Shown here in pieces: positions 1-64,000 of a stretch of DNA of 64,000 nucleotides. The notes beneath the pieces are model-generated. The model ran no database searches. It was not told where the DNA came from and worked only from the letters and a program-made list of their open reading frames with translations. Made by a program: the position numbers and the translations under genes. Source of the stretch: Patescibacteria group bacterium (GTDB lineage: Bacteria > Patescibacteriota > Microgenomatia > UBA10105 > UBA927); contig JBBTWJ010000005.1 of NCBI GenBank assembly GCA_038062895.1, forward strand, positions 131,715-195,714. The letters run 5' to 3'. Within the stretch, counting starts at the first letter, position 1; each line of letters begins with the position of its first letter.

Positions 1-1
1 C

Positions 2-1342
2 GGAGGATTTGATGGGAAAAAAACGTACCTCATTCTTCTCCAAAACAGTATGGAACTTCGTCCCACAGGAGGATTTATCGGGAGCATAGCGACAGTAAAC
101 GTAGAGGACGGTATCTCGGAAGTGCCGGCAATCCAGGATGTCTATGCCGTGGACGGACAACTGAAGGGCCACGTGGATCCGCCCAAACCGATAGCGGAAT
201 TACTCGAGCAGGAACACTGGTATTTGCGTGACAGCAATTGGGATCCGGACTTTGCCGTGAGCGGGGAGAAAGCTGCATGGTTTTATGAGAAAGAAACGGG
301 GGTGACGGTCGATGGGGTGATTGCCGTATCCACTCCGGTTTTGACAGACCTTCTCGGGGCGTTGGGTCCTGTAGAGCTTCCTGACTACAATGATCATATA
401 TCCAAAGATAATTTTTTTGGTAAATCGCTTTTTTATACGAAAGCGGACTTTTTTCCCGGATCGACGCAAAAAAAGGATTTTTTGGGAAGCCTGGGAACCG
501 CGCTCCTGGGGCGACTCATTTCGGTCCGTGCCGAAGAGGGACAGGCCGTATTTTTGGCGATGAGCCGTGCGCTTGAAGCCGGAGATGTCCAGTTTTGGTT
601 TCCGGGCAGAAAAACACAAGCCTTAGTAGAGCAAGCGGGTTGGGCTGGGACACTCTCGGACATGGCGGCCTGTGAACAAAACGAAGTCCCCTGTACCGTC
701 AATCGCATCGCACTGGTCGAATCGAATATGGGAGTCAACAAGGTAAACGCGTATATGACGCGAACGATGAAAGCCAGGGTGGATATCGATGAGCAGGGTC
801 TCATTGACGGATCTGTGACGGTGGCATACCAGAATACATCAACGGACGATGCGGCATTATCCGGCGGGGGGATTTATCTTGCCTATCTGCGGGCATTTGT
901 TCCCGCTGAAGTGATCGTCGTTTCTGCTCTCATAGACGGTAAGGAAGTGCCGATCCGCGTCATAAAAGCCAGCAACCGTACGCTTCCATATCGTGATACC
1001 GATGAGACTGGCCGTGGACAAACGGGAGTAGCGTTAGCATTTACCGTGCCACCATTGGCAAGCCGGACCATCACGATCCGGTACCAGATGGAAAGGCCGC
1101 TCACCTTTGTGGGTGAAGAAGGAACATATCTCTCCATTCTGCGCAAGCAGCCGGGCATACCGGACACGGGAGTGGATCTGGCAATCGGATACCCGTCCGG
1201 GTGGAAGGCGGAGACGGATGAGACGGTTGGATTAAGCGCGGACAACGGCTTCCTTGCAAACGCTAAGGAAGTCCGATACAATACAACTCTCGATCAGACA
1301 AAAAAGTTTGTGGTGAAGTTTAGAAAGCAAAAGGACAGATAA
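2..1342 (+). CDS. hypothetical protein, C-terminal part (reading frame open to the window start, so the gene is 5'-truncated by the window)
   Basis: Frame 2 has no stop between base 2 and the ATG at 50. The ORF is longer than 430 codons with protein-like composition and no antisense competitor. No catalytic motif recognised. Confidence 0.45.
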   Translation, partial: GGFDGKKTYLILLQNSMELRPTGGFIGSIATVNVEDGISEVPAIQDVYAVDGQLKGHVDPPKPIAELLEQEHWYLRDSNWDPDFAVSGEKAAWFYEKETGVTVDGVIAVSTPVLTDLLGALGPVELPDYNDHISKDNFFGKSLFYTKADFFPGSTQKKDFLGSLGTALLGRLISVRAEEGQAVFLAMSRALEAGDVQFWFPGRKTQALVEQAGWAGTLSDMAACEQNEVPCTVNRIALVESNMGVNKVNAYMTRTMKARVDIDEQGLIDGSVTVAYQNTSTDDAALSGGGIYLAYLRAFVPAEVIVVSALIDGKEVPIRVIKASNRTLPYRDTDETGRGQTGVALAFTVPPLASRTITIRYQMERPLTFVGEEGTYLSILRKQPGIPDTGVDLAIGYPSGWKAETDETVGLSADNGFLANAKEVRYNTTLDQTKKFVVKFRKQKDR

Positions 1343-1405
1343 CAAATAGCAGAAAACAAAGAACAGAGAGCAGAGAAAAAACAACGGAGAATAAAATTTG
1401 AGAAT

Positions 1406-2122
1406 ATGAAAAAGCATTCATTAGCAGCTATGAAACGTGACTCCCTCGGGCGCAAGGTAAAAAAGCTGCGTGTGGCAGGGCAGCTCCCCGCAACCGTCTA
1501 CGGCAAGAAAGTTGAGAGCGCATCCGTGACCGTCGAAGCTGATGCGTTTGCAAAAACCTACGGTGAAGCGGGGGAGACCGGATTAGTTGAACTTTCCGTG
1601 GGAGGAACGGTCCGACCCGTTCTTATCCATCATGTACAGAAGCACCCCGTGAGCGGAACCATCCTCCACGTAGAATTTCATCAGGTAGATCTCAAAGAAA
1701 AAGTACATGCAAATGTTCCGATCGTGCTGGTAGGGGAGTCGCCGGTTGTGAGTGAGAAGCGCGGCGTCGTGTTGAGCATATTAGACGAGGTGGAAGTGGA
1801 AGCATTGCCAACGGAACTTGTCGAAAACATCGAGGTTGACGTGACGTTATTAAGCGAAGTAGGGCAGGAGGTAAAAGTTAAAGACTTGAACGTCCCCGCT
1901 GGACTTACGGTCTTGTCTGATGCAGAATTGACCATCGTCAAGATCGGATCCCTCATAACAAAGGAAGCAGAAGCGGAAGTCGCGGCGGAAGCTGCAAAAG
2001 CCGCAGAAGCAACTGCGGCAGTTCCGGCGGAAGGTGCCGAGGGCGCAGCAGCAACAGCTCCCGAAGGAGCAGCCCCGGCGGAAAAGCCAAAGGACGAAAA
2101 TAAAGAAGCGAAGAAAGAATAA
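1406..2122 (+). CDS. rplY: 50S ribosomal protein L25 / general stress protein Ctc
   Basis: N-terminal 'RxxxGRKxxKKLRxxGxxPAxxYG' and 'VQxHPV...ILHVEF' L25/Ctc signatures. Ala/Glu/Lys-rich C-terminal tail typical of Ctc-form L25. Confidence 0.85.
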   Translation: MKKHSLAAMKRDSLGRKVKKLRVAGQLPATVYGKKVESASVTVEADAFAKTYGEAGETGLVELSVGGTVRPVLIHHVQKHPVSGTILHVEFHQVDLKEKVHANVPIVLVGESPVVSEKRGVVLSILDEVEVEALPTELVENIEVDVTLLSEVGQEVKVKDLNVPAGLTVLSDAELTIVKIGSLITKEAEAEVAAEAAKAAEATAAVPAEGAEGAAATAPEGAAPAEKPKDENKEAKKE

Positions 2123-2133
2123 CCCCGAAGTCG

Positions 2134-2721
2134 TCAGATTCCCTTCAGAAGATCAGAGAGTTTTTGTGCTGTGGGATGATTGGGATCCAGAGTCCGGGCT
2201 TGTGAGAGCCACCTTTTTGATTCATCCAGCTTCCCCAGTTGGTAGGCAAGTGAGGCAAGCGTTATGTATGCATCACGATAGTCGGGCTTGGTGATGGCAA
2301 CGGATTGCCAAAAGGCGTACTGCTTATCCCATTGGTCTCTCTCATGTTCCCATTGGGCGAGGGTGTCGGCGGGACTCGTGGTGAGACCTAAGACATTGAC
2401 CGTTCCACCTTCTCCTGCAGCGATGCGTCCGGTAGTGGAAAGCAATTGGGCGGCAACCATGAGATTGCGCGCCTGGTCCTTTTGGCCTTGCTGCCAGAGG
2501 AGAGAAGCCAAATCGATATGCCGGGATACTGATGAGGGAGTCTCAAAAAGCTTCACAAGCGGCTTCCAATGGAGCGGTGTGAGAGCTTGTTTGGCGAGCA
2601 GGTTGACGGCAAAAAGGGCAATAAGAGCTATCCATAAGAATGTCATTTCGAGGCCAAAAAAGAGTCGTGCGGGTTTTAATTGGGGAAAGTGCGGGAATAA
2701 TTTCGGTAGTGAGTAGGTCAT
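2134..2721 (-). CDS. membrane-anchored TPR-like repeat protein (hypothetical)
   Basis: N-terminal hydrophobic helix followed by TPR-like helical repeats. The antisense + ORF at 2288..2716 is Cys/Trp-rich junk. Confidence 0.45.
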   Translation of the reverse strand: MTYSLPKLFPHFPQLKPARLFFGLEMTFLWIALIALFAVNLLAKQALTPLHWKPLVKLFETPSSVSRHIDLASLLWQQGQKDQARNLMVAAQLLSTTGRIAAGEGGTVNVLGLTTSPADTLAQWEHERDQWDKQYAFWQSVAITKPDYRDAYITLASLAYQLGKLDESKRWLSQARTLDPNHPTAQKLSDLLKGI

Positions 2722-2772
2722 AGAGTGCGGTGCAGAACTTATAAAATAAGAATGGTATCATTGTAGATATCT

Positions 2773-3519
2773 ATGACCGTTATCACAAGGGGGGAGTCGG
2801 TACAAAAGAGGACAGAACGAGCATCACAAGTGGTTTCACTCCTAAAAATATTCTATCCGAAGGCACAGATCGTTCTTCGATACACAAATTTCTGGGAACT
2901 ATTGGTTTCTGTTATTTTATCCGCTCAATGCACGGATGTGATGGTCAATAAGGTGACAGAAAGACTGTTTAAAAAATATCCAGCCTTTGGGGATTATCTG
3001 AAGGCTGATACTAAGGAGTTTGAACAGGATATTAAATCGACCGGCTTTTATCATAATAAAGCGAAGAATATCTTAGCCGCGGCAAAGCTCATTCAAGAAA
3101 AATTTAAAGGCGAGATACCCAGGACAATGGATGAAATGCTGACGATCCCGGGGGTGGCACGGAAAACTGCCAACGTGGTGTTGGGCAATGCGTATGGAAT
3201 TGTGGAGGGGATAGCGGTCGATACCCACGTCCTTCGTTTGAGCCAACGGTTGCGGTTGGTGGACCTGGAAAAGATTGGTGGAAAAAAGAAATTGCATTTC
3301 ACAAGGCCAGGACTTGCAGACACCAATGAGTTTATTGATTATAAAAAAGACGCCGATCCGGTGAAGATTGAGACGCAACTGATGGAGGTATTGCCAAGAG
3401 AAGATTGGTTCAACACTACCTATCTCCTCATAGATCATGGCCGTGCTGTGTGCAAAGCACAGAGTCCAAACTGCAGCCACTGCGTGCTCCAAAAGTTTTG
3501 CCCCTCCTCGCGGATTTGA
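2773..3519 (+). CDS. nth: endonuclease III (DNA glycosylase/AP lyase), with an internal insertion
   Basis: HhH-GPD core with the catalytic Lys region 'LxxIPGVARKTANVVL'. C-terminal 4Fe-4S ligands 'CKAQSPNCSHCVLQKFC' (C-x6-C-x2-C-x5-C). Confidence 0.85.
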   Translation: MTVITRGESVQKRTERASQVVSLLKIFYPKAQIVLRYTNFWELLVSVILSAQCTDVMVNKVTERLFKKYPAFGDYLKADTKEFEQDIKSTGFYHNKAKNILAAAKLIQEKFKGEIPRTMDEMLTIPGVARKTANVVLGNAYGIVEGIAVDTHVLRLSQRLRLVDLEKIGGKKKLHFTRPGLADTNEFIDYKKDADPVKIETQLMEVLPREDWFNTTYLLIDHGRAVCKAQSPNCSHCVLQKFCPSSRI

Positions 3520-3724
3520 TCATCGGCACAGCGGATTGTGCTTTCCCATTGGGTGTGGTATGCTTTGGCGATTGACGAAAGCCAGGTAGTGAAACTTCGA
3601 TCTTGCTTTGAAAGCAAGGAAAACATACTTGGTAAAAACAGTATTGATTGATTAATAAAGGAGGATTAGGACAAAAGATTTTTTTGGAAGAAACAAAAAA
3701 ATTATCGAAGTTCTACTACCTGGT

Positions 3725-4411
3725 ATGGCTACACGAAAATCTGCACAGAAAAAAACTTCAGTTAAACGAAATGTAAAAAAGAATGCATTGATGGCAGTTC
3801 CCCCCGCAGACGAAGCCCCACTCTCCGTGCCGGTAAAGCAAAAATTTAATACAAAAATCCTTTATCTCATTGTCGGGCTCCTTGCGCTGTCCGCCCTGCT
3901 TCTTGCTAATAAGAGCATGTTGGTAGCAGCGGTTGTGGATGGGCGGCCGGTGTGGAGCTGGGAACTCAACAGTGTGATGGCTGACCGCTACGGGAAACAA
4001 ACACTCGAGGGCATGATCAGCGAAAAGTTGATTGCCAGCGAAGCGAGAAAGCAGGGCGTGGTTATGAACCCCGAAGAAGTAAAGGCGCGGGAAGAAGAGA
4101 TCGTCAAAGGATTAGGGGGAGGCATGAGCCTCGAGGAAATTCTTAAGATCCAGGGACTCACCAAATCTGAATTTGACCGGCAGATTACGCTCCAGCTTAC
4201 GGTGCAAAAATTGCTTGGGAAGGATCTTGCCATCACGGATGCGGATGTGGATAATTTCATCGCGACCAACCGGGCGACGCTGGTGGCTACCGAAGAGGCG
4301 ACTCTTAAAACAGAAGCCAGACAGGCAATTCTGGATGCCTACATCGGAGAAAAGCTCCAGCCGTGGTTTAATGAGCTGAAAGAGAAAGCCAAGATACTTC
4401 GTTTTCTTTAA
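3725..4411 (+). CDS. SurA-N-terminal-domain-like periplasmic chaperone, membrane anchored (no PPIase domain)
   Basis: N-terminal TM helix then a SurA_N-like helical domain. The start codon is embedded in the conserved GAAGTTCTACTACCTGGTATG motif. Confidence 0.5.
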   Translation: MATRKSAQKKTSVKRNVKKNALMAVPPADEAPLSVPVKQKFNTKILYLIVGLLALSALLLANKSMLVAAVVDGRPVWSWELNSVMADRYGKQTLEGMISEKLIASEARKQGVVMNPEEVKAREEEIVKGLGGGMSLEEILKIQGLTKSEFDRQITLQLTVQKLLGKDLAITDADVDNFIATNRATLVATEEATLKTEARQAILDAYIGEKLQPWFNELKEKAKILRFL

Positions 4412-4412
4412 T

Positions 4413-4676
4413 ATGATGCCATGGTTTCTTGGGAATAGTAGTGGGATGAATTGGGACTGGTCATTGGGGTGGCAGATTAGTTTAGTTCCCCTCATGATTT
4501 GGTCTATGGCGTGGTCGGGACTCGCGCTTTGGCATGCGGCAAAGCGAGGCGAGAAATGGTGGTTTGTTCTCTTTCTCCTGGTTCACACCGTTGGAGTTTT
4601 GGAGATCTTTTACTTGGTGTTTGTCGTCAAACTTTTTGCCAACGCAAAACCTCCTCATAAAAAGAAACGGTCATAG
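4413..4676 (+). CDS. small integral membrane protein (2 TM helices), hypothetical
   Basis: Trp-rich hydrophobic ORF abutting the upstream stop. Basic C-terminal tail. Confidence 0.35.
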   Translation: MMPWFLGNSSGMNWDWSLGWQISLVPLMIWSMAWSGLALWHAAKRGEKWWFVLFLLVHTVGVLEIFYLVFVVKLFANAKPPHKKKRS

Positions 4677-4717
4677 ACCTGGCCCTCCGGCTTGCTGGGG
4701 GCAAGCAGAAATTATCC

Positions 4718-5764
4718 ATGAAAACCTGGCAGAAGTTAAAAGCGAACCCGGAACTTTGGGAACGGTACTTCGTCCGCGAAAAGGTCATCAAGGCGATCCG
4801 GCTATTTTTTGAAACGCAGAAGTTTCATGAAGTAGAGACACCGACCCTCATGGCTCACCCGCCTGCGGAATCGTATTTGGACGTTTTCCAAATGACGCTT
4901 CTAGACCGCAATCGAAAGGGGATCTCCGCCTACCTTTCCACGTCTCCGGAAGTAGCATTAAAAAAACTCATGACGGCTGGTTTGGGAAATTGCTACGCGC
5001 TTACCAAAAGTTTCCGCAACATGGAAACACAAGGAAATCTTCATAATCCAGAATTTACTATCCTCGAATTTTACCGTGTGGGAGCCACGTACCTTGACAT
5101 TATGAGGGACATCGAATCGCTGATGGTGTTTATCGCGCAGTCGGTACACAAGGATTCACTGGTCGTCACGTATCAAGGAACATCAATTGATCTCACGCCT
5201 CCATGGGAACGGCTATCGGTCGCCCAGGCATTTGAGAAATACGCTCATGTGGATTTCGAGAAATTTTTGGATGAGAAACAAGCGCGTGAAATTGCTAAAG
5301 AAAAAGGATATGCCGTTGAAGCGAATACAACCTGGGAACAACTCTATAACCAAATTCTTCTTAATGAAATTGAACCTTACCTGGGGCAGGGGAGGCCTAC
5401 GATTCTGTATGACTTCCCGTCTTCCATGGCGGCGTTGTCCAAGAAAAAAACGAGCGATCCGCGGTTTGCCGAGCGGTTTGAATTCTACATCGCAGGGCTC
5501 GAGCTCGGCGACTGCTATAGCGAGCTTACCGATTGGAAAGAGCAAGAAGTGAGGTTTGAGCGAGAGCTTAGCGAGCTGAGACGATTAGGTAAGACAGTTT
5601 ACGACTATGATCACGATTTTATCGAAGCTCTGAAAGTTGGACTACCGGATTGCAGCGGGATCGCCGTCGGCGTTGATCGGCTCATTATGCTCCTTAGTGA
5701 CGTCACCGATATCGCCGATACGCTTTTTTTTCCGGCCGGGGAGATGTTTACGTTTTCAACGTAG
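4718..5764 (+). CDS. epmA: EF-P--(R)-beta-lysine ligase (class II lysyl-tRNA synthetase paralog, GenX/PoxA)
   Basis: Class II aaRS catalytic core without an anticodon-binding domain. Motif 2 'FRNMETQGNLHNPEFTILEFY' and motif 3 'IEALKVGLPDCSGIAVGVDRLIMLL' closely match EpmA. Confidence 0.7.
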   Translation: MKTWQKLKANPELWERYFVREKVIKAIRLFFETQKFHEVETPTLMAHPPAESYLDVFQMTLLDRNRKGISAYLSTSPEVALKKLMTAGLGNCYALTKSFRNMETQGNLHNPEFTILEFYRVGATYLDIMRDIESLMVFIAQSVHKDSLVVTYQGTSIDLTPPWERLSVAQAFEKYAHVDFEKFLDEKQAREIAKEKGYAVEANTTWEQLYNQILLNEIEPYLGQGRPTILYDFPSSMAALSKKKTSDPRFAERFEFYIAGLELGDCYSELTDWKEQEVRFERELSELRRLGKTVYDYDHDFIEALKVGLPDCSGIAVGVDRLIMLLSDVTDIADTLFFPAGEMFTFST

Positions 5765-6947
5765 AGAGAGCGATCGTTTTTCGAAGCAACAATGCGAGGG
5801 CAAGCGGCAGGACGGGGAGGATATACAGCCAGTTTTTTGCCAGTTGAATTTCATTCCCGAACTGCAGAAAGATAAATAGTCCGATGAAACTTACGGTCCG
5901 GAATATTCCCAACACAATATCGCGTTCAAGAAGTAGGTGATATTTTTGCTGCCAACTTCCTTGGGCTTGGTCCAGCACGCCAAAGTAGACGATCGACAGT
6001 TTATTGTTAAATATCGGAACGGTGAGTCCGGAAATAATAATATACGCCCAGATCCCTAGCGGCGATTGATAAAATGCAAACACAATGATCGAGAGGGCAG
6101 ATCCAGCGACACCGATCCAATAAGCAGATGGGAACTTTGTGAGAAGCGGGATAGCATAGAGATTGGACACGATTGCAATCGTCGAAAATATCGTGAGCAC
6201 GAATCCCAGATCCGCTTCATTTTTCACTATGACGAAAAATAACACGCCCGTCACGGTGCCGAGGGCAATATCAAATAAACCCAGTACTGCATTTTGTCCC
6301 AGGATGAGTTTCCAACTGCGTGTCCGTTGATGGTCCAAGATGTGATGGTATGAAAAATCCAGTGATTCATGCGCGGGGAGTTTGCCGATGACAAAGATCG
6401 TGATGATATTGATGATGGCGACCAGAAAAAATAACAGGAGATAGCCGTTTGTAACACCGAGCGATGTTTTACCGACGGTGGTGATAATCAGTCCTCCGAT
6501 TGCCGGACCCATGGCGTTGGCAAGATTAAACACTGCCCCAGCCCACCCAAAATATGAGACCCGTCTTCCGGAATGGGCGAGAATATATTGATTGAGATTA
6601 TACGAAGCCCAAAAAAACCCACCGGAAAAACCGGAGAGAATGCCCAACGGGAAGACAAAGGCGATGCTTTGGTCTTTGAGAAAAAATAAGAGAAGATAAA
6701 ATATTGATCCGGCGACGAGACTCATTTTCATCATGGTACCGGAAGAGATATGCCGGAGTGCCCAACCGGACGCCCCATAGAAAAACGTCATGGAGGCAAA
6801 TGCCGCGATATTATAAAGCGTCGTGACCTTGAGATCTCCATGGGAAAAGAAAAAAACCGTGACGAAAATATTGGCCAGAGATCCGGCCAGGATATCTAAG
6901 CCCTGGATGAGAAGGAGCTTCCGTTCGTCGGGGGATAAATTCTTCAT
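5748..6947 (-). CDS. MFS-type transporter (12 predicted TM helices)
   Basis: Regularly spaced hydrophobic helices with Gly-rich loops typical of the major facilitator superfamily. Overlaps the epmA end by 17 bp in convergent orientation. Confidence 0.6.
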   Translation of the reverse strand: MKNLSPDERKLLLIQGLDILAGSLANIFVTVFFFSHGDLKVTTLYNIAAFASMTFFYGASGWALRHISSGTMMKMSLVAGSIFYLLLFFLKDQSIAFVFPLGILSGFSGGFFWASYNLNQYILAHSGRRVSYFGWAGAVFNLANAMGPAIGGLIITTVGKTSLGVTNGYLLLFFLVAIINIITIFVIGKLPAHESLDFSYHHILDHQRTRSWKLILGQNAVLGLFDIALGTVTGVLFFVIVKNEADLGFVLTIFSTIAIVSNLYAIPLLTKFPSAYWIGVAGSALSIIVFAFYQSPLGIWAYIIISGLTVPIFNNKLSIVYFGVLDQAQGSWQQKYHLLLERDIVLGIFRTVSFIGLFIFLQFGNEIQLAKNWLYILPVLPLALALLLRKTIALSTLKT

Positions 6948-7010
6948 GTTTAGTACTAGTATAGCGTACTGAGGCGCGGATCACGTGGTTCTTGACATAA
7001 ATCATGTCAA

Positions 7011-7295
7011 TTGATAGAATTGATAGATATGAATATAACTGTAAGTGCCATGGATGCACGCAAACGATTTGGAGAAATTTTAAATAGCGCCTTCTATCGG
7101 GGGATATCGACGGTCATTGAGCGCAAAGGTAAGCCTATCGCAAAAATTGTTCCGGTTTTAGATGACCGAGTCACGCCGGGCAAATCATTGTTGGCATACG
7201 CAGGCATGTGGAAGGACGACGGGGATATCCGGGCGATGAAAAAAGCAATTGCTCATATCCGTCGTTCTCCTGCGCGCGTCGTGAAGCCATTATGA
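7011..7295 (+). CDS. type II antitoxin, Phd/YefM family
   Basis: 'TVSAMDARKRFGEIL...ISTVIERKGKPIAKIVPV' Phd/YefM fold signature. Overlaps the downstream PIN gene by 4 bp (ATGA). Confidence 0.6.
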   Translation: MIELIDMNITVSAMDARKRFGEILNSAFYRGISTVIERKGKPIAKIVPVLDDRVTPGKSLLAYAGMWKDDGDIRAMKKAIAHIRRSPARVVKPL

Positions 7296-7690
7296 CGGTG
7301 CTTCTGGACACAAATATCCTTATCGATTTTTTTCATGATAGGCCGCGTTCGGTTGCCCTCCTCAAGTCGCTTGCGGAAAGCCAGTTTCGGATAAGCGTGT
7401 TAACCCTTATGGAGATCATGCATGGGGCATACAAGACGAAGACACCAGATCGCTACATCAGCGAATTTAAGAACTTTCTTACAGATTTTGGGGTGGAAAT
7501 TTGGTTGGTGGATGAAGAGGTTTCTCTGCGTTGCGGCGAGCTGATGGCTGCTCTGGAGAGCCGCGGAATACGATTGGGCGTGGTCGATGCGCTTTTGGCG
7601 GCAACTGCCCTCGTTCATACCTGTCCAATTGCCTCGGGTGACCGGGCGTTTCAAAAAATACCGGGACTTGAGGTATATCCAGCGACATAA
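7292..7690 (+). CDS. vapC: PIN-domain ribonuclease toxin VapC
   Basis: 'LLDTNILIDF' with N-terminal Asp and downstream conserved acidic residues. Classic antitoxin-toxin coupling with the upstream gene. Confidence 0.75.
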   Translation: MTVLLDTNILIDFFHDRPRSVALLKSLAESQFRISVLTLMEIMHGAYKTKTPDRYISEFKNFLTDFGVEIWLVDEEVSLRCGELMAALESRGIRLGVVDALLAATALVHTCPIASGDRAFQKIPGLEVYPAT

Positions 7691-7886
7691 TGAGCCCTCT
7701 GCGTTGCGGTTTGATTGAGTTTTTGGGATAATAGAGGCACTCCCCAGGATCGGGAGTTTTTCATAGGGATCGTCCGTAAACAACTTCCTAGGTGTTTACG
7801 GTTACGGCCCTTTGTGCCGCATCTTCAAAGAAAATAACGATAAAGATATTTTTGGATGCGGCCATTGGAGTACACTTTAGATATAT

Positions 7887-8450
7887 ATGTCAACTATTTC
7901 CACAGCAGAATTTAGAAAAGGCGGGGTTATAGAATTCAAAAGCGAGCCGCACACGATCGTCGAGTTTACCCATGTCAACCCGGGGAAGGGGAGTGCATTT
8001 GTGCGCACGCGCCTCAAATCCCTCAAGACCGGAAAAGTGCAGGACTTCACCTTCAAATCCGGAGAGAACGTCACGGAAATATCCGTTGAAACCCACGAGG
8101 CCCAGTATTTATATAAAGAAGGAGTCAGTTACGTCTTCATGGAGAACTTCACCTATGAGCAGTATCAAGTGAGCGAAAGCGTGTTGTCTGATTACCTTTC
8201 ATATATTAAACCCAACGATACGTATCAACTTTTGGTCCATGAGGAAGAGGTGTTGGGACTCCGGTTTCCCAAAAAAGTCCGGCTTCTCGTGACGCAGGCC
8301 AGCGAAGGCGCGCGCGGGGATACCGTCGCCGGAGCCGGGAAAGTGGTGACCTTGGAGACGGGTGCCACTGTCACGGTGCCACTTTTTATCAAAGAAGGGG
8401 ATACGATTGCCCTCGACACGGAGACCGGACAGTATTTGGAGAGAGCATAG
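7887..8450 (+). CDS. efp: translation elongation factor P
   Basis: Full-length EF-P with the 'NPGKGSAF' loop carrying the conserved modifiable Lys. KOW and OB domains present. Confidence 0.9.
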   Translation: MSTISTAEFRKGGVIEFKSEPHTIVEFTHVNPGKGSAFVRTRLKSLKTGKVQDFTFKSGENVTEISVETHEAQYLYKEGVSYVFMENFTYEQYQVSESVLSDYLSYIKPNDTYQLLVHEEEVLGLRFPKKVRLLVTQASEGARGDTVAGAGKVVTLETGATVTVPLFIKEGDTIALDTETGQYLERA

Positions 8451-8703
8451 ATTGTACGGGTCGCGCCGTTCTTGCTTCAGGAATCAGTTTTTTTGGCCGC
8501 TCGATTGACTTCTCCTATATAATAATTATTCCCCTCTCGCTAAATGAATCCCGCCAATAAAAAGTTGATCCAGATTGTATTAGCTGTACACAGCGGGATT
8601 CAGGTTGCCAAAAAAACTGTTCCTTACGCATTCGCGTTTTTTGTCGTGACGGCACTTCGAAACGACTCGCTGCCCTGCGCGTAAGGGGTGATAGAATGAG
8701 CGT

Positions 8704-9246
8704 ATGAAACGGTGGGTGAAATATGGGGTGATTTTTATTCTCGGCGGGTTGAGTGCATTGGGATACAATTTTTCTTCGGCTCCGATAAAACAAACAGTGA
8801 TTTCAGAGGGAGTGGCGACGCATTCTGCGGTCGTTGTTTCCGGAGGAGAAATAGCGGTCGTGGGTCGGGTGATTGACGGGGATACGATTGAGCTAATCGA
8901 CAAACGGAAAGTCCGGTACATCGGAGTAGATACCCCGGAAAGCGTGGATCCGAGGAGAACCGTGCAATGTTTTGGAAATGAAGCGAAGGAGGAGAACCAA
9001 AGACTCGTAGAAGGGAAGACTGTACGACTTGAGAAAGACATTTCTGACACGGATAAATATGGGAGACTCCTTCGATATGTATATCTTAGTGATGTATTCA
9101 TCAATGACTATTTAGTGCGTCAGGGCTTTGCGCGCATTGACACCGTCCCGCCGGATGTGGCGCACCGTGAACAGTTTTTCGCTTCCCAACAAGAGGCGAG
9201 GAATGAATTGCGTGGATTCTGGCAAAGCTGTGGCGCCCGCGAGTGA
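8704..9246 (+). CDS. thermonuclease (staphylococcal nuclease/SNase-fold), secreted or membrane anchored
   Basis: N-terminal signal/anchor, then the SNase core 'VIDGDTIEL...RYIGVDTPE...RLLRYVY'. Confidence 0.8.
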   Translation: MKRWVKYGVIFILGGLSALGYNFSSAPIKQTVISEGVATHSAVVVSGGEIAVVGRVIDGDTIELIDKRKVRYIGVDTPESVDPRRTVQCFGNEAKEENQRLVEGKTVRLEKDISDTDKYGRLLRYVYLSDVFINDYLVRQGFARIDTVPPDVAHREQFFASQQEARNELRGFWQSCGARE

Positions 9247-9300
9247 ACCACCCTCTCTCTTGTGCTGTCGTCATTTCCTTCGTAGACTGGTGCTATACCC

Positions 9301-10461
9301 ATGAGAAAATTTCTTGCCCGCATTCCTTATTTATCCATACTGGTTATTTTTAGTGTGCTATCGGTCGGGGGATTGGTCTATGCATATCAGATGATAGGGA
9401 GTCTAAACAATAGCATTGCTTCAGAACAAAAACAACTTGATGAGACGAAGCAAACCTTAGTGACAGTCCAAAGCGAAGACCAGTACGTAAAAAATAAAAC
9501 ACTAGAGGCGACCATAAGTGCAATAGAAAAAACATATGGCACGACCGTGAAGATGTATGAGGAAGTCCTTTCGCTCAAAGAGTTTACAAAAGACGGAACG
9601 ATATTTGATGGATCCATTTCCGCGGTGTTGACGTTCCTCTCTAAACGTGAGTATGCGTCTGCCTCCGCGATGCTTGATACTATTGCGCGGGACACCAAAG
9701 CGCTCCGCGCAAAGCTCGCAAGCCAAGCTCAATCAATACCGGCAAATGTCGTAGCGGACAATACGCTTCCGGGGGGAGGATTTCGTAGGCAGTCGGTAAA
9801 AAATGAGTTTGGTACGTATCTCGTCGATGTGATTGCCGCGGACCTTTCTTCAACAAGGGCGATAGTCGATACCGCATCGGATAAGGATTGTGGAAATGAC
9901 TGTCCGACGCTGTCCCTGGGAGAATATGTATCCCGAAACGGAGGATACGCCGGGGTAAACGGCTCATACTTCTGTCCGAAAGAGTACCCGAGCTGCGCCG
10001 GGAAGACGAATACCTTTGATACGCTCCTCATGAATAAAAATAAAACGTACTTTAACTCCGATAATAATGTTTACAGCACCGTGCCGGCAGTGATATTTTT
10101 GGGGGGATCTGCCCGGTTTGTGGGAAAGTCGCTCGAATGGGGGAGAGACACGGGAGCTGATGGAGTGCTGGCCAATCAGCCATTGCTTCTCATGGGTGGT
10201 AACGTCCAGTTCGGCGGCGATGATGATCCGAAGAAAGGCTCGAGGGGGTCACGAAGTTTCGTGGGGAGCCGGGGGAGCACGGTGTATATTGGGGTTGTCC
10301 ATGGCGCGACGGTCGCGGAGGTCGCCCATGTGCTCAAAGCGATGGGAGTGGAAAATGCGATTAATCTGGACAGTGGAGGGTCGGTGGCACTCTGGTACAA
10401 TGGATATAAAGCAGGACCTGGGAGAAATATTCCCAATGCGATAGTACTAGTAAGAAGATAA
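9301..10461 (+). CDS. phosphodiester glycosidase-family protein (NAGPA-like), membrane anchored
   Basis: N-terminal TM helix and coiled-coil region. C-terminal domain ends with the family motif 'AINLDSGGSVALWYNG'. Confidence 0.5.
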   Translation: MRKFLARIPYLSILVIFSVLSVGGLVYAYQMIGSLNNSIASEQKQLDETKQTLVTVQSEDQYVKNKTLEATISAIEKTYGTTVKMYEEVLSLKEFTKDGTIFDGSISAVLTFLSKREYASASAMLDTIARDTKALRAKLASQAQSIPANVVADNTLPGGGFRRQSVKNEFGTYLVDVIAADLSSTRAIVDTASDKDCGNDCPTLSLGEYVSRNGGYAGVNGSYFCPKEYPSCAGKTNTFDTLLMNKNKTYFNSDNNVYSTVPAVIFLGGSARFVGKSLEWGRDTGADGVLANQPLLLMGGNVQFGGDDDPKKGSRGSRSFVGSRGSTVYIGVVHGATVAEVAHVLKAMGVENAINLDSGGSVALWYNGYKAGPGRNIPNAIVLVRR

Positions 10462-10619
10462 CAGGATTTATGCCAGGTAGTAGAAACTCGATACAAAATT
10501 TTATCCGATTTTAAAATCATGATTATAAATACAATGATTGTCGAGTCCAAAATAGTGCTATAAATCTTGAAAATTTTGTTTCCTCGCTAAGGCGAGGGAT
10601 CGAGTTTTCACTACCTGGT

Positions 10620-12104
10620 ATGCCGGAAGAATTTTTTGAAGTCTTAAGCAATCATGCGACGCCGCCGGTCTACCGTCATTTCAATGGAAAAGAATGGGTG
10701 GAGAGTGCGAGTGGAAAGACCGTCGAGGTTCGTTCTCCCATTGATGACAGCGTGGTGGGCGTCCTCCAAGTGGTGACCACGGGGGAAATTGACGCGGTAA
10801 TGATGGCTGCTAAAACAGGACAGGTGAAATGGGAAGCGACTCCCCTCAATCAGCGGGTGAAGATCATGCATCTCTCTGCCGACTGGATCCGGCATTTTGA
10901 AGAATATCTCACGACACTGCTTGCCCGCGAAATTGGCAAGACGACAGGAGAGGCTAAAAGTGAGATTGTCAGAACAGCTGACCTCATCGATTACTACGCC
11001 GATGAGGCTCAATCGATGCGTGGGGAGACTCTGGATAGCGATAATTTCCCGGGATACGACAAAGGACGGATCGGACTCATCGAGCGCGTGGCGTGGGGAA
11101 CGGTTCTGGCGATCGCTCCATTTAACTACCCCGTCAATTTATCGGCAAGCAAAATTGCCCCAGCACTTCTGATGGGAAACAGCGTTGTTTTTAAGCCACC
11201 GACACAAGGTGGCATCAGTGCTCTCCATCTCGTGCAAGCATTTCTCAAAGCCGGTGTCCCGGAAGGAGTGCTCACCTGCGTGACCGGGACGGGCGCGGAT
11301 ATTGGTGATTATCTCGTTTCTCATACGGGCATCGACTGTATTACTTTTACGGGAAGTTCTGATACCGGAGAGGCGATAGCCAAGCATGCCGGTATGAAGC
11401 CGTTAGTGTTTGAGTGCGGCGGCAATAATCCGGCTTTAGTCCTCCCTGACGCGGATATGAATCTCACGGCCCGCGAGATTATCAAAGGCGCATTTTCCTA
11501 TGCCGGGCAGCGGTGTACGGCGATAAAATACATCCTTGCCATGCCCTCGACGATGGAACAATTATTGCCGGTGTTACGCAAAGAGTTTGGGGAATCAGTG
11601 AAGATGGGTGACCCCCGCAGTCCGGAAACGAAAATGGTGGGGCCGGTCATTTCTGTGGGAGCTGCCGAACACATCCAATCGCTTATCGATGAGACGGTGA
11701 AGGCAGGAGCCAAGATTGTGTCCGGAGGGAAAAGAAATAATGCTTACATTGAACCCACGATTCTTTCCGGTGTCCGGCCGGAGATGCCGGCAGTCGCTCA
11801 GGAAGTGTTCGGGCCGGTGGTCTCACTCATTACCGTCAAGGATGTGAGCGAAGCCACGGGGATCATTAACGCGTCGCGATTTGGACTTCAGGCTTCTGTG
11901 TTCACAAAAGATGAGGGAGCGGGGATAGTCGTTGCTAAACAGTTGAGCGTCGGAACCGTGCAAATTAATGGGAGCCCACAACGCGGTCCCGATCACTTCC
12001 CATTCTTGGGCGTCAAACGATCAGGATTAGGCGTGCAAGGGGTACGGTATTCTCTGGAAGAAATGAGCCGCTTGCGGCCCATTGTCATCAATAAGCCGCA
12101 GTAA
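10620..12104 (+). CDS. gapN: NAD(P)+-dependent aldehyde dehydrogenase, non-phosphorylating GAPDH (GapN)-like
   Basis: ALDH superfamily with catalytic Glu in 'VFECGGNNP' and catalytic Cys in 'YAGQRCTAIKY'. Start codon is embedded in the conserved ...CACTACCTGGTATG motif. Confidence 0.75.
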   Translation: MPEEFFEVLSNHATPPVYRHFNGKEWVESASGKTVEVRSPIDDSVVGVLQVVTTGEIDAVMMAAKTGQVKWEATPLNQRVKIMHLSADWIRHFEEYLTTLLAREIGKTTGEAKSEIVRTADLIDYYADEAQSMRGETLDSDNFPGYDKGRIGLIERVAWGTVLAIAPFNYPVNLSASKIAPALLMGNSVVFKPPTQGGISALHLVQAFLKAGVPEGVLTCVTGTGADIGDYLVSHTGIDCITFTGSSDTGEAIAKHAGMKPLVFECGGNNPALVLPDADMNLTAREIIKGAFSYAGQRCTAIKYILAMPSTMEQLLPVLRKEFGESVKMGDPRSPETKMVGPVISVGAAEHIQSLIDETVKAGAKIVSGGKRNNAYIEPTILSGVRPEMPAVAQEVFGPVVSLITVKDVSEATGIINASRFGLQASVFTKDEGAGIVVAKQLSVGTVQINGSPQRGPDHFPFLGVKRSGLGVQGVRYSLEEMSRLRPIVINKPQ

Positions 12105-12162
12105 ATCGAGAAAATGCTTTCTCGGGATCAGCACACTAGCGTTATCGATTACTTTATTTAAT

Positions 12163-12194
12163 AGACAAAATAAACCACGTGGTGTATTTTGTCA
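12163..12194. repeat. 32-bp near-palindromic direct repeat, copy 1 (AGACAAAATAAACCACGTGGTGTATTTTGTCA)
   Basis: Exact 32/32 match to 12966..12997. Core CACGTG palindrome with flanking inverted arms AAAATA/TATTTT. Confidence 0.9.
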
Positions 12195-12262
12195 TCTTTC
12201 CTTGAGAGCTTTTTGATTTTATTCTATCTTTAATGGTAATGAGTGGGAGATTCCAGAAGTAT

Positions 12263-12962
12263 CTAGACATCAAAGAAATCGCGGAAGCTTTGGTCGTTTT
12301 CAATCGCAGCTACGCGGAATATTCGGACGTATTTCCCGATCCCTAGATATTCACGAAGAAATATGAGTTCTTTGACGCATGGATATGCGTGAAGGTACAT
12401 ACTCTCGTGTAGGGGATAGAACCGCCAGACGCGAAGATATTCACGGAAATATGTACGAAGGTGATCCAGGGCGCGTGGTATATCATAGCTGACGAGACAC
12501 CACGTTTCGTCCCAGCGTGCGGGTTTTTCTATAGTGATTTCATCAAGCGCATATTTGAGTACGCGCCGTTTTCCGTTTTGTGTGAGCGTGATAACGTCGG
12601 CGTCACCTTCTTTGGAAATTTGTACAAGCTTTGCTTGCTCAAGGCGCGCGAGGGTGCGTTTGAGGTAGCTTAAGTTAAAGCGCTTCCATGTTGGGTCATC
12701 GTCATTATGATGAGTATTCAGAAATGGCTTGAGGACCATGGGGAGAGTGGGGAAGGCAAGCGAGGCAGCGATGAACGCTCCGGCGCCGACGAGTTTGAGC
12801 ACCAGTGCGACTTTTGCATATTTTTCTGTCCGTTCTTGGCGATCTATCTTATGAAGAAGTGATTGGCAAAGCGTTGCGATTTCTGCTTCCGTTTTTTCGG
12901 TAAGCGGCAGGTTTTCAATTTTTTGTTTAGGCTTTCTTGGACGAACTCGAAGCGAATTCATG
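12263..12962 (-). CDS. membrane-anchored protein with a PaaX-C-terminal-like domain (hypothetical)
   Basis: 'WDETWCLVSYDIP...LRxxLxxxxFYPLHESMYL' resembles the PaaX_C domain. One TM helix. Start taken at the internal Met at 12962 because the upstream part of the long ORF overlaps the repeat and looks non-coding. Confidence 0.45.
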
Positions 12963-12965
12963 GTA

Positions 12966-12997
12966 GAGACAAAATAAACCACGTGGTGTATTTTGTC
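12966..12997. repeat. 32-bp near-palindromic direct repeat, copy 2
   Basis: Identical to 12163..12194. Lies immediately upstream of the PaaX-like gene start. Confidence 0.9.
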
Positions 12998-13092
12998 AAG
13001 ATTACTGAGATTACAGAAATGGGGAGATAAGATCCAGCACATTGGCGCCCGGCCATTGATTTTCAGAGAGAGTGAGAGTACTCTAGGTGTTG

Positions 13093-13755
13093 ATGGTTGG
13101 ACTTGACCAAAAAGCGGAAATTTCTCCAATACTTCCCGAGCCCACGGAATCGGTTCTTGGTGGAGTAGGGGACGGGAGACCTCGCGTGTCTTTCGGAATA
13201 ATATTAGGTCAGAGAGCAGCAGAGGACCCTACGCCCGTACAGCAAAAAATTTTCGATATTTCCCATCCCAAAGTACGCTACCGTTTAGCGCAGAGCGTGC
13301 ACTATTGGGATCATGCAACGGGTGGCCAAAAAGTTGCTCCGGGGTTTGAAACGATTACCTATGCAAATGATAGAGGTGTTATTGTTATAGATCCATTCTC
13401 TGAACGGACAAGCGATATCATGCAGCCCGAAGAGTTTGCGAGACAAACGGCGAACAGCGATGGCGTTTTTTCTTTGGATTTGGCAACCGCGCGGCATACA
13501 TTTAGAGTAAGGAATCCTTCTATTTTTCCTTTCGTTAAGGAGGCATTTAATGCGGTAGAAGAACTTCTTTTTCATGGACAGAGTATAGCAGCGTTGGAAA
13601 CATATGATGGAGATCTAAGCCGATCAGAGTTAGAGACCCTTAAGTCGCGAAGAATGAAGCTTTTATTCAAGAGAGATTGGGATTTTGACCCAAAGAGTAA
13701 GCAGCCAAAGCAAAAATGGGATTGGAAACCTCAATATCCACAGATTAAATTTTAA
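13093..13755 (+). CDS. hypothetical protein
   Basis: Long ORF with no recognised motif. The first ATG is at 13093, and the ORF tool used a GTG at 13087. Confidence 0.3.
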   Translation: MVGLDQKAEISPILPEPTESVLGGVGDGRPRVSFGIILGQRAAEDPTPVQQKIFDISHPKVRYRLAQSVHYWDHATGGQKVAPGFETITYANDRGVIVIDPFSERTSDIMQPEEFARQTANSDGVFSLDLATARHTFRVRNPSIFPFVKEAFNAVEELLFHGQSIAALETYDGDLSRSELETLKSRRMKLLFKRDWDFDPKSKQPKQKWDWKPQYPQIKF

Positions 13756-13774
13756 TTTGTAGTAAATTATCGTT

Positions 13775-13795
13775 TTATTCCCACTCCATAGTCGC
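13775..13795 (-). other. diverged duplicate of the guaA 3' end (encodes ATMEWE-stop)
   Basis: The reverse complement reads gcg act atg gag tgg gaa taa, matching the real guaA terminus gcc acc atg gaa tgg gag tag at 13844..13864. A 47-bp hairpin-containing spacer separates them. Confidence 0.6.
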
Positions 13796-13843
13796 CGGGG
13801 GCTTGCCCCGCACCAGGCGGTGCGGGACTGCGCAGGTTTATCA

Positions 13844-15367
13844 CTACTCCCATTCCATGGTGGCAGGCGGCTTGGTGGTGATGTCGTAGACAACTCTGGA
13901 GACATTGGGGACTTCGTTGACGATGCGGGAAGAAATCTTGGCGAGCACGTCATAGGGGATGCGCGTCCATTGGCTGGTCATAATATCTTTTGACTCGTAT
14001 GCGCGGATAGCGACGACTTCGGCAAAAACTCTTCCATCACCCTTTACGGCTGTAGAATACGCGCCAGTCATGACAGCGAAGCATTGAAAAACCTTGTTGT
14101 AGAGTTTGGCGGTCCTCATTTCTTCGACCACGATACTATCAGCAATCTTGACTTGATCGAGACGAATAGGGCTGACTTCTCCTCGGACGCGTACCGCGTA
14201 ACCGGGGCCGGGGAACGGCTGTTCGCCCACGATATCCTCCGGCAGCCCCGCGAGGCGACCTAACTCGCGCACCTCGTCTTTATAAAAATTCCGTAAAGGC
14301 TCGAGGAGTGTGAGCTTCATGTCTTTAGGCAGGCCACCAACGTTATGGTGGGATTTGATATGGGAGGCGTGGCGGCTTCCTTTACTTTCGATCACGTCGG
14401 AGTAAATCGTTCCCTGGCCCAGAAATTTTGCGTCCTGATGCTTTATTGCCTGTTCCTGAAAAATATCGATATAGAGTTTGCCAATAGTTTTTCTTTTGAT
14501 TTCCGGATCAGTGACTCCCTTGAGTGCATCCATAAATCGTTTTTTAGCGTCGATAATGACTAAATTAGCGTGAATAAGCTTAGTGAAGATGTGACGCACC
14601 CGTTTATCTGTATCAGGCCGCATCAGACCACTCTCAACATAAACGGGAATTAAGTTTTTCCCAATTGCTTTACCGATGAGAAATGCCACGACGGTCGAAT
14701 CCACGCCACCGGAAACTGCGCAGATGACTTTACTATTATCAACAGTTTTTTTAATCGAGCCAATTATGCTTTTGGGATTTAATACAAAAGGAGAGAGAGT
14801 CTCGCCGCAGACGTCGACGGCGAAGTTTTTCAATAGTTCGGCTCCGTGTTCGGTATGATCCGCTTCCGGGTGAAATTGGACCCCAAATAATTTTTCTTTT
14901 TCGTTAATAACTGCGGCATATCGCACTTGCTTGGTCGATCCCATTGCCGTAAATCCCTTTGGCAGCTTTGTGACGGTGTCGCCGTGAGACATGATGACGG
15001 TGCCGGAATGTAATTTCATAAGGTACTTCCTTGCAGGATTGCAAGGAAGTACCTTGAAAAACTCCGGACCGTATTCTTTTTTCGAGTGTTTGACCGCGCC
15101 TCCCAACAGATGCGCCATGAGTTGCCAGCCGTAGCAGATTCCTAACACCGGCAGACCGAGCTTGAATATCTGTCTATCAACGGAAAGAGAGGCGTCGTGG
15201 CTGATATCGTTGGGGCCGCCGGAGAGGATAATTCCTTTTGGATGTTTCGTCTTGACGGTAGCTAGTGCGTCTTCGGGATCGGAATATTCGACGGCGACAC
15301 CGAGAGCGCGGAGACGGCGGCCGATGAGGTGGGCAGTTTGGCTCCCAAAATCGATGATGAGGATCAT
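13844..15367 (-). CDS. guaA: GMP synthase (glutamine-hydrolysing)
   Basis: Class I glutamine amidotransferase with catalytic Cys in 'GICYGWQ', an ATP-PPase 'SGGVDS' P-loop, and a C-terminal dimerisation domain. Start at the internal Met (MILIIDFG). Confidence 0.9.
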   Translation of the reverse strand: MILIIDFGSQTAHLIGRRLRALGVAVEYSDPEDALATVKTKHPKGIILSGGPNDISHDASLSVDRQIFKLGLPVLGICYGWQLMAHLLGGAVKHSKKEYGPEFFKVLPCNPARKYLMKLHSGTVIMSHGDTVTKLPKGFTAMGSTKQVRYAAVINEKEKLFGVQFHPEADHTEHGAELLKNFAVDVCGETLSPFVLNPKSIIGSIKKTVDNSKVICAVSGGVDSTVVAFLIGKAIGKNLIPVYVESGLMRPDTDKRVRHIFTKLIHANLVIIDAKKRFMDALKGVTDPEIKRKTIGKLYIDIFQEQAIKHQDAKFLGQGTIYSDVIESKGSRHASHIKSHHNVGGLPKDMKLTLLEPLRNFYKDEVRELGRLAGLPEDIVGEQPFPGPGYAVRVRGEVSPIRLDQVKIADSIVVEEMRTAKLYNKVFQCFAVMTGAYSTAVKGDGRVFAEVVAIRAYESKDIMTSQWTRIPYDVLAKISSRIVNEVPNVSRVVYDITTKPPATMEWE

Positions 15368-15368
15368 A

Positions 15369-15563
15369 TTAGTTGAGCCTTTCTGGATGTTTGACGTTAT
15401 TATCGCGATCAGCCCGTTGGGCCGGTGAAGGATCCGCATCTCGTTTTAAGTATTCATCCGGGTCACTTTTGCCGACTATTTTGGCACGCTCTTCTTCGAG
15501 CACTTCGTCAAGTGTCGCTTTTCTTGGTGTTGTTTTGTTTACCAGTGGACTTTCGGTGCTCAT
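15369..15563 (-). CDS. small acidic hypothetical protein, stop-start coupled to guaA
   Basis: 64-codon ORF whose stop abuts the guaA ATG and whose start abuts the upstream PRTase stop. Highly charged, with no recognisable motif. Confidence 0.25.
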   Translation of the reverse strand: MSTESPLVNKTTPRKATLDEVLEEERAKIVGKSDPDEYLKRDADPSPAQRADRDNNVKHPERLN

Positions 15564-15565
15564 GG

Positions 15566-16213
15566 TTATGGCTTAATAACGACTGTATCATGTTTGCCGA
15601 TTTCGATAACGTGGATGCAGGAGTAGACCTTGATGCCGAGCTTGGCAACTTCCTCCAGTCCCCCTTGGAATACTTTATCAAACAGTACCGCAAACCCGGC
15701 GACTTTGACCCCGCGCTTGAGGAGTCCTTCGATGATTGAAGAGCCCGTCCCGCCGGTTGCGCAGACGTCGTCAACCAACAGCACGCGGTCATGGGGCAAC
15801 ACAAACGAAAGGTTGATGCCGGAGAACACCGTCATGCCACTATTACTTGTGGTAAATGACCGCGTTTCGGCGCGGAAAATATCTTTCCAGGTGGTTGGGA
15901 CATTTTGATCTTTGCGGGAACTATGGAGCCGGAGCGAGGGATTGTCCAGAGCAAGAGCAACGGCGGTGGCCAAGTAATTGCCGGAGTGGGGGATGCCATG
16001 GACGATATCAATTTTTTCATCTTTAAATTCGTGAGCGATCAGACGCGCAGCAGCAGCCAAAACAGAAGGCTTCATGCGAAGGTTAAAGGATGAGGCGGAA
16101 ACGTATCCACGCTCGAGATCAATGACTTTGGCATCGCGGAGGAATTCCTGGTGGAGAAAGTCGCGATCCTTTTTCAGATCTTCTGGAGCCATGTTACAGT
16201 ATACCACTTTCAC
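15566..16213 (-). CDS. type I phosphoribosyltransferase (orotate/adenine PRTase-like)
   Basis: PRPP-binding motif 'VLLVDDVCATGGT'. About 215 aa, the PyrE/Apt size class. Confidence 0.55.
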   Translation of the reverse strand: MKVVYCNMAPEDLKKDRDFLHQEFLRDAKVIDLERGYVSASSFNLRMKPSVLAAAARLIAHEFKDEKIDIVHGIPHSGNYLATAVALALDNPSLRLHSSRKDQNVPTTWKDIFRAETRSFTTSNSGMTVFSGINLSFVLPHDRVLLVDDVCATGGTGSSIIEGLLKRGVKVAGFAVLFDKVFQGGLEEVAKLGIKVYSCIHVIEIGKHDTVVIKP

Positions 16214-16532
16214 CTTTATTTTCTTGCAGCGCTGCTATGGTTTGTTGAGCTGCTACGATTCTTTCATAAACTGGACCACAAGCACGTGCGGTGTTTATTT
16301 TTCCTGAATTTACTAGCATGGTAAGTTCAGCGGTTGTGAGCGTGCAAGGACCAGGCCATGCACCTGAACAAAAAGGAACACACGAAGGGTCGCCGTTTGG
16401 AACGGGACATCCCTCGACAACGACAACAGGATCTGATGTGACATCGATAGATATCACGCTACCCAAATTATCAGAAAGGAGAATATAAGAGTCTGTTCTT
16501 ACAAGGGCGGGATCTGCATCAAGTTTTTTCAT
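16194..16532 (-). CDS. hypothetical Cys-rich small protein
   Basis: 112-codon ORF overlapping the PRTase start by 20 bp. 'CPVPNGDPSCVPFCSGAWPGPC' Cys cluster. No family recognised. Confidence 0.3.
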   Translation of the reverse strand: MKKLDADPALVRTDSYILLSDNLGSVISIDVTSDPVVVVEGCPVPNGDPSCVPFCSGAWPGPCTLTTAELTMLVNSGKINTARACGPVYERIVAAQQTIAALQENKGESGIL

Positions 16533-16957
16533 GAAATGCTAGTAACGACGTGCTATCGAGGTCCCAAGTTTTTAATATGTTTTATTTTGTTGTCTCTGCG
16601 AGCGTAGCAGCTTCGTCCTCTTGTGAAATTGTTGGTTGCCATAAAATCCTTGGTGGCCAAGTCCATTCAACGAGAACGCCAGCTGCGGGAATGGGGATTA
16701 GCGTTACTTTTTTTGCAGTGGGTAACGGTGTCCTATCGGGGAGACGGAGGTCGCCGGGGTTTTGCATTCCTAGTCGTGTATCTGCAGACATTATATCTCC
16801 TTTTCTGCGCCGGAAATTGTAGTTATATGAATATCACTATCCACCACATCTCGTGCACTCGCCTTACCTACTATTCGTAGCGCGGCTCGTGCTCTCGATT
16901 GTTGGTGGATTGATGGTTACTAAGCTCGTGAATAAGTATTCACTCGCAAAGTAACCA

Positions 16958-16990
16958 ACAAAAAAAGGGCGCGTGTCTAGCCCTATAAGG
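16958..16990 (-). terminator. rho-independent terminator (GGGCTAGACACGCGCCC + T7 on the minus strand)
   Basis: GC-rich hairpin followed by seven T on the minus strand, downstream of the minus-strand PRTase genes. Confidence 0.6.
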
Positions 16991-17034
16991 AGAGAATAGA
17001 GGATAACAAGAGGGAACGTCAAGGGGTTGATTTT

Positions 17035-17070
17035 AAAGCCGAGCTTTCAAATGGCAAAGCTCGGCTTTGG
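17035..17070. terminator. bidirectional terminator hairpin (AAAGCCGAGCTTT-loop-AAAGCTCGGCTTT)
   Basis: Perfect 13-bp inverted repeat with A/T flanks, 5 bp after the stop of the gene at 17075. Confidence 0.65.
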
Positions 17071-17074
17071 GGTT

Positions 17075-17794
17075 CTATTGCCGGACGAGGGAGAACCAGG
17101 CGTCAAAGCCGTTAAGCTTGAGTTTGCCGGGGCGCATAGAGTCGATGGAGAGAAGTGAGATGATTTGAGAATCGGAAAATCCTGCTTCTTTGAGTTTTTC
17201 GCGTCCACCAAACGGCTTTTCGATGACATAGCAAAACCCAACAGGTATAGCTTGGGCTTGCGCGACGATTTGGAGAAGATCAATAGCGGTTTTGCCGGTA
17301 TCCAAAAAGTCGTCGCAGATGAGGACGCGCGCCCCTGCGGGGAGGCAGTCTTTGGCGACGGTGAGATCGACGGACTTGCCGTGGGTGTACGATCGGCTCA
17401 TCGCATGATACGCATTATCGATGGTAATGGGCTGTCCTTTGGGCGCATAGACTACATCAGGAATTGGGGAAAGGTGGATGGCTGTAGCGATCGCGGGGAT
17501 ATTGCCCGATGAAGGGGCGGTAAGAATGATGTCCGGTTGGAGGATAGTTGCCAACGCCGCGAGTTCTTCTCCTATGGCCATAATAAGTTTCGTATTAATG
17601 CGGTGATTGAGGAAATGGGTGACATCTAAAACGAGAAAGCTTTGGTCGCTATCGCTTGGCGAGTAGGTGAACGACCGGGATTGGGCGACGAGCGAGGAGG
17701 CTAAAAGTTTTTGTGCACGGGAGAGAAGAGAAGAGGAGATGGTTTGTAATGCGTCTTTGGGTTCGAGGATGGGTAGGTCCGGGTAGTCATTCAT
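17075..17794 (-). CDS. phosphoribosyltransferase-domain protein with N-terminal extension (xanthine/adenine PRTase- or PurR-like)
   Basis: PRPP loop 'ARVLICDDFLDTGKTA' preceded by an ~80-aa N-terminal region. Confidence 0.5.
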   Translation of the reverse strand: MNDYPDLPILEPKDALQTISSSLLSRAQKLLASSLVAQSRSFTYSPSDSDQSFLVLDVTHFLNHRINTKLIMAIGEELAALATILQPDIILTAPSSGNIPAIATAIHLSPIPDVVYAPKGQPITIDNAYHAMSRSYTHGKSVDLTVAKDCLPAGARVLICDDFLDTGKTAIDLLQIVAQAQAIPVGFCYVIEKPFGGREKLKEAGFSDSQIISLLSIDSMRPGKLKLNGFDAWFSLVRQ

Positions 17795-17797
17795 ATA

Positions 17798-18376
17798 TTA
17801 TTTATGATAATGGTTGTTAACAAATTCGATTTGATTGGTAGTATACCCAAGATGAATAAGAAATGCGCGGATATCCGCTTTTGACTTCCCTTCCTTCATC
17901 ATTGTGGTGGTGAATGTCGTCACCCATTCGGTGACTTCGTGCGGCTGAAGAATCCAGGCGCTGGTTTGTTTGGCATAGAAATCCGGTTTGTATACGGAGT
18001 GGGGTTTGTAAAAAAGCGCGGCGGTGGTGATGGAGGCGGGGTGAAACGTTTTCAGATACCGGATAGCCCGTTTAAACGTCTTGCCGTAGTCGGCGATGTC
18101 ATCGACAAGCAAGATATGTTTGCCCCTGATCTGTTTGCCGAGCTTACTCGTGATCGTGAGCTCTCCTTGTTTTTGGATATCCGTATAGCTTTGGATGGTG
18201 ATGGTGGAGATGGGTTTTTGGAGAAAGTCGGTGAGGATAAGCCCCACGGAGAGCCCGCCGCGAGCGATGGCCACAATTTCATCGATGGGCGTTTTGTGTT
18301 CAAGGATTTGTTCGGCAAGAAGAAGACTCAAGGAGTGAAATTCGTTCCAGGTGACCGGGAGATACTGGCCTGCCAT
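17798..18376 (-). CDS. purine phosphoribosyltransferase (HGPRT/XGPRT-like)
   Basis: 'HILLVDDIADYGKTF' PRPP-binding loop. About 190 aa, the 6-oxopurine PRTase size. Confidence 0.55.
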   Translation of the reverse strand: MAGQYLPVTWNEFHSLSLLLAEQILEHKTPIDEIVAIARGGLSVGLILTDFLQKPISTITIQSYTDIQKQGELTITSKLGKQIRGKHILLVDDIADYGKTFKRAIRYLKTFHPASITTAALFYKPHSVYKPDFYAKQTSAWILQPHEVTEWVTTFTTTMMKEGKSKADIRAFLIHLGYTTNQIEFVNNHYHK

Positions 18377-18458
18377 GCGTTATTATCTCGTGGTCCTTGA
18401 CGGATGTCAATATGACCTTATAATAGGAACATGCCGCGTAGTGAAACTTCAGAAGATT

Positions 18459-18728
18459 ATGTTCTTTTACGTTTATGTATTGAAAAGCGTGGAGAATGAT
18501 CATCTGTATATTGGATCAACAAGTGACCTGGCTCGTCGGGTAAAAGAACATAATCTTGGACTCAGTCCATCAACGAAGCCATATAAACCGTGGAAGCTTA
18601 TATACTATGAAGCATGTCTCAACGAACAAGACGCAAAACGCAGAGAAAAATATATTAAAACCAGTCAAGGAGGGAGACTTCTCAAGCGCAGATTGAAGGA
18701 ATATTTCTTTTCTCTGCGTTTTGCCTGA
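18459..18728 (+). CDS. GIY-YIG nuclease-domain small protein (UPF0213/YhbQ-like), paralog 1
   Basis: 'FYVYVLKS...LYIGSTSDLARRVKEHN' GIY-YIG motif. Start at the internal Met of the ORF-track entry. Confidence 0.7.
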   Translation: MFFYVYVLKSVENDHLYIGSTSDLARRVKEHNLGLSPSTKPYKPWKLIYYEACLNEQDAKRREKYIKTSQGGRLLKRRLKEYFFSLRFA

Positions 18729-18744
18729 AGTTCTACTACCCGGT

Positions 18745-19362
18745 ATGGAGCCAGGGAAGAACGGAAAGAAGCCGCTCAAGTATTCTTCTATCGCCATGTC
18801 CGGGCGTCCCGGGGCAGGAAGATCCACACTTCTGAAAAATCTCCGTCCCTATTTAGAACCCCTCAAATGGGAATTTTTTTCCGGAGGAGACTGGTCACGG
18901 CAGTTTGCCATCAAAGCCGGTACCCATGATGCAGATGATGCAAAACATCATTTGGCAACGGCGTATGGAGATGACGTGGATCTCCAAATAGATGTGGCAA
19001 TGCGGGAGAAAATTGCGAACCCGTCGGTTCACATGGCTATTGAGAGCTGGATCGCCGGGTGGAACGCGCGGGGGATCAAGCACGTGCTGAAGGTGCTGTT
19101 GATGTGTGACAGTTCACTGCGCATTGATCGCATCGTCAACCGCGACAATATCACCGTCCAGGACGCCAAAGCGCATATCCGAATGCGGGAAGACTCCAAT
19201 CTAACTAAATGGAAACGGATGTATAAGACAAAAGATTTCTGGGATCCCAAGCACTATGATCTCATCATCAACACCTACTCCCATGGGCCTCTGGAAACTC
19301 TTGAGCTTGTTCTTCAGGCGTTGGGCTACTTCAGCGCCAACGGCCAAAAGCCAAACGCGTGA
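18745..19362 (+). CDS. P-loop NTPase, cytidylate kinase-like
   Basis: Walker A variant 'GRPGAGRST'. The ATG sits in the conserved GAAGTTCTACTACCCGGTATG motif, and the ORF-track start at 18721 is a TTG. Confidence 0.45.
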   Translation: MEPGKNGKKPLKYSSIAMSGRPGAGRSTLLKNLRPYLEPLKWEFFSGGDWSRQFAIKAGTHDADDAKHHLATAYGDDVDLQIDVAMREKIANPSVHMAIESWIAGWNARGIKHVLKVLLMCDSSLRIDRIVNRDNITVQDAKAHIRMREDSNLTKWKRMYKTKDFWDPKHYDLIINTYSHGPLETLELVLQALGYFSANGQKPNA

Positions 19363-19374
19363 TAAAATATCTTC

Positions 19375-19806
19375 ATGGAACGCTTCAAAATGATCGCCTC
19401 CTCGTATTTGATTCTCGTTGTTGACGGCCAAGTACTTCTCTCGCGGCGGTACCAGACGGGGTATGAGGATGGGAACTATAGTTTGCCGGCCGGACACGTG
19501 GAGGACGGGGAGTCGCTTACGGAATGTATGGCGCGGGAAGCGCGTGAGGAGATTGGCGTAATGGTTCCACCGAAACAATATACTCTCGTTCATGTGATGC
19601 ACAGGAAAAAAGCAGATATCCGGATGGACTTTTTCTTTACGGCTGATATTGGCAATCAGAAGCCTGTCATCCGGGAGCCGGAAAAGTGTGATGACCTGCG
19701 GTGGTTCCCGTTAAAGAAATTGCCGACCAACACCATTCCCTATATCCGCCATGCAATCGAGTGCCATCAGAAAAAGATTTTCTATTCTGAATTTGTGTGG
19801 GAGTAG
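19375..19806 (+). CDS. NUDIX hydrolase
   Basis: Nudix box 'GHVEDGESLTECMAREAREEIGV'. Confidence 0.8.
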   Translation: MERFKMIASSYLILVVDGQVLLSRRYQTGYEDGNYSLPAGHVEDGESLTECMAREAREEIGVMVPPKQYTLVHVMHRKKADIRMDFFFTADIGNQKPVIREPEKCDDLRWFPLKKLPTNTIPYIRHAIECHQKKIFYSEFVWE

Positions 19807-19819
19807 CAAATATGAACTT

Positions 19820-20377
19820 ATGATTCCGACTGAAGAACAGGCGCGGGCGCTCTGGGATAAGTACGAGCTGCCGGAGAAAAAACGTCAGCACGTGATGCTG
19901 GTGGCTCGGGTGGCGGAGTTCCTTGCACGACAAATTGACAAAGCAACAAACCAACAAATTAACCAATCACTTCTTCAAGCAAGCGCGCTGCTGCATGATA
20001 TTGATAAAAATGTGGAAAAGCTTCCCGGGGAACGGCATCCGGATGCGGGAGTGAGGATATTACGGGAAGAGGGGATGGGGGAGGTAGCCGAAATAGTAAA
20101 AACCCATTCGGTGCATGCAATTCTCGATCCCGCCATCATCCCGAAGACGTGGGAGGAGAAACTTCTGTTTCTTGCCGACAAAATGGTCAAGCAGGAGGTG
20201 ATCGGTGTGGATGCGCGGTTTGCCCAGTGGGACGCAGAAGATTTACCAGCATCGGAGATAGCGATGCTTCGTCGTGCATACCCCAACGTAAAGGAATTGG
20301 AGAAAGAAGTATTTGATTTGATCGGAATAGAAGCGGAAACATGTATGCGAATGATAAGAGAGGATAGGAGAGGTTAA
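19820..20377 (+). CDS. HD-domain phosphohydrolase
   Basis: 'LLHDIDK' HD motif with upstream His. Start at the internal Met 'MIPTEEQ'. Confidence 0.65.
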   Translation: MIPTEEQARALWDKYELPEKKRQHVMLVARVAEFLARQIDKATNQQINQSLLQASALLHDIDKNVEKLPGERHPDAGVRILREEGMGEVAEIVKTHSVHAILDPAIIPKTWEEKLLFLADKMVKQEVIGVDARFAQWDAEDLPASEIAMLRRAYPNVKELEKEVFDLIGIEAETCMRMIREDRRG

Positions 20378-20449
20378 GAGATTTTATGAGAAGGATTTGC
20401 AATCGTATTGTTATCGGGCGTATACTGGGGGCTAGTTTAAGGAGGAATC

Positions 20450-21049
20450 ATGAACATATCATTGGTCACCGTATTATTTGCTTTATTTTTTAGTTTTGCT
20501 TCGCTATCACCTTCCTTCGCTATAACGACACCCACAAAAACGACAGTATCAAACCCTGTGGTCGAAGCCATAAAAGTACCTGCGGAAAAAACCGATGGAG
20601 GTATGGAAAAAAAGCAGGAATACCTGCTCCCATTCCCGGGAATTCTTCCGGATCATCCGCTCTATTTCCTCAAACAAGTGCGCGATGGAATCATGGATCG
20701 GCTCATCGTAGACCCTTTGCGTAAGGCAGAGTTTCATGTGCTTCAGGCGGACAAGAGACTCAACATGGGCAAGGTATTGGTAGAGCAGAAAAAAGAGAAG
20801 CTCGCCGAAGAAGTGATCTCTAAAGGGGAAAAATATTTGGAGCGCGCGGTGAGCGGGCTTATGGCTTACAAATCTTTAGGCCGGCCGGTGCCGGCAAGTA
20901 TCATCGATAAACTAACGCGCTCTCTGGAAAAGCACGTGGAGGTGTTGACGGACCTCGTCGCCAAAACTTCCGGTACTGTCCAGTCGGGATTGACCGGGTC
21001 GCTGGACTTCGTCAAGAAATTACAAGGGGAAGTGGAGAAACTGAAATAA
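20450..21049 (+). CDS. secreted hypothetical protein (signal peptide plus helical domain)
   Basis: N-terminal signal peptide 'LVTVLFALFFSFASLSPSFA'. RBS GGAGGA 7 nt upstream. Confidence 0.5.
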   Translation: MNISLVTVLFALFFSFASLSPSFAITTPTKTTVSNPVVEAIKVPAEKTDGGMEKKQEYLLPFPGILPDHPLYFLKQVRDGIMDRLIVDPLRKAEFHVLQADKRLNMGKVLVEQKKEKLAEEVISKGEKYLERAVSGLMAYKSLGRPVPASIIDKLTRSLEKHVEVLTDLVAKTSGTVQSGLTGSLDFVKKLQGEVEKLK

Positions 21050-21286
21050 AAGTACGGGAGGTACGAAAAGTACGAGATGTACGGGAGGAACAGGGAAAGA
21101 GACAAGCGGATTATTATCCACAATATATGAATAGTTCTGAATCATTGAACACAATTAATACATATATCGCTGGTCACTCGTTTTTTGTCTCCTGTCGCTT
21201 GCATTAAACCCCGTACTTTTTCCTCAATTCTTGGCGGCCGAGGCTAGCAAAAATGATTGACTGTATTTGATCTAGAAATGACTAGT

Positions 21287-21315
21287 TGACGGGGCGCGGA
21301 AACCTTCATATAGTG
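21287..21315 (+). promoter_or_regulatory. sigma70-like promoter TTGACG-N17-TATAGT upstream of nrdR
   Basis: Near-consensus -35 and -10 hexamers with 17-bp spacing, about 150 bp upstream of nrdR. Confidence 0.45.
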
Positions 21316-21372
21316 GTCTAACATTGGTGTTCGCTCCACAGGTAGTGTTTTTTGTTTCACGGTGTGGCGCGC

Positions 21373-21449
21373 GATTAGCACTTGATAAAAGATACATGAT
21401 GAGCACATGATCACGAGCTGATCACGTTGGTTTCCATCACGTGCTCATC
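21373..21449. promoter_or_regulatory. array of GATKAGCACWTGAT motifs: two direct copies (21373, 21398) and one inverted copy (21436)
   Basis: GATTAGCACTTGAT, GATGAGCACATGAT and the inverted ATCACGTGCTCATC, lying between the promoter and the nrdR ATG. The same motif recurs at 51608, 51631 and 52044-52520. Confidence 0.6.
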
Positions 21450-21465
21450 GCGCGCTTTCGCGCGC

Positions 21466-21912
21466 ATGAAGTGTCCATACTGCAATCACGAAGAAACAGA
21501 GGTTTTGGAGACGCGCGACAGCGAGGATTTAGCCGTGACACGCCGCCGCCGAACGTGTACCAAGTGCGAGAAACGGTTTACGACGTACGAACGGCTTGAA
21601 TCCGTGCCCATTACGGTCATCAAGAAAGACGAACGGCGAGAAACATTTGACCGGGAGAAGCTCAAGCGCGGGATTGTGCATTCAAGCGGAAAGACAACGG
21701 TAAAAGCTGAAGACATTGATCGAATCGTTGATGAGGTGGAGCGCGAGCTTATCGGCGGGGAAAGCGTGGAGGTCACCAGCAAAAAGATAGGGGAGCTCGT
21801 CGCTAAGAGATTGAAAAAATTAGATAAGGTGGCGTATATACGCTTTGCAAGCGTGTTTCGAAGCTTTGTGGATGTGGAGGATTTTGAGCGGGAAGTGAAA
21901 AAATTGCTCTGA
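21466..21912 (+). CDS. nrdR: transcriptional repressor NrdR
   Basis: N-terminal zinc ribbon 'CPYCNHEETEVLETR...RRRTCTKCEKRF' and an ATP-cone domain. The ORF-track start is a TTG, and the ATG is at 21466. Confidence 0.9.
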   Translation: MKCPYCNHEETEVLETRDSEDLAVTRRRRTCTKCEKRFTTYERLESVPITVIKKDERRETFDREKLKRGIVHSSGKTTVKAEDIDRIVDEVERELIGGESVEVTSKKIGELVAKRLKKLDKVAYIRFASVFRSFVDVEDFEREVKKLL

Positions 21913-21951
21913 GCAATTTTTTCATCCTGAGCGAAGTCGAAGGATCTCATT

Positions 21952-24471
21952 ATGGATCTCACCGGCATCAGACAAAAAGTATTCTTAGACCGTTACGCGC
22001 TCAAGGACGAAGCGGGTAACCCTACCGAAAAAACGCCGGAGGAGATGTGGCGCCGGGTCGCCCATGCCATAGCCCAAGTGGAACCTAAAAAACAGCGTGA
22101 GCAGTGGGAGAACAAATTTTATCAGGCGATGGATAATTTCGTCCTGGTGCCCGGGGGACGGATCCTTTCGGGTGCCGGAACGGGGTATAAAGTCACCTAT
22201 TATAATTGTTTCGTAATCCCGAGCCCCCATGACTCGCGGCAGGGAATCCTCAACACTCTTTCACAAATGGTAGAAATCATGTCCCGCGGCGGCGGGGTTG
22301 GGATCAATCTCTCGAGTTTGCGTCCCAGAGGTGCGCGCGTACAGAAGGTCAACGGATTCTCGTCCGGCCCCTGCAACTGGGCGGAACTTTTCAGTGTCGC
22401 GACCCGCGACATCATTCAACAAGGGGGAAGCCGGAGGGGCGCTCTCATGCTCATGCTCTGGGATTGGCATCCGGATGTCGAGGAGTTTATCACCGTGAAA
22501 CAGGACCTCGCGCGCATTAATGGCGCAAACCTCTCTGTGTGTGTCTCGGACGCGTTCATGGAAGCGGTGAAAAAGGACGCGGATTGGGATCTCGTATTTC
22601 CCGACAAAAGTGATCCCGAGTATGACGAGAAATGGGATGGCTATCTTCCTAACTGGCTAAAGCTTGGCAAGAAAGTCATCGTTCAAAAAACAATAAAAGC
22701 CCGTGCATTATGGGACCTCGTTGCACAAGCCGCATGGAAGTCTGCAGAGCCCGGGGTTGTTTTTATGGAGCGTAATAATAAATGGTTTAATAATTATTAT
22801 TGGGAATATGTCAATTGTGTTAATCCCTGCGGTGAAGAACCGCTGCCGAATTATGGGGTCTGCAATCTCACATCCATTAATTTGTCTGCATTAGTCAATG
22901 AACAAGGCGATATGGATTATATGCGGCTCTCCGAGGTGGCCAAGACAGGCGTACGATTCCAGGATGATGTGATTGATGCTGATGTATACATATTCCCTGA
23001 GATAAAAAAACGACAAGTTGAAGGCGAACGTCGGATTGGCTTGGGGACTATGGGGCTAGGGGACGCGCTCATCAAAATGAAGCTCCGATACGGATCAAAA
23101 GAAAGTCTCGCGGTGATTGATAAGATTTATCAAACCATCCGGGACGCTGCCTACGAATCCTCTGTGGAAGTGGCGGCCGAAAAAGGCGCGTTTCCGGCAA
23201 TCGATATAAAGAAGCATCTGGAGGGATATTTCGTCAAACAACTTCCCGAAGAAATCAAAAAGAAAATAAAAAAGCATGGCGTGCGAAACTCGGTCATCCT
23301 GCAACAGGCGCCGACAGGGAGTACATCCCTCATGGTGGGAGTGAGCTCCGGCATAGAGCCGGTGTATGAGTTTGAGTTTCTGCGCCACGACCGTTTAGGT
23401 GAACACATCATCCGCCACCCATTATATGATGCGTGGGTTTCTCAATTTATCGCAACGAATAGACGAGAACCGAATAAAGCAGACCGGCCGGATTATTTTG
23501 TGTCCGCAAACGACTTGACCCCCGAGGACCACGTCTATGTCCAGGCTGCAATACAGAAACATGTCGACGCTTCGATCAGCAAGACAGTCAACGCCCCGAA
23601 GACCCATACGGTTGAGGACGTGAAGCGGCTGTATACACTCGCTTATGAATTAGGGTGCAAGGGAATCGCGTACATGCGGGAGGGGAGCAGGCAGGGAGTG
23701 CTCGAGCGGATAGAGGAAGCGAAACCCACGGTTGAGGGAAAACCAGATGAGGTGAAAGTAGCCGGTCAGTATGTGCCGGAGGTCAAGCCCCGGCCGATGG
23801 TCGTCCACGGATCGACCTACCAAGTGGAGACGCCGGTCGGACAAGCGTATGTGACCATCAATACCAATGGAGGCCGCCAGCCGCTTGAGCTTTTTATGAA
23901 CATCGGGAAGGCAGGGAGCGATGTCACCGCGATGGCGGAAGCTATGGGTCGGCTGATTTCTCTCATTTTCCGAATTGCCTCACCGGTTTCCCCAATCGAA
24001 CGCGCACACAAAGTAGCGGCAGAGCTTATCGGTATCGGGGGAGCGCGTTCTCTCGGGTTTGGGGAAAACCGGGTGCGGAGTTTGCCGGATGCCGTCGCGA
24101 AAGTCATTGACCGGCATTTTGGATTTTTTACCAAGCATAAGTTGACCGATGTCCCGCAACCTGCAGCAGGAGGCGACGTGATGGCGTCACACGAAACAAA
24201 CGGAAATGGTTCGACTCCGTTCACCACAGGTGGTGCTGCCATGACGACAACTTTAATGAATGGAGCCACCAATGGAAATGGTCATATGACGGAATTAAAA
24301 ACGGACAACAATGATGATAAAGAGCAGACAGTGGACGCGGCATCCTACCAGCGGGCGGTAGCCCAAGAGCGGGTGGTGACGGTCGATCTTTGCCCGAGCT
24401 GTGGCGAGGGGAGTCTGGTATTTGAGGAAAGTTGTAAGAAATGCTACTCGTGCGGATATTCGGAATGCTAA
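21952..24471 (+). CDS. nrdJ: adenosylcobalamin-dependent ribonucleotide reductase (class II, NrdJ)
   Basis: Class II RNR catalytic barrel with Cys-containing 'NPCGEEPL' and a C-terminal zinc-ribbon tail 'CPSCGEGSLVFEESCKKCYSCGYSEC'. Lies 39 bp after nrdR. Confidence 0.9.
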   Translation: MDLTGIRQKVFLDRYALKDEAGNPTEKTPEEMWRRVAHAIAQVEPKKQREQWENKFYQAMDNFVLVPGGRILSGAGTGYKVTYYNCFVIPSPHDSRQGILNTLSQMVEIMSRGGGVGINLSSLRPRGARVQKVNGFSSGPCNWAELFSVATRDIIQQGGSRRGALMLMLWDWHPDVEEFITVKQDLARINGANLSVCVSDAFMEAVKKDADWDLVFPDKSDPEYDEKWDGYLPNWLKLGKKVIVQKTIKARALWDLVAQAAWKSAEPGVVFMERNNKWFNNYYWEYVNCVNPCGEEPLPNYGVCNLTSINLSALVNEQGDMDYMRLSEVAKTGVRFQDDVIDADVYIFPEIKKRQVEGERRIGLGTMGLGDALIKMKLRYGSKESLAVIDKIYQTIRDAAYESSVEVAAEKGAFPAIDIKKHLEGYFVKQLPEEIKKKIKKHGVRNSVILQQAPTGSTSLMVGVSSGIEPVYEFEFLRHDRLGEHIIRHPLYDAWVSQFIATNRREPNKADRPDYFVSANDLTPEDHVYVQAAIQKHVDASISKTVNAPKTHTVEDVKRLYTLAYELGCKGIAYMREGSRQGVLERIEEAKPTVEGKPDEVKVAGQYVPEVKPRPMVVHGSTYQVETPVGQAYVTINTNGGRQPLELFMNIGKAGSDVTAMAEAMGRLISLIFRIASPVSPIERAHKVAAELIGIGGARSLGFGENRVRSLPDAVAKVIDRHFGFFTKHKLTDVPQPAAGGDVMASHETNGNGSTPFTTGGAAMTTTLMNGATNGNGHMTELKTDNNDDKEQTVDAASYQRAVAQERVVTVDLCPSCGEGSLVFEESCKKCYSCGYSEC

Positions 24472-24608
24472 GCCGCAAACTCTAAGCACTAAATCCTAAA
24501 TTCTAAACAAATTCAAATGTTCAAAATTTCAAATTCAAAACGGTTTGAATATTTGGATTTAGGATTTTGATATTGTTTGGGATTTAGAAATTAGGATTTG
24601 GGATTTAT

Positions 24609-25193
24609 ATGGCAATTTATACCCGTACCGGCGATACCGGATCAACGTCCCTCTTTGGCGGTAAGCGCGTCCTCAAGTGCGAGGAGCTTGTGGAGGTCTA
24701 TGGGTCGCTTGATGAGTTAAATTCGTGGATTGGGCATGTCGCATCACTCTTTCCTTCTCCGGATGTCAAACAATTTCTTCAGACCATACAATCCGATGTC
24801 TTTACGATCGGCAGCACGCTTGCAGGGTGGAAGAATGGAGATTTGACTGCACTGGAAAGCCGGGTAAAGGAAATGGAAGCGCGGATCGATGCCATGGAGG
24901 AGAGTTTACCTCCAATCCGGAATTTCATCCTGCCGGGTGGCGCGGAGTTGGCCGCTCACACACATATTACGCGCAGTATTTGCCGGAGAGTGGAGAGGCA
25001 ACTTGTTTCATTGAAGGTACGAGAAGTACAGGAAGTACAGGAAGTACAGGAGGTACGGGAGGGAGATGTTGACGTGATGATTAAGTACCTCAACCGGCTT
25101 TCGGACTTGTTTTTTATGCTCGCGCGGTTTATAAACAAGCAGGAGAATGTGGAAGAAGTGATTTGGAATGGAAACCATTCCAAATCATCCTGA
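24609..25193 (+). CDS. pduO: ATP:cob(I)alamin adenosyltransferase, PduO type
   Basis: 'MAIYTRTGDTGSTSLFGG' N-terminal signature of PduO-type adenosyltransferases. Contains an in-frame 9-bp tandem repeat encoding VREVQEVQEVQEVRE. Confidence 0.8.
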   Translation: MAIYTRTGDTGSTSLFGGKRVLKCEELVEVYGSLDELNSWIGHVASLFPSPDVKQFLQTIQSDVFTIGSTLAGWKNGDLTALESRVKEMEARIDAMEESLPPIRNFILPGGAELAAHTHITRSICRRVERQLVSLKVREVQEVQEVQEVREGDVDVMIKYLNRLSDLFFMLARFINKQENVEEVIWNGNHSKSS

Positions 25194-25227
25194 GCGAGTA
25201 AAGCGAGTCGAAGGATCTTAAAAATAC

Positions 25228-25363
25228 AGATATCAGGGGAATCGTGGTGTGAATCCACGGCTGTGCCGCAACTGTAAAGCCAGAAAACCTGAATCGTAGA
25301 CCGTCTCTCGAGCAAGGGGAATTTTTTTGGTGTAGCCCTCTTGATTATGAGAGGGCTTTTATT
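25228..25363 (+). ncRNA. cobalamin (B12) riboswitch-like leader with an intrinsic terminator expression platform
   Basis: AGGGGAA...GGUGUGAAUCC...GCUG...CCGCAACUGUAA (B12-box variant GCAACUG)...AAGCCAGAAAACCUG matches the cobalamin riboswitch core. Terminator GCCCUCU-loop-AGAGGGC followed by UUUUAUU directly abuts the GNAT ATG. Confidence 0.5.
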
Positions 25364-25837
25364 ATGGAATTTACCATACGACAGGGGACAGAAGAAAAAG
25401 ATTTTTCGCTTATCCAAGCGCTTAACGCCGCTCTTTTTGCGGAAGATCAGAATCATGACGGCGCGCTGGATACCCATTGGCCGGTGAGTGTCGCGGGCGT
25501 GGAGTATTATATGAAATCCCTCATGGACACGCAAAAAATTGTGTTCATTGCCGAGGATGATCAAACCAATCCTGTAGGGTACATCATTGCCTCGATGGTC
25601 AATAAATGGCGGTACCGTATAGTAAAAACCGGAGAACTCGAGAACATGTATGTCACTCCGGCTGCCCGAAAGCAAGGAGTGGGGCGTGCTCTCATCGAAA
25701 AAATAAAAATATGGCTGAAGGCAAAGGGAGTGGAGCGGCTCTATGTTTCCGCGTATACCACTAACACCAACGCGATAGCTTTTTACGAAACAAACGGCTT
25801 TGCGCCATGGGAGACAGGGATGGAGGCAACCCTCTAA
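25364..25837 (+). CDS. GNAT family N-acetyltransferase
   Basis: Motif A 'RKQGVGRALIEK' and the C-terminal 'NAIAFYETNGF'. Confidence 0.75.
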   Translation: MEFTIRQGTEEKDFSLIQALNAALFAEDQNHDGALDTHWPVSVAGVEYYMKSLMDTQKIVFIAEDDQTNPVGYIIASMVNKWRYRIVKTGELENMYVTPAARKQGVGRALIEKIKIWLKAKGVERLYVSAYTTNTNAIAFYETNGFAPWETGMEATL

Positions 25838-25838
25838 T

Positions 25839-27734
25839 ATGGCAGAATTTGCCCTTGGTGGAGACAACGGCGGACACAGTTGGAATAATGCCATCGCCCA
25901 CGCGACGTACGAGGAGAACGTGGAAAAGTTTGGCGCAGATACAGCAAGGAATTATTTACGGAAGGACATCCGTAGCTTCATACAGGAACAAAAAGGACAG
26001 GAAAGCCAATGGTCGCTTACTGTGCAGGGCGGCCGGATGGTAACGGAGACGGGGGTAAGCCTGGACGAAATGACCGCGAATATTACCCAGGGGCGATATA
26101 GCAATCTCGTGCCGGAGAACATAAAAGCTACCGCACCTCTAGAGGCAGCGACACTCCGGGAAGCGACAAGGCTTGCAGTTGATGGTGCGGAAAAAATTAT
26201 TTTGCCGGAACAGCATTTGGACGCGGACGGCAATATCGTTTCCCGCTATCTTTCTGTTTGGACGAAGAATGCTTCTGACTCCACACGGTATGACGGATCA
26301 AGAATTGATTTGGGAAAAAATATACGGATCGAAGACGTGCGAACCGGCACGTCTTTTACTGCATTTGAACAACATGAAAGTATCTCTTTTCATCAACATA
26401 AAGATGAAAAACGAGCGTTCGTACTGGCGATTCATTCCAATTCAGAAGACTCGTTTCGAGTGGTGAAAGATTCCTTAGTGACAAAGGTGCACAGATCTCA
26501 TCAGGAAACCTATTCGATTCCCGTCGTGCGGGAAGGACGACAGAAACAAACAGATATCAAAGAGAACCGTCATGCTGATATGTTGACGGAGGTCCCCCGT
26601 GCTGTTTTTCGTGATGTTCGTGAAACGGCAGGGAGCGTATCGATCTTTTTACGGAATAAAAAGGAACAGATTAACTATGATAACGAGAGAAAGAGCGAAC
26701 GATTAACCCTCAAAAAAATCCGTGAGAAGCCAGTGCGGCTTGGTCACGTTATCGAAAAGCGACACATCGAAATGCGCCGCGCCGTAGTATCAATCGCCGT
26801 GATCGCCGAGACCGGAGTCGCCCTCCACGCGGTGCCGGTGTTGCTTGCGAGACTCTCTGAAACGTCGCCTGCGCCGATCCGGGCGGTCGAGAAGAGTATA
26901 CGAAGACACGAGAAAAAAGTACCCCACTTCGCTAAAGCTTCGCGGGGCAGGCGGGAGGTGCAAAAAACACGAGCGGTAAGAAGGAGTTTTGAAAAGGTTC
27001 AACCCTTGAAACCCTTGATGTCAGAAAGGATTGAACCTTTCAGAAGCGTTAAAGAACGTAGGAAGAGGGTGAAGCGCGGAGGGGAGAAGTGGATCAAAAC
27101 AGTTGCGGCCGCAGAGATATTGGCACCGATCGCCACAGAAAAGCGGGAGAGGCGAGTGTGGAAACGACTGCGACGGATCATGAGGAGAGCGGAGCGAGTT
27201 CTCGAGAGTAAGCGAATGCCAAAACGAGAGAAGAAGCTGTGGCGAGCGTTGGCCGTGACTGCCGCGAAATTAGCTTCGCAAGGCCAGGCCTTGCGAAGCT
27301 GGGAAGTAAAAAAGCGAAACGATATCACCCACAAGAGTCGAGACGTTCTGACATCGAAGCCAGCCCTCGAGGCCGGGAGTTTAGCAGGGCGCAAAGAACA
27401 GGCGGCAATGGCGGGAGTCCGTTTTGCGTTCGTGGTATGGGCGTTGCTGAACCGTGCTAATTTCCCTCCGGTCGAGAGTAAATTAGCAATATTTACTTCA
27501 AAAGAAGGAAGAAGAAGAATACGTGCCAAGCTAGTTCACCCGAAGGGTGAGAAGAAGGGTGAGGAAAAAGAGTTGACGCCGTGGGTATTGCTATCCATCA
27601 TTTGGTATATGACCGCGATACGCGAGCAGGGGAGAGGATCAAATCCGACCAATCCGGCCAATATACCAATCCGACCAATTAAAAAGGTTCTAACATTTCC
27701 GCAATATGCAGTCATTTTTGCGTATGCTTCGTGA
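25839..27734 (+). CDS. large hypothetical protein: acidic N-terminal half, extremely Arg/Lys-rich C-terminal half
   Basis: ATG 1 nt after the GNAT stop. No antisense competitor of note. Contains the 29-bp palindrome in-frame (KLASQGQALRS). Possible nucleic-acid-binding protein. Confidence 0.4.
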   Translation: MAEFALGGDNGGHSWNNAIAHATYEENVEKFGADTARNYLRKDIRSFIQEQKGQESQWSLTVQGGRMVTETGVSLDEMTANITQGRYSNLVPENIKATAPLEAATLREATRLAVDGAEKIILPEQHLDADGNIVSRYLSVWTKNASDSTRYDGSRIDLGKNIRIEDVRTGTSFTAFEQHESISFHQHKDEKRAFVLAIHSNSEDSFRVVKDSLVTKVHRSHQETYSIPVVREGRQKQTDIKENRHADMLTEVPRAVFRDVRETAGSVSIFLRNKKEQINYDNERKSERLTLKKIREKPVRLGHVIEKRHIEMRRAVVSIAVIAETGVALHAVPVLLARLSETSPAPIRAVEKSIRRHEKKVPHFAKASRGRREVQKTRAVRRSFEKVQPLKPLMSERIEPFRSVKERRKRVKRGGEKWIKTVAAAEILAPIATEKRERRVWKRLRRIMRRAERVLESKRMPKREKKLWRALAVTAAKLASQGQALRSWEVKKRNDITHKSRDVLTSKPALEAGSLAGRKEQAAMAGVRFAFVVWALLNRANFPPVESKLAIFTSKEGRRRIRAKLVHPKGEKKGEEKELTPWVLLSIIWYMTAIREQGRGSNPTNPANIPIRPIKKVLTFPQYAVIFAYAS

Positions 27735-27746
27735 TATGATAAATAT

Positions 27747-28172
27747 ATGGATGGCCTACCAACCCCGCCGATGGCGGGGAATAACCCAATAAATACCAAT
27801 AATCCAATAATCCAATCAGGAAATATTTCTGTTGGGAAGGAGTTGGAGTCAGGTGTGGTGGTGAAAGAAGAGCCGGGGCTCAAGGATGTATCGGGACAGG
27901 AAATAGAGCTACCCCGCGAAGTGGCGGCAGCCGGAGTGTCTAACCAACCGACGACGGTGCAACTCCCGCAGCCGGTCTCACAAATGGGGGTAAAAGTAGT
28001 CGGGGATGCAGTGGTGCCGGCAGCGCCGCCGGTGGCGCTTCCTTTGACTGATGATCAGATTGCATTGGGACTCAAACAAAGTGTAACCACCTCTTGGCGG
28101 TGGCTCGCAGAATTCTGCGTACGGAAATTGAAACAACTACACAAAACATTAGTCAAAAGTCCAAAAGTCTAA
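27747..28172 (+). CDS. hypothetical protein (Pro/Val-rich)
   Basis: 141-codon ORF between the basic protein and the ATPase. The N-terminus is encoded by the CCAATAATCCAAT repeat. Confidence 0.3.
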   Translation: MDGLPTPPMAGNNPINTNNPIIQSGNISVGKELESGVVVKEEPGLKDVSGQEIELPREVAAAGVSNQPTTVQLPQPVSQMGVKVVGDAVVPAAPPVALPLTDDQIALGLKQSVTTSWRWLAEFCVRKLKQLHKTLVKSPKV

Positions 28173-28200
28173 AGTCGATAAAGTCTAGAAAGTAAACACT

Positions 28201-30591
28201 TTGAGACTTTCAAACTTTACGGACTTTAAGACTCATTTTATGCCATTACAATTTGCCGATCTTACCTATCAGTTGGAAATATTTGCCGTAAGCCTCTTAT
28301 TATTGGTGGTGTTTTTGACGGGCCTCGTGATCCTGGGCTATATAGCATTTCTTTTTTGGAAGTACCGAAACCGTGAAGAGCGAAGCCTCGAGTATGTGCT
28401 CATGCAGATAGCGGTCCCGAGGGAAAACGAGACGAAGATTGATGCGGCAGAGCAGTTGTTTGCAAGTTTACATTCCATTTCTCATGGTGGATTTTGGTCC
28501 TTCCTCAAGCCCCAGGACCATATTTCTTTTGAAATAGTCGCCAAGCGTGAAGATATCCGATTCTACGTATGTGTGCCCCGGCGGCTCATGGATTATGTGG
28601 AGAAGCAAATACACGGAAGCTATAGCGGGGCAGACATCAAGGAGGTAGACGAATATTCTATATTCTCCCAGACCGGCAAGGTCGCATTTGCAGCGCTCAA
28701 ACTGAAAAGTTCTAACTACTTTCCAATGCGGATATATCGGGATTTGCCGGTGGATCCACTCTCTTCCATCACCTCGGTGTTGGCTAAAATGCAGGAAGGG
28801 GAGGGGGCTGCCGTACAAATCCTCATCCAACCGGCGGACAGTAAGTGGCGAAAACTCGGCCGGGGATACATATCGAAAGTAAAAAAAGATGAGGCCAATC
28901 CCGAAAAAGCGAACTTCAAAGTGGACCCCAAAAGTCTCGAGGCAATTGAAGGCAAAGTGAGTAAACCCGGATTTAACACAGTTGTCCGATTGGTCGTATC
29001 ATCGCCGAGCGAGGAATCGGCAAAACAGCATTTGGAAAATTTGATCGGATCCTTCGAGCAGTTTGCCAGTGATCATAATAATTTTACGAAAGTGAAGCTT
29101 CCCATGAAACAGCTCTTTATGGTGGACTTCATTTACCGGTATTTTCCGGTGATCAACCTGCCACTTCTCCCGCAGCACAGCGTGCTTTCTACAGACGAGC
29201 TGGCGACTATTTTTCATTTACCGAATAAATCTATCGAGACCGCACACATCTTTTGGCTCAACGCCAAGCGCGCACCGGCTCCGTCCCAGATACCATCCTC
29301 GGGATTATTTATGGGCATCTCGCGCTACCGAGGGCAGGACCGAAGAATATATATTGGCGAAGATGACCGAAGACGGCACATGTACATCATCGGCAAAACA
29401 GGAACGGGTAAATCACAACTCCTGGAGGAGATGGTCATGCAGGATATCCATGCCGGTCATGGACTGGCCGTCGTGGATCCCCACGGAGATCTGGTCGAGA
29501 ACATTCTCGCCCGTATGCCCCCCGGTAGGGCGGAGGACGTCATCTACTTTGATCCGGGAGACAGCGAGCGGCCGATTGGCTTGAATCTCTTGGAAGCCAA
29601 GACCGAACTGCAAAAACACTTTGTGGCAACGTCTATCGTCGGGCTCATGTATAAGCTCTTTGACCCTATGAAAACCGGTATCATCGGGCCCCGGTTTGAA
29701 CATGCGATCCGAAACGCCATGCTTACCGTCATGGAAGCCATCCCCAACGGCACCTTCATCGAGGTTGTCCAGACGCTGCAACGCCCGGACTTCGTGCAGT
29801 CACTTCTGCCACTCGTCAAAGATCCGATTGTACGGCGGTATTGGACGGATCAGATTGCCCAAACCGCGGACTTTCATAAATCGGAGGTCCTGGACTACAT
29901 CGTCTCGAAATTCGGGCGGTTCATCACCAACAAGCTCATCCGCAATATCATCGGACAATCCTATTCCAGTTTTGAATTCCGCAAAGTCATGGATGAGGGG
30001 AAGATACTCCTCGTCAATCTCGCAAAGGGGAAGCTGGGGGAGGAGAACAGCAATTTTCTGGGACTCATCCTTGTTCCCCGGATTTTGATTTCTGCTATGA
30101 GTCGGCAGGAAATACCGGAGGAGAAACGGCGGGACTTTTATCTGTACGTGGATGAGTTTCAAAATTTCGCGACCCCCGACTTTGCCCAGATCCTGTCCGA
30201 AGCCCGGAAATACCGTCTCAACCTCATCGTTGCCAACCAGTTCATCGGGCAGATGGAGGAGGAAGTGAAAAATGCGGTATTTGGAAACGTAGGTACCGTG
30301 GCTTCGTTCCGTATCGGTGTCACCGATGCCAACTACCTGCAGCATGAATTTCAGCCGACTTTCAATGAAAGTGATCTCATCAACATTGATCGCTTCAACG
30401 CGTACGTCAAAACGACCGTTCACAACGAGCCGGTCAAGCCGTTTAGCATGGATTTGACCAAAGACATGAGTAAGGTCACGGCGTCCAAAAATCCGGCTGT
30501 GGCCGCGGCCATTGTCCAGCTCTCGCGCCTCAAGTATGGCAGGAGCAAAGAGCTCGTGGAAGCCGAGATAGCCCAGAGAGCAAGACTATAA
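28201..30591 (+). CDS. membrane-anchored coupling-protein-like ATPase (VirD4/TraG/TraD/TrwB family, FtsK-HerA superfamily)
   Basis: N-terminal TM helices. Walker A 'IIGKTGTGKSQ' and Walker B 'FYLYVDEFQNFA'. About 800 aa, as for type IV coupling proteins. Confidence 0.6.
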   Translation: MRLSNFTDFKTHFMPLQFADLTYQLEIFAVSLLLLVVFLTGLVILGYIAFLFWKYRNREERSLEYVLMQIAVPRENETKIDAAEQLFASLHSISHGGFWSFLKPQDHISFEIVAKREDIRFYVCVPRRLMDYVEKQIHGSYSGADIKEVDEYSIFSQTGKVAFAALKLKSSNYFPMRIYRDLPVDPLSSITSVLAKMQEGEGAAVQILIQPADSKWRKLGRGYISKVKKDEANPEKANFKVDPKSLEAIEGKVSKPGFNTVVRLVVSSPSEESAKQHLENLIGSFEQFASDHNNFTKVKLPMKQLFMVDFIYRYFPVINLPLLPQHSVLSTDELATIFHLPNKSIETAHIFWLNAKRAPAPSQIPSSGLFMGISRYRGQDRRIYIGEDDRRRHMYIIGKTGTGKSQLLEEMVMQDIHAGHGLAVVDPHGDLVENILARMPPGRAEDVIYFDPGDSERPIGLNLLEAKTELQKHFVATSIVGLMYKLFDPMKTGIIGPRFEHAIRNAMLTVMEAIPNGTFIEVVQTLQRPDFVQSLLPLVKDPIVRRYWTDQIAQTADFHKSEVLDYIVSKFGRFITNKLIRNIIGQSYSSFEFRKVMDEGKILLVNLAKGKLGEENSNFLGLILVPRILISAMSRQEIPEEKRRDFYLYVDEFQNFATPDFAQILSEARKYRLNLIVANQFIGQMEEEVKNAVFGNVGTVASFRIGVTDANYLQHEFQPTFNESDLINIDRFNAYVKTTVHNEPVKPFSMDLTKDMSKVTASKNPAVAAAIVQLSRLKYGRSKELVEAEIAQRARL

Positions 30592-30889
30592 AAAAGTACG
30601 GGAAGTATGAAAGGTACGGGAAGTACGGGAGGGTAGAGCAGAAAATCCTATAGGCTTGACTTCTTCTTCTTCTTCTTCTTCTAAACTCCATTGATACGTA
30701 GGCCAATAAAGAGCGTCACAAAGCGATGTTTATTTTGTTGGTTTGCTATTTTTGTTGCTCATTGACAGGTTGCGGAAAACATTCAGTTGTCTTCTATTCA
30801 ATACAATGGATAGCATCTTTAGCATGATTATTCGTGCTTGAAATGCTATCCATAGGTATGGATAAATATAAAATAAAAGGAGAAAGAAA

Positions 30890-31396
30890 ATGTTAGAAGA
30901 TACGTGGTACCAATTATATGTAAAGTCTCCATTGGGAAACGGTTATACAACGCCCCAAGCAATGAAACGCATAGATGACTATCTCATCTCAAAAACCCCT
31001 GCGTCATTTGTTGCGCCAACAGGTCTGCCGGAACAAGGTGAGGACGGAACATGGGAAATTCGAGTGCATCAGCAATCAGCCCTTGTACTTGTTAAACGCA
31101 TTCTCACTGAGCATTATGGTTTAGAAATCGTCCGAGAAGTGGAGAATGCACCAAAGGTTGAGGGAGAGGCGCCGATGGACGATGACATTACAAAACGAGC
31201 CCTGACAATCGCCGAAATGGAAGATCACACGATTAACCCAGGTGCGATCAAGGTTCTTGGAAAGCTGTTTGCTAAGTATGGTGTGGGTGACATATCGAAG
31301 ATCGAACAATTGAAACTCACCTATATACAGGTGTGGGCACGTTACAAAACAGCTGGCTATGACATTTCGATTATGCATCAACAGCTATATAGTTGA
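30890..31396 (+). CDS. hypothetical protein
   Basis: ORF in an AT-rich segment with an AGGAGA RBS. No motif recognised. Confidence 0.35.
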   Translation: MLEDTWYQLYVKSPLGNGYTTPQAMKRIDDYLISKTPASFVAPTGLPEQGEDGTWEIRVHQQSALVLVKRILTEHYGLEIVREVENAPKVEGEAPMDDDITKRALTIAEMEDHTINPGAIKVLGKLFAKYGVGDISKIEQLKLTYIQVWARYKTAGYDISIMHQQLYS

Positions 31397-31506
31397 CCGC
31401 AACATTGAGACGCAAGACCCCCTCCGGAGTCAAATTTGTTCTGATGAATATCGGAATGATTTTGATGTTGATGGAGGGGTTTGTTTTGTAAGCACTGGTG
31501 TACGCG

Positions 31507-31629
31507 CTATGATCGTGATGATTTTTTCGAAGACGATTTCCGAAAAAATGCAACGTACATCAAGAGAAAGACGATGAGAAGCAGCGCATACATAACAGAG
31601 ATGTTGTTGGCGATTGTAGTAAAGTTCAT
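31507..31629 (-). CDS. small hydrophobic peptide (40 aa, one TM helix)
   Basis: GGAGGTG RBS upstream on the minus strand. Start overlaps the stop of the preceding small membrane ORF (ATGA). Confidence 0.25.
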   Translation of the reverse strand: MNFTTIANNISVMYALLLIVFLLMYVAFFRKSSSKKSSRS

Positions 31630-31829
31630 GATTGACCTTGCACCTCCTCTCGTAGACTTTTGGCAATAAACAGAGAAATAATGCCAAGAAAAAAACGAAA
31701 AAGCAGTTCCCACGGGGTTTTGAGTGTTCCTAGTTGCGGTTCGATAAATACGACGGCAAACCACCCTGCAGAGAGATTAACAAAAAGTTCTGAAACTATT
31801 TCAAACCATACGGTCGAGATAGTCATCAT
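31626..31829 (-). CDS. small membrane protein (67 aa, two TM helices)
   Basis: Hydrophobic ORF in the AT-rich intergenic segment, coupled to the 40-aa peptide ORF. Confidence 0.25.
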   Translation of the reverse strand: MMTISTVWFEIVSELFVNLSAGWFAVVFIEPQLGTLKTPWELLFRFFLGIISLFIAKSLREEVQGQS

Positions 31830-31915
31830 GATGCTACTGTATCAAGAAATTAGTGGAACTGCAACGTTAAACTGCAACGTAAAAATTATTTCACCCCTTT
31901 ACCCAGCACCACGCG

Positions 31916-33325
31916 ATGGCGCGGGGTTTACTTTTTATTGCAACTGCTATAGTGTTGTTTATCATGGGTGATGAAATTACCGTTTATATCGCCAACATGT
32001 CTGAGGACGTGTGGCCCTTCATATCCAGTATCTCCGACAAGAAGATGTTTGAGTTTGAGATAGAGGATAACGCACACCTGGGAGACCGCGACATATTTGC
32101 CGTCGCCCCCAATGGCGGGATCCTTTGTGTGTTGCCCCGGACAGTGAGCGAGGCGTATCTTGCCTACTACAGTCAGATCATGAATGTGACGAACGCCCGC
32201 GTGGTCGTGCCCCCGAAGCATACGGGGGAAATCTGTGAGGATATATTGCGTAGTGAAAAGACGTTAGACGCGTTGATCGAGGCCTCGGGCGAACATAAAT
32301 CATTGACACTTCTCTCTTACACGACATCCTTGCAGTTTTTGCAGCTGGTAAAAGTTTTGCGGGAGCGGGGAATAAAAGTAAATACTCCGGAAGCCCCGGA
32401 AGAGGAAGATGCATGGATTGTCAATTTTTTTGGCAGCAAATCGGGTATCCGGCAGTTTGTCCAGAAAAGCGGTGCGGTCGAACCGGATCTGCGGATGCCA
32501 GAGGGCCTGTTTTGCGTGGGGATCGATGACGCGGCGCGGATCGCTGCCAATAAATACGTTGCCCGCGATGGGGTCGTCATCAAAACCAATAAGGGACACT
32601 CGGGAAGCGGGGTGCTTATTTTCCGTCCCGGGGAACTGCCCAAGCAGTACAGTGTGTGCCGCGAAAAAATCCGGGAGACGTTATCAAAAGATGTGTATTG
32701 GGACCGGTTTCCGATCGTCATTGAGGACTATATTGCCGCTAACCCTGGTGTCGGGGGCGGGTTCCCCAATGTGGAGTTTAAAGTGCAGAAAAGCGGGAAA
32801 GTGGAATTCTTATACTACTGTGGGATGCGGGTGACCAAAGAAGGGTCATTCCGTGGCGTGGAGATACACCACAGCGTGGTTTCGGACAAGATAGAGGCGC
32901 AGATGGTGGATACGGGATTTTTTGTCGGTGAGCAGTATGCTAAGGCCGGGTACCACGGGTACTATGATGTGGACTTTGTGGCCGGCCGGGGAGGGGAGCT
33001 TTTTGTGACGGAATCCAACGTACGGCGTACGGGCGGGACGCACGTCTACGCTGTAGCCAACCGTCTGTTCGGAAAAGAGTTCATGTACGAGACGTATACG
33101 CTTTCGTGTAATACCTATCCGCTGCCGAAGGGGAAGAAGTTTACGTTTACTTCGTTGCTCGAAATATTGAAACCAGTTCTTTTTGATAAAAAGACGCGCG
33201 AAGGGGTCATATTAGTATCTGAAAATATGTTGGAGATGGGGCAGATGCAGTACATCATCTTCGGGGCTAATAAAAAGAGAGCGCTCGAGATTGAGGCGGA
33301 AATGGAGAGATTGTTAGTTGGTTAG
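31916..33325 (+). CDS. ATP-grasp family ligase with N-terminal extension
   Basis: 'VVIKTNKGHSGSGVLIF' and 'FVTESNVRRTGGTH' ATP-grasp motifs. Confidence 0.55.
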   Translation: MARGLLFIATAIVLFIMGDEITVYIANMSEDVWPFISSISDKKMFEFEIEDNAHLGDRDIFAVAPNGGILCVLPRTVSEAYLAYYSQIMNVTNARVVVPPKHTGEICEDILRSEKTLDALIEASGEHKSLTLLSYTTSLQFLQLVKVLRERGIKVNTPEAPEEEDAWIVNFFGSKSGIRQFVQKSGAVEPDLRMPEGLFCVGIDDAARIAANKYVARDGVVIKTNKGHSGSGVLIFRPGELPKQYSVCREKIRETLSKDVYWDRFPIVIEDYIAANPGVGGGFPNVEFKVQKSGKVEFLYYCGMRVTKEGSFRGVEIHHSVVSDKIEAQMVDTGFFVGEQYAKAGYHGYYDVDFVAGRGGELFVTESNVRRTGGTHVYAVANRLFGKEFMYETYTLSCNTYPLPKGKKFTFTSLLEILKPVLFDKKTREGVILVSENMLEMGQMQYIIFGANKKRALEIEAEMERLLVG

Positions 33326-33399
33326 TTCGTTACTTAGTTACTTCGTAAAAACAGTTTTTTGATATAATGCCTACGTTACGTATAGAAACGCCAAATAAC

Positions 33400-33471
33400 G
33401 GGGCTGTAGCTCAGCGGTAGAGCGCTACTCTTATAAAGTAGATGTCCTTGGTCCGATCCCAAGCAGCCCCA
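33400..33471 (+). tRNA. tRNA-Ile (anticodon UAU)
   Basis: Hand-folded cloverleaf with acceptor GGGGCTG/CAGCCCC, D stem GCTC/GAGC, anticodon stem CTACT/AGTAG, loop CTTATAA, T arm CTTGG-TCCGATC-CCAAG. CCA not encoded. Confidence 0.75.
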
Positions 33472-33480
33472 CCTGTTGGC

Positions 33481-33523
33481 AATTATCCAATTATCCAATT
33501 TCAAATAATCCAATAATCCAATG
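33481..33523. repeat. (TTATCCAA)n / (TAATCCAA)n 8-bp tandem repeat
   Basis: aattatccaattatccaatttcaaataatccaataatccaat. Same family as 27781, 54487, 63915 and the related 63283. Confidence 0.8.
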
Positions 33524-34078
33524 GGAGAAGAGGTCGTAGTATTAGTTGACGATGATGATCGTGAGATCGGATTAGCGCCGAAAGAAAGCGTTCATACCAC
33601 CAACACGCCGCTCCACCGTGGGTTCTCCTGCTTCCTGTTTAATTCCAAAAAAGAGCTGCTTCTGACAAAACGTGCCTCAACGAAAAAAACATTTCCGGGC
33701 GTGTGGACAAACACCGTCTGCGGGCACCCTGCACCGGGGGAGAGCGTGGAGGAGGCGGCCTTGAGGAGGCTCAATGATGAGTTGGGACTGACAAGGTTGA
33801 ACCTTGTCAAGAAACAAGGTTCAACCTTTTTACGAGAGATTACCCCCTATCGATATAGATTCACCGATGCTAATGGCATTGTCGAAAACGAGATTTGTCC
33901 GGTGCTCGTTGGGTACTGCGATACGGACCCTAAGCCGGATAAGACGGAAATAGAAGATTGGAGATGGGTACGATGGGAGGAGTTTTTGGAAGATATTAAG
34001 AAAAATCCAGAAATTTATTCCCCATGGAGTAGGGAAGAAAGTTACATTCTGGCCCATTCTTCAAGTATGTTTCTGTGA
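33521..34078 (+). CDS. idi: isopentenyl-diphosphate delta-isomerase, type 1
   Basis: 'HRGFSCFLFN...LLLTKRASTKKTFPGVWTNTVCGHP' matches the IDI-1 (Nudix-fold) signature with catalytic Cys and Glu. Confidence 0.85.
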   Translation: MGEEVVVLVDDDDREIGLAPKESVHTTNTPLHRGFSCFLFNSKKELLLTKRASTKKTFPGVWTNTVCGHPAPGESVEEAALRRLNDELGLTRLNLVKKQGSTFLREITPYRYRFTDANGIVENEICPVLVGYCDTDPKPDKTEIEDWRWVRWEEFLEDIKKNPEIYSPWSREESYILAHSSSMFL

Positions 34079-34353
34079 TTGCGAATAGTCTGTAGGGTAG
34101 AATTAAAAACTTCTACCATTTTTCCACTTGGTATTCCGAGAGCGAACTCCGAGAGCTCCAATCTATTTAGGACTTGAGTTCGGTCCCCAGCCGGAGTTGA
34201 GTTTAGAGTTTCATCGAGCAAGGTGATTAAATCATATTCACATCGGGGGAGGGTGGTTACTTCCGGTTTTCCTGGTTGTTTACCTGGGCGACAATCTTCA
34301 TTTGTACAGGGTTTGCCTGTAAATCGACAAAAAATCGGAGCATCTGGTGGCAT
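34042..34353 (-). CDS. hypothetical small protein
   Basis: 103-codon ORF between idi and the recombinase. Overlaps the idi end. Weak. Confidence 0.2.
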   Translation of the reverse strand: MPPDAPIFCRFTGKPCTNEDCRPGKQPGKPEVTTLPRCEYDLITLLDETLNSTPAGDRTQVLNRLELSEFALGIPSGKMVEVFNSTLQTIRNHRNILEEWARM

Positions 34354-34363
34354 ATAATGATTT

Positions 34364-35245
34364 TTATAACTCCTCTAGTTTGACGTTCTCTGTTTGTTTG
34401 TCTTTGACCAGTTCGAGGTACTTTTCGGTCGTGGAGAGGCGTTTGTGGCCGACGAGTTTGGAAAGTGTCGTGATGGATGTTCCCGCCATGAGATGGTGGG
34501 CGATGAAGGTGTGACGCAAGTCGTTCACTTTTGCTCCATCAATGCCAGCGATGCGGAAATAGCGGTCGATGGATGTCCGGATATTGCGGATAAGGAGCGC
34601 TTTGCCGGTCTTGGTGATAAAGAGGGCGGTATTGGTAGCTCCACCCGCCGGAGGAGAACCGCGCTGTGTCAAGTAACTGGTGAGGGCTTCTTTGGCTGCT
34701 TTGTTTAGGGGCACGTTGCGGGCTGCATGGCCTTCTTGGGCTGCAACATGGAGTTCATTTTCTTTGACATCTTCAAGCGTGAGCGCGGCGAGTTCTCCGA
34801 TCCGTACGCCCGTTTGAAGGAAAAGTTCGACAATGGCGTAGGTGCGTGCATCGCCACGGCATGCATCCCGAAGCGCCCGATATTCGAGTTTAGTGAGGAT
34901 CCGGGGTGGCTTGACGTCATACTTGGGGTGCTCGATCTCGACGGCTGGATCCGCAAGAATTAAGGCGGTAGCCTTTAGAAACCGGAAAAAGGTCTTAATA
35001 GAGTTAATTTTTCTTGAGATGGATTTAGGGGTGTAGTTGTCCGACCCCAACTTTTTTAAGTATGCATCGAGTTCGTCACGGGAAACCTCTGCGATGGTTT
35101 TTTTGCCCATATTGAGCAAAAACCCAGTGAGTTGTTCTATGTCTTTGCCGTATGCTACGATGGTGGCGCGGGCGCGTCGGCGGGAGCCCAAGTACTCTAT
35201 AAATTGTTCCCGGGCGGCTTTAAGATCAGTTGGTGTAGGAGCCAT
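34364..35245 (-). CDS. tyrosine site-specific recombinase (XerC/XerD/integrase family)
   Basis: N-terminal SAM-like core-binding domain. Catalytic domain has R in 'ELFLQTGVRIGEL', the 'HTFIAHHL' HxxR region and C-terminal 'TTEKYLEL' with the catalytic Tyr. Confidence 0.85.
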   Translation of the reverse strand: MAPTPTDLKAAREQFIEYLGSRRRARATIVAYGKDIEQLTGFLLNMGKKTIAEVSRDELDAYLKKLGSDNYTPKSISRKINSIKTFFRFLKATALILADPAVEIEHPKYDVKPPRILTKLEYRALRDACRGDARTYAIVELFLQTGVRIGELAALTLEDVKENELHVAAQEGHAARNVPLNKAAKEALTSYLTQRGSPPAGGATNTALFITKTGKALLIRNIRTSIDRYFRIAGIDGAKVNDLRHTFIAHHLMAGTSITTLSKLVGHKRLSTTEKYLELVKDKQTENVKLEEL

Positions 35246-35418
35246 GTATATGTTTTTGGCAGATGGTGGCAGGAAGCCTATTTGGAGCGTATCGACGCTG
35301 TGAGGCTCAATCTAATGACCTATAATATCATAGAAGAAGTTACTTTACAAGCAACAAATTGACGATTGCAACAAAATGACAAAGGAACTAGGGAACTAGG
35401 GAACATAAGGAGACTAAA

Positions 35419-35775
35419 ATGGGGAAATGGAGAATTATTCGGTTGATCATTATCGCGGTGAGTGCCGTGCTCATCGTGAACCTGTCGCGGTCGATTTGGG
35501 ATCTGTGGTGGAGGCGGGATATCCTGGGGGAGCGTCAGGCGGTTTTACAGCGGCTAGAGGCACAAAACAGAAGTCTCCAACGTGAACTTGAATACGCGCA
35601 AAGTCCGGAGTTTATCGAACAGGAAGCGAGAAACCGGTTAGGACTCGGGAAGGAAGGGGAGGCGATAGTACTTATGCCCAATGGGCAACAAGAGGGAAGA
35701 GACAATAAACAAGAAACAGAAAACATAAAAGAGAACGTGCCAAATTGGAAGCGGTGGTGGAGGCTGTTCTTTTGA
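35419..35775 (+). CDS. septum-formation initiator family protein (FtsB/DivIC-like)
   Basis: Single N-terminal TM helix followed by a coiled coil 'LQRLEAQNRSLQRELEYAQSPEFIEQEAR'. Confidence 0.5.
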   Translation: MGKWRIIRLIIIAVSAVLIVNLSRSIWDLWWRRDILGERQAVLQRLEAQNRSLQRELEYAQSPEFIEQEARNRLGLGKEGEAIVLMPNGQQEGRDNKQETENIKENVPNWKRWWRLFF

Positions 35776-35820
35776 GGCTATTATCCCGCTTGGCGGGACC
35801 AGCCTCATCGGGTTGGAAGA

Positions 35821-35850
35821 AAAAAGCTCCGTTAGTGAGGAGCTTTTTTC
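35821..35850. terminator. bidirectional intrinsic terminator (AAAAAGCTCC-loop-GGAGCTTTTTT)
   Basis: Perfect 9-bp stem with A-run and T-run flanks, between the FtsB-like gene and the tRNA-Met 3' end. Confidence 0.7.
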
Positions 35851-35864
35851 TTTGATAACCCGAG

Positions 35865-35936
35865 TGCCAGCGGCAGGGATCGGACCTGCTACCAATGCCT
35901 TATGAAGGCACTGCTCTACCATTGAGCTACGCTGGC
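35865..35936 (-). tRNA. tRNA-Met (anticodon CAU, elongator type; tRNA-Ile2 not excluded)
   Basis: Cloverleaf on the minus strand with acceptor GCCAGCG/CGCTGGC, anticodon loop TTCATAA, T arm GCAGG-TCCGATC-CCTGC. G1-C72 pair, so not an initiator. Confidence 0.75.
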
Positions 35937-36019
35937 TTCCGTGACGGTCTTTATTGTACGAAAAGAAGCGCGGGAAGGCAACTTGACAGTTGTGCGGGGA
36001 TAGTATAAACTATCACGTG

Positions 36020-37057
36020 ATGGTTGATATATTTGACCGGCTGATCATAAAGAAAAAAAAACTTGATGCACTCAAGCCCCGCCCGGACAGGGAGCGAGAG
36101 AGCCTGCAGGAGTGGTTGGACGTGGAGTATACCTACACCTCCAACTGGATTGAGGGCAATACCCTCACGCGTCAACAAACGGCACTCGTCCTCGAAAAGG
36201 GGATAACGATCGAAGGAAAAACGATCCGCGAACATCTGGAGGCGACCAATCATCGGAGAGCCATTGATTTTATCCGTTCGATGACCCAAAAAGGCCACCA
36301 ATATATCACGGAAAACGATATTAAAAGCATCCACAAGATCATTTTGACGGGTATTGAGGACCGGTGGGCGGGAATTTACCGACAATCACAAGTTTTTATC
36401 CGCGGCGCGGCCACCGAGCCGCCACCCCCGCAAGAAGTGCCGTGGCGCATGAGGAAACTCGTTGAATGGTTGGGGAGTATACAGGGAGAACACCCGGCAA
36501 AAGTCGCTGCGGATTTTCATCTCCGGTTTGTCGATATTCACCCATTCATTGATGGCAACGGGAGGACGGCGAGATTACTCATGAATCTTGTCCTTTTGGG
36601 GCACGGGTATCCGATGGCCATCATCAAAACAGAAGAACGGCAGGTGTATATGAAAGCGATAGAAGAGGGAATACTGACTGGATCGCTTGATTATTTTTAT
36701 CGTGTCATCGCCGGAGCGGCAGAACGTTCATTAGATGCATGGACTGCCGCGGCCAGAGGAAAATCCGTGACCCCGTATTTCGTTGACCAGGATAGCGCAA
36801 AGCAGCCATTTATTTTTATCGGCACAGTGGCCAAGGAGGCGATGGTCTCTATTCCCACAGTACGCTACTATGTGTCCCAAGGGCTCATCCGGCCGGTGCA
36901 GAAGAGCAAAGGGGGATTTATGGAGTTTGATCCGTCGGTTGTGAAACAGATAAAAGACATTAAAAAATGGCAGCGTGAAGAGCGGCTCACCATCGAAGAA
37001 ATTAAAAAATGCTTAGTCCAAGATTTTTCATCTTCATTCGACGGCTCCAGCGTTTGA
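36020..37057 (+). CDS. Fic-family protein (AMPylase-type) with C-terminal HTH
   Basis: Fic motif 'HPFIDGNGRTARL'. TTGACA / TATAAA promoter-like hexamers 35983-36009. Start at the ATG at 36020, and the ORF-track start is a TTG. Confidence 0.7.
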   Translation: MVDIFDRLIIKKKKLDALKPRPDRERESLQEWLDVEYTYTSNWIEGNTLTRQQTALVLEKGITIEGKTIREHLEATNHRRAIDFIRSMTQKGHQYITENDIKSIHKIILTGIEDRWAGIYRQSQVFIRGAATEPPPPQEVPWRMRKLVEWLGSIQGEHPAKVAADFHLRFVDIHPFIDGNGRTARLLMNLVLLGHGYPMAIIKTEERQVYMKAIEEGILTGSLDYFYRVIAGAAERSLDAWTAAARGKSVTPYFVDQDSAKQPFIFIGTVAKEAMVSIPTVRYYVSQGLIRPVQKSKGGFMEFDPSVVKQIKDIKKWQREERLTIEEIKKCLVQDFSSSFDGSSV

Positions 37058-37271
37058 TCTGGGCTTCGCGTTTGAGCGCGACGGATCTGTTTGGTTGTGT
37101 TTCTTGATATATGATGCGTACCGGAGGGTGGCTCCTCGTGTACGCGCCGCCTTTCCCGCTTATATGCTCAAGAAGCCGTTTGTGGGGGTCTATGGCGATG
37201 CCGGTATAGAGGCTGCCGTTTCGGCACAAGAGAATATAGACAAACCAGGGTGTCGCGGGATTAGTGTTCAT
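37002..37271 (-). CDS. GIY-YIG nuclease-domain small protein, paralog 3
   Basis: 'WFVYILLCRNGSLYTGIAIDPHKRLLEH' GIY-YIG motif. Convergent 56-bp overlap with the fic end. Confidence 0.6.
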   Translation of the reverse strand: MNTNPATPWFVYILLCRNGSLYTGIAIDPHKRLLEHISGKGGAYTRSHPPVRIIYQETQPNRSVALKREAQIKRWSRRMKMKNLGLSIF

Positions 37272-37418
37272 TGTCTTGAAGTATACCTAATTAAAAAGAG
37301 GATATCTTGGTTTACTTCAAGCTAAAAAAATCCCCCTCCTTGTTATCAACGCTATCGCCAATATTTGGCAAATAACTCCGACTCGGAGGGGGTCTTGCTT
37401 ATGGATCTGCGGGGTGGG

Positions 37419-37763
37419 TCATCGAAGGAATGCTGCCAGGAGCATAGCCATTGGGTCAACTTCACGTGCTGGCGTTCTAACAACGATTCCAGTTGCAATA
37501 TCGTCGCCAACACGTTCGCCATCTGTTTGACCGTAGTCCCGTTTCGTTTCTTGCGTGACGACGCCATATAAGGCGGTCAATACATCTTGACTTTGGTCAT
37601 ACAAGGCGTTGCAATAGGCTTCGTGTGCTTCGATTGGGAAACCCATGTCGCGCAGAGCAGATGAGATTCGGAAGCGAAACGCTTTATCGCTTTCATCTTT
37701 ACCCTGTGGTGGCAAATTATGTTCTTTTGCCCTTTCTGCAGTCCAATTCACTTGATCGGCCAT
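37419..37763 (-). CDS. hypothetical protein
   Basis: Start at the internal Met 'MADQVNW'. No motif recognised. Confidence 0.3.
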   Translation of the reverse strand: MADQVNWTAERAKEHNLPPQGKDESDKAFRFRISSALRDMGFPIEAHEAYCNALYDQSQDVLTALYGVVTQETKRDYGQTDGERVGDDIATGIVVRTPAREVDPMAMLLAAFLR

Positions 37764-37795
37764 TTTAAATACCTCCTTTCTTTTTTTGATTCGGG

Positions 37796-37847
37796 TAACC
37801 ACGAGATTAGCCTCAATATATATTGAAACCTATCTCGTGGTTACCAT
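37796..37847. promoter_or_regulatory. 14-bp perfect inverted repeat GGTAACCACGAGAT-N24-ATCTCGTGGTTACC in a divergent promoter region
   Basis: Seen directly. Lies between the divergent starts at 37763 (-) and 38066 (+). AT-rich loop TATATATT. Confidence 0.5.
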
Positions 37848-38065
37848 GATAAGAAAGGATTTTCCGCAGATTGTAAATGTGCAAGATGATCAAAATGTAA
37901 ACCACCAAAAAAGCGCTAGCTACCAAGCGCTTGTTGATGCGTTTACCTAACGAGGGATTTTACAGAGAGAGAGAGTTAAAGTCAAGCCTATAGTGGGTAA
38001 AGTGTTTATTTAAGGCCTATTTATGGTATTGACAGGGTCTATAAATATGCTAGTATGGTACCTAT

Positions 38066-38335
38066 ATGCAATCAACATCGTCCACCATCAAGCTCAACGT
38101 GTCATCTGGGATACTGGCTAACGCTGATGCAGAGGCACGCCGGATTGGTATATCCCTTCAGGATTTTATCCGCATGCTCATGGCTACCTACTTTGCCAAC
38201 ACTCAATCTGTCCGGGCAGTTTCTCGGGATCAGTCCTTGTACGAGCAGGCACGCAATGAAATACAAAGCGGATCATTTGTCCGTGTAAAGAATAAAAGGG
38301 AACTCAACGAATATTTAAACAAACTCAACTCCTAA
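38066..38335 (+). CDS. type II antitoxin, DinJ/RelB-like (ribbon-helix-helix)
   Basis: Small protein immediately upstream of a RelE/ParE toxin. N-terminal 'TIKLNVSSGILANADAEARRIGIS' RHH-like. Confidence 0.5.
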   Translation: MQSTSSTIKLNVSSGILANADAEARRIGISLQDFIRMLMATYFANTQSVRAVSRDQSLYEQARNEIQSGSFVRVKNKRELNEYLNKLNS

Positions 38336-38339
38336 CGGC

Positions 38340-38597
38340 ATGGAACTGCGATTCACTCCGTCATTTGAACGGGAATACAAAAAAATTGTCAGGGGAAATG
38401 AGACGCTTCAGAAGAAGGTCAGAAAGCAGCTTACCATTCTTGAGAAAAATGCAAATTATCCGTCACTTCGTCTGCATAAGCTTGGTTCGAGTAAGTACTG
38501 GTCAATTTCTATAGACACAAGTATCCGGGTACTTATCATTCTTGAAAAACAGTGGATTTACGTCTACCACATTGGGAAACATGAGGATGTGTATTAG
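38340..38597 (+). CDS. RelE/ParE-family toxin
   Basis: 'FEREYKKI...KLGSSKYWSISIDTSIRVLIIL...IYVYHIGKHEDVY' matches the RelE/ParE fold pattern. 4 nt after the antitoxin. Confidence 0.65.
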   Translation: MELRFTPSFEREYKKIVRGNETLQKKVRKQLTILEKNANYPSLRLHKLGSSKYWSISIDTSIRVLIILEKQWIYVYHIGKHEDVY

Positions 38598-39139
38598 AGT
38601 TGATTTGAGAACTTCATATAGAAAAAACAATCTATGGTTTCCGTTGGACTGGCAATCCATTTAATAGTTCCTGCATTACGGTACCCGTTTTTCTCCCAGA
38701 ATCCGAAGACGCCGTTTTTAGCGTAGGGGTGGTCAATGCTTAACGGGACGCAAAATTGGGTGCATCCCAATCGTTTGGCTTGGTCTTCCGCAGCGAGTAA
38801 AAGTTTTGAATCTGCTTGAATGTCTTTGAAATTAGAGACGGTCGTAAACGCGATAATGTGCATCCATTTCCCAGTCATTGGCTCGGAAATTTTTAGATCC
38901 GAGAAGTCTTTAAGCTCTTGATCCTGCTCCATCACCTCAAAGACGACAAAGCCAGATATTCGTCTATTTGTTTCCGCAACGAGCACTTTTGCGTTGGGGG
39001 AAGAAATTTTTTGTTGAAAGTATTGTTCATTAGCGCCGTAGTCTCCATACGATGTCCGGTCTAGGGCGACGAGGTGGGGGATATCCTGGGACAAAGCTTC
39101 ATGAATCATGTAAATCGAAGTATAGCAAAAGCAAGTCAT
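38594..39139 (-). CDS. GNAT-like acetyltransferase (weak)
   Basis: C-terminal 'HPYAKNGVFGFWEKNGY' and a central acetyl-CoA-binding-like segment. Confidence 0.4.
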   Translation of the reverse strand: MTCFCYTSIYMIHEALSQDIPHLVALDRTSYGDYGANEQYFQQKISSPNAKVLVAETNRRISGFVVFEVMEQDQELKDFSDLKISEPMTGKWMHIIAFTTVSNFKDIQADSKLLLAAEDQAKRLGCTQFCVPLSIDHPYAKNGVFGFWEKNGYRNAGTIKWIASPTETIDCFFYMKFSNQL

Positions 39140-39521
39140 TCTGTTCTTCGGGAGTAATATCTAATTGGTCGATAGTATGTTGATTTGGATCAGCTGACTG
39201 GAGATTGCTGAGAAGTGCAATCATTTCGGTTCGGCGAGATAAATCTGCCTTGAGTGGGACGGGCGTGTTCGATGGCATATCAATGTATCGGATTTTTAGA
39301 TTTTCTTTTCCTGTATCAGCTTGAAATATTAGTCCTTGTTGAGGCTGATCAGGAAAAGCATCGTGAGCAGCAAATATCACAGCTCTTGTGCCATCTGCTT
39401 CTACAAAAACAAAGCCACCATCTGGAACTAATGGTGCGTCGCAAAATTTATCCTGGCGAACGGCAGCAAAAAAAGCAAGCGAAGATTCTCTTGTAGGGAT
39501 AAATACGTCTGGATTAGCCAT
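39099..39521 (-). CDS. hypothetical protein
   Basis: 140-codon ORF overlapping the downstream gene by 41 bp. No motif. Confidence 0.3.
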   Translation of the reverse strand: MANPDVFIPTRESSLAFFAAVRQDKFCDAPLVPDGGFVFVEADGTRAVIFAAHDAFPDQPQQGLIFQADTGKENLKIRYIDMPSNTPVPLKADLSRRTEMIALLSNLQSADPNQHTIDQLDITPEEQNDLLLLYFDLHDS

Positions 39522-39739
39522 AGATTTATTAACCAGCGCTGTGCAGAATAAATGGAATTATACGGTTTACGGTGCAAGATGTCTACTATAGGACTATTTG
39601 AGGGTAGGATAGCAAGAATTTATTTTTTTGCACAGGTAAAAATAGATCGACCAAACAATGGTAATTTGAGATCGCGACCCGCGATTCTTCTGAAGGTAGT
39701 TGATCCGGGAAAGCCTTAGTGAATGAGCCTGTTTTTAGC

Positions 39740-40987
39740 TTATCGCACTGAATGTGTATCAAGCTCGATAGGAACCTGCTCACTACCGTTCAACGTTTCT
39801 TCTGTAATACGCGAAAACATAAAGATGAATAATGGCAGTAAACCGACCAGTATCAAGGCGGTGGGTAATGATACACTAGCCACAAAACCAACGACTGGAT
39901 TGAGAAGCATAAGTGTAAACCGTCGCAACATGGATATTGACGAGAGCACCGTTGCACGCTGCTCTGACGGTATGTGTTTATTCATATATGCAGACATGAG
40001 TTCAATTCTCGTCATTCCAAACCCACCACTTAGTGCAATAAATAACCCGATTGTGGCTAAATTTGGAAAGAGCGCTACGAAGAAAAATGGCAACGCAGTA
40101 AGGAGCGCTGTGTAGCGAAAATACGCTCTGCCTGATTTCAGAAATTTTTCTATTCTTATAAAATTGCTGGCAATCAATATCTCTGTGCCTGTCAGGAGAA
40201 CATGACCAAAACCAAAATAGAATAGCGGTATATTCATGCTCTGCAACAATGGTTGATATAGCCAAATGACGAAATATCCCCCTGCCGCTACTATGACGGC
40301 GTCCAAAGCCATTATTCGTAGGGGTTTATGGTGATAGAAGAACGAAAAACCTTTTTTGAGAATCTCAATATACCTCTTGCTTTCTGATACGTTCTGATGA
40401 ACTTTAGGCTCTTGGAAGGTCAATGCAATAAGAGACGCAAGAAAAAAAGGAATAGCAGAGAATAGCATGGGCGCGTTGAGTCCGAACTTCATGGCTATAA
40501 AGCTACCGATCACTGCAGAAAACATCACCCCTAATAATGTAAACGTATGAGCCTTTGCAAATACAGACTTACTTTCTCCTTCCTTATTTGCTTCGACCAG
40601 AGAATCGTAGAGTAATGCTTGATCTGCGCCAGAGGTAAGTGCCATGCCTGCCGCAAAAAGAAATTCACCAAGCAGAAAAAATTCAAATCTTGGTACGCTG
40701 CCGTAAACAAGCGCTCCTACAACGGTAATAAGTGCCCCCAGGGCCAATGAATACTTTCGTCCAACAAAGTCCGCAACGGCACCTGTTGGAACTTCTAATA
40801 GGAAAAGCCATAAAGTGAACCAAGATTGCAATAACTGAACTTGAAATAACGTTATTCCACCCCATTCAGTGAAGAAGGGGACAAGAACAGCAGAAAAGAA
40901 CGCTAATTGACGCAAAAAATTATGGGCATAGTAGCGCCATATAGTGCTTCGTATATTGATCGCAATGGTATTCATCAATTCCTTCAT
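39740..40987 (-). CDS. MFS-type transporter
   Basis: 12 hydrophobic helices with an MFS-like 'GRKYS' loop after TM2. Confidence 0.6.
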   Translation of the reverse strand: MKELMNTIAINIRSTIWRYYAHNFLRQLAFFSAVLVPFFTEWGGITLFQVQLLQSWFTLWLFLLEVPTGAVADFVGRKYSLALGALITVVGALVYGSVPRFEFFLLGEFLFAAGMALTSGADQALLYDSLVEANKEGESKSVFAKAHTFTLLGVMFSAVIGSFIAMKFGLNAPMLFSAIPFFLASLIALTFQEPKVHQNVSESKRYIEILKKGFSFFYHHKPLRIMALDAVIVAAGGYFVIWLYQPLLQSMNIPLFYFGFGHVLLTGTEILIASNFIRIEKFLKSGRAYFRYTALLTALPFFFVALFPNLATIGLFIALSGGFGMTRIELMSAYMNKHIPSEQRATVLSSISMLRRFTLMLLNPVVGFVASVSLPTALILVGLLPLFIFMFSRITEETLNGSEQVPIELDTHSVR

Positions 40988-41159
40988 ACAGTATGAACTC
41001 TTGTATCGTTTTGACCTGTTTATAGAGGATGGTCATGGAATGATTTTAACATAAAAAAATGGAGCGTATAAACGCTCCATTTAGAATTTGTGGGAGAGGG
41101 GTAAAAAATATTACCTCCATTTTTTGGTATGCCAAAAGATAGCTACTAAATAATTTTTT

Positions 41160-41561
41160 TTATCGACATTCTGGTCTTGGAGTCGCTTGTATTTCTTCAA
41201 GAATAGCCTGTGTTTCCCTAAGTCTGTCAATGTCTGGCACGATGAGGTCGCCTTGGTACAGTTCTAAAATAAAACCCAATGCTTGTAATTTATTTAACGC
41301 TTCTTTGCCCATTCCTCGAGATTGGTGGCCTTCATTTCGAAAAAAATTTAGATGTCTCTTTGCCTCAGTAATATCGTCATCTTGCAACGCATGAACAACT
41401 CGATTGGCGTATTCAACCGATGCTGTCGTGTGTAGCCATGCGGCATCTTCAGCCGAAACAGGAAGAGCGCAAGTGAATCCAAGCTCGATTTCAGTGTTGG
41501 GGGAATACCCCATAGTAGCAAGGAAGCAATTAGACTGATAAGCAGTTGGGATTTTTGACAT
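41160..41561 (-). CDS. hypothetical protein
   Basis: 133-codon ORF with no motif. Confidence 0.3.
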   Translation of the reverse strand: MSKIPTAYQSNCFLATMGYSPNTEIELGFTCALPVSAEDAAWLHTTASVEYANRVVHALQDDDITEAKRHLNFFRNEGHQSRGMGKEALNKLQALGFILELYQGDLIVPDIDRLRETQAILEEIQATPRPECR

Positions 41562-41711
41562 AGTTATATTATAGGTTTTGGTTAGCCATCTGTCAAAATA
41601 GCCCGTTGATACGAGTTACATTTGATTTGGTAGACAGTCGAATAACCAATGTGTACTTATTTTAACCTCAGGATTGCCGATGGATGGAAAAAGCGGTATA
41701 CTAGGCATGTT

Positions 41712-42127
41712 CAGTCATGAACCGCGGGGTAGTGTCACGTAATACTCTATGAAGAGTAAACGTGACTATTATTACCCCAGACGTGTCAGTTAGCCGTAGC
41801 TGGCACGTTATTTCGAAGAAATTTACGTGCCGCGGGGTAGTGTACAGTTGCACAGAAGGCTCGATTATGGGCTGCCATGCACTTAGGTACGTGGTAGAAT
41901 TTGGCTATATCGGTGAAACCCATTCGACAAGCTCAGGGTAATACCGAGGAAAGATCCCGATGTTACGTCGGGAAATCCGTAGAGACTATACGCCGAACCC
42001 GGATGGTCCCGCTTAGCGGGATGATATCCGGGAAGATATAGTCCGACACTCTCAGTAATGGGAGACAACAGGTGCATAATCTTCTAGGCTGGGTGCGACT
42101 CCCAGCCCCGCAACTGAGGGCATTAAG
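41712..42127 (+). ncRNA. candidate structured non-coding RNA (unclassified; RNase P RNA or tmRNA not excluded)
   Basis: No ORF over about 560 bp, with a TTGCCG-N17-TATACT promoter at 41676-41704. Dense nested hairpins with a duplicated CCGCGGGGUAGUGU segment. A tRNA-like T-arm CUGGG-UGCGACU-CCCAG-CCCCGCA is near the 3' end. GAUGGUCCCGCUUAGCGGGAUGA resembles an RNase P helix. Ends at a perfect terminator. Confidence 0.4.
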
Positions 42128-42168
42128 TACAAAAAAAGATCCTAAATTAGGATCTTTTTTTGTACTCC
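42128..42168. terminator. perfect bidirectional intrinsic terminator GTACAAAAAAAGATCCTAA-ATT-TTAGGATCTTTTTTTGTAC
   Basis: 19-bp perfect inverted repeat with A7 and T7 tracts. Confidence 0.8.
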
Positions 42169-42249
42169 GCCCTCATGAGGCTGGTGGACAGCACGAAGTG
42201 CTGGACATGATAGCCTCAACATAATGACCCGAACGTATACAATGAAAAT

Positions 42250-42528
42250 ATGCACTACGTCTATATTCTCCAATCGTTAATAAAATCCAATTGGCTTTAT
42301 AAAGGGTCTACTTCTGATCTCAAGCGCAGGGTGGCAGAGCACAATGCAGGTAAAAACTTCTCTACCGCTCCATACACTCCATTGAAACTAATTTATTACG
42401 AAGCCTATCTTCTTAAAGAAGATGCCGAAGCGAGAGAAAAATATCTCAAAACCAGCATGGGAATGAGAGTGATTAAAAAACAACTTAGTAACTATCTTAA
42501 ATCTTACGCCATTAGTAGTAGGGGATGA
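42250..42528 (+). CDS. GIY-YIG nuclease-domain small protein, paralog 2
   Basis: 'HYVYILQS...LYKGSTSDLKRRVAEHN' motif. About 60% identical to paralog 1 (18459). Confidence 0.65.
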   Translation: MHYVYILQSLIKSNWLYKGSTSDLKRRVAEHNAGKNFSTAPYTPLKLIYYEAYLLKEDAEAREKYLKTSMGMRVIKKQLSNYLKSYAISSRG

Positions 42529-42904
42529 TGGGAGCGTGAGTTATACTGGTGGTATGGCAAGAAAGAATCCCTCGACTATGCTCGGGACTAAAGAGAAGCG
42601 GTGGACGAGGAGAAGGCTTATCGCGCTTGGGATTCCGGCGGTCTTGATCCCGGGACTCCTGATTGCCATGGCGCTCGGCTGGAATCCGGTGAAACTGGAA
42701 AACGTGAAGGGCTCAAGGAAAATCCCGAAGGATGTAAAAAAGGGAAGCTCATCAATGAGGAAATGGTGCGAAAGCGGCTGGCTTCCGCCGAAACGTATAA
42801 AGAGCGTGGGGAGCTCAAGTATGAAGGGAGAATAGGAAGATAGGGAGATGGGAAGAGAGGGAGATGGGGGTAATTGGAGAATGCAAGAAAAGAAGAAGGA
42901 AAGA

Positions 42905-43291
42905 CTACCGCCTCGTGCAGTGGGAGCGTAGCCAGGAGGCGATTTCCGGCAGGTCCGGTTTTTTGTTGTCTACGTGGATCATAAAGTCCGCTCCATCGCG
43001 CGGTGTCGCCTTGAGGCGATACCCATTTAACCAGAGAAATCGTTTGGTTGCGGCCCATGCCGTTCTTTTATTTCCATCAGTGAACGGGTGATTCATGCAA
43101 AGTGATTGTAAAAGAGCCGCAGCCATGGAAAAAAGCGTGGGGTAGAGAGATTGTCCGTTAAATGTCGCTTTACATCGCTCCACTGCGGAATGAAGGAGTG
43201 AGAAATCGCGGACACCAGCCTTGGTGCCTGCACGATGGATGATCGCTTCGTGGATCGCATACGCCTCTTCAATATCGAGAAACTGTGTCAT
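42905..43291 (-). CDS. doc: Doc (death-on-curing) Fic-fold toxin
   Basis: Doc motif 'HPFTDGNKRTA'. Confidence 0.75.
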   Translation of the reverse strand: MTQFLDIEEAYAIHEAIIHRAGTKAGVRDFSLLHSAVERCKATFNGQSLYPTLFSMAAALLQSLCMNHPFTDGNKRTAWAATKRFLWLNGYRLKATPRDGADFMIHVDNKKPDLPEIASWLRSHCTRR

Positions 43292-43300
43292 GGGTATGGA

Positions 43301-43549
43301 TTAAGCGAGTTGGTCCAGGAGCGCACCGTCTTCCTTGAGAAACCCGTCAAGCCACGCTTGAAATTCTTTCTGGGAGCGGGTGGATGAGGTAGATGATTTG
43401 GCAATCGGACGAACAAAAACACCCTCTGCCTGAGGCACATAATCGATTGTCATTTTTTGTCCGCGGCGCCACCGGGCCTCCTGCATGATGGGAGCGGGGA
43501 GAATGACCGCATTGCTGTTGCCGAGCTGGGAAATGGTTGTTGTCTGCAT
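43301..43549 (-). CDS. AbrB/MazE (SpoVT-AbrB) type antitoxin
   Basis: 'ISQLGNSNAVILPAPIMQEA' swapped-hairpin motif. 9 bp upstream of doc on the same strand. Confidence 0.6.
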   Translation of the reverse strand: MQTTTISQLGNSNAVILPAPIMQEARWRRGQKMTIDYVPQAEGVFVRPIAKSSTSSTRSQKEFQAWLDGFLKEDGALLDQLA

Positions 43550-43821
43550 GTGTACGAACTATGTTAGTACATGACGCTTGACATGTCAAGAGCACATGTG
43601 ATAGTCTTTATTTTCAGTTGAATAAAAGCATTGACTAGGTTGATTGGGACCTGGTTACCCCGAAAGGGATGCTGATGAGGCTATCTGTAAGGAATGTCTC
43701 ATCCGGAGCCGAAACCGTAACCCCACTTCGCATAAAGCTACGCGGGGTAAAAAAGATAGGAACGAGTGTCGTAGAAACGGAGCTCGTCATGAATGAGGTT
43801 TCCTCATTGGTCTGACGAATT

Positions 43822-43846
43822 CCCTAGCATACGCTAGGGTTTTTTG
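43822..43846 (+). terminator. intrinsic terminator CCCTAGC-ATAC-GCTAGGG + T6
   Basis: Seen directly. Ends a roughly 230-nt structured untranslated segment. Confidence 0.6.
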
Positions 43847-43951
43847 ATGGTCAATAAGGCGACAGCACAAGGTGGTACCACGAGATAAAAACTCGTCCTT
43901 GTTCATCACGTTTTTGTGGTGGATTAGGGCGAGTTTTTTTGTGGAAAGGAG

Positions 43952-44152
43952 GTGAACCATATGAGTGGAATGTCATGTCCTGAGTGCAGCCAGTATTTTG
44001 ATGATTATGATGACCATACTCAGTTTCATATTCAGCTGGAGGCGGAAGCAAAAGAGAACTACGAATCTGCGGTAGCTGAAAAACAGCGACATCTTTCCGA
44101 GACTCGTGAAAAACTTCTTAAAGAAGACGTTTTTTGTTCGGATTCAGAATAG
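43952..44152 (+). CDS. small acidic hypothetical protein with CxxC pair
   Basis: Strong RBS AAGGAGGTG 6 nt upstream. 'CPECSQYFDDYDDH'. Confidence 0.4.
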   Translation: MNHMSGMSCPECSQYFDDYDDHTQFHIQLEAEAKENYESAVAEKQRHLSETREKLLKEDVFCSDSE

Positions 44153-44227
44153 TCTGAACAGTAGGCTGGTGCGTTCCAGGTAATTTTTGGGGCGGCTTAA
44201 GACGCCCCAAGGTTGCCTAAAGATGAT

Positions 44228-44299
44228 GGGTGAGTAGTTTAGTTGGAAAAATTCCGATCTCCAAAATCGGAGTCGTAGGTTCGATGCCTACCTCGCCCG
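44228..44299 (+). tRNA. tRNA-Trp (anticodon CCA)
   Basis: Cloverleaf with acceptor GGGTGAG/CTCGCCC, D stem GTTT/AAAT, anticodon stem CCGAT/ATCGG with loop CTCCAAA, T arm GTAGG-TTCGATG-CCTAC. 52 bp upstream of trpS. Confidence 0.8.
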
Positions 44300-44351
44300 C
44301 CGCGTCATACGCGGCTGACACGTTTGACGTGTCGCCTTTGAAAGTAATTAT

Positions 44352-45155
44352 ATGAACAACAACATGATCGGCATTATCGGAGGCATGGGGCCGCAGGCAT
44401 CGAGTGAATTGTATCGTCTCATCGTTCACGAGGCGCGGCATCGCTATGGCGCGCGAGAAAATAATGAGTATCCGGAGGTGCTTATCGACTCAGTACCCGT
44501 GCCGGATTTTTTGGCCGATACGGCAAAGATGGAAGAGGCGGCGACGATTCTGGAGGACCGTGTTCGACGGCTGACGGCATTCGGCGCAACAATGATAACG
44601 ATGGCGTGCAATACCGCGTGCATCTTGGCTGACCGACTGCAACGGCAGACGGATGTTCCGTTTGTTTCTGTCGTGGAAGAGGTAGTGAAAGAAGTTTCTC
44701 GTGGCGCCCAACGGGTACTGCTTCTTGCCTCACCGACATCACTCCGGTTAGGACTCTACCAGATGGCGTTGGCGCGTCATAACTTTCCGTATATAGTACC
44801 AAAGAGTCGGGATTACCAGGAACTTGAATTTATTATTCGAGGGGTTTTGTCAGGGGAAGATCGCGGGCTGCTCATGAGAAAAATTACAAAGTTGGTAGCC
44901 GGGTACCGGGAGATAGAGAAGATAGATGGTGTCGTGTTGGGTTGTACGGAGCTTCCGTTGGTTTTTCCGGTGAATTATGATCTGCCGGTTTATAATTCAC
45001 TTTCCATTCTCGCAAACACTATATTAAAACAGTATTATACAAAGCCCTCCGGAGCTTACCGTTCGCCTTCACGTACTATTCGTACACGGCTCACGGAGCG
45101 CTCTCTGGAGGATTTAAGAAACACTAATCTGATACAATCAGAAAAGTGTTTCTAA
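44352..45155 (+). CDS. aspartate/glutamate/hydantoin racemase family protein
   Basis: 'IGIIGGMGPQAS', 'MACNTA' and 'LGCTELP' motifs carrying the two catalytic Cys. Confidence 0.75.
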   Translation: MNNNMIGIIGGMGPQASSELYRLIVHEARHRYGARENNEYPEVLIDSVPVPDFLADTAKMEEAATILEDRVRRLTAFGATMITMACNTACILADRLQRQTDVPFVSVVEEVVKEVSRGAQRVLLLASPTSLRLGLYQMALARHNFPYIVPKSRDYQELEFIIRGVLSGEDRGLLMRKITKLVAGYREIEKIDGVVLGCTELPLVFPVNYDLPVYNSLSILANTILKQYYTKPSGAYRSPSRTIRTRLTERSLEDLRNTNLIQSEKCF

Positions 45156-45165
45156 AAGAGGCCCT

Positions 45166-47160
45166 ATGAATCTGAAAGATACTATCGAAAAAATACTGAA
45201 AGAGAAAAAGGTTGACTATAAATTTATCCCATTGCCGGAGGATTTACCGTTTGATGTGCCATCACATGCAAAGTTTCACAACATTTCCCTTGCGCAGGCG
45301 ATGGTAACGATACTCTACAGAACGGAGAAGGGGATAGTCGCGGCGGTCAGGTGCGCGGATACACAAATTGATCAGGAGAAACTAAAAAAACTTGCAGGGG
45401 TCAAGACGCTTGCGTTTGCTTCAAAAGAAGAGTTGAAAACTCTCGGTACAGAAGCTGGACTTGTGCCATACTTGGGGCTCACTATTCCGTATTTTATCGA
45501 TGCAAAAGTTTTGACGATAGGAAAAGCCTATGGGATCGGAGGCGCACGAACACTTGGCATGGTGATGAATGCAGCTGATATGCCAAAGGTGAACGGAGGA
45601 GTGGTGGGCGAGTTTGCATACCACGAGACAAAACGAGATATAAAAGGGAAACGATTATTGTCCGGTATCACGCCCAGCGGTGATGGGAGTCTGCATATCG
45701 GCAATTATCTGGGGGCCGTGCGGCAATTTATCGAGCTTGCGCGGACCAATGAAACGTTTCTTATGGTTGCCGACCTCCATGCGCTCACGACGGTGCAGGA
45801 TAAGGCGCGGCTATCAGGAAATATCGAGGCGTTGGTCCTCAACGAGCTTGCACTCTTGCGCGGGTTCATGACGGTGCAAGAGTTTGCAAAGATTATCTTT
45901 TTCCGTCAGTCGGATGTTGCCTGCCACACCGAGCTTCAGTCAATTCTCAATAACGTGACTCCCTTGGGCCTCATCAAGCGCGCGCACGCATACAAAGATA
46001 AATTGCAAAAAGACGTGATGGAGGATGATATCAACATGGGGCTTTTTTCCTATCCGATGCTCATGGCGGCGGACATTCTTCTCTATAAACCAGACCTTGT
46101 GCCGGTAGGGAAAGACCAGAAGCAGCATGTGGAGATTACGAGAGATATTGCGGGCAGGTTTAACAAGACGTTTAAGACAGTAAGACAGAAAGACGGTAAG
46201 ACAGGAGTATTCAAACTTCCAGAACCATACATACCAGAGGAGGTGGCGGTGGTACTGGGGACTGACGGAAAACGGAAGATGAGTAAGAGCTTGGGAAACA
46301 TAATCAGCATCTTTGATGATGAGGAAAATATAAGGAAACAAGTGATGAGTACGTACACCGACCCGACCAGAATTCACGCCAATGACCCCGGACACACCGA
46401 GGGGAACATGGTCTTCACGTACCTCGACTTTTTTGGTGAATTGGAAAAAAACAACGAGTTGAAGGAAGCCTATAAGAAAGGTCAAGTGGCTGATATTGAG
46501 GTAAAAAATTATTTATACGAATCGCTGCTCAAATACTTTGCAAATGCGCGCCAAACGTATAAAGAATTGGCCGCACATCCCGAGACTGTCAAAAAAATAC
46601 TAGAGGATGGGGCAGAAAAAGCCAGGAGTGTTGCCAGGGATACGATGGGTGAGGTAAGGGAGGCGGTGGGACTTATAAATAAATACAGCATACAGATAGC
46701 AGATAACAGAAAACAGATAGCAGACAACAGAGAACAGAAAACAGAGAATAGAGATCAGATAAAACAAAATACAACTGGGGTGATTACCATAGAGGAATTT
46801 GGGAGGGTGGAGCTGCGGGTGGGGAAAGTGGTCGAGGCGACGAACAAAGAGGGGAGCGAGAAGTTGATACGGTTGGTGGTGGAATTCGGACCCTCCTTCG
46901 CCAAGGCTACGGCGGGCAAGCAAGCGGAAACACGTGTAATTTTTACTGGCGTGCGGGGGTATGGGTATTCACCTGCAGATTTTCTCAATAAACAATTTTT
47001 CTTTATCACCAATCTCGCGCCACGCAAAATGATGGATGAAGAATCTCAAGGAATGATTTTAGCGGTAGATGGAGACGAGTTACCGTTTGGTGAACATGGC
47101 CCCAAAAAGCCTGTATTTGTTTCCGCTGAAGGATTGCCCGTGGGGGCGAAGATACGGTGA
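45166..47160 (+). CDS. trpS: tryptophanyl-tRNA synthetase with an N-terminal YbaK/ProX-like editing-type domain and a C-terminal Trbp111/EMAP-like tRNA-binding domain
   Basis: HIGH region 'SGITPSGDGSLHIGNYLGA' and 'KMSKS'. N-terminal about 150 aa with YbaK-like 'KTLAF...GLVPYLGLTIP...GIGGART'. C-terminal OB fold 'VELRVGKVVEATNKEGSEKLIRLVVEFGP'. Low-complexity linker encoded by an (ACAGARAA)n repeat. Confidence 0.8.
   Translation: MNLKDTIEKILKEKKVDYKFIPLPEDLPFDVPSHAKFHNISLAQAMVTILYRTEKGIVAAVRCADTQIDQEKLKKLAGVKTLAFASKEELKTLGTEAGLVPYLGLTIPYFIDAKVLTIGKAYGIGGARTLGMVMNAADMPKVNGGVVGEFAYHETKRDIKGKRLLSGITPSGDGSLHIGNYLGAVRQFIELARTNETFLMVADLHALTTVQDKARLSGNIEALVLNELALLRGFMTVQEFAKIIFFRQSDVACHTELQSILNNVTPLGLIKRAHAYKDKLQKDVMEDDINMGLFSYPMLMAADILLYKPDLVPVGKDQKQHVEITRDIAGRFNKTFKTVRQKDGKTGVFKLPEPYIPEEVAVVLGTDGKRKMSKSLGNIISIFDDEENIRKQVMSTYTDPTRIHANDPGHTEGNMVFTYLDFFGELEKNNELKEAYKKGQVADIEVKNYLYESLLKYFANARQTYKELAAHPETVKKILEDGAEKARSVARDTMGEVREAVGLINKYSIQIADNRKQIADNREQKTENRDQIKQNTTGVITIEEFGRVELRVGKVVEATNKEGSEKLIRLVVEFGPSFAKATAGKQAETRVIFTGVRGYGYSPADFLNKQFFFITNLAPRKMMDEESQGMILAVDGDELPFGEHGPKKPVFVSAEGLPVGAKIR
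47125..47160. repeat. 36-bp direct repeat, copy 1 (the trpS 3' terminus itself)
   Basis: gctgaaggattgcccgtgggggcgaagatacggtga. A diverged copy at 47905..47940 also reads xEGxPVGAKIR-stop. Confidence 0.8.
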
Positions 47161-47198
47161 ATCTTGACATTTTTAAATACATCTAGTACTATATAGTC

Positions 47199-47450
47199 AT
47201 GTTTAGTACCAAAGTATATACCCCAGAACAAGTAGCCGAAATGCTGCAGCTTTCCAAAAATACCGTGTACGGGCTCATCAACCGCGGCGAGATCATTGCA
47301 AAGAAGATCGGCAATGTGTACCGGATCCCGGCACGCTCCATCGCGTTTGTGTTTAACGGTTTGGATGCGGATTTATCCGATGCGCAGGCAGCCGATGAAC
47401 AAAATTTTTCCCGTGTGCAACAAGCTATCAATGCGGTCCGCGCTCCCTAA
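47199..47450 (+). CDS. excisionase-family HTH DNA-binding protein (probable antitoxin of the downstream PIN toxin)
   Basis: 'TPEQVAEMLQLSKNTVYGLINRGEIIAKKIGNVYRI' excisionase/MerR-like HTH. Stop directly abuts the PIN ATG. Confidence 0.55.
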   Translation: MFSTKVYTPEQVAEMLQLSKNTVYGLINRGEIIAKKIGNVYRIPARSIAFVFNGLDADLSDAQAADEQNFSRVQQAINAVRAP

Positions 47451-47882
47451 ATGTATATCATGCCGATCCGTGTATTTGTTGATTCCGACGTCATTATTTC
47501 TTCCCTCATATCCAAAACAGGAGCTGCCTATCTGCTGATGCAGGACACACGTATCAATCGGTTCATCTCCGATGTGTCTCATGTCGAACTCAAGAGGGTG
47601 GCAGATGTATTACATCTCTCACAGAAAGATTTGCAGAAGCTTGTAGATGCTCAGTGTCGCGTTGTGAAGATCGGGGAGTACCCGGGTGAACGCAAACGTA
47701 TGGCGGAATATACACGCGACTTGCATGACACACATATCGTATTGGGAGCGAAACTCGCAAAAGCAAAATTTCTGGTTACGTATAATCTGAAGCATTATCT
47801 GGTTGAAAAAATACGGGAGGATTTGGGAATCATCGTCCTGACCCCGGCATTCCTTTTGCAATATTTAAGGAGTTTGAATTAA
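47451..47882 (+). CDS. PIN-domain protein (VapC-like toxin)
   Basis: 'VFVDSDVIISSL' PIN N-terminal Asp motif and later conserved acidic residues. Confidence 0.6.
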   Translation: MYIMPIRVFVDSDVIISSLISKTGAAYLLMQDTRINRFISDVSHVELKRVADVLHLSQKDLQKLVDAQCRVVKIGEYPGERKRMAEYTRDLHDTHIVLGAKLAKAKFLVTYNLKHYLVEKIREDLGIIVLTPAFLLQYLRSLN

Positions 47883-47904
47883 ATTAGACTGCTTTTTTGT
47901 TTTC

Positions 47905-47940
47905 ACTGAAGGGATGCCTGTTGGGGCGAAGATACGGTGA
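47905..47940. repeat. 36-bp direct repeat, copy 2 (diverged trpS 3'-end duplicate)
   Basis: cactgaagggatgcctgttggggcgaagatacggtga. About 30/36 identical to copy 1, with differences at codon third positions or conservative. Confidence 0.8.
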
Positions 47941-48037
47941 AGAAGAGGTTTAAAGCTAATCCACCCGTCGGGTTGACGCTGATCTACCACCGAAGGGATG
48001 TGTATCGACTCCTGAGGAGTTGTTGGGGTAAAGGGCC

Positions 48038-49462
48038 CTATTGATGAAAAAACTCGAGTTCTTCGCGTGTTGGCAACGCCTCAAAAGAACCAAGACGGGT
48101 CACCGCAAATGCGCCTGCGCGATTGCCAAGCTGCACGGCACGTTTGAGATCGTTCGTTGCGAGATATTCTGCGACGAATGCAGCACGATAGGCATCTCCC
48201 GCCGCCGTTTCGTCAATCGCAGGGACTTTCATCCCGGGGAAATAGACCGGATCAGTATCTCCCTTTTCAAGTAGTACAGAGCCAAGATGCCCCAGCGTGA
48301 CGATGACGGTATTTGCGCCTTTTGATTGAAGTTTTTTTGCCGCTTCACCCGCGCTTTTTTCATCTGTAACGGTAATTCCAGTCATGCCAGTCGCTTCGAA
48401 TTCGTTAGCCGAGAGTATGTCGATCATGGGAAACAGATGTTCGGATAATGGCCGAACCTGCGGAGCCGCGTCACAAAAAATTGGAATATTGCGCGTATGG
48501 ATTTCTTCAATGGCATAGGAAACAATGTCCGGCAGTGTTTCGAGGGTCGTGTAGAAGCAATCGATATGTATGCTTTTATTGTCAATAGCAGAGAGGAGGT
48601 CCGAGATTGTTTTTTTATTGATACGGATGTTGGCATCTTCATTGACGATAATCGTGTTTTTCCCTTGTGCATCGACATTGACCATGACGGTGCCGGTGGG
48701 GATAAAGCTATCTGTATCAACGTATTGTGTTTGAATTCCTTCATTTTTAAATAATGCGATAACCGATTCGCCGAACGTGTCATTGCCAGTTTTCCCCAGC
48801 ATGTAGACTTGTTGCCCGAGACGCGCCAGTCCGACCGCTGCGTTGGTCGCTTTGCCACCGGGGGCGAGTTTGAGTCCTGAACTGATGACGACGTCATCCT
48901 GTTTGGGTATGAAGGGGACCTTTGTGACAAGATCGATGTTGATAGAACCTAAGACGGCAATATTTTTTGAAGCAGTCGTCTGTCTGGAAGAAGTTTTTTT
49001 CTGCGTGGTGAGCGCACTATTTCGTTTTGAGCGGATAGTGTCGCTTACCCCTTTGAGAAATTTAAGAACCAAGGGTTCGAGATTTTTTTCCGTATACAAT
49101 TCCCCCTGGAATGCTTCATGACGGATGAGATCGCCATAATCTTTTTTCTGCGACAGGCAAAGAACAGGCTTTTTATAGATAATAGCAAGGGTGGCTTCGT
49201 GCCCGACCCGGAAATCCTCGAAAGACGCTTCGATGATCACGGCGTCTGCGTTGGCTATCCCTTGGCGGACAAATTCATAATGGACGCGGTGCGCATCGCC
49301 GAGCTTTTTGACGTTTTCATCACGAAACGTATCAAAATAGTCGCGGGATTTTTCGGGACTGACGACGGTCGCGCCGGTAGACTCGATGGTTTTGACGATG
49401 CGGTCGATATAGGGTTGATATATCTTTTTTCCGTCGTAGGGAGATGTGAAGAAGATTTTCAT
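48038..49462 (-). CDS. fusion protein: N-terminal nucleoside 2-deoxyribosyltransferase-like domain plus C-terminal ribokinase/PfkB-family sugar kinase
   Basis: C-terminal PfkB motifs 'GGKATNAA' and 'DETAAGDAY'. N-terminal about 150 aa Rossmann-like domain resembling NDT/YtoQ. Confidence 0.65.
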   Translation of the reverse strand: MKIFFTSPYDGKKIYQPYIDRIVKTIESTGATVVSPEKSRDYFDTFRDENVKKLGDAHRVHYEFVRQGIANADAVIIEASFEDFRVGHEATLAIIYKKPVLCLSQKKDYGDLIRHEAFQGELYTEKNLEPLVLKFLKGVSDTIRSKRNSALTTQKKTSSRQTTASKNIAVLGSINIDLVTKVPFIPKQDDVVISSGLKLAPGGKATNAAVGLARLGQQVYMLGKTGNDTFGESVIALFKNEGIQTQYVDTDSFIPTGTVMVNVDAQGKNTIIVNEDANIRINKKTISDLLSAIDNKSIHIDCFYTTLETLPDIVSYAIEEIHTRNIPIFCDAAPQVRPLSEHLFPMIDILSANEFEATGMTGITVTDEKSAGEAAKKLQSKGANTVIVTLGHLGSVLLEKGDTDPVYFPGMKVPAIDETAAGDAYRAAFVAEYLATNDLKRAVQLGNRAGAFAVTRLGSFEALPTREELEFFHQ

Positions 49463-49684
49463 AGCTTTATAGTGATGATTATAGCATTCGCGCGTGTTAC
49501 GGGAAATTACGGGAACATTACGGGAGATCAGGGGAAGATAGGAGCGATTAAGAGGAATTAGGAGGAAGTAGGAGAGGGGAGGAGAGGCCGAGAGCGATCA
49601 TGCAATCGATTTAGCTTCGTGGTATACTTTACCATCACAACGATACGACAACGTGACAAATTGACAAAGTGACTTCAAAACCTT

Positions 49685-51619
49685 ATGGCGGAGAAACATC
49701 CAATTGTCAAAAAAAACGGCTCGCCTCAATTCGGCGGAGCGAGGAAAAATGGGAATGGGAACGGCAAGCACGGGAAAAAGGTGTGGGAGTTTGGATTTCA
49801 GTTTAACGTCAAAAATATTTTCATTGGGCTTTTCATTGCCTTCATCGTATTTAGCCTCTTGGGAAGCCTCGGGGATAAAGTGAGCACCCTTGTCGAAAAG
49901 CCGCTCTCAACGGTCATCACCGACGTGAAAGAAGGGAAAATAGACAAGATTGAGATAGAAGAAAGCCGGCTCACCGTGAGCTATAAAGACGGTACAAAAT
50001 TTATCTCCCATAAAGAACCGCAAGAATCACTCCTAAAAGTCTTTGAAGGCGCCGGGGTTGACCCCAAAGCCGTCGAGATAAAAGTAAAAGACTTGTCTCC
50101 GGGCCAACTATGGATGGGGATTATCTCCAACGTGTTGCCACTCGTCCTCACCGTCGTATTTTTTCTTTTCCTTTTCCGTCAGGCACGGGGAGCGCAGGAC
50201 AATATTTTTTCCTTCGGACAAAGTAAGTCGCGGATATTCGCCAAAGATTTACCCAAAGTAACGTTTGCCGATGTGGCAGGGGTGGATGAAGCCAAGAAGG
50301 AACTCGAAGAGGTCGTCGACTTTCTCAAAAACCCCGCCAAATACAAAGCGTTGGGGGCGCGGACTCCCAAGGGGGTTATATTAGTTGGTCCATCCGGAAC
50401 GGGAAAGACGCTTCTTGCCAAAGCCATGGCTGGCGAGGCACATACCGCGTTTTACAGTGTGGCCGGAAGCGAGTTTATGGAAATGCTTGTGGGGATTGGA
50501 GCCGCGCGCGTCCGTGACCTTTTTGCCCAGGCCAAGAAAAATGCGCCGTCGATCATCTTCATCGATGAGATCGACGCAATCGGCAGGATGCGATCGGTCG
50601 GGCTTATGGGCGGGCATGATGAACGCGAGCAGACCCTCAACCAAATCCTGGTGGAAATGGATGGATTTGAGCCCAATACCGCGGTGCTCATTGTGGCGGC
50701 CACCAACCGCGGGGATTTACTCGACCCGGCACTTCTTCGGCCCGGACGGTTTGACCGGCGGGTGGTCCTGGATCTTCCGGACATGGCGGGACGCAAAGAC
50801 ATCCTCGCCATCCACGCCAAGGGCAAACCCTTCGCGGTAACGGTGGAGTGGGACAAAGTATCCAAGCGTACGGTAGGCTTCTCGGGCGCAGATATGGAGA
50901 ACATGCTCAATGAAGCGGCGATCCTGGCCGCCCGCGAGGATAAAAAAGAGATCGACATGAAAGACATCGAGGAGGCGGCAACAAAAGTAAAATTGGGGCC
51001 GGAGAAGAAACGGCTGCAGTCAGACTTGGATCGCAAAATGACGGCGTACCACGAGGCTGGTCACGCGGTCGTCAATTATTACTCTCCCAATCTCGATCCC
51101 GTGCACCGCGTGTCCATCGTCTCGCGTGGGATGGCTTTGGGATACACCATGGCGCCTCCGGAGAAGGACCGGCTGCATGAGACCAAGTCCCGGCTTATCG
51201 ACGAAATCGCCATGACGATGGGGGGACGGGCTGCCGAAAAGTTAATATTTAATGAAATGACCAGTGGGGCAGCCAACGACATCGACCAAGCGACCAGAAT
51301 CGCCCGGTACATGGTGATGGAGTTTGGGATGAGCGACCTGGGGCCTATCAATTTCGGCCCGCAGATGGACATAACCGAGTGGGGCAAGCAGTACATGGAG
51401 CAAAATACCGTGTCCCAGGACATGCAGGGCAAGATCGACGTGGAAGTGAAGAAGCTCCTGGATGAAGGGTATAGGAAAGCCGCCGAGCTTCTGAAAAAGT
51501 ATAAAAAGAAGCTTGATCTCGTTGCCGAAGAGTTAATCAAAAAAGAGACGCTGGAAGGAGAAGAATTCCAAGTAGTCATGGGTGGGCTTAAGCACCGAAG
51601 TAGCACGATGAGCACTTGA
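49685..51619 (+). CDS. ftsH: ATP-dependent zinc metalloprotease FtsH
   Basis: Two N-terminal TM helices. AAA+ Walker A 'GPSGTGKT', Walker B 'IIFIDEID', SRH. Zinc-binding 'HEAGHA'. Confidence 0.9.
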
Positions 51620-51644
51620 TGGATGAACTTGATTAGCACATGAT
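51608..51644. promoter_or_regulatory. pair of GATKAGCACWTGAT motifs (GATGAGCACTTGAT, GATTAGCACATGAT) overlapping the ftsH stop
   Basis: Same motif family as 21373-21449. The first copy encodes the last ftsH codons and contains its TGA. TAGAAT -10-like hexamer downstream. Confidence 0.55.
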
Positions 51645-51650
51645 AGAATT

Positions 51651-52040
51651 ATGCCTCGGCCGATAAAGAGCCCAACTGTTTATGAAGAGCTAACATATAA
51701 GATAATAGGTTTGGGGTTTGATGTTCAAAAAGAACTCGGGAATATTCATAAAGAGGTTGTATATCAAAAAGCTCTTGAAATAGCGTTAAAAAACAACCAG
51801 ATTCCGTACGAACGAGAGAAAAGATTGACGGTCGAGTTTCAAGAAAAAAATGTTGGGGTATATATACCTGACTTCGTCATTGACAATAAAGTCATTGTTG
51901 AAATAAAAGCAATGGAAATGCTTCCTTATAAAGCCTCTGTTCAGTTAAGTTATTATCTAAAAACAACCGGATACCGCGTGGGGATATTATTAAATTTCGG
52001 CTCTCGTAGACTTCAGGTGAGGAGACGGATTTATGGATAA
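51651..52040 (+). CDS. GxxExxY-family protein (PD-(D/E)xK nuclease-like)
   Basis: About 125 aa with 'GYRVGILLNFG' and the 'PDFVIDNKVIVEIKA' PD-ExK core. Confidence 0.5.
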   Translation: MPRPIKSPTVYEELTYKIIGLGFDVQKELGNIHKEVVYQKALEIALKNNQIPYEREKRLTVEFQEKNVGVYIPDFVIDNKVIVEIKAMEMLPYKASVQLSYYLKTTGYRVGILLNFGSRRLQVRRRIYG

Positions 52041-53166
52041 TTCAAGTGCTCATCATGTTTCTCCATCATGTGCCAATCGTTTGGTTTTAATCGACGGCAA
52101 TGCAATACTGCACCGCGCGTATCATGCGCTGCCACCCTTAACGACTCCAGATGGAACCGTCGTTAACGCGGTCTACGGATTTGTCTCCATCCTCATCAAA
52201 ATCTTCAATGATTTGAAACCCACCCATATGGCGGTTGCCTTTGACCGCGCAGCGCCGACGTTTCGCAAAAAACTTTATAAAGAATATCAGGCGAGTCGGC
52301 CGAAGATGGAGGATGCGCTTGTGGGGCAAATAAGCATTGTCCATGATGTGGTGGCGGCATTCGGGATACCTAATTTTGAGTTAGACGGGTATGAAGCGGA
52401 TGACGTGATCGGGACACTCGTCAAACGAGTGTATGATGAGCGCGTGATGCAGAAACCACATGATGAGCACATGATGGAGAAATCACGTGCCGATCATGTA
52501 TCCCGATCAAGTGCTCATCAATCACCGGAGGTGATCATCGTGACGGGGGATAAGGATATATTGCAGCTCGTGGATGACAAAAGGGGCGTGAAAGTGTTCA
52601 TGCCGACGAAGGGATTGTCTGAGGGGAAGCTCTATGGGGAGGCGGAAGTGGTTGAGCGGCTGGGGGTGACCCCTAGCCAGATACCGGAGCTCAAAGCGCT
52701 CATGGGAGACAGCTCCGACAATTACCCGGGAGTGGCGGGGATCGGGCCGAAGACGGCGGTTGATTTGATTACGAGATATGAAAATATTGACACTATATAT
52801 AGGACAATAAACAGTAAACAAAAAGCAGGAAAAGGGGGGAAAGGGGAGAGGGGGAGCGGGAGAGTGGGAGATGGGGAGAAAATATCCCTTGGGGTGAGAG
52901 AAAAATTGGTTAAGGGGGAGGAGATGGCGAGGATGTCTAAAGATTTGGCGACGATACGCGTAGATGTGCCGGTAGTGATGGAACCGCTTGAGCCGATTGA
53001 AACACTGGATACGGAAGAAGCTCGAAAAATACTGCAAGCACTTCATTTTCCGTCGCTCCTCAAGAGACTGACCGGGATTGATGATGGGAAGAGGGGGAGA
53101 CCCTCCTTCGTCCCGCCCGGCGGGACTACGGCGGGCGAGGCGGGGGAGCAGCAGGAGTTGTTTTGA
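52033..53166 (+). CDS. 5'-3' exonuclease (Pol I N-terminal/FEN-like domain only) with in-frame low-complexity insertions
   Basis: 'LVLIDGNAILHRAYHALP', 'GYEADDVIGTL', 'VTGDKDILQLV' and an HhH2 region. Insertions are encoded by the GATGAGCAC motif array (52432-52545) and a GGGGA-rich repeat (52820-52900). Confidence 0.75.
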   Translation: MDNSSAHHVSPSCANRLVLIDGNAILHRAYHALPPLTTPDGTVVNAVYGFVSILIKIFNDLKPTHMAVAFDRAAPTFRKKLYKEYQASRPKMEDALVGQISIVHDVVAAFGIPNFELDGYEADDVIGTLVKRVYDERVMQKPHDEHMMEKSRADHVSRSSAHQSPEVIIVTGDKDILQLVDDKRGVKVFMPTKGLSEGKLYGEAEVVERLGVTPSQIPELKALMGDSSDNYPGVAGIGPKTAVDLITRYENIDTIYRTINSKQKAGKGGKGERGSGRVGDGEKISLGVREKLVKGEEMARMSKDLATIRVDVPVVMEPLEPIETLDTEEARKILQALHFPSLLKRLTGIDDGKRGRPSFVPPGGTTAGEAGEQQELF

Positions 53167-53170
53167 ACCT

Positions 53171-53620
53171 ATGACAGTAGAGGTTGATCAGAGCGGTAGG
53201 ATAGAGGATTTATCTACCGGAACAGCGATAGCAATTGCCAATGGAAAAAGTAGCGCGGTGTTTGTGAGTGCCGGAACAAAAAGGAAGATTATCGTCCGTC
53301 TTCGCCGTAATAGTTTCATCCCCGCGAAGGATTTACCGGCAATTATTTTTAGTGTCGTATTGTTCATGTTGATTGAAGAACACAAGATTGACGTATTGAA
53401 GATTGATGAGGAATACACAGGAAAGAATGAAATAATAGAAGAGACACTTAAAAAGTTATATCTGAGAAGTCGAAAAAAAAGAATTCCAGATGTTCGGTTT
53501 GTGAGAATTGGAAAACAATCACCAGCTCATAAGGTAGCGTGGGAAGTCCATAGGTCTAAAGGGCGATCGCCTGATACAAAAAAGGTTTCGGAAAAAAATA
53601 TATTACAGTACGTACTGTAG
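53171..53620 (+). CDS. hypothetical protein
   Basis: Start at the internal Met 'MTVEVDQ', 5 nt after the exonuclease stop. No motif. Confidence 0.3.
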   Translation: MTVEVDQSGRIEDLSTGTAIAIANGKSSAVFVSAGTKRKIIVRLRRNSFIPAKDLPAIIFSVVLFMLIEEHKIDVLKIDEEYTGKNEIIEETLKKLYLRSRKKRIPDVRFVRIGKQSPAHKVAWEVHRSKGRSPDTKKVSEKNILQYVL

Positions 53621-53739
53621 CAAGCGAGCGGGCAATAAAAAAGCCGGTCTTATCGACATCACTCTCCGCTTTTACGGCGAGGGGTCGCTTCGAATCCGAC
53701 TATGAAAATAGTATACCATGATAGTAGTAATAGTCAATT

Positions 53740-53898
53740 ATGAAAATCGCATTGGTACATGATTTTTTACGGGAGTACGGGGGAGCGGAAAGGGTTGTGG
53801 AAACCTTGCCTCGACACAACGCTTACTTACTCGCAAGGGCTACGTCCTTGCCTCGCAAGAGCGCGTGTACGGGGCTGCGGTTTCATAACGTTATATGA
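53740..53898 (+). pseudogene. upstream ORF that duplicates the first 23 codons of the downstream glycosyltransferase, then diverges; its stop overlaps the GT start (ATGA)
   Basis: MKIALVHDFLREYGGAERVVETL is identical in both copies, but 13/23 codons differ synonymously. Lies 86 bp upstream of the GT gene. Confidence 0.45.
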
Positions 53899-55076
53899 AG
53901 ATAGCTTTAGTTCATGACTTTCTTAGAGAATACGGTGGTGCTGAAAGGGTTGTCGAAACCTTGCATGAAATGTGGCCGGAGGCGCCGCTTTATACGTCGT
54001 TTGTGGATTGGGGAAATTTGGGGGATCAGGGGTATAGGTTCAAAAATTGGGATATACGGACGAGCTGGGTGCAGCAGTTTTGGTTCATCAAAAAATTTAT
54101 TTCGCCCCTCCGGTTTCTCGCTCCTTGGATCTGGGGGAGCTTTGATCTCTCCGGGTATGACGTGGTCATTTCAAGTTCGGGTTGGTTTATTTGTCGTGGC
54201 GTTCGAATGGGAGATCCTTCGACTCGCTCCGCTCGCTCAGGACGTGCTCTGCACGTTTGCTACATCCATCATCCTCCGAGGAATCTGTATGGGTATGCGA
54301 CGGGCAGTGATCTGCAGAAGTACTGGATCGTGCGCGTGTATGCGGCAATCGTGAACTTCTTTCTCCGGCACTACGACTATGAAACGGCGCAGAAGGTGGA
54401 CTACTTCATTGCTAATTCTCAGGAGACGAAACGGAGGGTGTTGAAATTCTATAGACGTGATGCTGCCGTTATCTATCCTCCAATTGAATTATCCAATTAT
54501 CCAATTATCCAATTATCCAATAATCCAATAAAAATTCATAAGAAATACTATTTATCTGTTGGGCGGCTCACGTACAGTAAGCGGGTGGATATCGCAATTG
54601 CGGCGTGCAAAAAACTTGGATTGCCGCTCATGATCGTCGGAACGGGCAAAGAAGAGGAATCGTTGAAAAAACTAGCTTCGCAAGGCCTGGCCTTGCGAAG
54701 CTGTGGTATTGAGTTTTTGGGGAGTGTAAACGACGAGGAACTGTCTCGGCTCTACGCGGGGGCCAAGGCGCTTATCTTTTGTGCGCTGGATGAGGACTTC
54801 GGGATGGTACCGGTAGAGGCCATGGCCCATGGGACGCCCGTCATCGCTCTGGCTCAAGGTGGAGTGGTGGAGACGGTGGTGGACGGGAAAACTGGCATTC
54901 TTTTTCACGAGGTGACAGTGGAGAGCTTGATAAAAGCGTTGGGGAGATTTAGGGGATTAGGGGGATTTGGGGAAATGGGGGAAAATTGTATAAAACAAGC
55001 CGAGAAGTTTGGCAAAGAGCGGTTTAAGAAGGAATTGTTGGCGTTTATAAATACCCAGAGGTTTAAAGCTAATTAA
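53895..55076 (+). CDS. glycosyltransferase family 4 (GT-B fold)
   Basis: C-terminal 'EDFGMVPVEAMAHGTPVIA' EX7E-type motif. N-terminal GT4 domain. In-frame insertions encoded by the 8-bp repeat and by the 29-bp palindrome. Confidence 0.8.
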   Translation: MKIALVHDFLREYGGAERVVETLHEMWPEAPLYTSFVDWGNLGDQGYRFKNWDIRTSWVQQFWFIKKFISPLRFLAPWIWGSFDLSGYDVVISSSGWFICRGVRMGDPSTRSARSGRALHVCYIHHPPRNLYGYATGSDLQKYWIVRVYAAIVNFFLRHYDYETAQKVDYFIANSQETKRRVLKFYRRDAAVIYPPIELSNYPIIQLSNNPIKIHKKYYLSVGRLTYSKRVDIAIAACKKLGLPLMIVGTGKEEESLKKLASQGLALRSCGIEFLGSVNDEELSRLYAGAKALIFCALDEDFGMVPVEAMAHGTPVIALAQGGVVETVVDGKTGILFHEVTVESLIKALGRFRGLGGFGEMGENCIKQAEKFGKERFKKELLAFINTQRFKAN

Positions 55077-55179
55077 CCCGTCGGGTTGATTTGCTCCCGC
55101 TAGATTTGCATTTTTCCCCAGATAGGTGTAAAAAACGTTTCCAGGCCATTTTTTGTCAGATTGACCTGCGTAGCAGCAG

Positions 55180-55551
55180 ATGAGTCATCGTATAGATAGA
55201 GAACCAGCCAGTGATCAAGAGCTTGCTCGTCGAAAAGAAGCGATGCAATCTGCCGGGCAAAAATTTCTCAAGGAGCACCCCGAGGTAATTGTCTGTGTGT
55301 ATGTAGGATCAGCATTGAAGGTTGTTGATCCGGGTGATACGGATATTGTGATTATTGCGGAACCCAACTTTATAAAAACACGAGAAGAAGTCGATAGTGA
55401 TCTTTGGTTTGGATTTAGTGCTGTTGGATTGCCTCATCCTGATACGTTCGAGGTGGTTAAAGTTCGTCCGGAAAGTATGGTTACGATCGATAATTTAGAA
55501 CGTTTATTACCGGAAAATTGTCCGTATGGTCTGTTTCCGGTGGTTCGCTAA
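55180..55551 (+). CDS. minimal nucleotidyltransferase-like protein (weak)
   Basis: 'VYVGSALKVVDPGDTDIVI' resembles the GS...DxD nucleotidyltransferase motif. Confidence 0.35.
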   Translation: MSHRIDREPASDQELARRKEAMQSAGQKFLKEHPEVIVCVYVGSALKVVDPGDTDIVIIAEPNFIKTREEVDSDLWFGFSAVGLPHPDTFEVVKVRPESMVTIDNLERLLPENCPYGLFPVVR

Positions 55552-55561
55552 CGACAATTAT

Positions 55562-58087
55562 TTACACCTCCACATTATCGCTTTTGATTCCATAGATAGC
55601 GCACCAATCCTGGCTGCCGACGCGGGATTGTCCTTCTAGGACCGGGATGGCAAAGTGGGGAGGCTGGTAGAGGTGGCCGGCGGCTGCAAGCCGTTTGGGA
55701 AGTGCGAAACGAATCCACCAATCCATGAGCCGGGTGACGGAAAGGTTGGCGAGATTGTGCCCCACTTCGTCGTTGGTGAGATTGGCCCCAACCGTTTGAT
55801 TGGCAATACGTATTCCTTCAGGATCTGAAGGGTTTTTGACCAGCCGATAGGTAATAAGATCATCGGGGCTGGCTTCCTCGTGTCCGCGTAGATGCGGGGT
55901 ATGTGGACGGATTTGTAGAATAATTTCTCCAAGCTCTGTCGAGGTGACGGTCCAGCTGGCAAATTGATCACGGATTGCCGGGTCTTCACTCATTTTATTT
56001 TCCGGAACTTCGCACAGAAGGACTTCCGTGAGTGAGGGGTCGGTTTGCCATGCCGAATAGCCGCCGTATTTCCAGGGAAAATCCGGATTGGTAAAAAAAT
56101 CTTTCACCTGTGCTTCGGATGTGAGCATCACCCAAGGGGCTTTACCTCGCTGGTCCGGCGAGAAGCAGGAGCGGATCGTAACATGATTGCCGCGTGAGAA
56201 TATGTCTTTGGAAAGCCGGAGCATCCGATCAGTATCAGAAGAAAGAACGACGGTGTATGGGGAACGGATTTCATCAGGTATGAGGGTGTTGATCATGTGT
56301 TGGGCGCGGGCTTTGGTTGATTCATACAGGCTATTGCTTTGATGAATCGCTTCACGGGTTTGATCGACAAGGTGATTGATGCCCAGTTCGGACGTAACAT
56401 ATCGCCAGGGATTGCGGAGTTTGGCTTTAAACCATTCCAGTGCTCTATCGTATTCAGAACCGGTCAGGAGCTTATTTCTCCCATTTTGAAGACGGGGAAT
56501 AAGCCCTTTGAATATTTCCGCTGTACCTCCATCGATCGTGATTTCCTGCGCGCTCGATAACATTTTTGTATAGGCTCCGAAGATAATGGGTATATGTTCG
56601 CCCACTCTCGTCCCGACACGGGCGATATGAGAGCCGATGCCGCCGTTTCCTGCTACAAGCCCCACGATGTTGCTATGAGTTTTGTGATCCATGAGTTTCG
56701 TCATGATAGCCAAGGAAACGGACGGAATGACCAGGACGCAGGGTTCATCCATATATTGTTGGGATTGTTCAATAGATGTCACGATCCTGCCTCCTGCGTT
56801 GCCGATCGAAATCGAGATGCCTGACCCAAGCATTTCTCCCTCGTCGCGTTTGCGCTTGACGATATCCGGATCAAGGGGAGCAGCAAGAAGCGAACGAAGC
56901 TCAAGGGTGGTCATTTTGCGTATCGCCTCATGTTCGGAGAGTTTGTCTTTGGCGATGAGTTCCTGCAATACCCGGAAATGCGCCATTGGTTGGAGCGGTA
57001 CGTCGCGGGTTTGGAGAAGCCACACCGTTTTGCCGTCAAAGGTAAACTCTACATCCTGGGGATAGAGATAGTGCTCTTCGAGTAGATTGATAATGGTCGA
57101 AAGTTGGGCTTTGGCAATATCAGGAAGAGGAAGGTCGTCCACGGTGTATTGGCCATGGGTACCGCGTTCGCCGACCACTGCTGTGCCTTGTTTGCCGGAT
57201 ACAAAAGCCACGGAGGGAATCTTTTTTCCGGTTTGAATGTTGCGCGTGAGGAGTACCCCTGCTCCGGCGCGCGTGTCCTGACCGAGTCCCCACACGATTT
57301 GCTGGATGATTGCTGCTGTGCCGATCGTATCGGGAATGCCATTTTGCCGGCGGTAGCCTGCGGCCTCCTGTTTGTTCCAAGAATCAAAGACTCCGTGGAC
57401 CGCGGCATAGATCTGGTCCTGGGGATCCTGGGGGAATTGGAATCCATGATCCAAATAGATGGATTTCGTGCGATCGACCATGCTCTTGAGTTCCATGACA
57501 GGAAGATCAGAGACACGATTGGCCTCAAATCGAGCGAGACTCTCTGTCCTCACCCTATGAAGCTCGTCGCGGGGAATCCCATACGCCTCTTGACCGAGAT
57601 GGATCATCATCTCGAGATATGCTTTCCACGCATTTTGTTGTCCGATTTCGTTTCCGAGACCCCGGACCGTCTGGTCATTGAGTCCGACGTTTAAAAGGGT
57701 GATCATCGCACCAGGCATAGAAACGGGAGCTCCGGAACGGACCGAGACGATGAGTGGGTTATCCGGATTTCCTAGACGCTTGCCTGAAGATGCTTCAAGA
57801 CGGGTGATTTGTGCAGATATTTCATGACTGAGCTGGTCGGTTATTTGGTGCTCGGAGGCTTCCCACTCACACCACGCGCCGGTTGAGAGAATAAATCCGG
57901 AGGGGACGGGGAGACCGAGTCGGGCAAGCTCGACGAGTCCCAGACCCTTGCCGCCGAGCGCGTCTTTTGTCGCGGGTATGGTCGACCGATCATCATCTAT
58001 TGCCCGGGAAAATACGAATGGTCCTGTGGGGGATTCGGGATGGGCGACATTGTCAGAATCCTGCAAAGTTTCTTGAGTTAAGGCCAT
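55562..58087 (-). CDS. ppdK: pyruvate phosphate dikinase-like PEP-utilising enzyme
   Basis: N-terminal ATP-grasp 'LGGKGLGLVELARLGLPVPSGF' and 'LIVSVRSGAPVSMPGAMITLLNVGLND'. Central phospho-His region 'GNGGIGSHIA'. C-terminal PEP-binding barrel. Confidence 0.65.
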   Translation of the reverse strand: MALTQETLQDSDNVAHPESPTGPFVFSRAIDDDRSTIPATKDALGGKGLGLVELARLGLPVPSGFILSTGAWCEWEASEHQITDQLSHEISAQITRLEASSGKRLGNPDNPLIVSVRSGAPVSMPGAMITLLNVGLNDQTVRGLGNEIGQQNAWKAYLEMMIHLGQEAYGIPRDELHRVRTESLARFEANRVSDLPVMELKSMVDRTKSIYLDHGFQFPQDPQDQIYAAVHGVFDSWNKQEAAGYRRQNGIPDTIGTAAIIQQIVWGLGQDTRAGAGVLLTRNIQTGKKIPSVAFVSGKQGTAVVGERGTHGQYTVDDLPLPDIAKAQLSTIINLLEEHYLYPQDVEFTFDGKTVWLLQTRDVPLQPMAHFRVLQELIAKDKLSEHEAIRKMTTLELRSLLAAPLDPDIVKRKRDEGEMLGSGISISIGNAGGRIVTSIEQSQQYMDEPCVLVIPSVSLAIMTKLMDHKTHSNIVGLVAGNGGIGSHIARVGTRVGEHIPIIFGAYTKMLSSAQEITIDGGTAEIFKGLIPRLQNGRNKLLTGSEYDRALEWFKAKLRNPWRYVTSELGINHLVDQTREAIHQSNSLYESTKARAQHMINTLIPDEIRSPYTVVLSSDTDRMLRLSKDIFSRGNHVTIRSCFSPDQRGKAPWVMLTSEAQVKDFFTNPDFPWKYGGYSAWQTDPSLTEVLLCEVPENKMSEDPAIRDQFASWTVTSTELGEIILQIRPHTPHLRGHEEASPDDLITYRLVKNPSDPEGIRIANQTVGANLTNDEVGHNLANLSVTRLMDWWIRFALPKRLAAAGHLYQPPHFAIPVLEGQSRVGSQDWCAIYGIKSDNVEV

Positions 58088-58189
58088 AATACACGCACAT
58101 CGGCAGGAAACAACAGCGTGGGGCGCAGTATAGCAAAGGAAGGGGAGGAAGTAAAACTATAAGATAGGTAGAAAAAACTTGACTAGTTT

Positions 58190-59311
58190 TTGTACGGTGT
58201 TACCATCATCATGTTTTATTTCCACATTTGTTTTATGGGATTAACAACTGAGACACAGGCAATGCATCTGCGTATAACCGCGGAAGAAATTCTCAATAGC
58301 GATCAGGTATTATCACGTGATATAGACCCGTGGTCGCGGCCCATCGCTGGACTCAAATTGATTACCCCTGAAGGGAATCATACAAAGAGCTTTACTCCGA
58401 TGGAAATCCTTCCTGACGCTGTCCGCCCGATCATAATTTTTGATCTCGATGATACCGTGTGGGAGCACATCCGGCACGTCGTGAGCGCGGTTTCAGATGC
58501 AACAAATATCCCTATAACCTGGGAAGAATTTAAACAATTTGGGCACACACGAAAGATTCCCGTCTGGAATGACAGTCCGGGCGCCATGGCGATCCATGAT
58601 CAGATTCAGCGGGGGGAACACCCGGATTTCTTCCCATTTGTTAACCGAGCATGGCCCAAGGCTGTAGAGACCCTCGAAGCGGTACGTTTGATGGGGCATG
58701 ATTTTAGTTTTTTGACTGCGCGAAGTCCCAAATTATTTGATGCGACACTACGCGTCATGAAATGGAATGCGATTGTACATGATCATGAGCAGGATCCGGT
58801 CGACGCACGGTCTGACGAAATACCCCGAAAGGGGATACTGTATTGTGCATATTCGGAATTATCCGATGTGCACCGGTATAAATTTGACGTTGTCAAACAA
58901 TGGGTGAGCAACGTACAAGGCGCAGGAAGAAATGGACCGATTGTCATCATCGATGATTTGTTAAGACCATTTCAGACGCTTGTGGAATCCGGAGAGGTGG
59001 TGGGCATATCGCTTGCTGGCCCATTAAATCAGCACATGCCGCCGTACCCCAATGAGCGTCGCGTTGCTTCATGGCAGGAAATAGGCGAGATACTTATGGA
59101 CATCCATCGTAAGGCCCTTGCAGCAGACCCATCACCATTCCGTTTATTTGATTGCCGTCCGATGATGGAGGATACTGTGTTGGTCGTTTCTAAGGCCGAA
59201 GCCGGCAACGGAGAATTTACACTGGAGAACATACGTCATGGGGGATTTGTATCAGCAAAACGGTGGCACAACGAACAGTCTGTGGTATTGCGGGAGCTGG
59301 GTATTACGTAA
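58190..59311 (+). CDS. HAD-superfamily hydrolase-like protein (hypothetical)
   Basis: 'IIIFDLDDTVWEH' HAD motif I. The true start is probably an internal Met. Confidence 0.4.
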   Translation: MYGVTIIMFYFHICFMGLTTETQAMHLRITAEEILNSDQVLSRDIDPWSRPIAGLKLITPEGNHTKSFTPMEILPDAVRPIIIFDLDDTVWEHIRHVVSAVSDATNIPITWEEFKQFGHTRKIPVWNDSPGAMAIHDQIQRGEHPDFFPFVNRAWPKAVETLEAVRLMGHDFSFLTARSPKLFDATLRVMKWNAIVHDHEQDPVDARSDEIPRKGILYCAYSELSDVHRYKFDVVKQWVSNVQGAGRNGPIVIIDDLLRPFQTLVESGEVVGISLAGPLNQHMPPYPNERRVASWQEIGEILMDIHRKALAADPSPFRLFDCRPMMEDTVLVVSKAEAGNGEFTLENIRHGGFVSAKRWHNEQSVVLRELGIT

Positions 59312-59870
59312 GGAATTGAACAGGATTATAGCTAAAGGGGATAACGAGGTCTGCAAAACGTTTCAAGGGATCGATGTAGAGACGGTGATTTTTTTCGACG
59401 GTAATTGACCATGCCAGGGTGTCAATATCTGACCGTCCTTTTCGGACGTCCCGGATCATGCGGCGGGCGACACGCACCTCTGTGGGAATATCCAGAAAAA
59501 TCTTCATAGCAGCCATCTCCCGAAGCGGTGAACATAACGAAAAGATTCCCTCAACGACAAGAAATTTTTTGTCGTTTGGCACCTGGATGGTCTGTGTTCC
59601 GGTGCGTTCGCTTCGTTTCATGTCATACCGGGGGATGACCGCGGGTTTGCCTTGGGCGAGTAATTGTGCAGCCTGGGCGCAGGCGGCAATATCTATAGCA
59701 GGAGGAGCGTCAAAGTTGTATGTGCCATCCTTTTCGGGCTTAAGGTGAGACTTGCCAAAATAGAAGTGATCCATTTCTAAGACGAAAGCGGTCGTAAACA
59801 ACCGGGCAAAAATGGATTTTCCTGAACAGGACCCGCCGCAGATGAGGATGATAGGGATGTTTTTTTTCAT
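59304..59870 (-). CDS. udk: uridine kinase
   Basis: P-loop 'ICGGSCSGKS', 'FDAPPAIDIA' and 'VVEGIF' uridine/cytidine kinase motifs. Confidence 0.8.
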   Translation of the reverse strand: MKKNIPIILICGGSCSGKSIFARLFTTAFVLEMDHFYFGKSHLKPEKDGTYNFDAPPAIDIAACAQAAQLLAQGKPAVIPRYDMKRSERTGTQTIQVPNDKKFLVVEGIFSLCSPLREMAAMKIFLDIPTEVRVARRMIRDVRKGRSDIDTLAWSITVEKNHRLYIDPLKRFADLVIPFSYNPVQFLT

Positions 59871-60373
59871 TTAGTGGTGAGTATTGATTGGGCTATCGCA
59901 CTAATATTCAGTGTACCGAAATTATTTTTTACATCAAGCACCAGTTTTTTGGTATAGGCAGTGTAGATTTTTCGAAGTTTTGATGGCATCCATGAAGCGT
60001 CCAGAAGATTGGATACTTTATCATACAGTTTGAATAAGCGGATCTGTGGCGCTTTATTCCAAATCATTTGTATTTCCTCGTCGATGCCCCCGTAGAAGGT
60101 CATATCGTTGATGTATGCGCGGATGGTTTGAGGAATGCCGGGAGGCAACTTCATCGTCGTATCTTCCAGAACATCGTGATACAGAAGCGTGATTGCCCCG
60201 GCTCGACGGATATTTGGCGGAAGCGTCGTTTCTGTAAGGATGGTCATCGCGCACCACAGAGGATGGATGAAGTAGGGTGTTTTTTTATCCCAAAGGCGAT
60301 AGGAGTTTTGAATTGTTTTTGAATGAAATTTATGTGCCCGAATGCTATAGCGGATATGGTCGTCGAGATTCAT
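59867..60373 (-). CDS. HD-domain phosphohydrolase
   Basis: 'HPLWCAMTIL...LLYHDVLEDT' HD motif. Confidence 0.55.
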   Translation of the reverse strand: MNLDDHIRYSIRAHKFHSKTIQNSYRLWDKKTPYFIHPLWCAMTILTETTLPPNIRRAGAITLLYHDVLEDTTMKLPPGIPQTIRAYINDMTFYGGIDEEIQMIWNKAPQIRLFKLYDKVSNLLDASWMPSKLRKIYTAYTKKLVLDVKNNFGTLNISAIAQSILTTK

Positions 60374-61515
60374 GAGTGTGGCGCAAGTTTGGTAAGCCCA
60401 GCTTCAGTATATGCATTTAATGCAGCTAAATCAAACGGTTCTCCGTTCAGTCGGCTTTTGAGTGCGCCCCAGGCTGTCGCAAAAAGTTTGCGGCGCGCTT
60501 CGTCGGTCAAGTCTGGGGTAAAGAACGCTTCGGCAAACGCCTGAAAGCTGTAGGGGAGCGCCATGGAGTTGAATAGATCCGTGTCTCCAGTTTTTTCTAC
60601 ATAATGGAGAAGGGCATTGGCTGCGACGCCGGTAAATCCTAGACCAAACCGTCCAAAACGGACCAAGTCCTGCATGGCAAACTCTCCGACCATCCATCCG
60701 GCGTCTATCGCCGGTTCGCCCCATACGAGCCTGCCGTCGGTGACGATCGGGACCGCTCGTCCATGGGAGTCGGTATGGAAATAGATGTTGTTGGCCCAGA
60801 AGTCTCCGTGAATTCTCCGGAGTCGCTCGGGATGGACGCCCATTTCATAGCGAACCCGTTCCATGTCCGCAAGAAGCCCGACGACGTCTTCATGGGAAAC
60901 CCAGGTAGCTGAGTCGAAATCAATAAGATCAGCAACGCCCGCGGCAAGCTCATCATTGTGAACAACCGCCCGGAGCGAGCGTTTATAGAGGGATTGGGCT
61001 TCTTGCGTGGTGCCGGTAAATGGTTGGGAGGCATGGATGTCAACCATCGCCTGGGCCATAAGGAGTGCGCTTTCCTGTGTGGTTTGAGCGAGATGGTGCG
61101 CATCCTCGTCAGAATCAGTATGCGTTCTGAGGACCTCGCAGAAATTGATGGCACCAGGGGGCAGAAATTGTGCAATGGCAACGACTTCGTGGATATGGGT
61201 GAGATCAATAAGCGATCCGTCCTGCGCGATGCCCACGACTGCATGGGTGGGAAGAGCGTGCGGCATGGAGTGGGAAGCTTCCAGCATAGCCTCAATGCGT
61301 GCGGATGGGAGATCGTGACCAAATTCGAGCGGACTGATGAGACGGGCAAAGACACGATCGCTCCGCGTCGTCCCCTCCACCCGAACTTCAAATCCAGTGG
61401 CGTGGAATCCCTGACCGACGGATTCAATAGAGGAAACGGAAGCGTCCTGCCCAAGCAAGCTTTGAATCAACGGATTGAGTTGGTCCCTTTGTAAAAGCTC
61501 CGGAGTAAATCCCAT
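60370..61515 (-). CDS. phosphotransferase-family kinase (APH/choline-kinase fold)
   Basis: Catalytic 'HGDFWANN' and a downstream 'TDGRLVWGEPAIDAG' Brenner/DFG-like region. Confidence 0.5.
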   Translation of the reverse strand: MGFTPELLQRDQLNPLIQSLLGQDASVSSIESVGQGFHATGFEVRVEGTTRSDRVFARLISPLEFGHDLPSARIEAMLEASHSMPHALPTHAVVGIAQDGSLIDLTHIHEVVAIAQFLPPGAINFCEVLRTHTDSDEDAHHLAQTTQESALLMAQAMVDIHASQPFTGTTQEAQSLYKRSLRAVVHNDELAAGVADLIDFDSATWVSHEDVVGLLADMERVRYEMGVHPERLRRIHGDFWANNIYFHTDSHGRAVPIVTDGRLVWGEPAIDAGWMVGEFAMQDLVRFGRFGLGFTGVAANALLHYVEKTGDTDLFNSMALPYSFQAFAEAFFTPDLTDEARRKLFATAWGALKSRLNGEPFDLAALNAYTEAGLTKLAPHS

Positions 61516-61566
61516 TCGTCGTTACAATTGCGGCAGGGATTAATCGAATATATAGGTCAGTCGTAT

Positions 61567-61782
61567 TTAATCTCGACCTGATACATAAATATTTACATCG
61601 GAAAGTTTTGTTATCGACGAAGCGACAGTGTCAGGATCAATACCAAGATTAATTAGCATATCTCTTTCTTTTGGTGTCATAATAACTGGATCATACGGTT
61701 TTGCGCGGAGAGCGCGAACAAGAAGATTGCCAATAATAGGATTCGTTTCACCATCCTCTATGGAATCTGGTAGTAGCGGCAT
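61567..61782 (-). CDS. hypothetical small protein (weak)
   Basis: The C-terminal part of a longer ORF looks protein-like. Start set at the internal Met. Confidence 0.2.
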   Translation of the reverse strand: MPLLPDSIEDGETNPIIGNLLVRALRAKPYDPVIMTPKERDMLINLGIDPDTVASSITKLSDVNIYVSGRD

Positions 61783-61889
61783 ATTTTTATGATTGTCGCG
61801 TACTATAGCACGAATAACAGCGTTTGACAATTTGTCAACATCTGTTACTATACATGAGCACGCATGATTGGCGTGTTTTATAACGCAAA

Positions 61890-62594
61890 ATGAGTACTGA
61901 TAATCATACGTTCGTCTTATCCCTCGGAGGATCGCTCGTTGTTCCCAACGGCGGCATTGATACCCAATTTCTTTCCGCATTTAATACGTTCATCCGTAAC
62001 CAGATCTCCTCCAAAAAGAGGAGATTTTTTGTGGTGGTTGGGGGCGGGGCTACCATGCGGCAATACCGCGATGCGGCAAAGGTGGTTTTGGACGGAAAAA
62101 TAGCCAATGATGATCTGGATTGGCTGGGTATCCATACGACACGATTAAACGCGCATCTGATCCGTACGATTTTTATCGATATAGCCAACGCACACATCAT
62201 TGAACACTATGATCAGCCGTTTGAAGCAACGGAAACTGTAGTGGTTGCTTCCGGCTGGAAACCCGGATGGAGTACGGATTATTGCGCGGTGACGCTTTGC
62301 AAAAACTATGGAATAAAAGCGATGGTGAATATGACCAACGTCGACCAGGTCTATGACAAAGACCCGAAGAAATTTCCTGATGCCAAACCGCTCGTTGCAA
62401 CAACATGGAAATCCTACCGGGTTCTGGCTGGGGACAAATGGACACCGGGACTCAATTTGCCGTTTGACCCGATTGCAAGCAAACTCGCCGATGAACTCGG
62501 CGTGACCGTTAAGATCCTCAATGGGAATAACCTCGATAACCTTGCAAAAGCGCTGGATGGGAAAGAGTTTAAAGGGACGACGATTGCGAGTTGA
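61890..62594 (+). CDS. pyrH: UMP kinase (amino-acid-kinase fold, archaeal/short type)
   Basis: 'FVLSLGGSLV', 'VVGGG' and 'ASGWKPGWSTDYCA...TNVDQVYDKDP' motifs. Confidence 0.75.
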   Translation: MSTDNHTFVLSLGGSLVVPNGGIDTQFLSAFNTFIRNQISSKKRRFFVVVGGGATMRQYRDAAKVVLDGKIANDDLDWLGIHTTRLNAHLIRTIFIDIANAHIIEHYDQPFEATETVVVASGWKPGWSTDYCAVTLCKNYGIKAMVNMTNVDQVYDKDPKKFPDAKPLVATTWKSYRVLAGDKWTPGLNLPFDPIASKLADELGVTVKILNGNNLDNLAKALDGKEFKGTTIAS

Positions 62595-63067
62595 GTATGT
62601 CTGGTGTCTTTATAATTTTTCTTGTTCCCCTGATTTCTGTCGTATTAATCTTCCTCGCCAAACGCGTGACAACGGTAACTGTACTACTGATCGTTCTATT
62701 GTGTTTTACAGCCGCTTCAGTTGTTGGACCAACGCTCGTTTGTCAAACAAAAGAACTTATTCAACCCTCTCTCACACCAAGAGATTTCTGTGATATGGGC
62801 TTAGGAGCCTTGGTGTTTATTCCCTCAATTTTATTTGGGTGTATTGTGACGCTTTTATTATTTTTTCATGTACTTTTCTTAGTCTGGATATCATATAAGG
62901 ATGGAAATAATCACTGGGTAGCTGATGTACAGTGGAGACTGGTGGGGATGATGGGTATAATCGGAACGATCGTAATTATTTTTCTTAACCCATTATATCG
63001 AGAACTATCGATGATTTTATTTGCGGTACCATTGCAGCTTATTGGGAATGATACAATAGTCCGATGA
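62591..63067 (+). CDS. integral membrane protein (4-5 TM helices), hypothetical
   Basis: Hydrophobic ORF overlapping the pyrH stop and abutting the recF start. Confidence 0.4.
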   Translation: MSMSGVFIIFLVPLISVVLIFLAKRVTTVTVLLIVLLCFTAASVVGPTLVCQTKELIQPSLTPRDFCDMGLGALVFIPSILFGCIVTLLLFFHVLFLVWISYKDGNNHWVADVQWRLVGMMGIIGTIVIIFLNPLYRELSMILFAVPLQLIGNDTIVR

Positions 63068-64000
63068 TGCTTCAGAGTATCGTACTCCAAAACTTCCGAA
63101 GTTATAGTAAAAAAACGTTTGCGTTTTCTCCTACAACGACCGTCATTGTGGGTCCCAATACGGCCGGAAAAACAAATATTCTCGAGGCGATTGCGTTTCT
63201 TGCGACAGGGAAAAGTTTTCGGGCAGACCAGGATAGAGAGGCGATTAGGTGGGGGGAAGAGCTTGCGCGAGTACGCGCAAGAATTTCCAATTTCCAATTT
63301 CCAATTTCCAATGAAGAAAAAGATAAAGAAGAGCTAGAGATAGTTATTACGCAGGGGGAGGTGCAGGGGGCGAGGGCATCAGCCTTGACCGCCGTCAGGC
63401 GAGGCTGGCCGATGAAGAAATATCTGGTCAATGGAGTGGCGCGGCGGATGGTCGATTTTGTGGGAAATCTGCGGGCCGTTCTTTTTTGGCCGGAACATCT
63501 GGAGCTCGTCACCGATAGTCCGTCCATCCGACGGAAGTACCTCGACAGCGTCCTCGTCCAAGTAGACCGCGAATACCGGAGAAACCTCTCTTCCTACGAG
63601 CGGGGCCTGCGGCAGAGGAATCGGCTCCTTGACCTCATCAATGAAGGGAAGGCAGGGCGGGGGCAGCTTTTGTTTTGGAATCAGCTCCTGATTAAAGCAG
63701 GAGGGTATATCACCCAGAAGAGGGAAGAGTACATTCACTTCGTGAATCAATATCCAATGACCCTGCCTCGCCGGCAGGCAGGTAATGCCCAATATCAAAT
63801 TGAATATGATAAGAGTGTGATATCGGAGAGCCGGCTGGAGCAGTATAAGGATGAGGAGGTGGGGGCCAAAGCGACACTCGTTGGGCCGCACCGCGATGAT
63901 TTCATCATCGCGAAATATCCAATTATCCAATTATCTCCCGCGAAGCGGGATCTCGCTCCGCGAGACAATAATCCAAACGAAGCCAATAGGTCACGCGAGT
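63064..64000 (+). CDS. recF: DNA replication and repair protein RecF (3'-truncated by the window end), with in-frame repeat insertions
   Basis: Not in the ORF track because it has no stop in the window. Reads 'MMLQSIVLQNFRSYS...VIVGPNTAGKTNILEAIAFLATGKSFR' (Walker A) and 'GPHRDD'. Contains the TTTCCAAT and TTATCCAA repeats in-frame. Confidence 0.8.
   Translation, partial: MMLQSIVLQNFRSYSKKTFAFSPTTTVIVGPNTAGKTNILEAIAFLATGKSFRADQDREAIRWGEELARVRARISNFQFPISNEEKDKEELEIVITQGEVQGARASALTAVRRGWPMKKYLVNGVARRMVDFVGNLRAVLFWPEHLELVTDSPSIRRKYLDSVLVQVDREYRRNLSSYERGLRQRNRLLDLINEGKAGRGQLLFWNQLLIKAGGYITQKREEYIHFVNQYPMTLPRRQAGNAQYQIEYDKSVISESRLEQYKDEEVGAKATLVGPHRDDFIIAKYPIIQLSPAKRDLAPRDNNPNEANRSRE

Follow-up and report, generated by a model that had tools for sequence, protein, structure and literature searches.

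A second copy of the trpS 3' end lies downstream of a small HTH/PIN cassette in the window, the whole 64,000-nt stretch of DNA analysed here. This copy (copy 2) is probably a scar that recombination with foreign DNA left at a recurrent hotspot, by sequential displacement, and not the footprint of an integrase. In the mechanism that we propose, a DNA fragment from a related bacterium, in which the 3' part of trpS precedes a toxin-antitoxin cassette, would recombine into the locus. Its left end would enter by a homologous crossover inside the conserved trpS, which serves as the homology anchor of the hotspot, and its right end would be closed by an illegitimate joint, via a microhomology of a few bases, shortly upstream of the resident stop codon. 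Because the incoming DNA recombines in trpS and joins upstream of the resident stop, it would supply a working gene end and orphan the last bases of the resident one. The old trpS 3' end would most likely have been displaced downstream and left as the 46-nt copy 2. Repeated rounds would turn the trpS-ftsH junction of Gottesmanbacteria into stratified toxin-antitoxin cassettes separated by orphan gene ends, and an addictive cassette would select against its own loss by short-repeat recombination.

Table 1 Features of the trpS-ftsH region (positions in the window)
Feature	Position	Strand	Evidence and remarks
trpS	45166..47160	+	Pfam tRNA_edit 1e-10, tRNA-synt_1b 2e-57, tRNA_bind 4e-12
Copy 1	47116..47161	+	Functional trpS 3' terminus, FVSAEGLPVGAKIR-stop, 'L-type' allele
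Sigma-70-like cassette promoter, TTGACA-17-TACTAT	47164..47192	+	Promoter scan 10/12; begins 3 nt past the trpS stop
8-bp palindrome TAGTACTA	47184-47191		Overlaps the -10; candidate operator
Excisionase-family HTH gene, 83 aa	47199..47450	+	Pfam HTH_17 2.3e-13; NCBIfam TIGR01764 'excise' 37.2 bits, cutoff 28.8
PIN_3-domain gene	47451..47882	+	Pfam PIN_3 30.9 bits, cutoff 27
Copy 2	47896..47941	+	Displaced non-coding trpS-terminus remnant, FVFTEGMPVGAKIR-stop, clade-consensus 'M-type' allele
Motif M GAAGAGGTTTAAAGCTAATCCACCCGTCGGGTTGA with 13-nt palindrome AACCCGTCGGGTT	47942..47976	+	
Older degenerate layer (tentative)	47990..48045	+	PIN-end fragment and half trpS-terminus remnant (…CCGAAGGGATG…TGAGGAGTTGTTGGGGTAAAGGG…)
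PfkB-family kinase fusion	48038..49462	-	Pfam PfkB 9.5e-59; further occupant of the trpS-ftsH gap
ftsH	49685..51619	+	Conserved right-hand neighbour; abuts trpS directly in empty-site relatives

An earlier note on this DNA had described a 36-bp repeat of the trpS end (47125-47160 and 47905-47940) with exactly two genes between the copies. The repeat is real (31/36 identical), and its true extent is 46 nt, with 40/46 positions identical between two direct copies spaced by 780 nt. The 734-nt insert between them indeed holds exactly two ORFs, assigned by Pfam and NCBIfam to an excisionase-family HTH protein and a PIN_3 protein. When the flanking 10 kb were shuffled 300 times, the 46-mer reached at most 28/46 (mean 23.8), and the rest of the real window gives no more than 26-27/46; these scores are far under 40/46, which excludes chance similarity. 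In addition, at least 10 independent assemblies of one population (L001-L012) show a structure that is identical down to the base, which rules out an assembly artefact. An empty site was sought among these same-strain contigs, and all of them carry the cassette. The host, from Hainich groundwater, belongs to Candidatus Gottesmanbacteria (CPR).

The L-type terminus of copy 1 also adjoins cassettes in L013, L044, L055 and L056. Copy 2 is considered non-coding because its frame differs from that of the PIN gene. The 3' 19 nt are identical between both copies; in the window as in L033, the copy pairs are identical in their 3' halves and every difference falls in the 5' halves (p≈0.03 for the window, by our own calculation). 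Copy 2 and ~60 flanking nt are 100% identical to a remnant in L032, the neighbouring sequence being different. Orthologous remnants lie 13-16 nt past the PIN stop in L040 and L045, where they have decayed through a 2-nt deletion and through substitutions, respectively, and none is present in L044, L049, L051 or L052. The PIN-to-remnant junction is common to the window, L032, L040 and L045, and the right joint of the window is located within 47883-47895. A second copy of motif M forms the 3' end of a GT gene (55056-55089), and in relatives this motif recurs behind remnants and cassettes. The older degenerate layer, a tentative assignment, aligns with the second relic layer of L040 (the alignment is weak, with no detection by an nhmmer profile). 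The PfkB kinase fusion is absent in empty-site relatives.

Judged from its sequence, the cassette appears to be an intact type II toxin-antitoxin operon: it has a promoter of its own, an HTH protein as repressor/antitoxin and a PIN protein as RNase toxin. The genes have the layout of such systems, being small, co-oriented and 0-9 nt apart, with the DNA-binding one first. The true start of the PIN gene is probably the ATG at 47460, which gives 140 aa as in homologues. The product, for which 455 homologues were found, has a PIN fold with conserved acidic active-site residues: all of 16 homologues compared share D8, E43, D87 and D90, and the subfamily has N at the fourth position. The HTH protein is presumed to be both antitoxin and autorepressor, and the PIN_3 protein is presumed to be the toxin RNase; we infer that the cassette works as a toxin-antitoxin system. 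Because the ATG stands only 6 nt after the -10, the cassette mRNA is probably leaderless or nearly so. The same layout, a trpS stop followed by TTGACA, is found in L032, L040, L044, L049 and L055. Like VapBC-like systems, the cassette consists of two small co-oriented genes, a DNA-binding partner and then a PIN toxin with conserved acidic residues, under its own promoter with a palindrome. Unlike them, it has a predicted antitoxin of the HTH_17 excisionase type, not of the AbrB, RHH or Phd fold, and a toxin of the PIN_3 subfamily with Asn at the fourth acidic position.

The HTH/PIN pair is found at the same position in nine lineages, with PIN identity as low as 64%; the insertion is therefore old, not recent. 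Plasmid and phage collections contained no copy of the cassette. The metagenome scan gave matches when made with the TrpS C-terminal alignment, and none when queried with the PIN protein. The same note had also foreseen that relatives might carry these genes here without repeats, which would make the arrangement ancient and the similarity coincidental. Half of this holds: the two genes have been here for a long time, but coincidence does not explain the repeat.

We compared 97 related trpS-ftsH loci, counting a site as empty when at most 200 nt separate the trpS stop from the start of ftsH. As the earlier note had expected, the gap is empty in many relatives, with trpS abutting ftsH in 30/97 loci, and 0/30 of these carry an extra terminus copy. 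The gap is occupied in 35/97 loci, mostly by type II toxin-antitoxin cassettes; an extra terminus repeat is present in 8/35 of the occupied sites, and the other 27/35 have none. In about a dozen lineages, one to three extra trpS-terminus copies are stacked between cassettes, all of them downstream of trpS, on the same strand and within occupied gaps. L040 and L045 have four terminus copies each and L055 has three, the order in L045 being trpS, hairpin H, half-terminus, MazE/PIN, terminus, HTH/PIN, terminus. The left ends of the remnants vary (-46, -42, -40, -32, -30, -23 and -22), and every one of the ~12 remnants is at most 48 nt long. H and the L069 hairpin, small hairpin inserts unrelated to each other, have a common boundary at -22/-23; hairpin H, which folds well (-18.6 kcal/mol, z = -3.2), is missing from the window.

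Other gene ends are duplicated as well. In L032, a PIN fragment comprising 162 nt from the 3' end accompanies the terminus remnant, a PIN-end remnant also occurs in L040, and in the window the 5' terminus of the GT gene is duplicated (53739-53809 and 53894-53964, 71 nt at 79%). Since PIN 3' ends and a GT 5' end are duplicated alike, the process is not specific to the trpS terminus. The parallels drawn earlier with guaA and GT thus hold in part: the GT duplication is real, yet of a 5' terminus, and for guaA none was found by tblastn with the last 30 residues. Searches for integrases, recombinases and transposases gave zero matches among the 20 largest unannotated ORFs of occupied gaps, and no recombinase is annotated in the gaps of loci carrying precomputed Pfam.

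The anchor gene, trpS, encodes a fusion of a YbaK-type tRNA_edit domain, a class I TrpRS, a low-complexity linker and a Trbp111-type tRNA_bind domain. Its identity profile against relatives is mosaic, which points to recombination. One near-isogenic pair, the occupied L056 and the empty L059, is particularly informative. The two are 95-100% identical over trpS -1190 to -800, and identity drops to 33-88% (mostly 59-83%) across the last ~800 nt of the gene. From about -470 to -110, L056 is closest (80-95%) to L013, a lineage carrying the same Phd/PIN_3 cassette after trpS. The remnant and ftsH flank of L056 correspond to what in L059 are the genuine terminus and its flank (94% over 798 nt downstream), L056 having kept the last 30 nt of the resident gene and the flank towards ftsH. 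At the L056 junction (…TTTTTGAAA joined to GGTATGCC…), only GAA is shared, a 3-nt microhomology, and the PIN ORF is joined in frame to trpS position -30. The same PIN in L013 retains its own end, with no duplication. In addition, the upstream terminus of L056 resembles termini in other lineages with that cassette. The donor brought ~800 nt of trpS together with the cassette, and the functional upstream terminus came with the incoming DNA. This bears out the part of the earlier note in which the trpS terminus was replaced, the downstream copy being the displaced end. Overall, the foreign tract and the microhomology joint fit homology-anchored illegitimate recombination ("sequential displacement").

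The event in the window is too old for a near-isogenic empty partner, and its mechanism is therefore extrapolated from L056/L059 and from the heterogeneity of the junctions. It presumably took the same route as in L056, with copy 2 as the resident end and copy 1 as the incoming one. DNA would have entered by uptake or transformation; natural competence of these organisms is our assumption, from general knowledge of CPR genomes. The expected traits of sequential displacement are found at the locus, namely an anchor with a one-sided homologous crossover (the switch inside trpS in L056; the mosaic trpS), a microhomology joint on the other side (L056) and stacked orphan remnants (L040, L045, L055 and L032). 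Three observations count against it: random illegitimate joints should sometimes leave remnants longer than the 48 nt seen at most, the -22/-23 boundary is common to two unrelated hairpin inserts, and the copy pairs of the window and L033 agree in their 3' halves, a pattern to which a crossover or conversion point inside the repeat might also lead. We attribute the missing long remnants to the instability of long direct repeats (survivorship); alternatively, a preferred break or joint site may account for both the remnant ceiling and the shared boundary.

Sequential displacement has been proposed for T6SS effector-immunity arrays of Vibrio cholerae and for orphan Rhs/CDI 3' ends (Kirchberger et al. 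2017, PMC5361080). Homology-facilitated illegitimate recombination is described, in work cited there (references within PMC5361080), as experimentally established in transformable bacteria. The trpS-ftsH locus shares with these arrays a conserved upstream anchor gene, downstream displacement by incoming modules, stacked orphan 3' ends or modules, and a cargo of toxin plus protector with no dedicated recombinase. On the other hand, the anchor here is a housekeeping aminoacyl-tRNA synthetase gene, a role that the toxin gene itself plays in those arrays; very short non-coding gene ends (22-46 nt), instead of immunity genes, are left as orphans; and the cargo is of type II toxin-antitoxin nature, in an uncultivated CPR host. 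The toxin-antitoxin acquisition literature (PMC13617665) reports no terminus duplications.

The first alternative, which we regard as unlikely, is that the cassette went in at staggered breaks and the resident 46 nt were duplicated so as to flank it, the copies diverging later. Insertion with long target duplication was reportedly described by Nobusato in 2000 for restriction-modification cassettes. Criteria for it were given by Furuta et al. 2010 (PMC2853133), with cases that include 46-bp repeats overlapping gene 3' ends. The 46-nt repeat, the 734-nt insert and the 30 empty loci with single-copy termini agree with these operational criteria. Indeed, both kinds of insertion bring an addiction-type cassette (an addiction module below 20 kb) with no mobility genes and leave direct repeats of more than 30 bp over a gene 3' end that is single-copy in empty-site relatives, and the identical 3' 19 nt of the window copies also speak for this alternative. 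The cargo here is a toxin-antitoxin pair, however, and in L056/L059 the upstream repeat, instead of copying the resident end, is an allele of foreign origin that is continuous with ~800 nt of equally foreign trpS. Moreover, the flanking copies in L045 and L049 are only ~65-74% identical (our own count), both with an intact frame, so that different alleles fit better than decay of a duplicate.

Integrase islands and CIMEs occupy the 3' ends of tRNA or protein genes, e.g. guaA, rplL and fda. The trpS insertions resemble them in their gene-3'-end location, in the regeneration of this end by incoming DNA, in their flanking direct repeats and in the possibility of tandem accretion. Hence the trpS terminus could be an att site for integrase-less units, akin to CIMEs or integron cassettes, with a gene-end-mimicking att and a recombinase acting in trans, a reading to which we give a low probability. 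It would account for arrays of alternating termini and cassettes (term-cassette-term-cassette-term) in a single orientation, for the lack of any remnant above 48 nt, for the boundary shared by hairpin H and the L069 hairpin, for an antitoxin from the excisionase HTH family and for the identical 3' halves of the copy pairs in the window and L033. Yet no cis recombinase is present among the gap ORFs tested or annotated, the crossover is not fixed (left ends from -22 to -46 and one in-frame PIN::trpS fusion, hence variable repeat boundaries), and the foreign tract of L056 extends far beyond the repeat, taking in ~800 nt of trpS upstream of it. In addition, a repeat is lacking at most insertions (27/35 occupied sites), duplication also affects PIN and GT ends, and one Phd/PIN_3 cassette occurs both with a duplication (L056) and without (L013). 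For these reasons, site-specific integration of a discrete element, as the earlier note had interpreted the repeat, is not supported.

A broader version of the same idea would make the trpS-ftsH gap an integron-like platform with its integrase in trans, catching promoter-bearing toxin-antitoxin cassettes and small hairpin elements in ~1-Mb CPR genomes, where the orphan termini would serve for recombination between cassettes and motif M would be another site of this kind. We consider this very unlikely; it keeps some standing because of the shared -22/-23 boundary, the 48-nt ceiling and the identical 3' halves. Finally, it is hardly credible that copy 2 is a functional element under selection (a terminator, a regulatory RNA or a protein-binding site) or a chance similarity: copy 2 and motif M are 100% conserved between the window and L032 amid different neighbouring sequence, but chance is excluded by the shuffles, Rfam has no match for the window region or the H-motif region, the fold of 47883-47980 (copy 2 and M) is ordinary (z = -1.0), as is that of M alone, and the orthologous remnants are decayed or absent.

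Some narrower candidates were rejected. A genuine integron cassette array was set aside, there being no integrase among the gap ORFs tested and the inter-cassette repeats being trpS coding ends without attC-like symmetry. For XerCD/dif-type (IMEX) integration, the repeat has no dif-like dyad, as judged by eye. The idea that the repeat is kept because the trpS end overlaps the ftsH promoter was dropped, since the apparent ftsH promoter at empty sites is an extended -10 (TGnTATACT) that lies past the stop.

The trpS locus extends the sequential-displacement pattern of T6SS, Rhs and CDI loci to a housekeeping anchor, with ordinary type II toxin-antitoxin cassettes as the cargo. The case also calls for caution, as duplicated gene ends around a small cassette are not in themselves evidence of an integrase-type mobile element. 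The hotspot, located between the essential genes trpS and ftsH, forms a readable stack of orphan gene ends and provides sequence-level evidence on how tiny uncultivated CPR genomes gain accessory genes. They appear to do so by recombination with DNA of relatives, using a housekeeping gene as anchor and an illegitimate joint to close the event.

The 3' terminus of trpS recurs downstream of the cassette as a 46-nt direct repeat (40/46 positions identical, spacing 780 nt). The duplication described in the earlier note is thus real and longer than the 36 nt given there: the top match in the shuffle control (300x, flanking 10 kb) was 28/46, and the rest of the window reaches only 26-27/46. Copy 1 comprises the last 15 codons and stop of a 664-aa TrpRS fusion (tRNA_edit, tRNA-synt_1b and tRNA_bind domains). 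Copy 2, outside any gene, spells FVFTEGMPVGAKIR-stop. The copies enclose exactly two genes, as also noted earlier, first an 83-aa protein with an HTH_17/TIGR01764 ‘excise’ domain, then a PIN_3 protein whose acidic residues D8, E43, D87 and D90 are invariant across homologues. A TTGACA-17-TACTAT promoter, located by sequence scan, begins 3 nt past the trpS stop. Apart from the less common fold of its antitoxin, the cassette is a putative VapBC-type module of ordinary appearance. This structure recurs unchanged in at least 10 independent assemblies from the window's population, a Candidatus Gottesmanbacteria (CPR/Patescibacteria) of Hainich groundwater well H41 according to exact-protein look-ups and a genome scan.

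We compared 97 related loci (L-numbers), each containing the trpS end. Empty sites, sought in relatives as the earlier note had suggested, were found at 30 of them (ftsH start <200 nt from the trpS stop); 35 are occupied, with ftsH further off, and for the remaining 32 the available sequence shows no ftsH. Type II toxin-antitoxin pairs predominate among the occupants (Phd/ParE-RelE, RelB/YafQ, Phd/PIN_3, MazE/PIN, HTH_17/PIN_3), alongside a few unrelated others (DUF4143 ATPase, PP2C, APH, EamA, PfkB, unknowns). The trpS-ftsH junction is therefore an accessory-gene hotspot. Further copies of the cassette were also found: nine lineages (window, L032, L040, L044, L045, L049, L051, L052, L055) have the HTH_17/PIN_3 pair, always between trpS and ftsH and with PIN identity down to 64%, while searches of known plasmids and phages yielded none. 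This shared position, together with a junction common to the window, L032, L040 and L045 (PIN stop, 13-16 nt, terminus remnant), indicates that the window's insertion is old and inherited. In other lineages, later events inserted further layers on the trpS side of the pair.

An nhmmer search of all loci, with a profile built from the final 48 nt of trpS, revealed extra termini always downstream of trpS and on the same strand, only at occupied sites or where ftsH is not seen, and in 0/30 empty sites. They are stacked between cassettes. L045 reads trpS, hairpin H, half-terminus, MazE/PIN, terminus, HTH/PIN, terminus; L032 reads trpS, orf168, HTH/PIN, Phd/RelE, RelB/YafQ, motif M, a 162-nt PIN 3' fragment, terminus, motif M. 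L040 contains four copies and a PIN-end remnant, L055 three copies, and further carriers are L033 and L034 (both Amesbacteria), L027, L044, L049, L053, L056 and L069. Remnants are at most 48 nt long, their left boundaries are scattered from -22 to -46 relative to the trpS end, and 27/35 occupied sites are repeat-free. In L044, L055 and L056, the remnant forms the in-frame end of the Phd-associated PIN_3 ORF (…ILTPQEFLKGMPVGAKIR-stop); L013 has the same cassette with its own end kept (…FLKLP-stop) and no duplication.

The pair formed by L056 (trpS, Phd/PIN_3::remnant, ftsH) and the empty L059 is the most informative. Their identity is 95-100% over trpS -1190 to -800, but only 33-88% (mostly 59-83%) in the gene's final ~800 nt, where L013 is nearest to L056 from about -470 to -110 (80-95%). 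On the other side, the L056 remnant and ftsH flank correspond to what in L059 are the genuine trpS terminus and its flank (94% over 798 nt downstream), and only GAA is common at the joint. Such a pattern is the hallmark of a fragment that entered by homologous crossover within trpS on one side and by an illegitimate, microhomology joint on the other, and matches homology-facilitated illegitimate recombination giving ‘sequential displacement’. The trpS identity profile among relatives is a mosaic, which fits frequent recombination at this gene.

For the window, we infer by analogy with this pair that copy 1 (L-type allele EGLPVGAKIR, adjoining the cassette promoter) would have come in with the cassette, and that the displaced resident end would be copy 2 (clade-consensus M-type EGMPVGAKIR). 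Among the loci examined, none is a near-isogenic empty counterpart of the window. Copy 2 and ~60 flanking nt including motif M are 100% identical in L032, where the adjacent PIN sequence differs. The orthologous remnant has lost 2 nt in L040 and has substitutions in L045, which is how an inert scar would be expected to change. Overlapping the PfkB gene stop, a PIN-end-like fragment followed by half a trpS terminus may be a second, older relic layer; it aligns with the L040 c4 layer and is too degenerate for profile search.

The earlier note's reading, integration of a cassette at a gene end, is supported in part: copy 2 is most likely a displaced trpS end, and the cassette occupies a gap that is empty in many relatives. 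Its site-specific element is not supported. A screen of the 20 largest unannotated gap ORFs gave no recombinase or transposase domain, and none is annotated in the other gaps. Together with the varying boundaries, the mostly repeat-free sites and the orphaning of other gene ends (PIN 3' ends in L032 and L040, a glycosyltransferase (GT) 5' end in the window), this speaks against a dedicated att/integrase system. An unlikely alternative, either a favoured site of breakage or joining or a recombinase encoded elsewhere and working in trans, would suit the 48-nt ceiling, the -22/-23 boundary common to two unrelated hairpin mini-inserts (H in L040, L045 and L053; a 68-nt insert in L069) and the confinement of all copy 1/copy 2 differences to the 5' half in the window and L033 (window p≈0.03, own calculation, C(27,6)/C(46,6)); long-direct-repeat instability and local gene conversion could also account for these features. 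We consider a site-specific reading of the trpS terminus very improbable; if true, it would be considerably more interesting. The window's cassette also agrees with the operational criteria for ‘insertion with long target duplication’ (Furuta 2010, PMC2853133), but the upstream copy in L056 is a foreign allele, not a duplicate.

Several motifs accompany these sites. Motif M (35 nt, GAAGAGGTTTAAAGCTAATCCACCCGTCGGGTTGA, with palindrome AACCCGTCGGGTT inside) is the GT gene 3' end in the window and the L059 orthologue, and in five lineages it also directly follows a trpS-terminus remnant or a toxin-antitoxin cassette; window/L032 homology stops at it. Candidate explanations are an orphan GT end, a terminator/REP-like element and a recombination site. 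The likeness to a GT terminus duplication, drawn earlier, is partial: the opening 71 nt of the GT gene (23 codons) have a second copy 155 nt upstream (79% identity), which has a start codon and a promoter-like sequence of its own, but this is a 5' end with no cassette between the copies. The upstream duplicate is an orphaned 5' gene end. Hairpin motif H (37 nt, GGATGTCTGGCGGAGCCAGATCTCGCTTCGCGAGACC; -18.6 kcal/mol, z = -3.2; no Rfam match) is conserved in four lineages, where it follows the trpS stop; in L040, L045 and L053 a 23-nt half-terminus comes after it. The L069 hairpin insert differs and has the same -22 boundary. TrpRS architecture is fluid in the clade: some relatives have the N-terminal YbaK-type editing domain and many lack it (matches from residue ~162), while L045 and more distant lineages encode the C-terminal Trbp111 domain in an ORF of its own. 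The window linker contains 14/21-nt tandem repeats, and that of L032 a stretch similar to the 9-nt periodic family AAGTACGGGAGGTACGAAA… (K/Y/G/R/E-rich tails), found at or just beyond the 3' ends of three large window genes. The near-palindrome AGACAAAATAAACCACGTGGTGTATTTTGTCA has two perfect 32-nt copies flanking an ORF 3' of an aldehyde-dehydrogenase-like gene, and a third at 72%; they may be operators or small-element ends. A 47-nt motif, GAGGGATTTTACAGAGAGAGAGAGTTAAAGTCAA.CCTATAGT, 89% conserved, lies 5' of a TTGACA promoter and small gene pair in the window and adjoins the RelB/YafQ cassette of the trpS gap in L013. Just upstream of the racemase-trpS pair are more small accessory/addiction-type genes (L001/L002 annotation), with calls varying between assemblies of the same population.

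Coordinates of the features in the window and in related loci
Feature	Locus	Position
Direct repeat, copy 1; copy 2	window	47116-47161; 47896-47941
Candidate relic layer	window	47990-48045
TrpRS	window	45166-47160
TrpRS	L045	1037-3750
TrpRS linker repeats	window	46685-46761
Motif M	window	47942-47976; 55056-55089
Motif M	L032	3292-3327; 3553-3588
Motif M	L040	5477-5512
Motif M	L051	4252-4287
Motif M	L055	1498-1532
Motif M	L059	12265-12298
GT gene	window	53895-55076
GT 5' duplicate; original	window	53739-53809; 53894-53964
Motif H	L017	6504-6540
Motif H	L040	4642-4678
Motif H	L045	3751-3787
Motif H	L053	6355-6391
AGACAAAATAAACCACGTGGTGTATTTTGTCA, perfect copies	window	12163-12194; 12967-12998
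AGACAAAATAAACCACGTGGTGTATTTTGTCA-like copy	window	6268-6299
Flanked ORF (minus strand)	window	~12263-12960
AAGTACGGGAGGTACGAAA-type repeats	window	21050-21098; 25006-25072; 30585-30642
GAGGGATTTTACAGAGAGAGAGAGTTAAAGTCAA.CCTATAGT	window	37952-37994
GAGGGATTTTACAGAGAGAGAGAGTTAAAGTCAA.CCTATAGT	L013	8421-8467
Small gene pair	window	38066-38597
Accessory region	window	42250-43549
GIY-YIG protein	window	42250-42528
Fic-domain protein and 82-aa partner (minus strand)	window	42905-43549

Sequential displacement was put forward to explain arrays of T6SS effector-immunity modules and orphan Rhs/CDI ends (PMC5361080). A report of the trpS-ftsH hotspot was not found in the literature searched. The architecture described here adds a new case of such displacement with gene-end orphaning. 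In contrast to those arrays, the anchor is a housekeeping aaRS gene, the hosts are CPR bacteria and the cargo consists of toxin-antitoxin operons.
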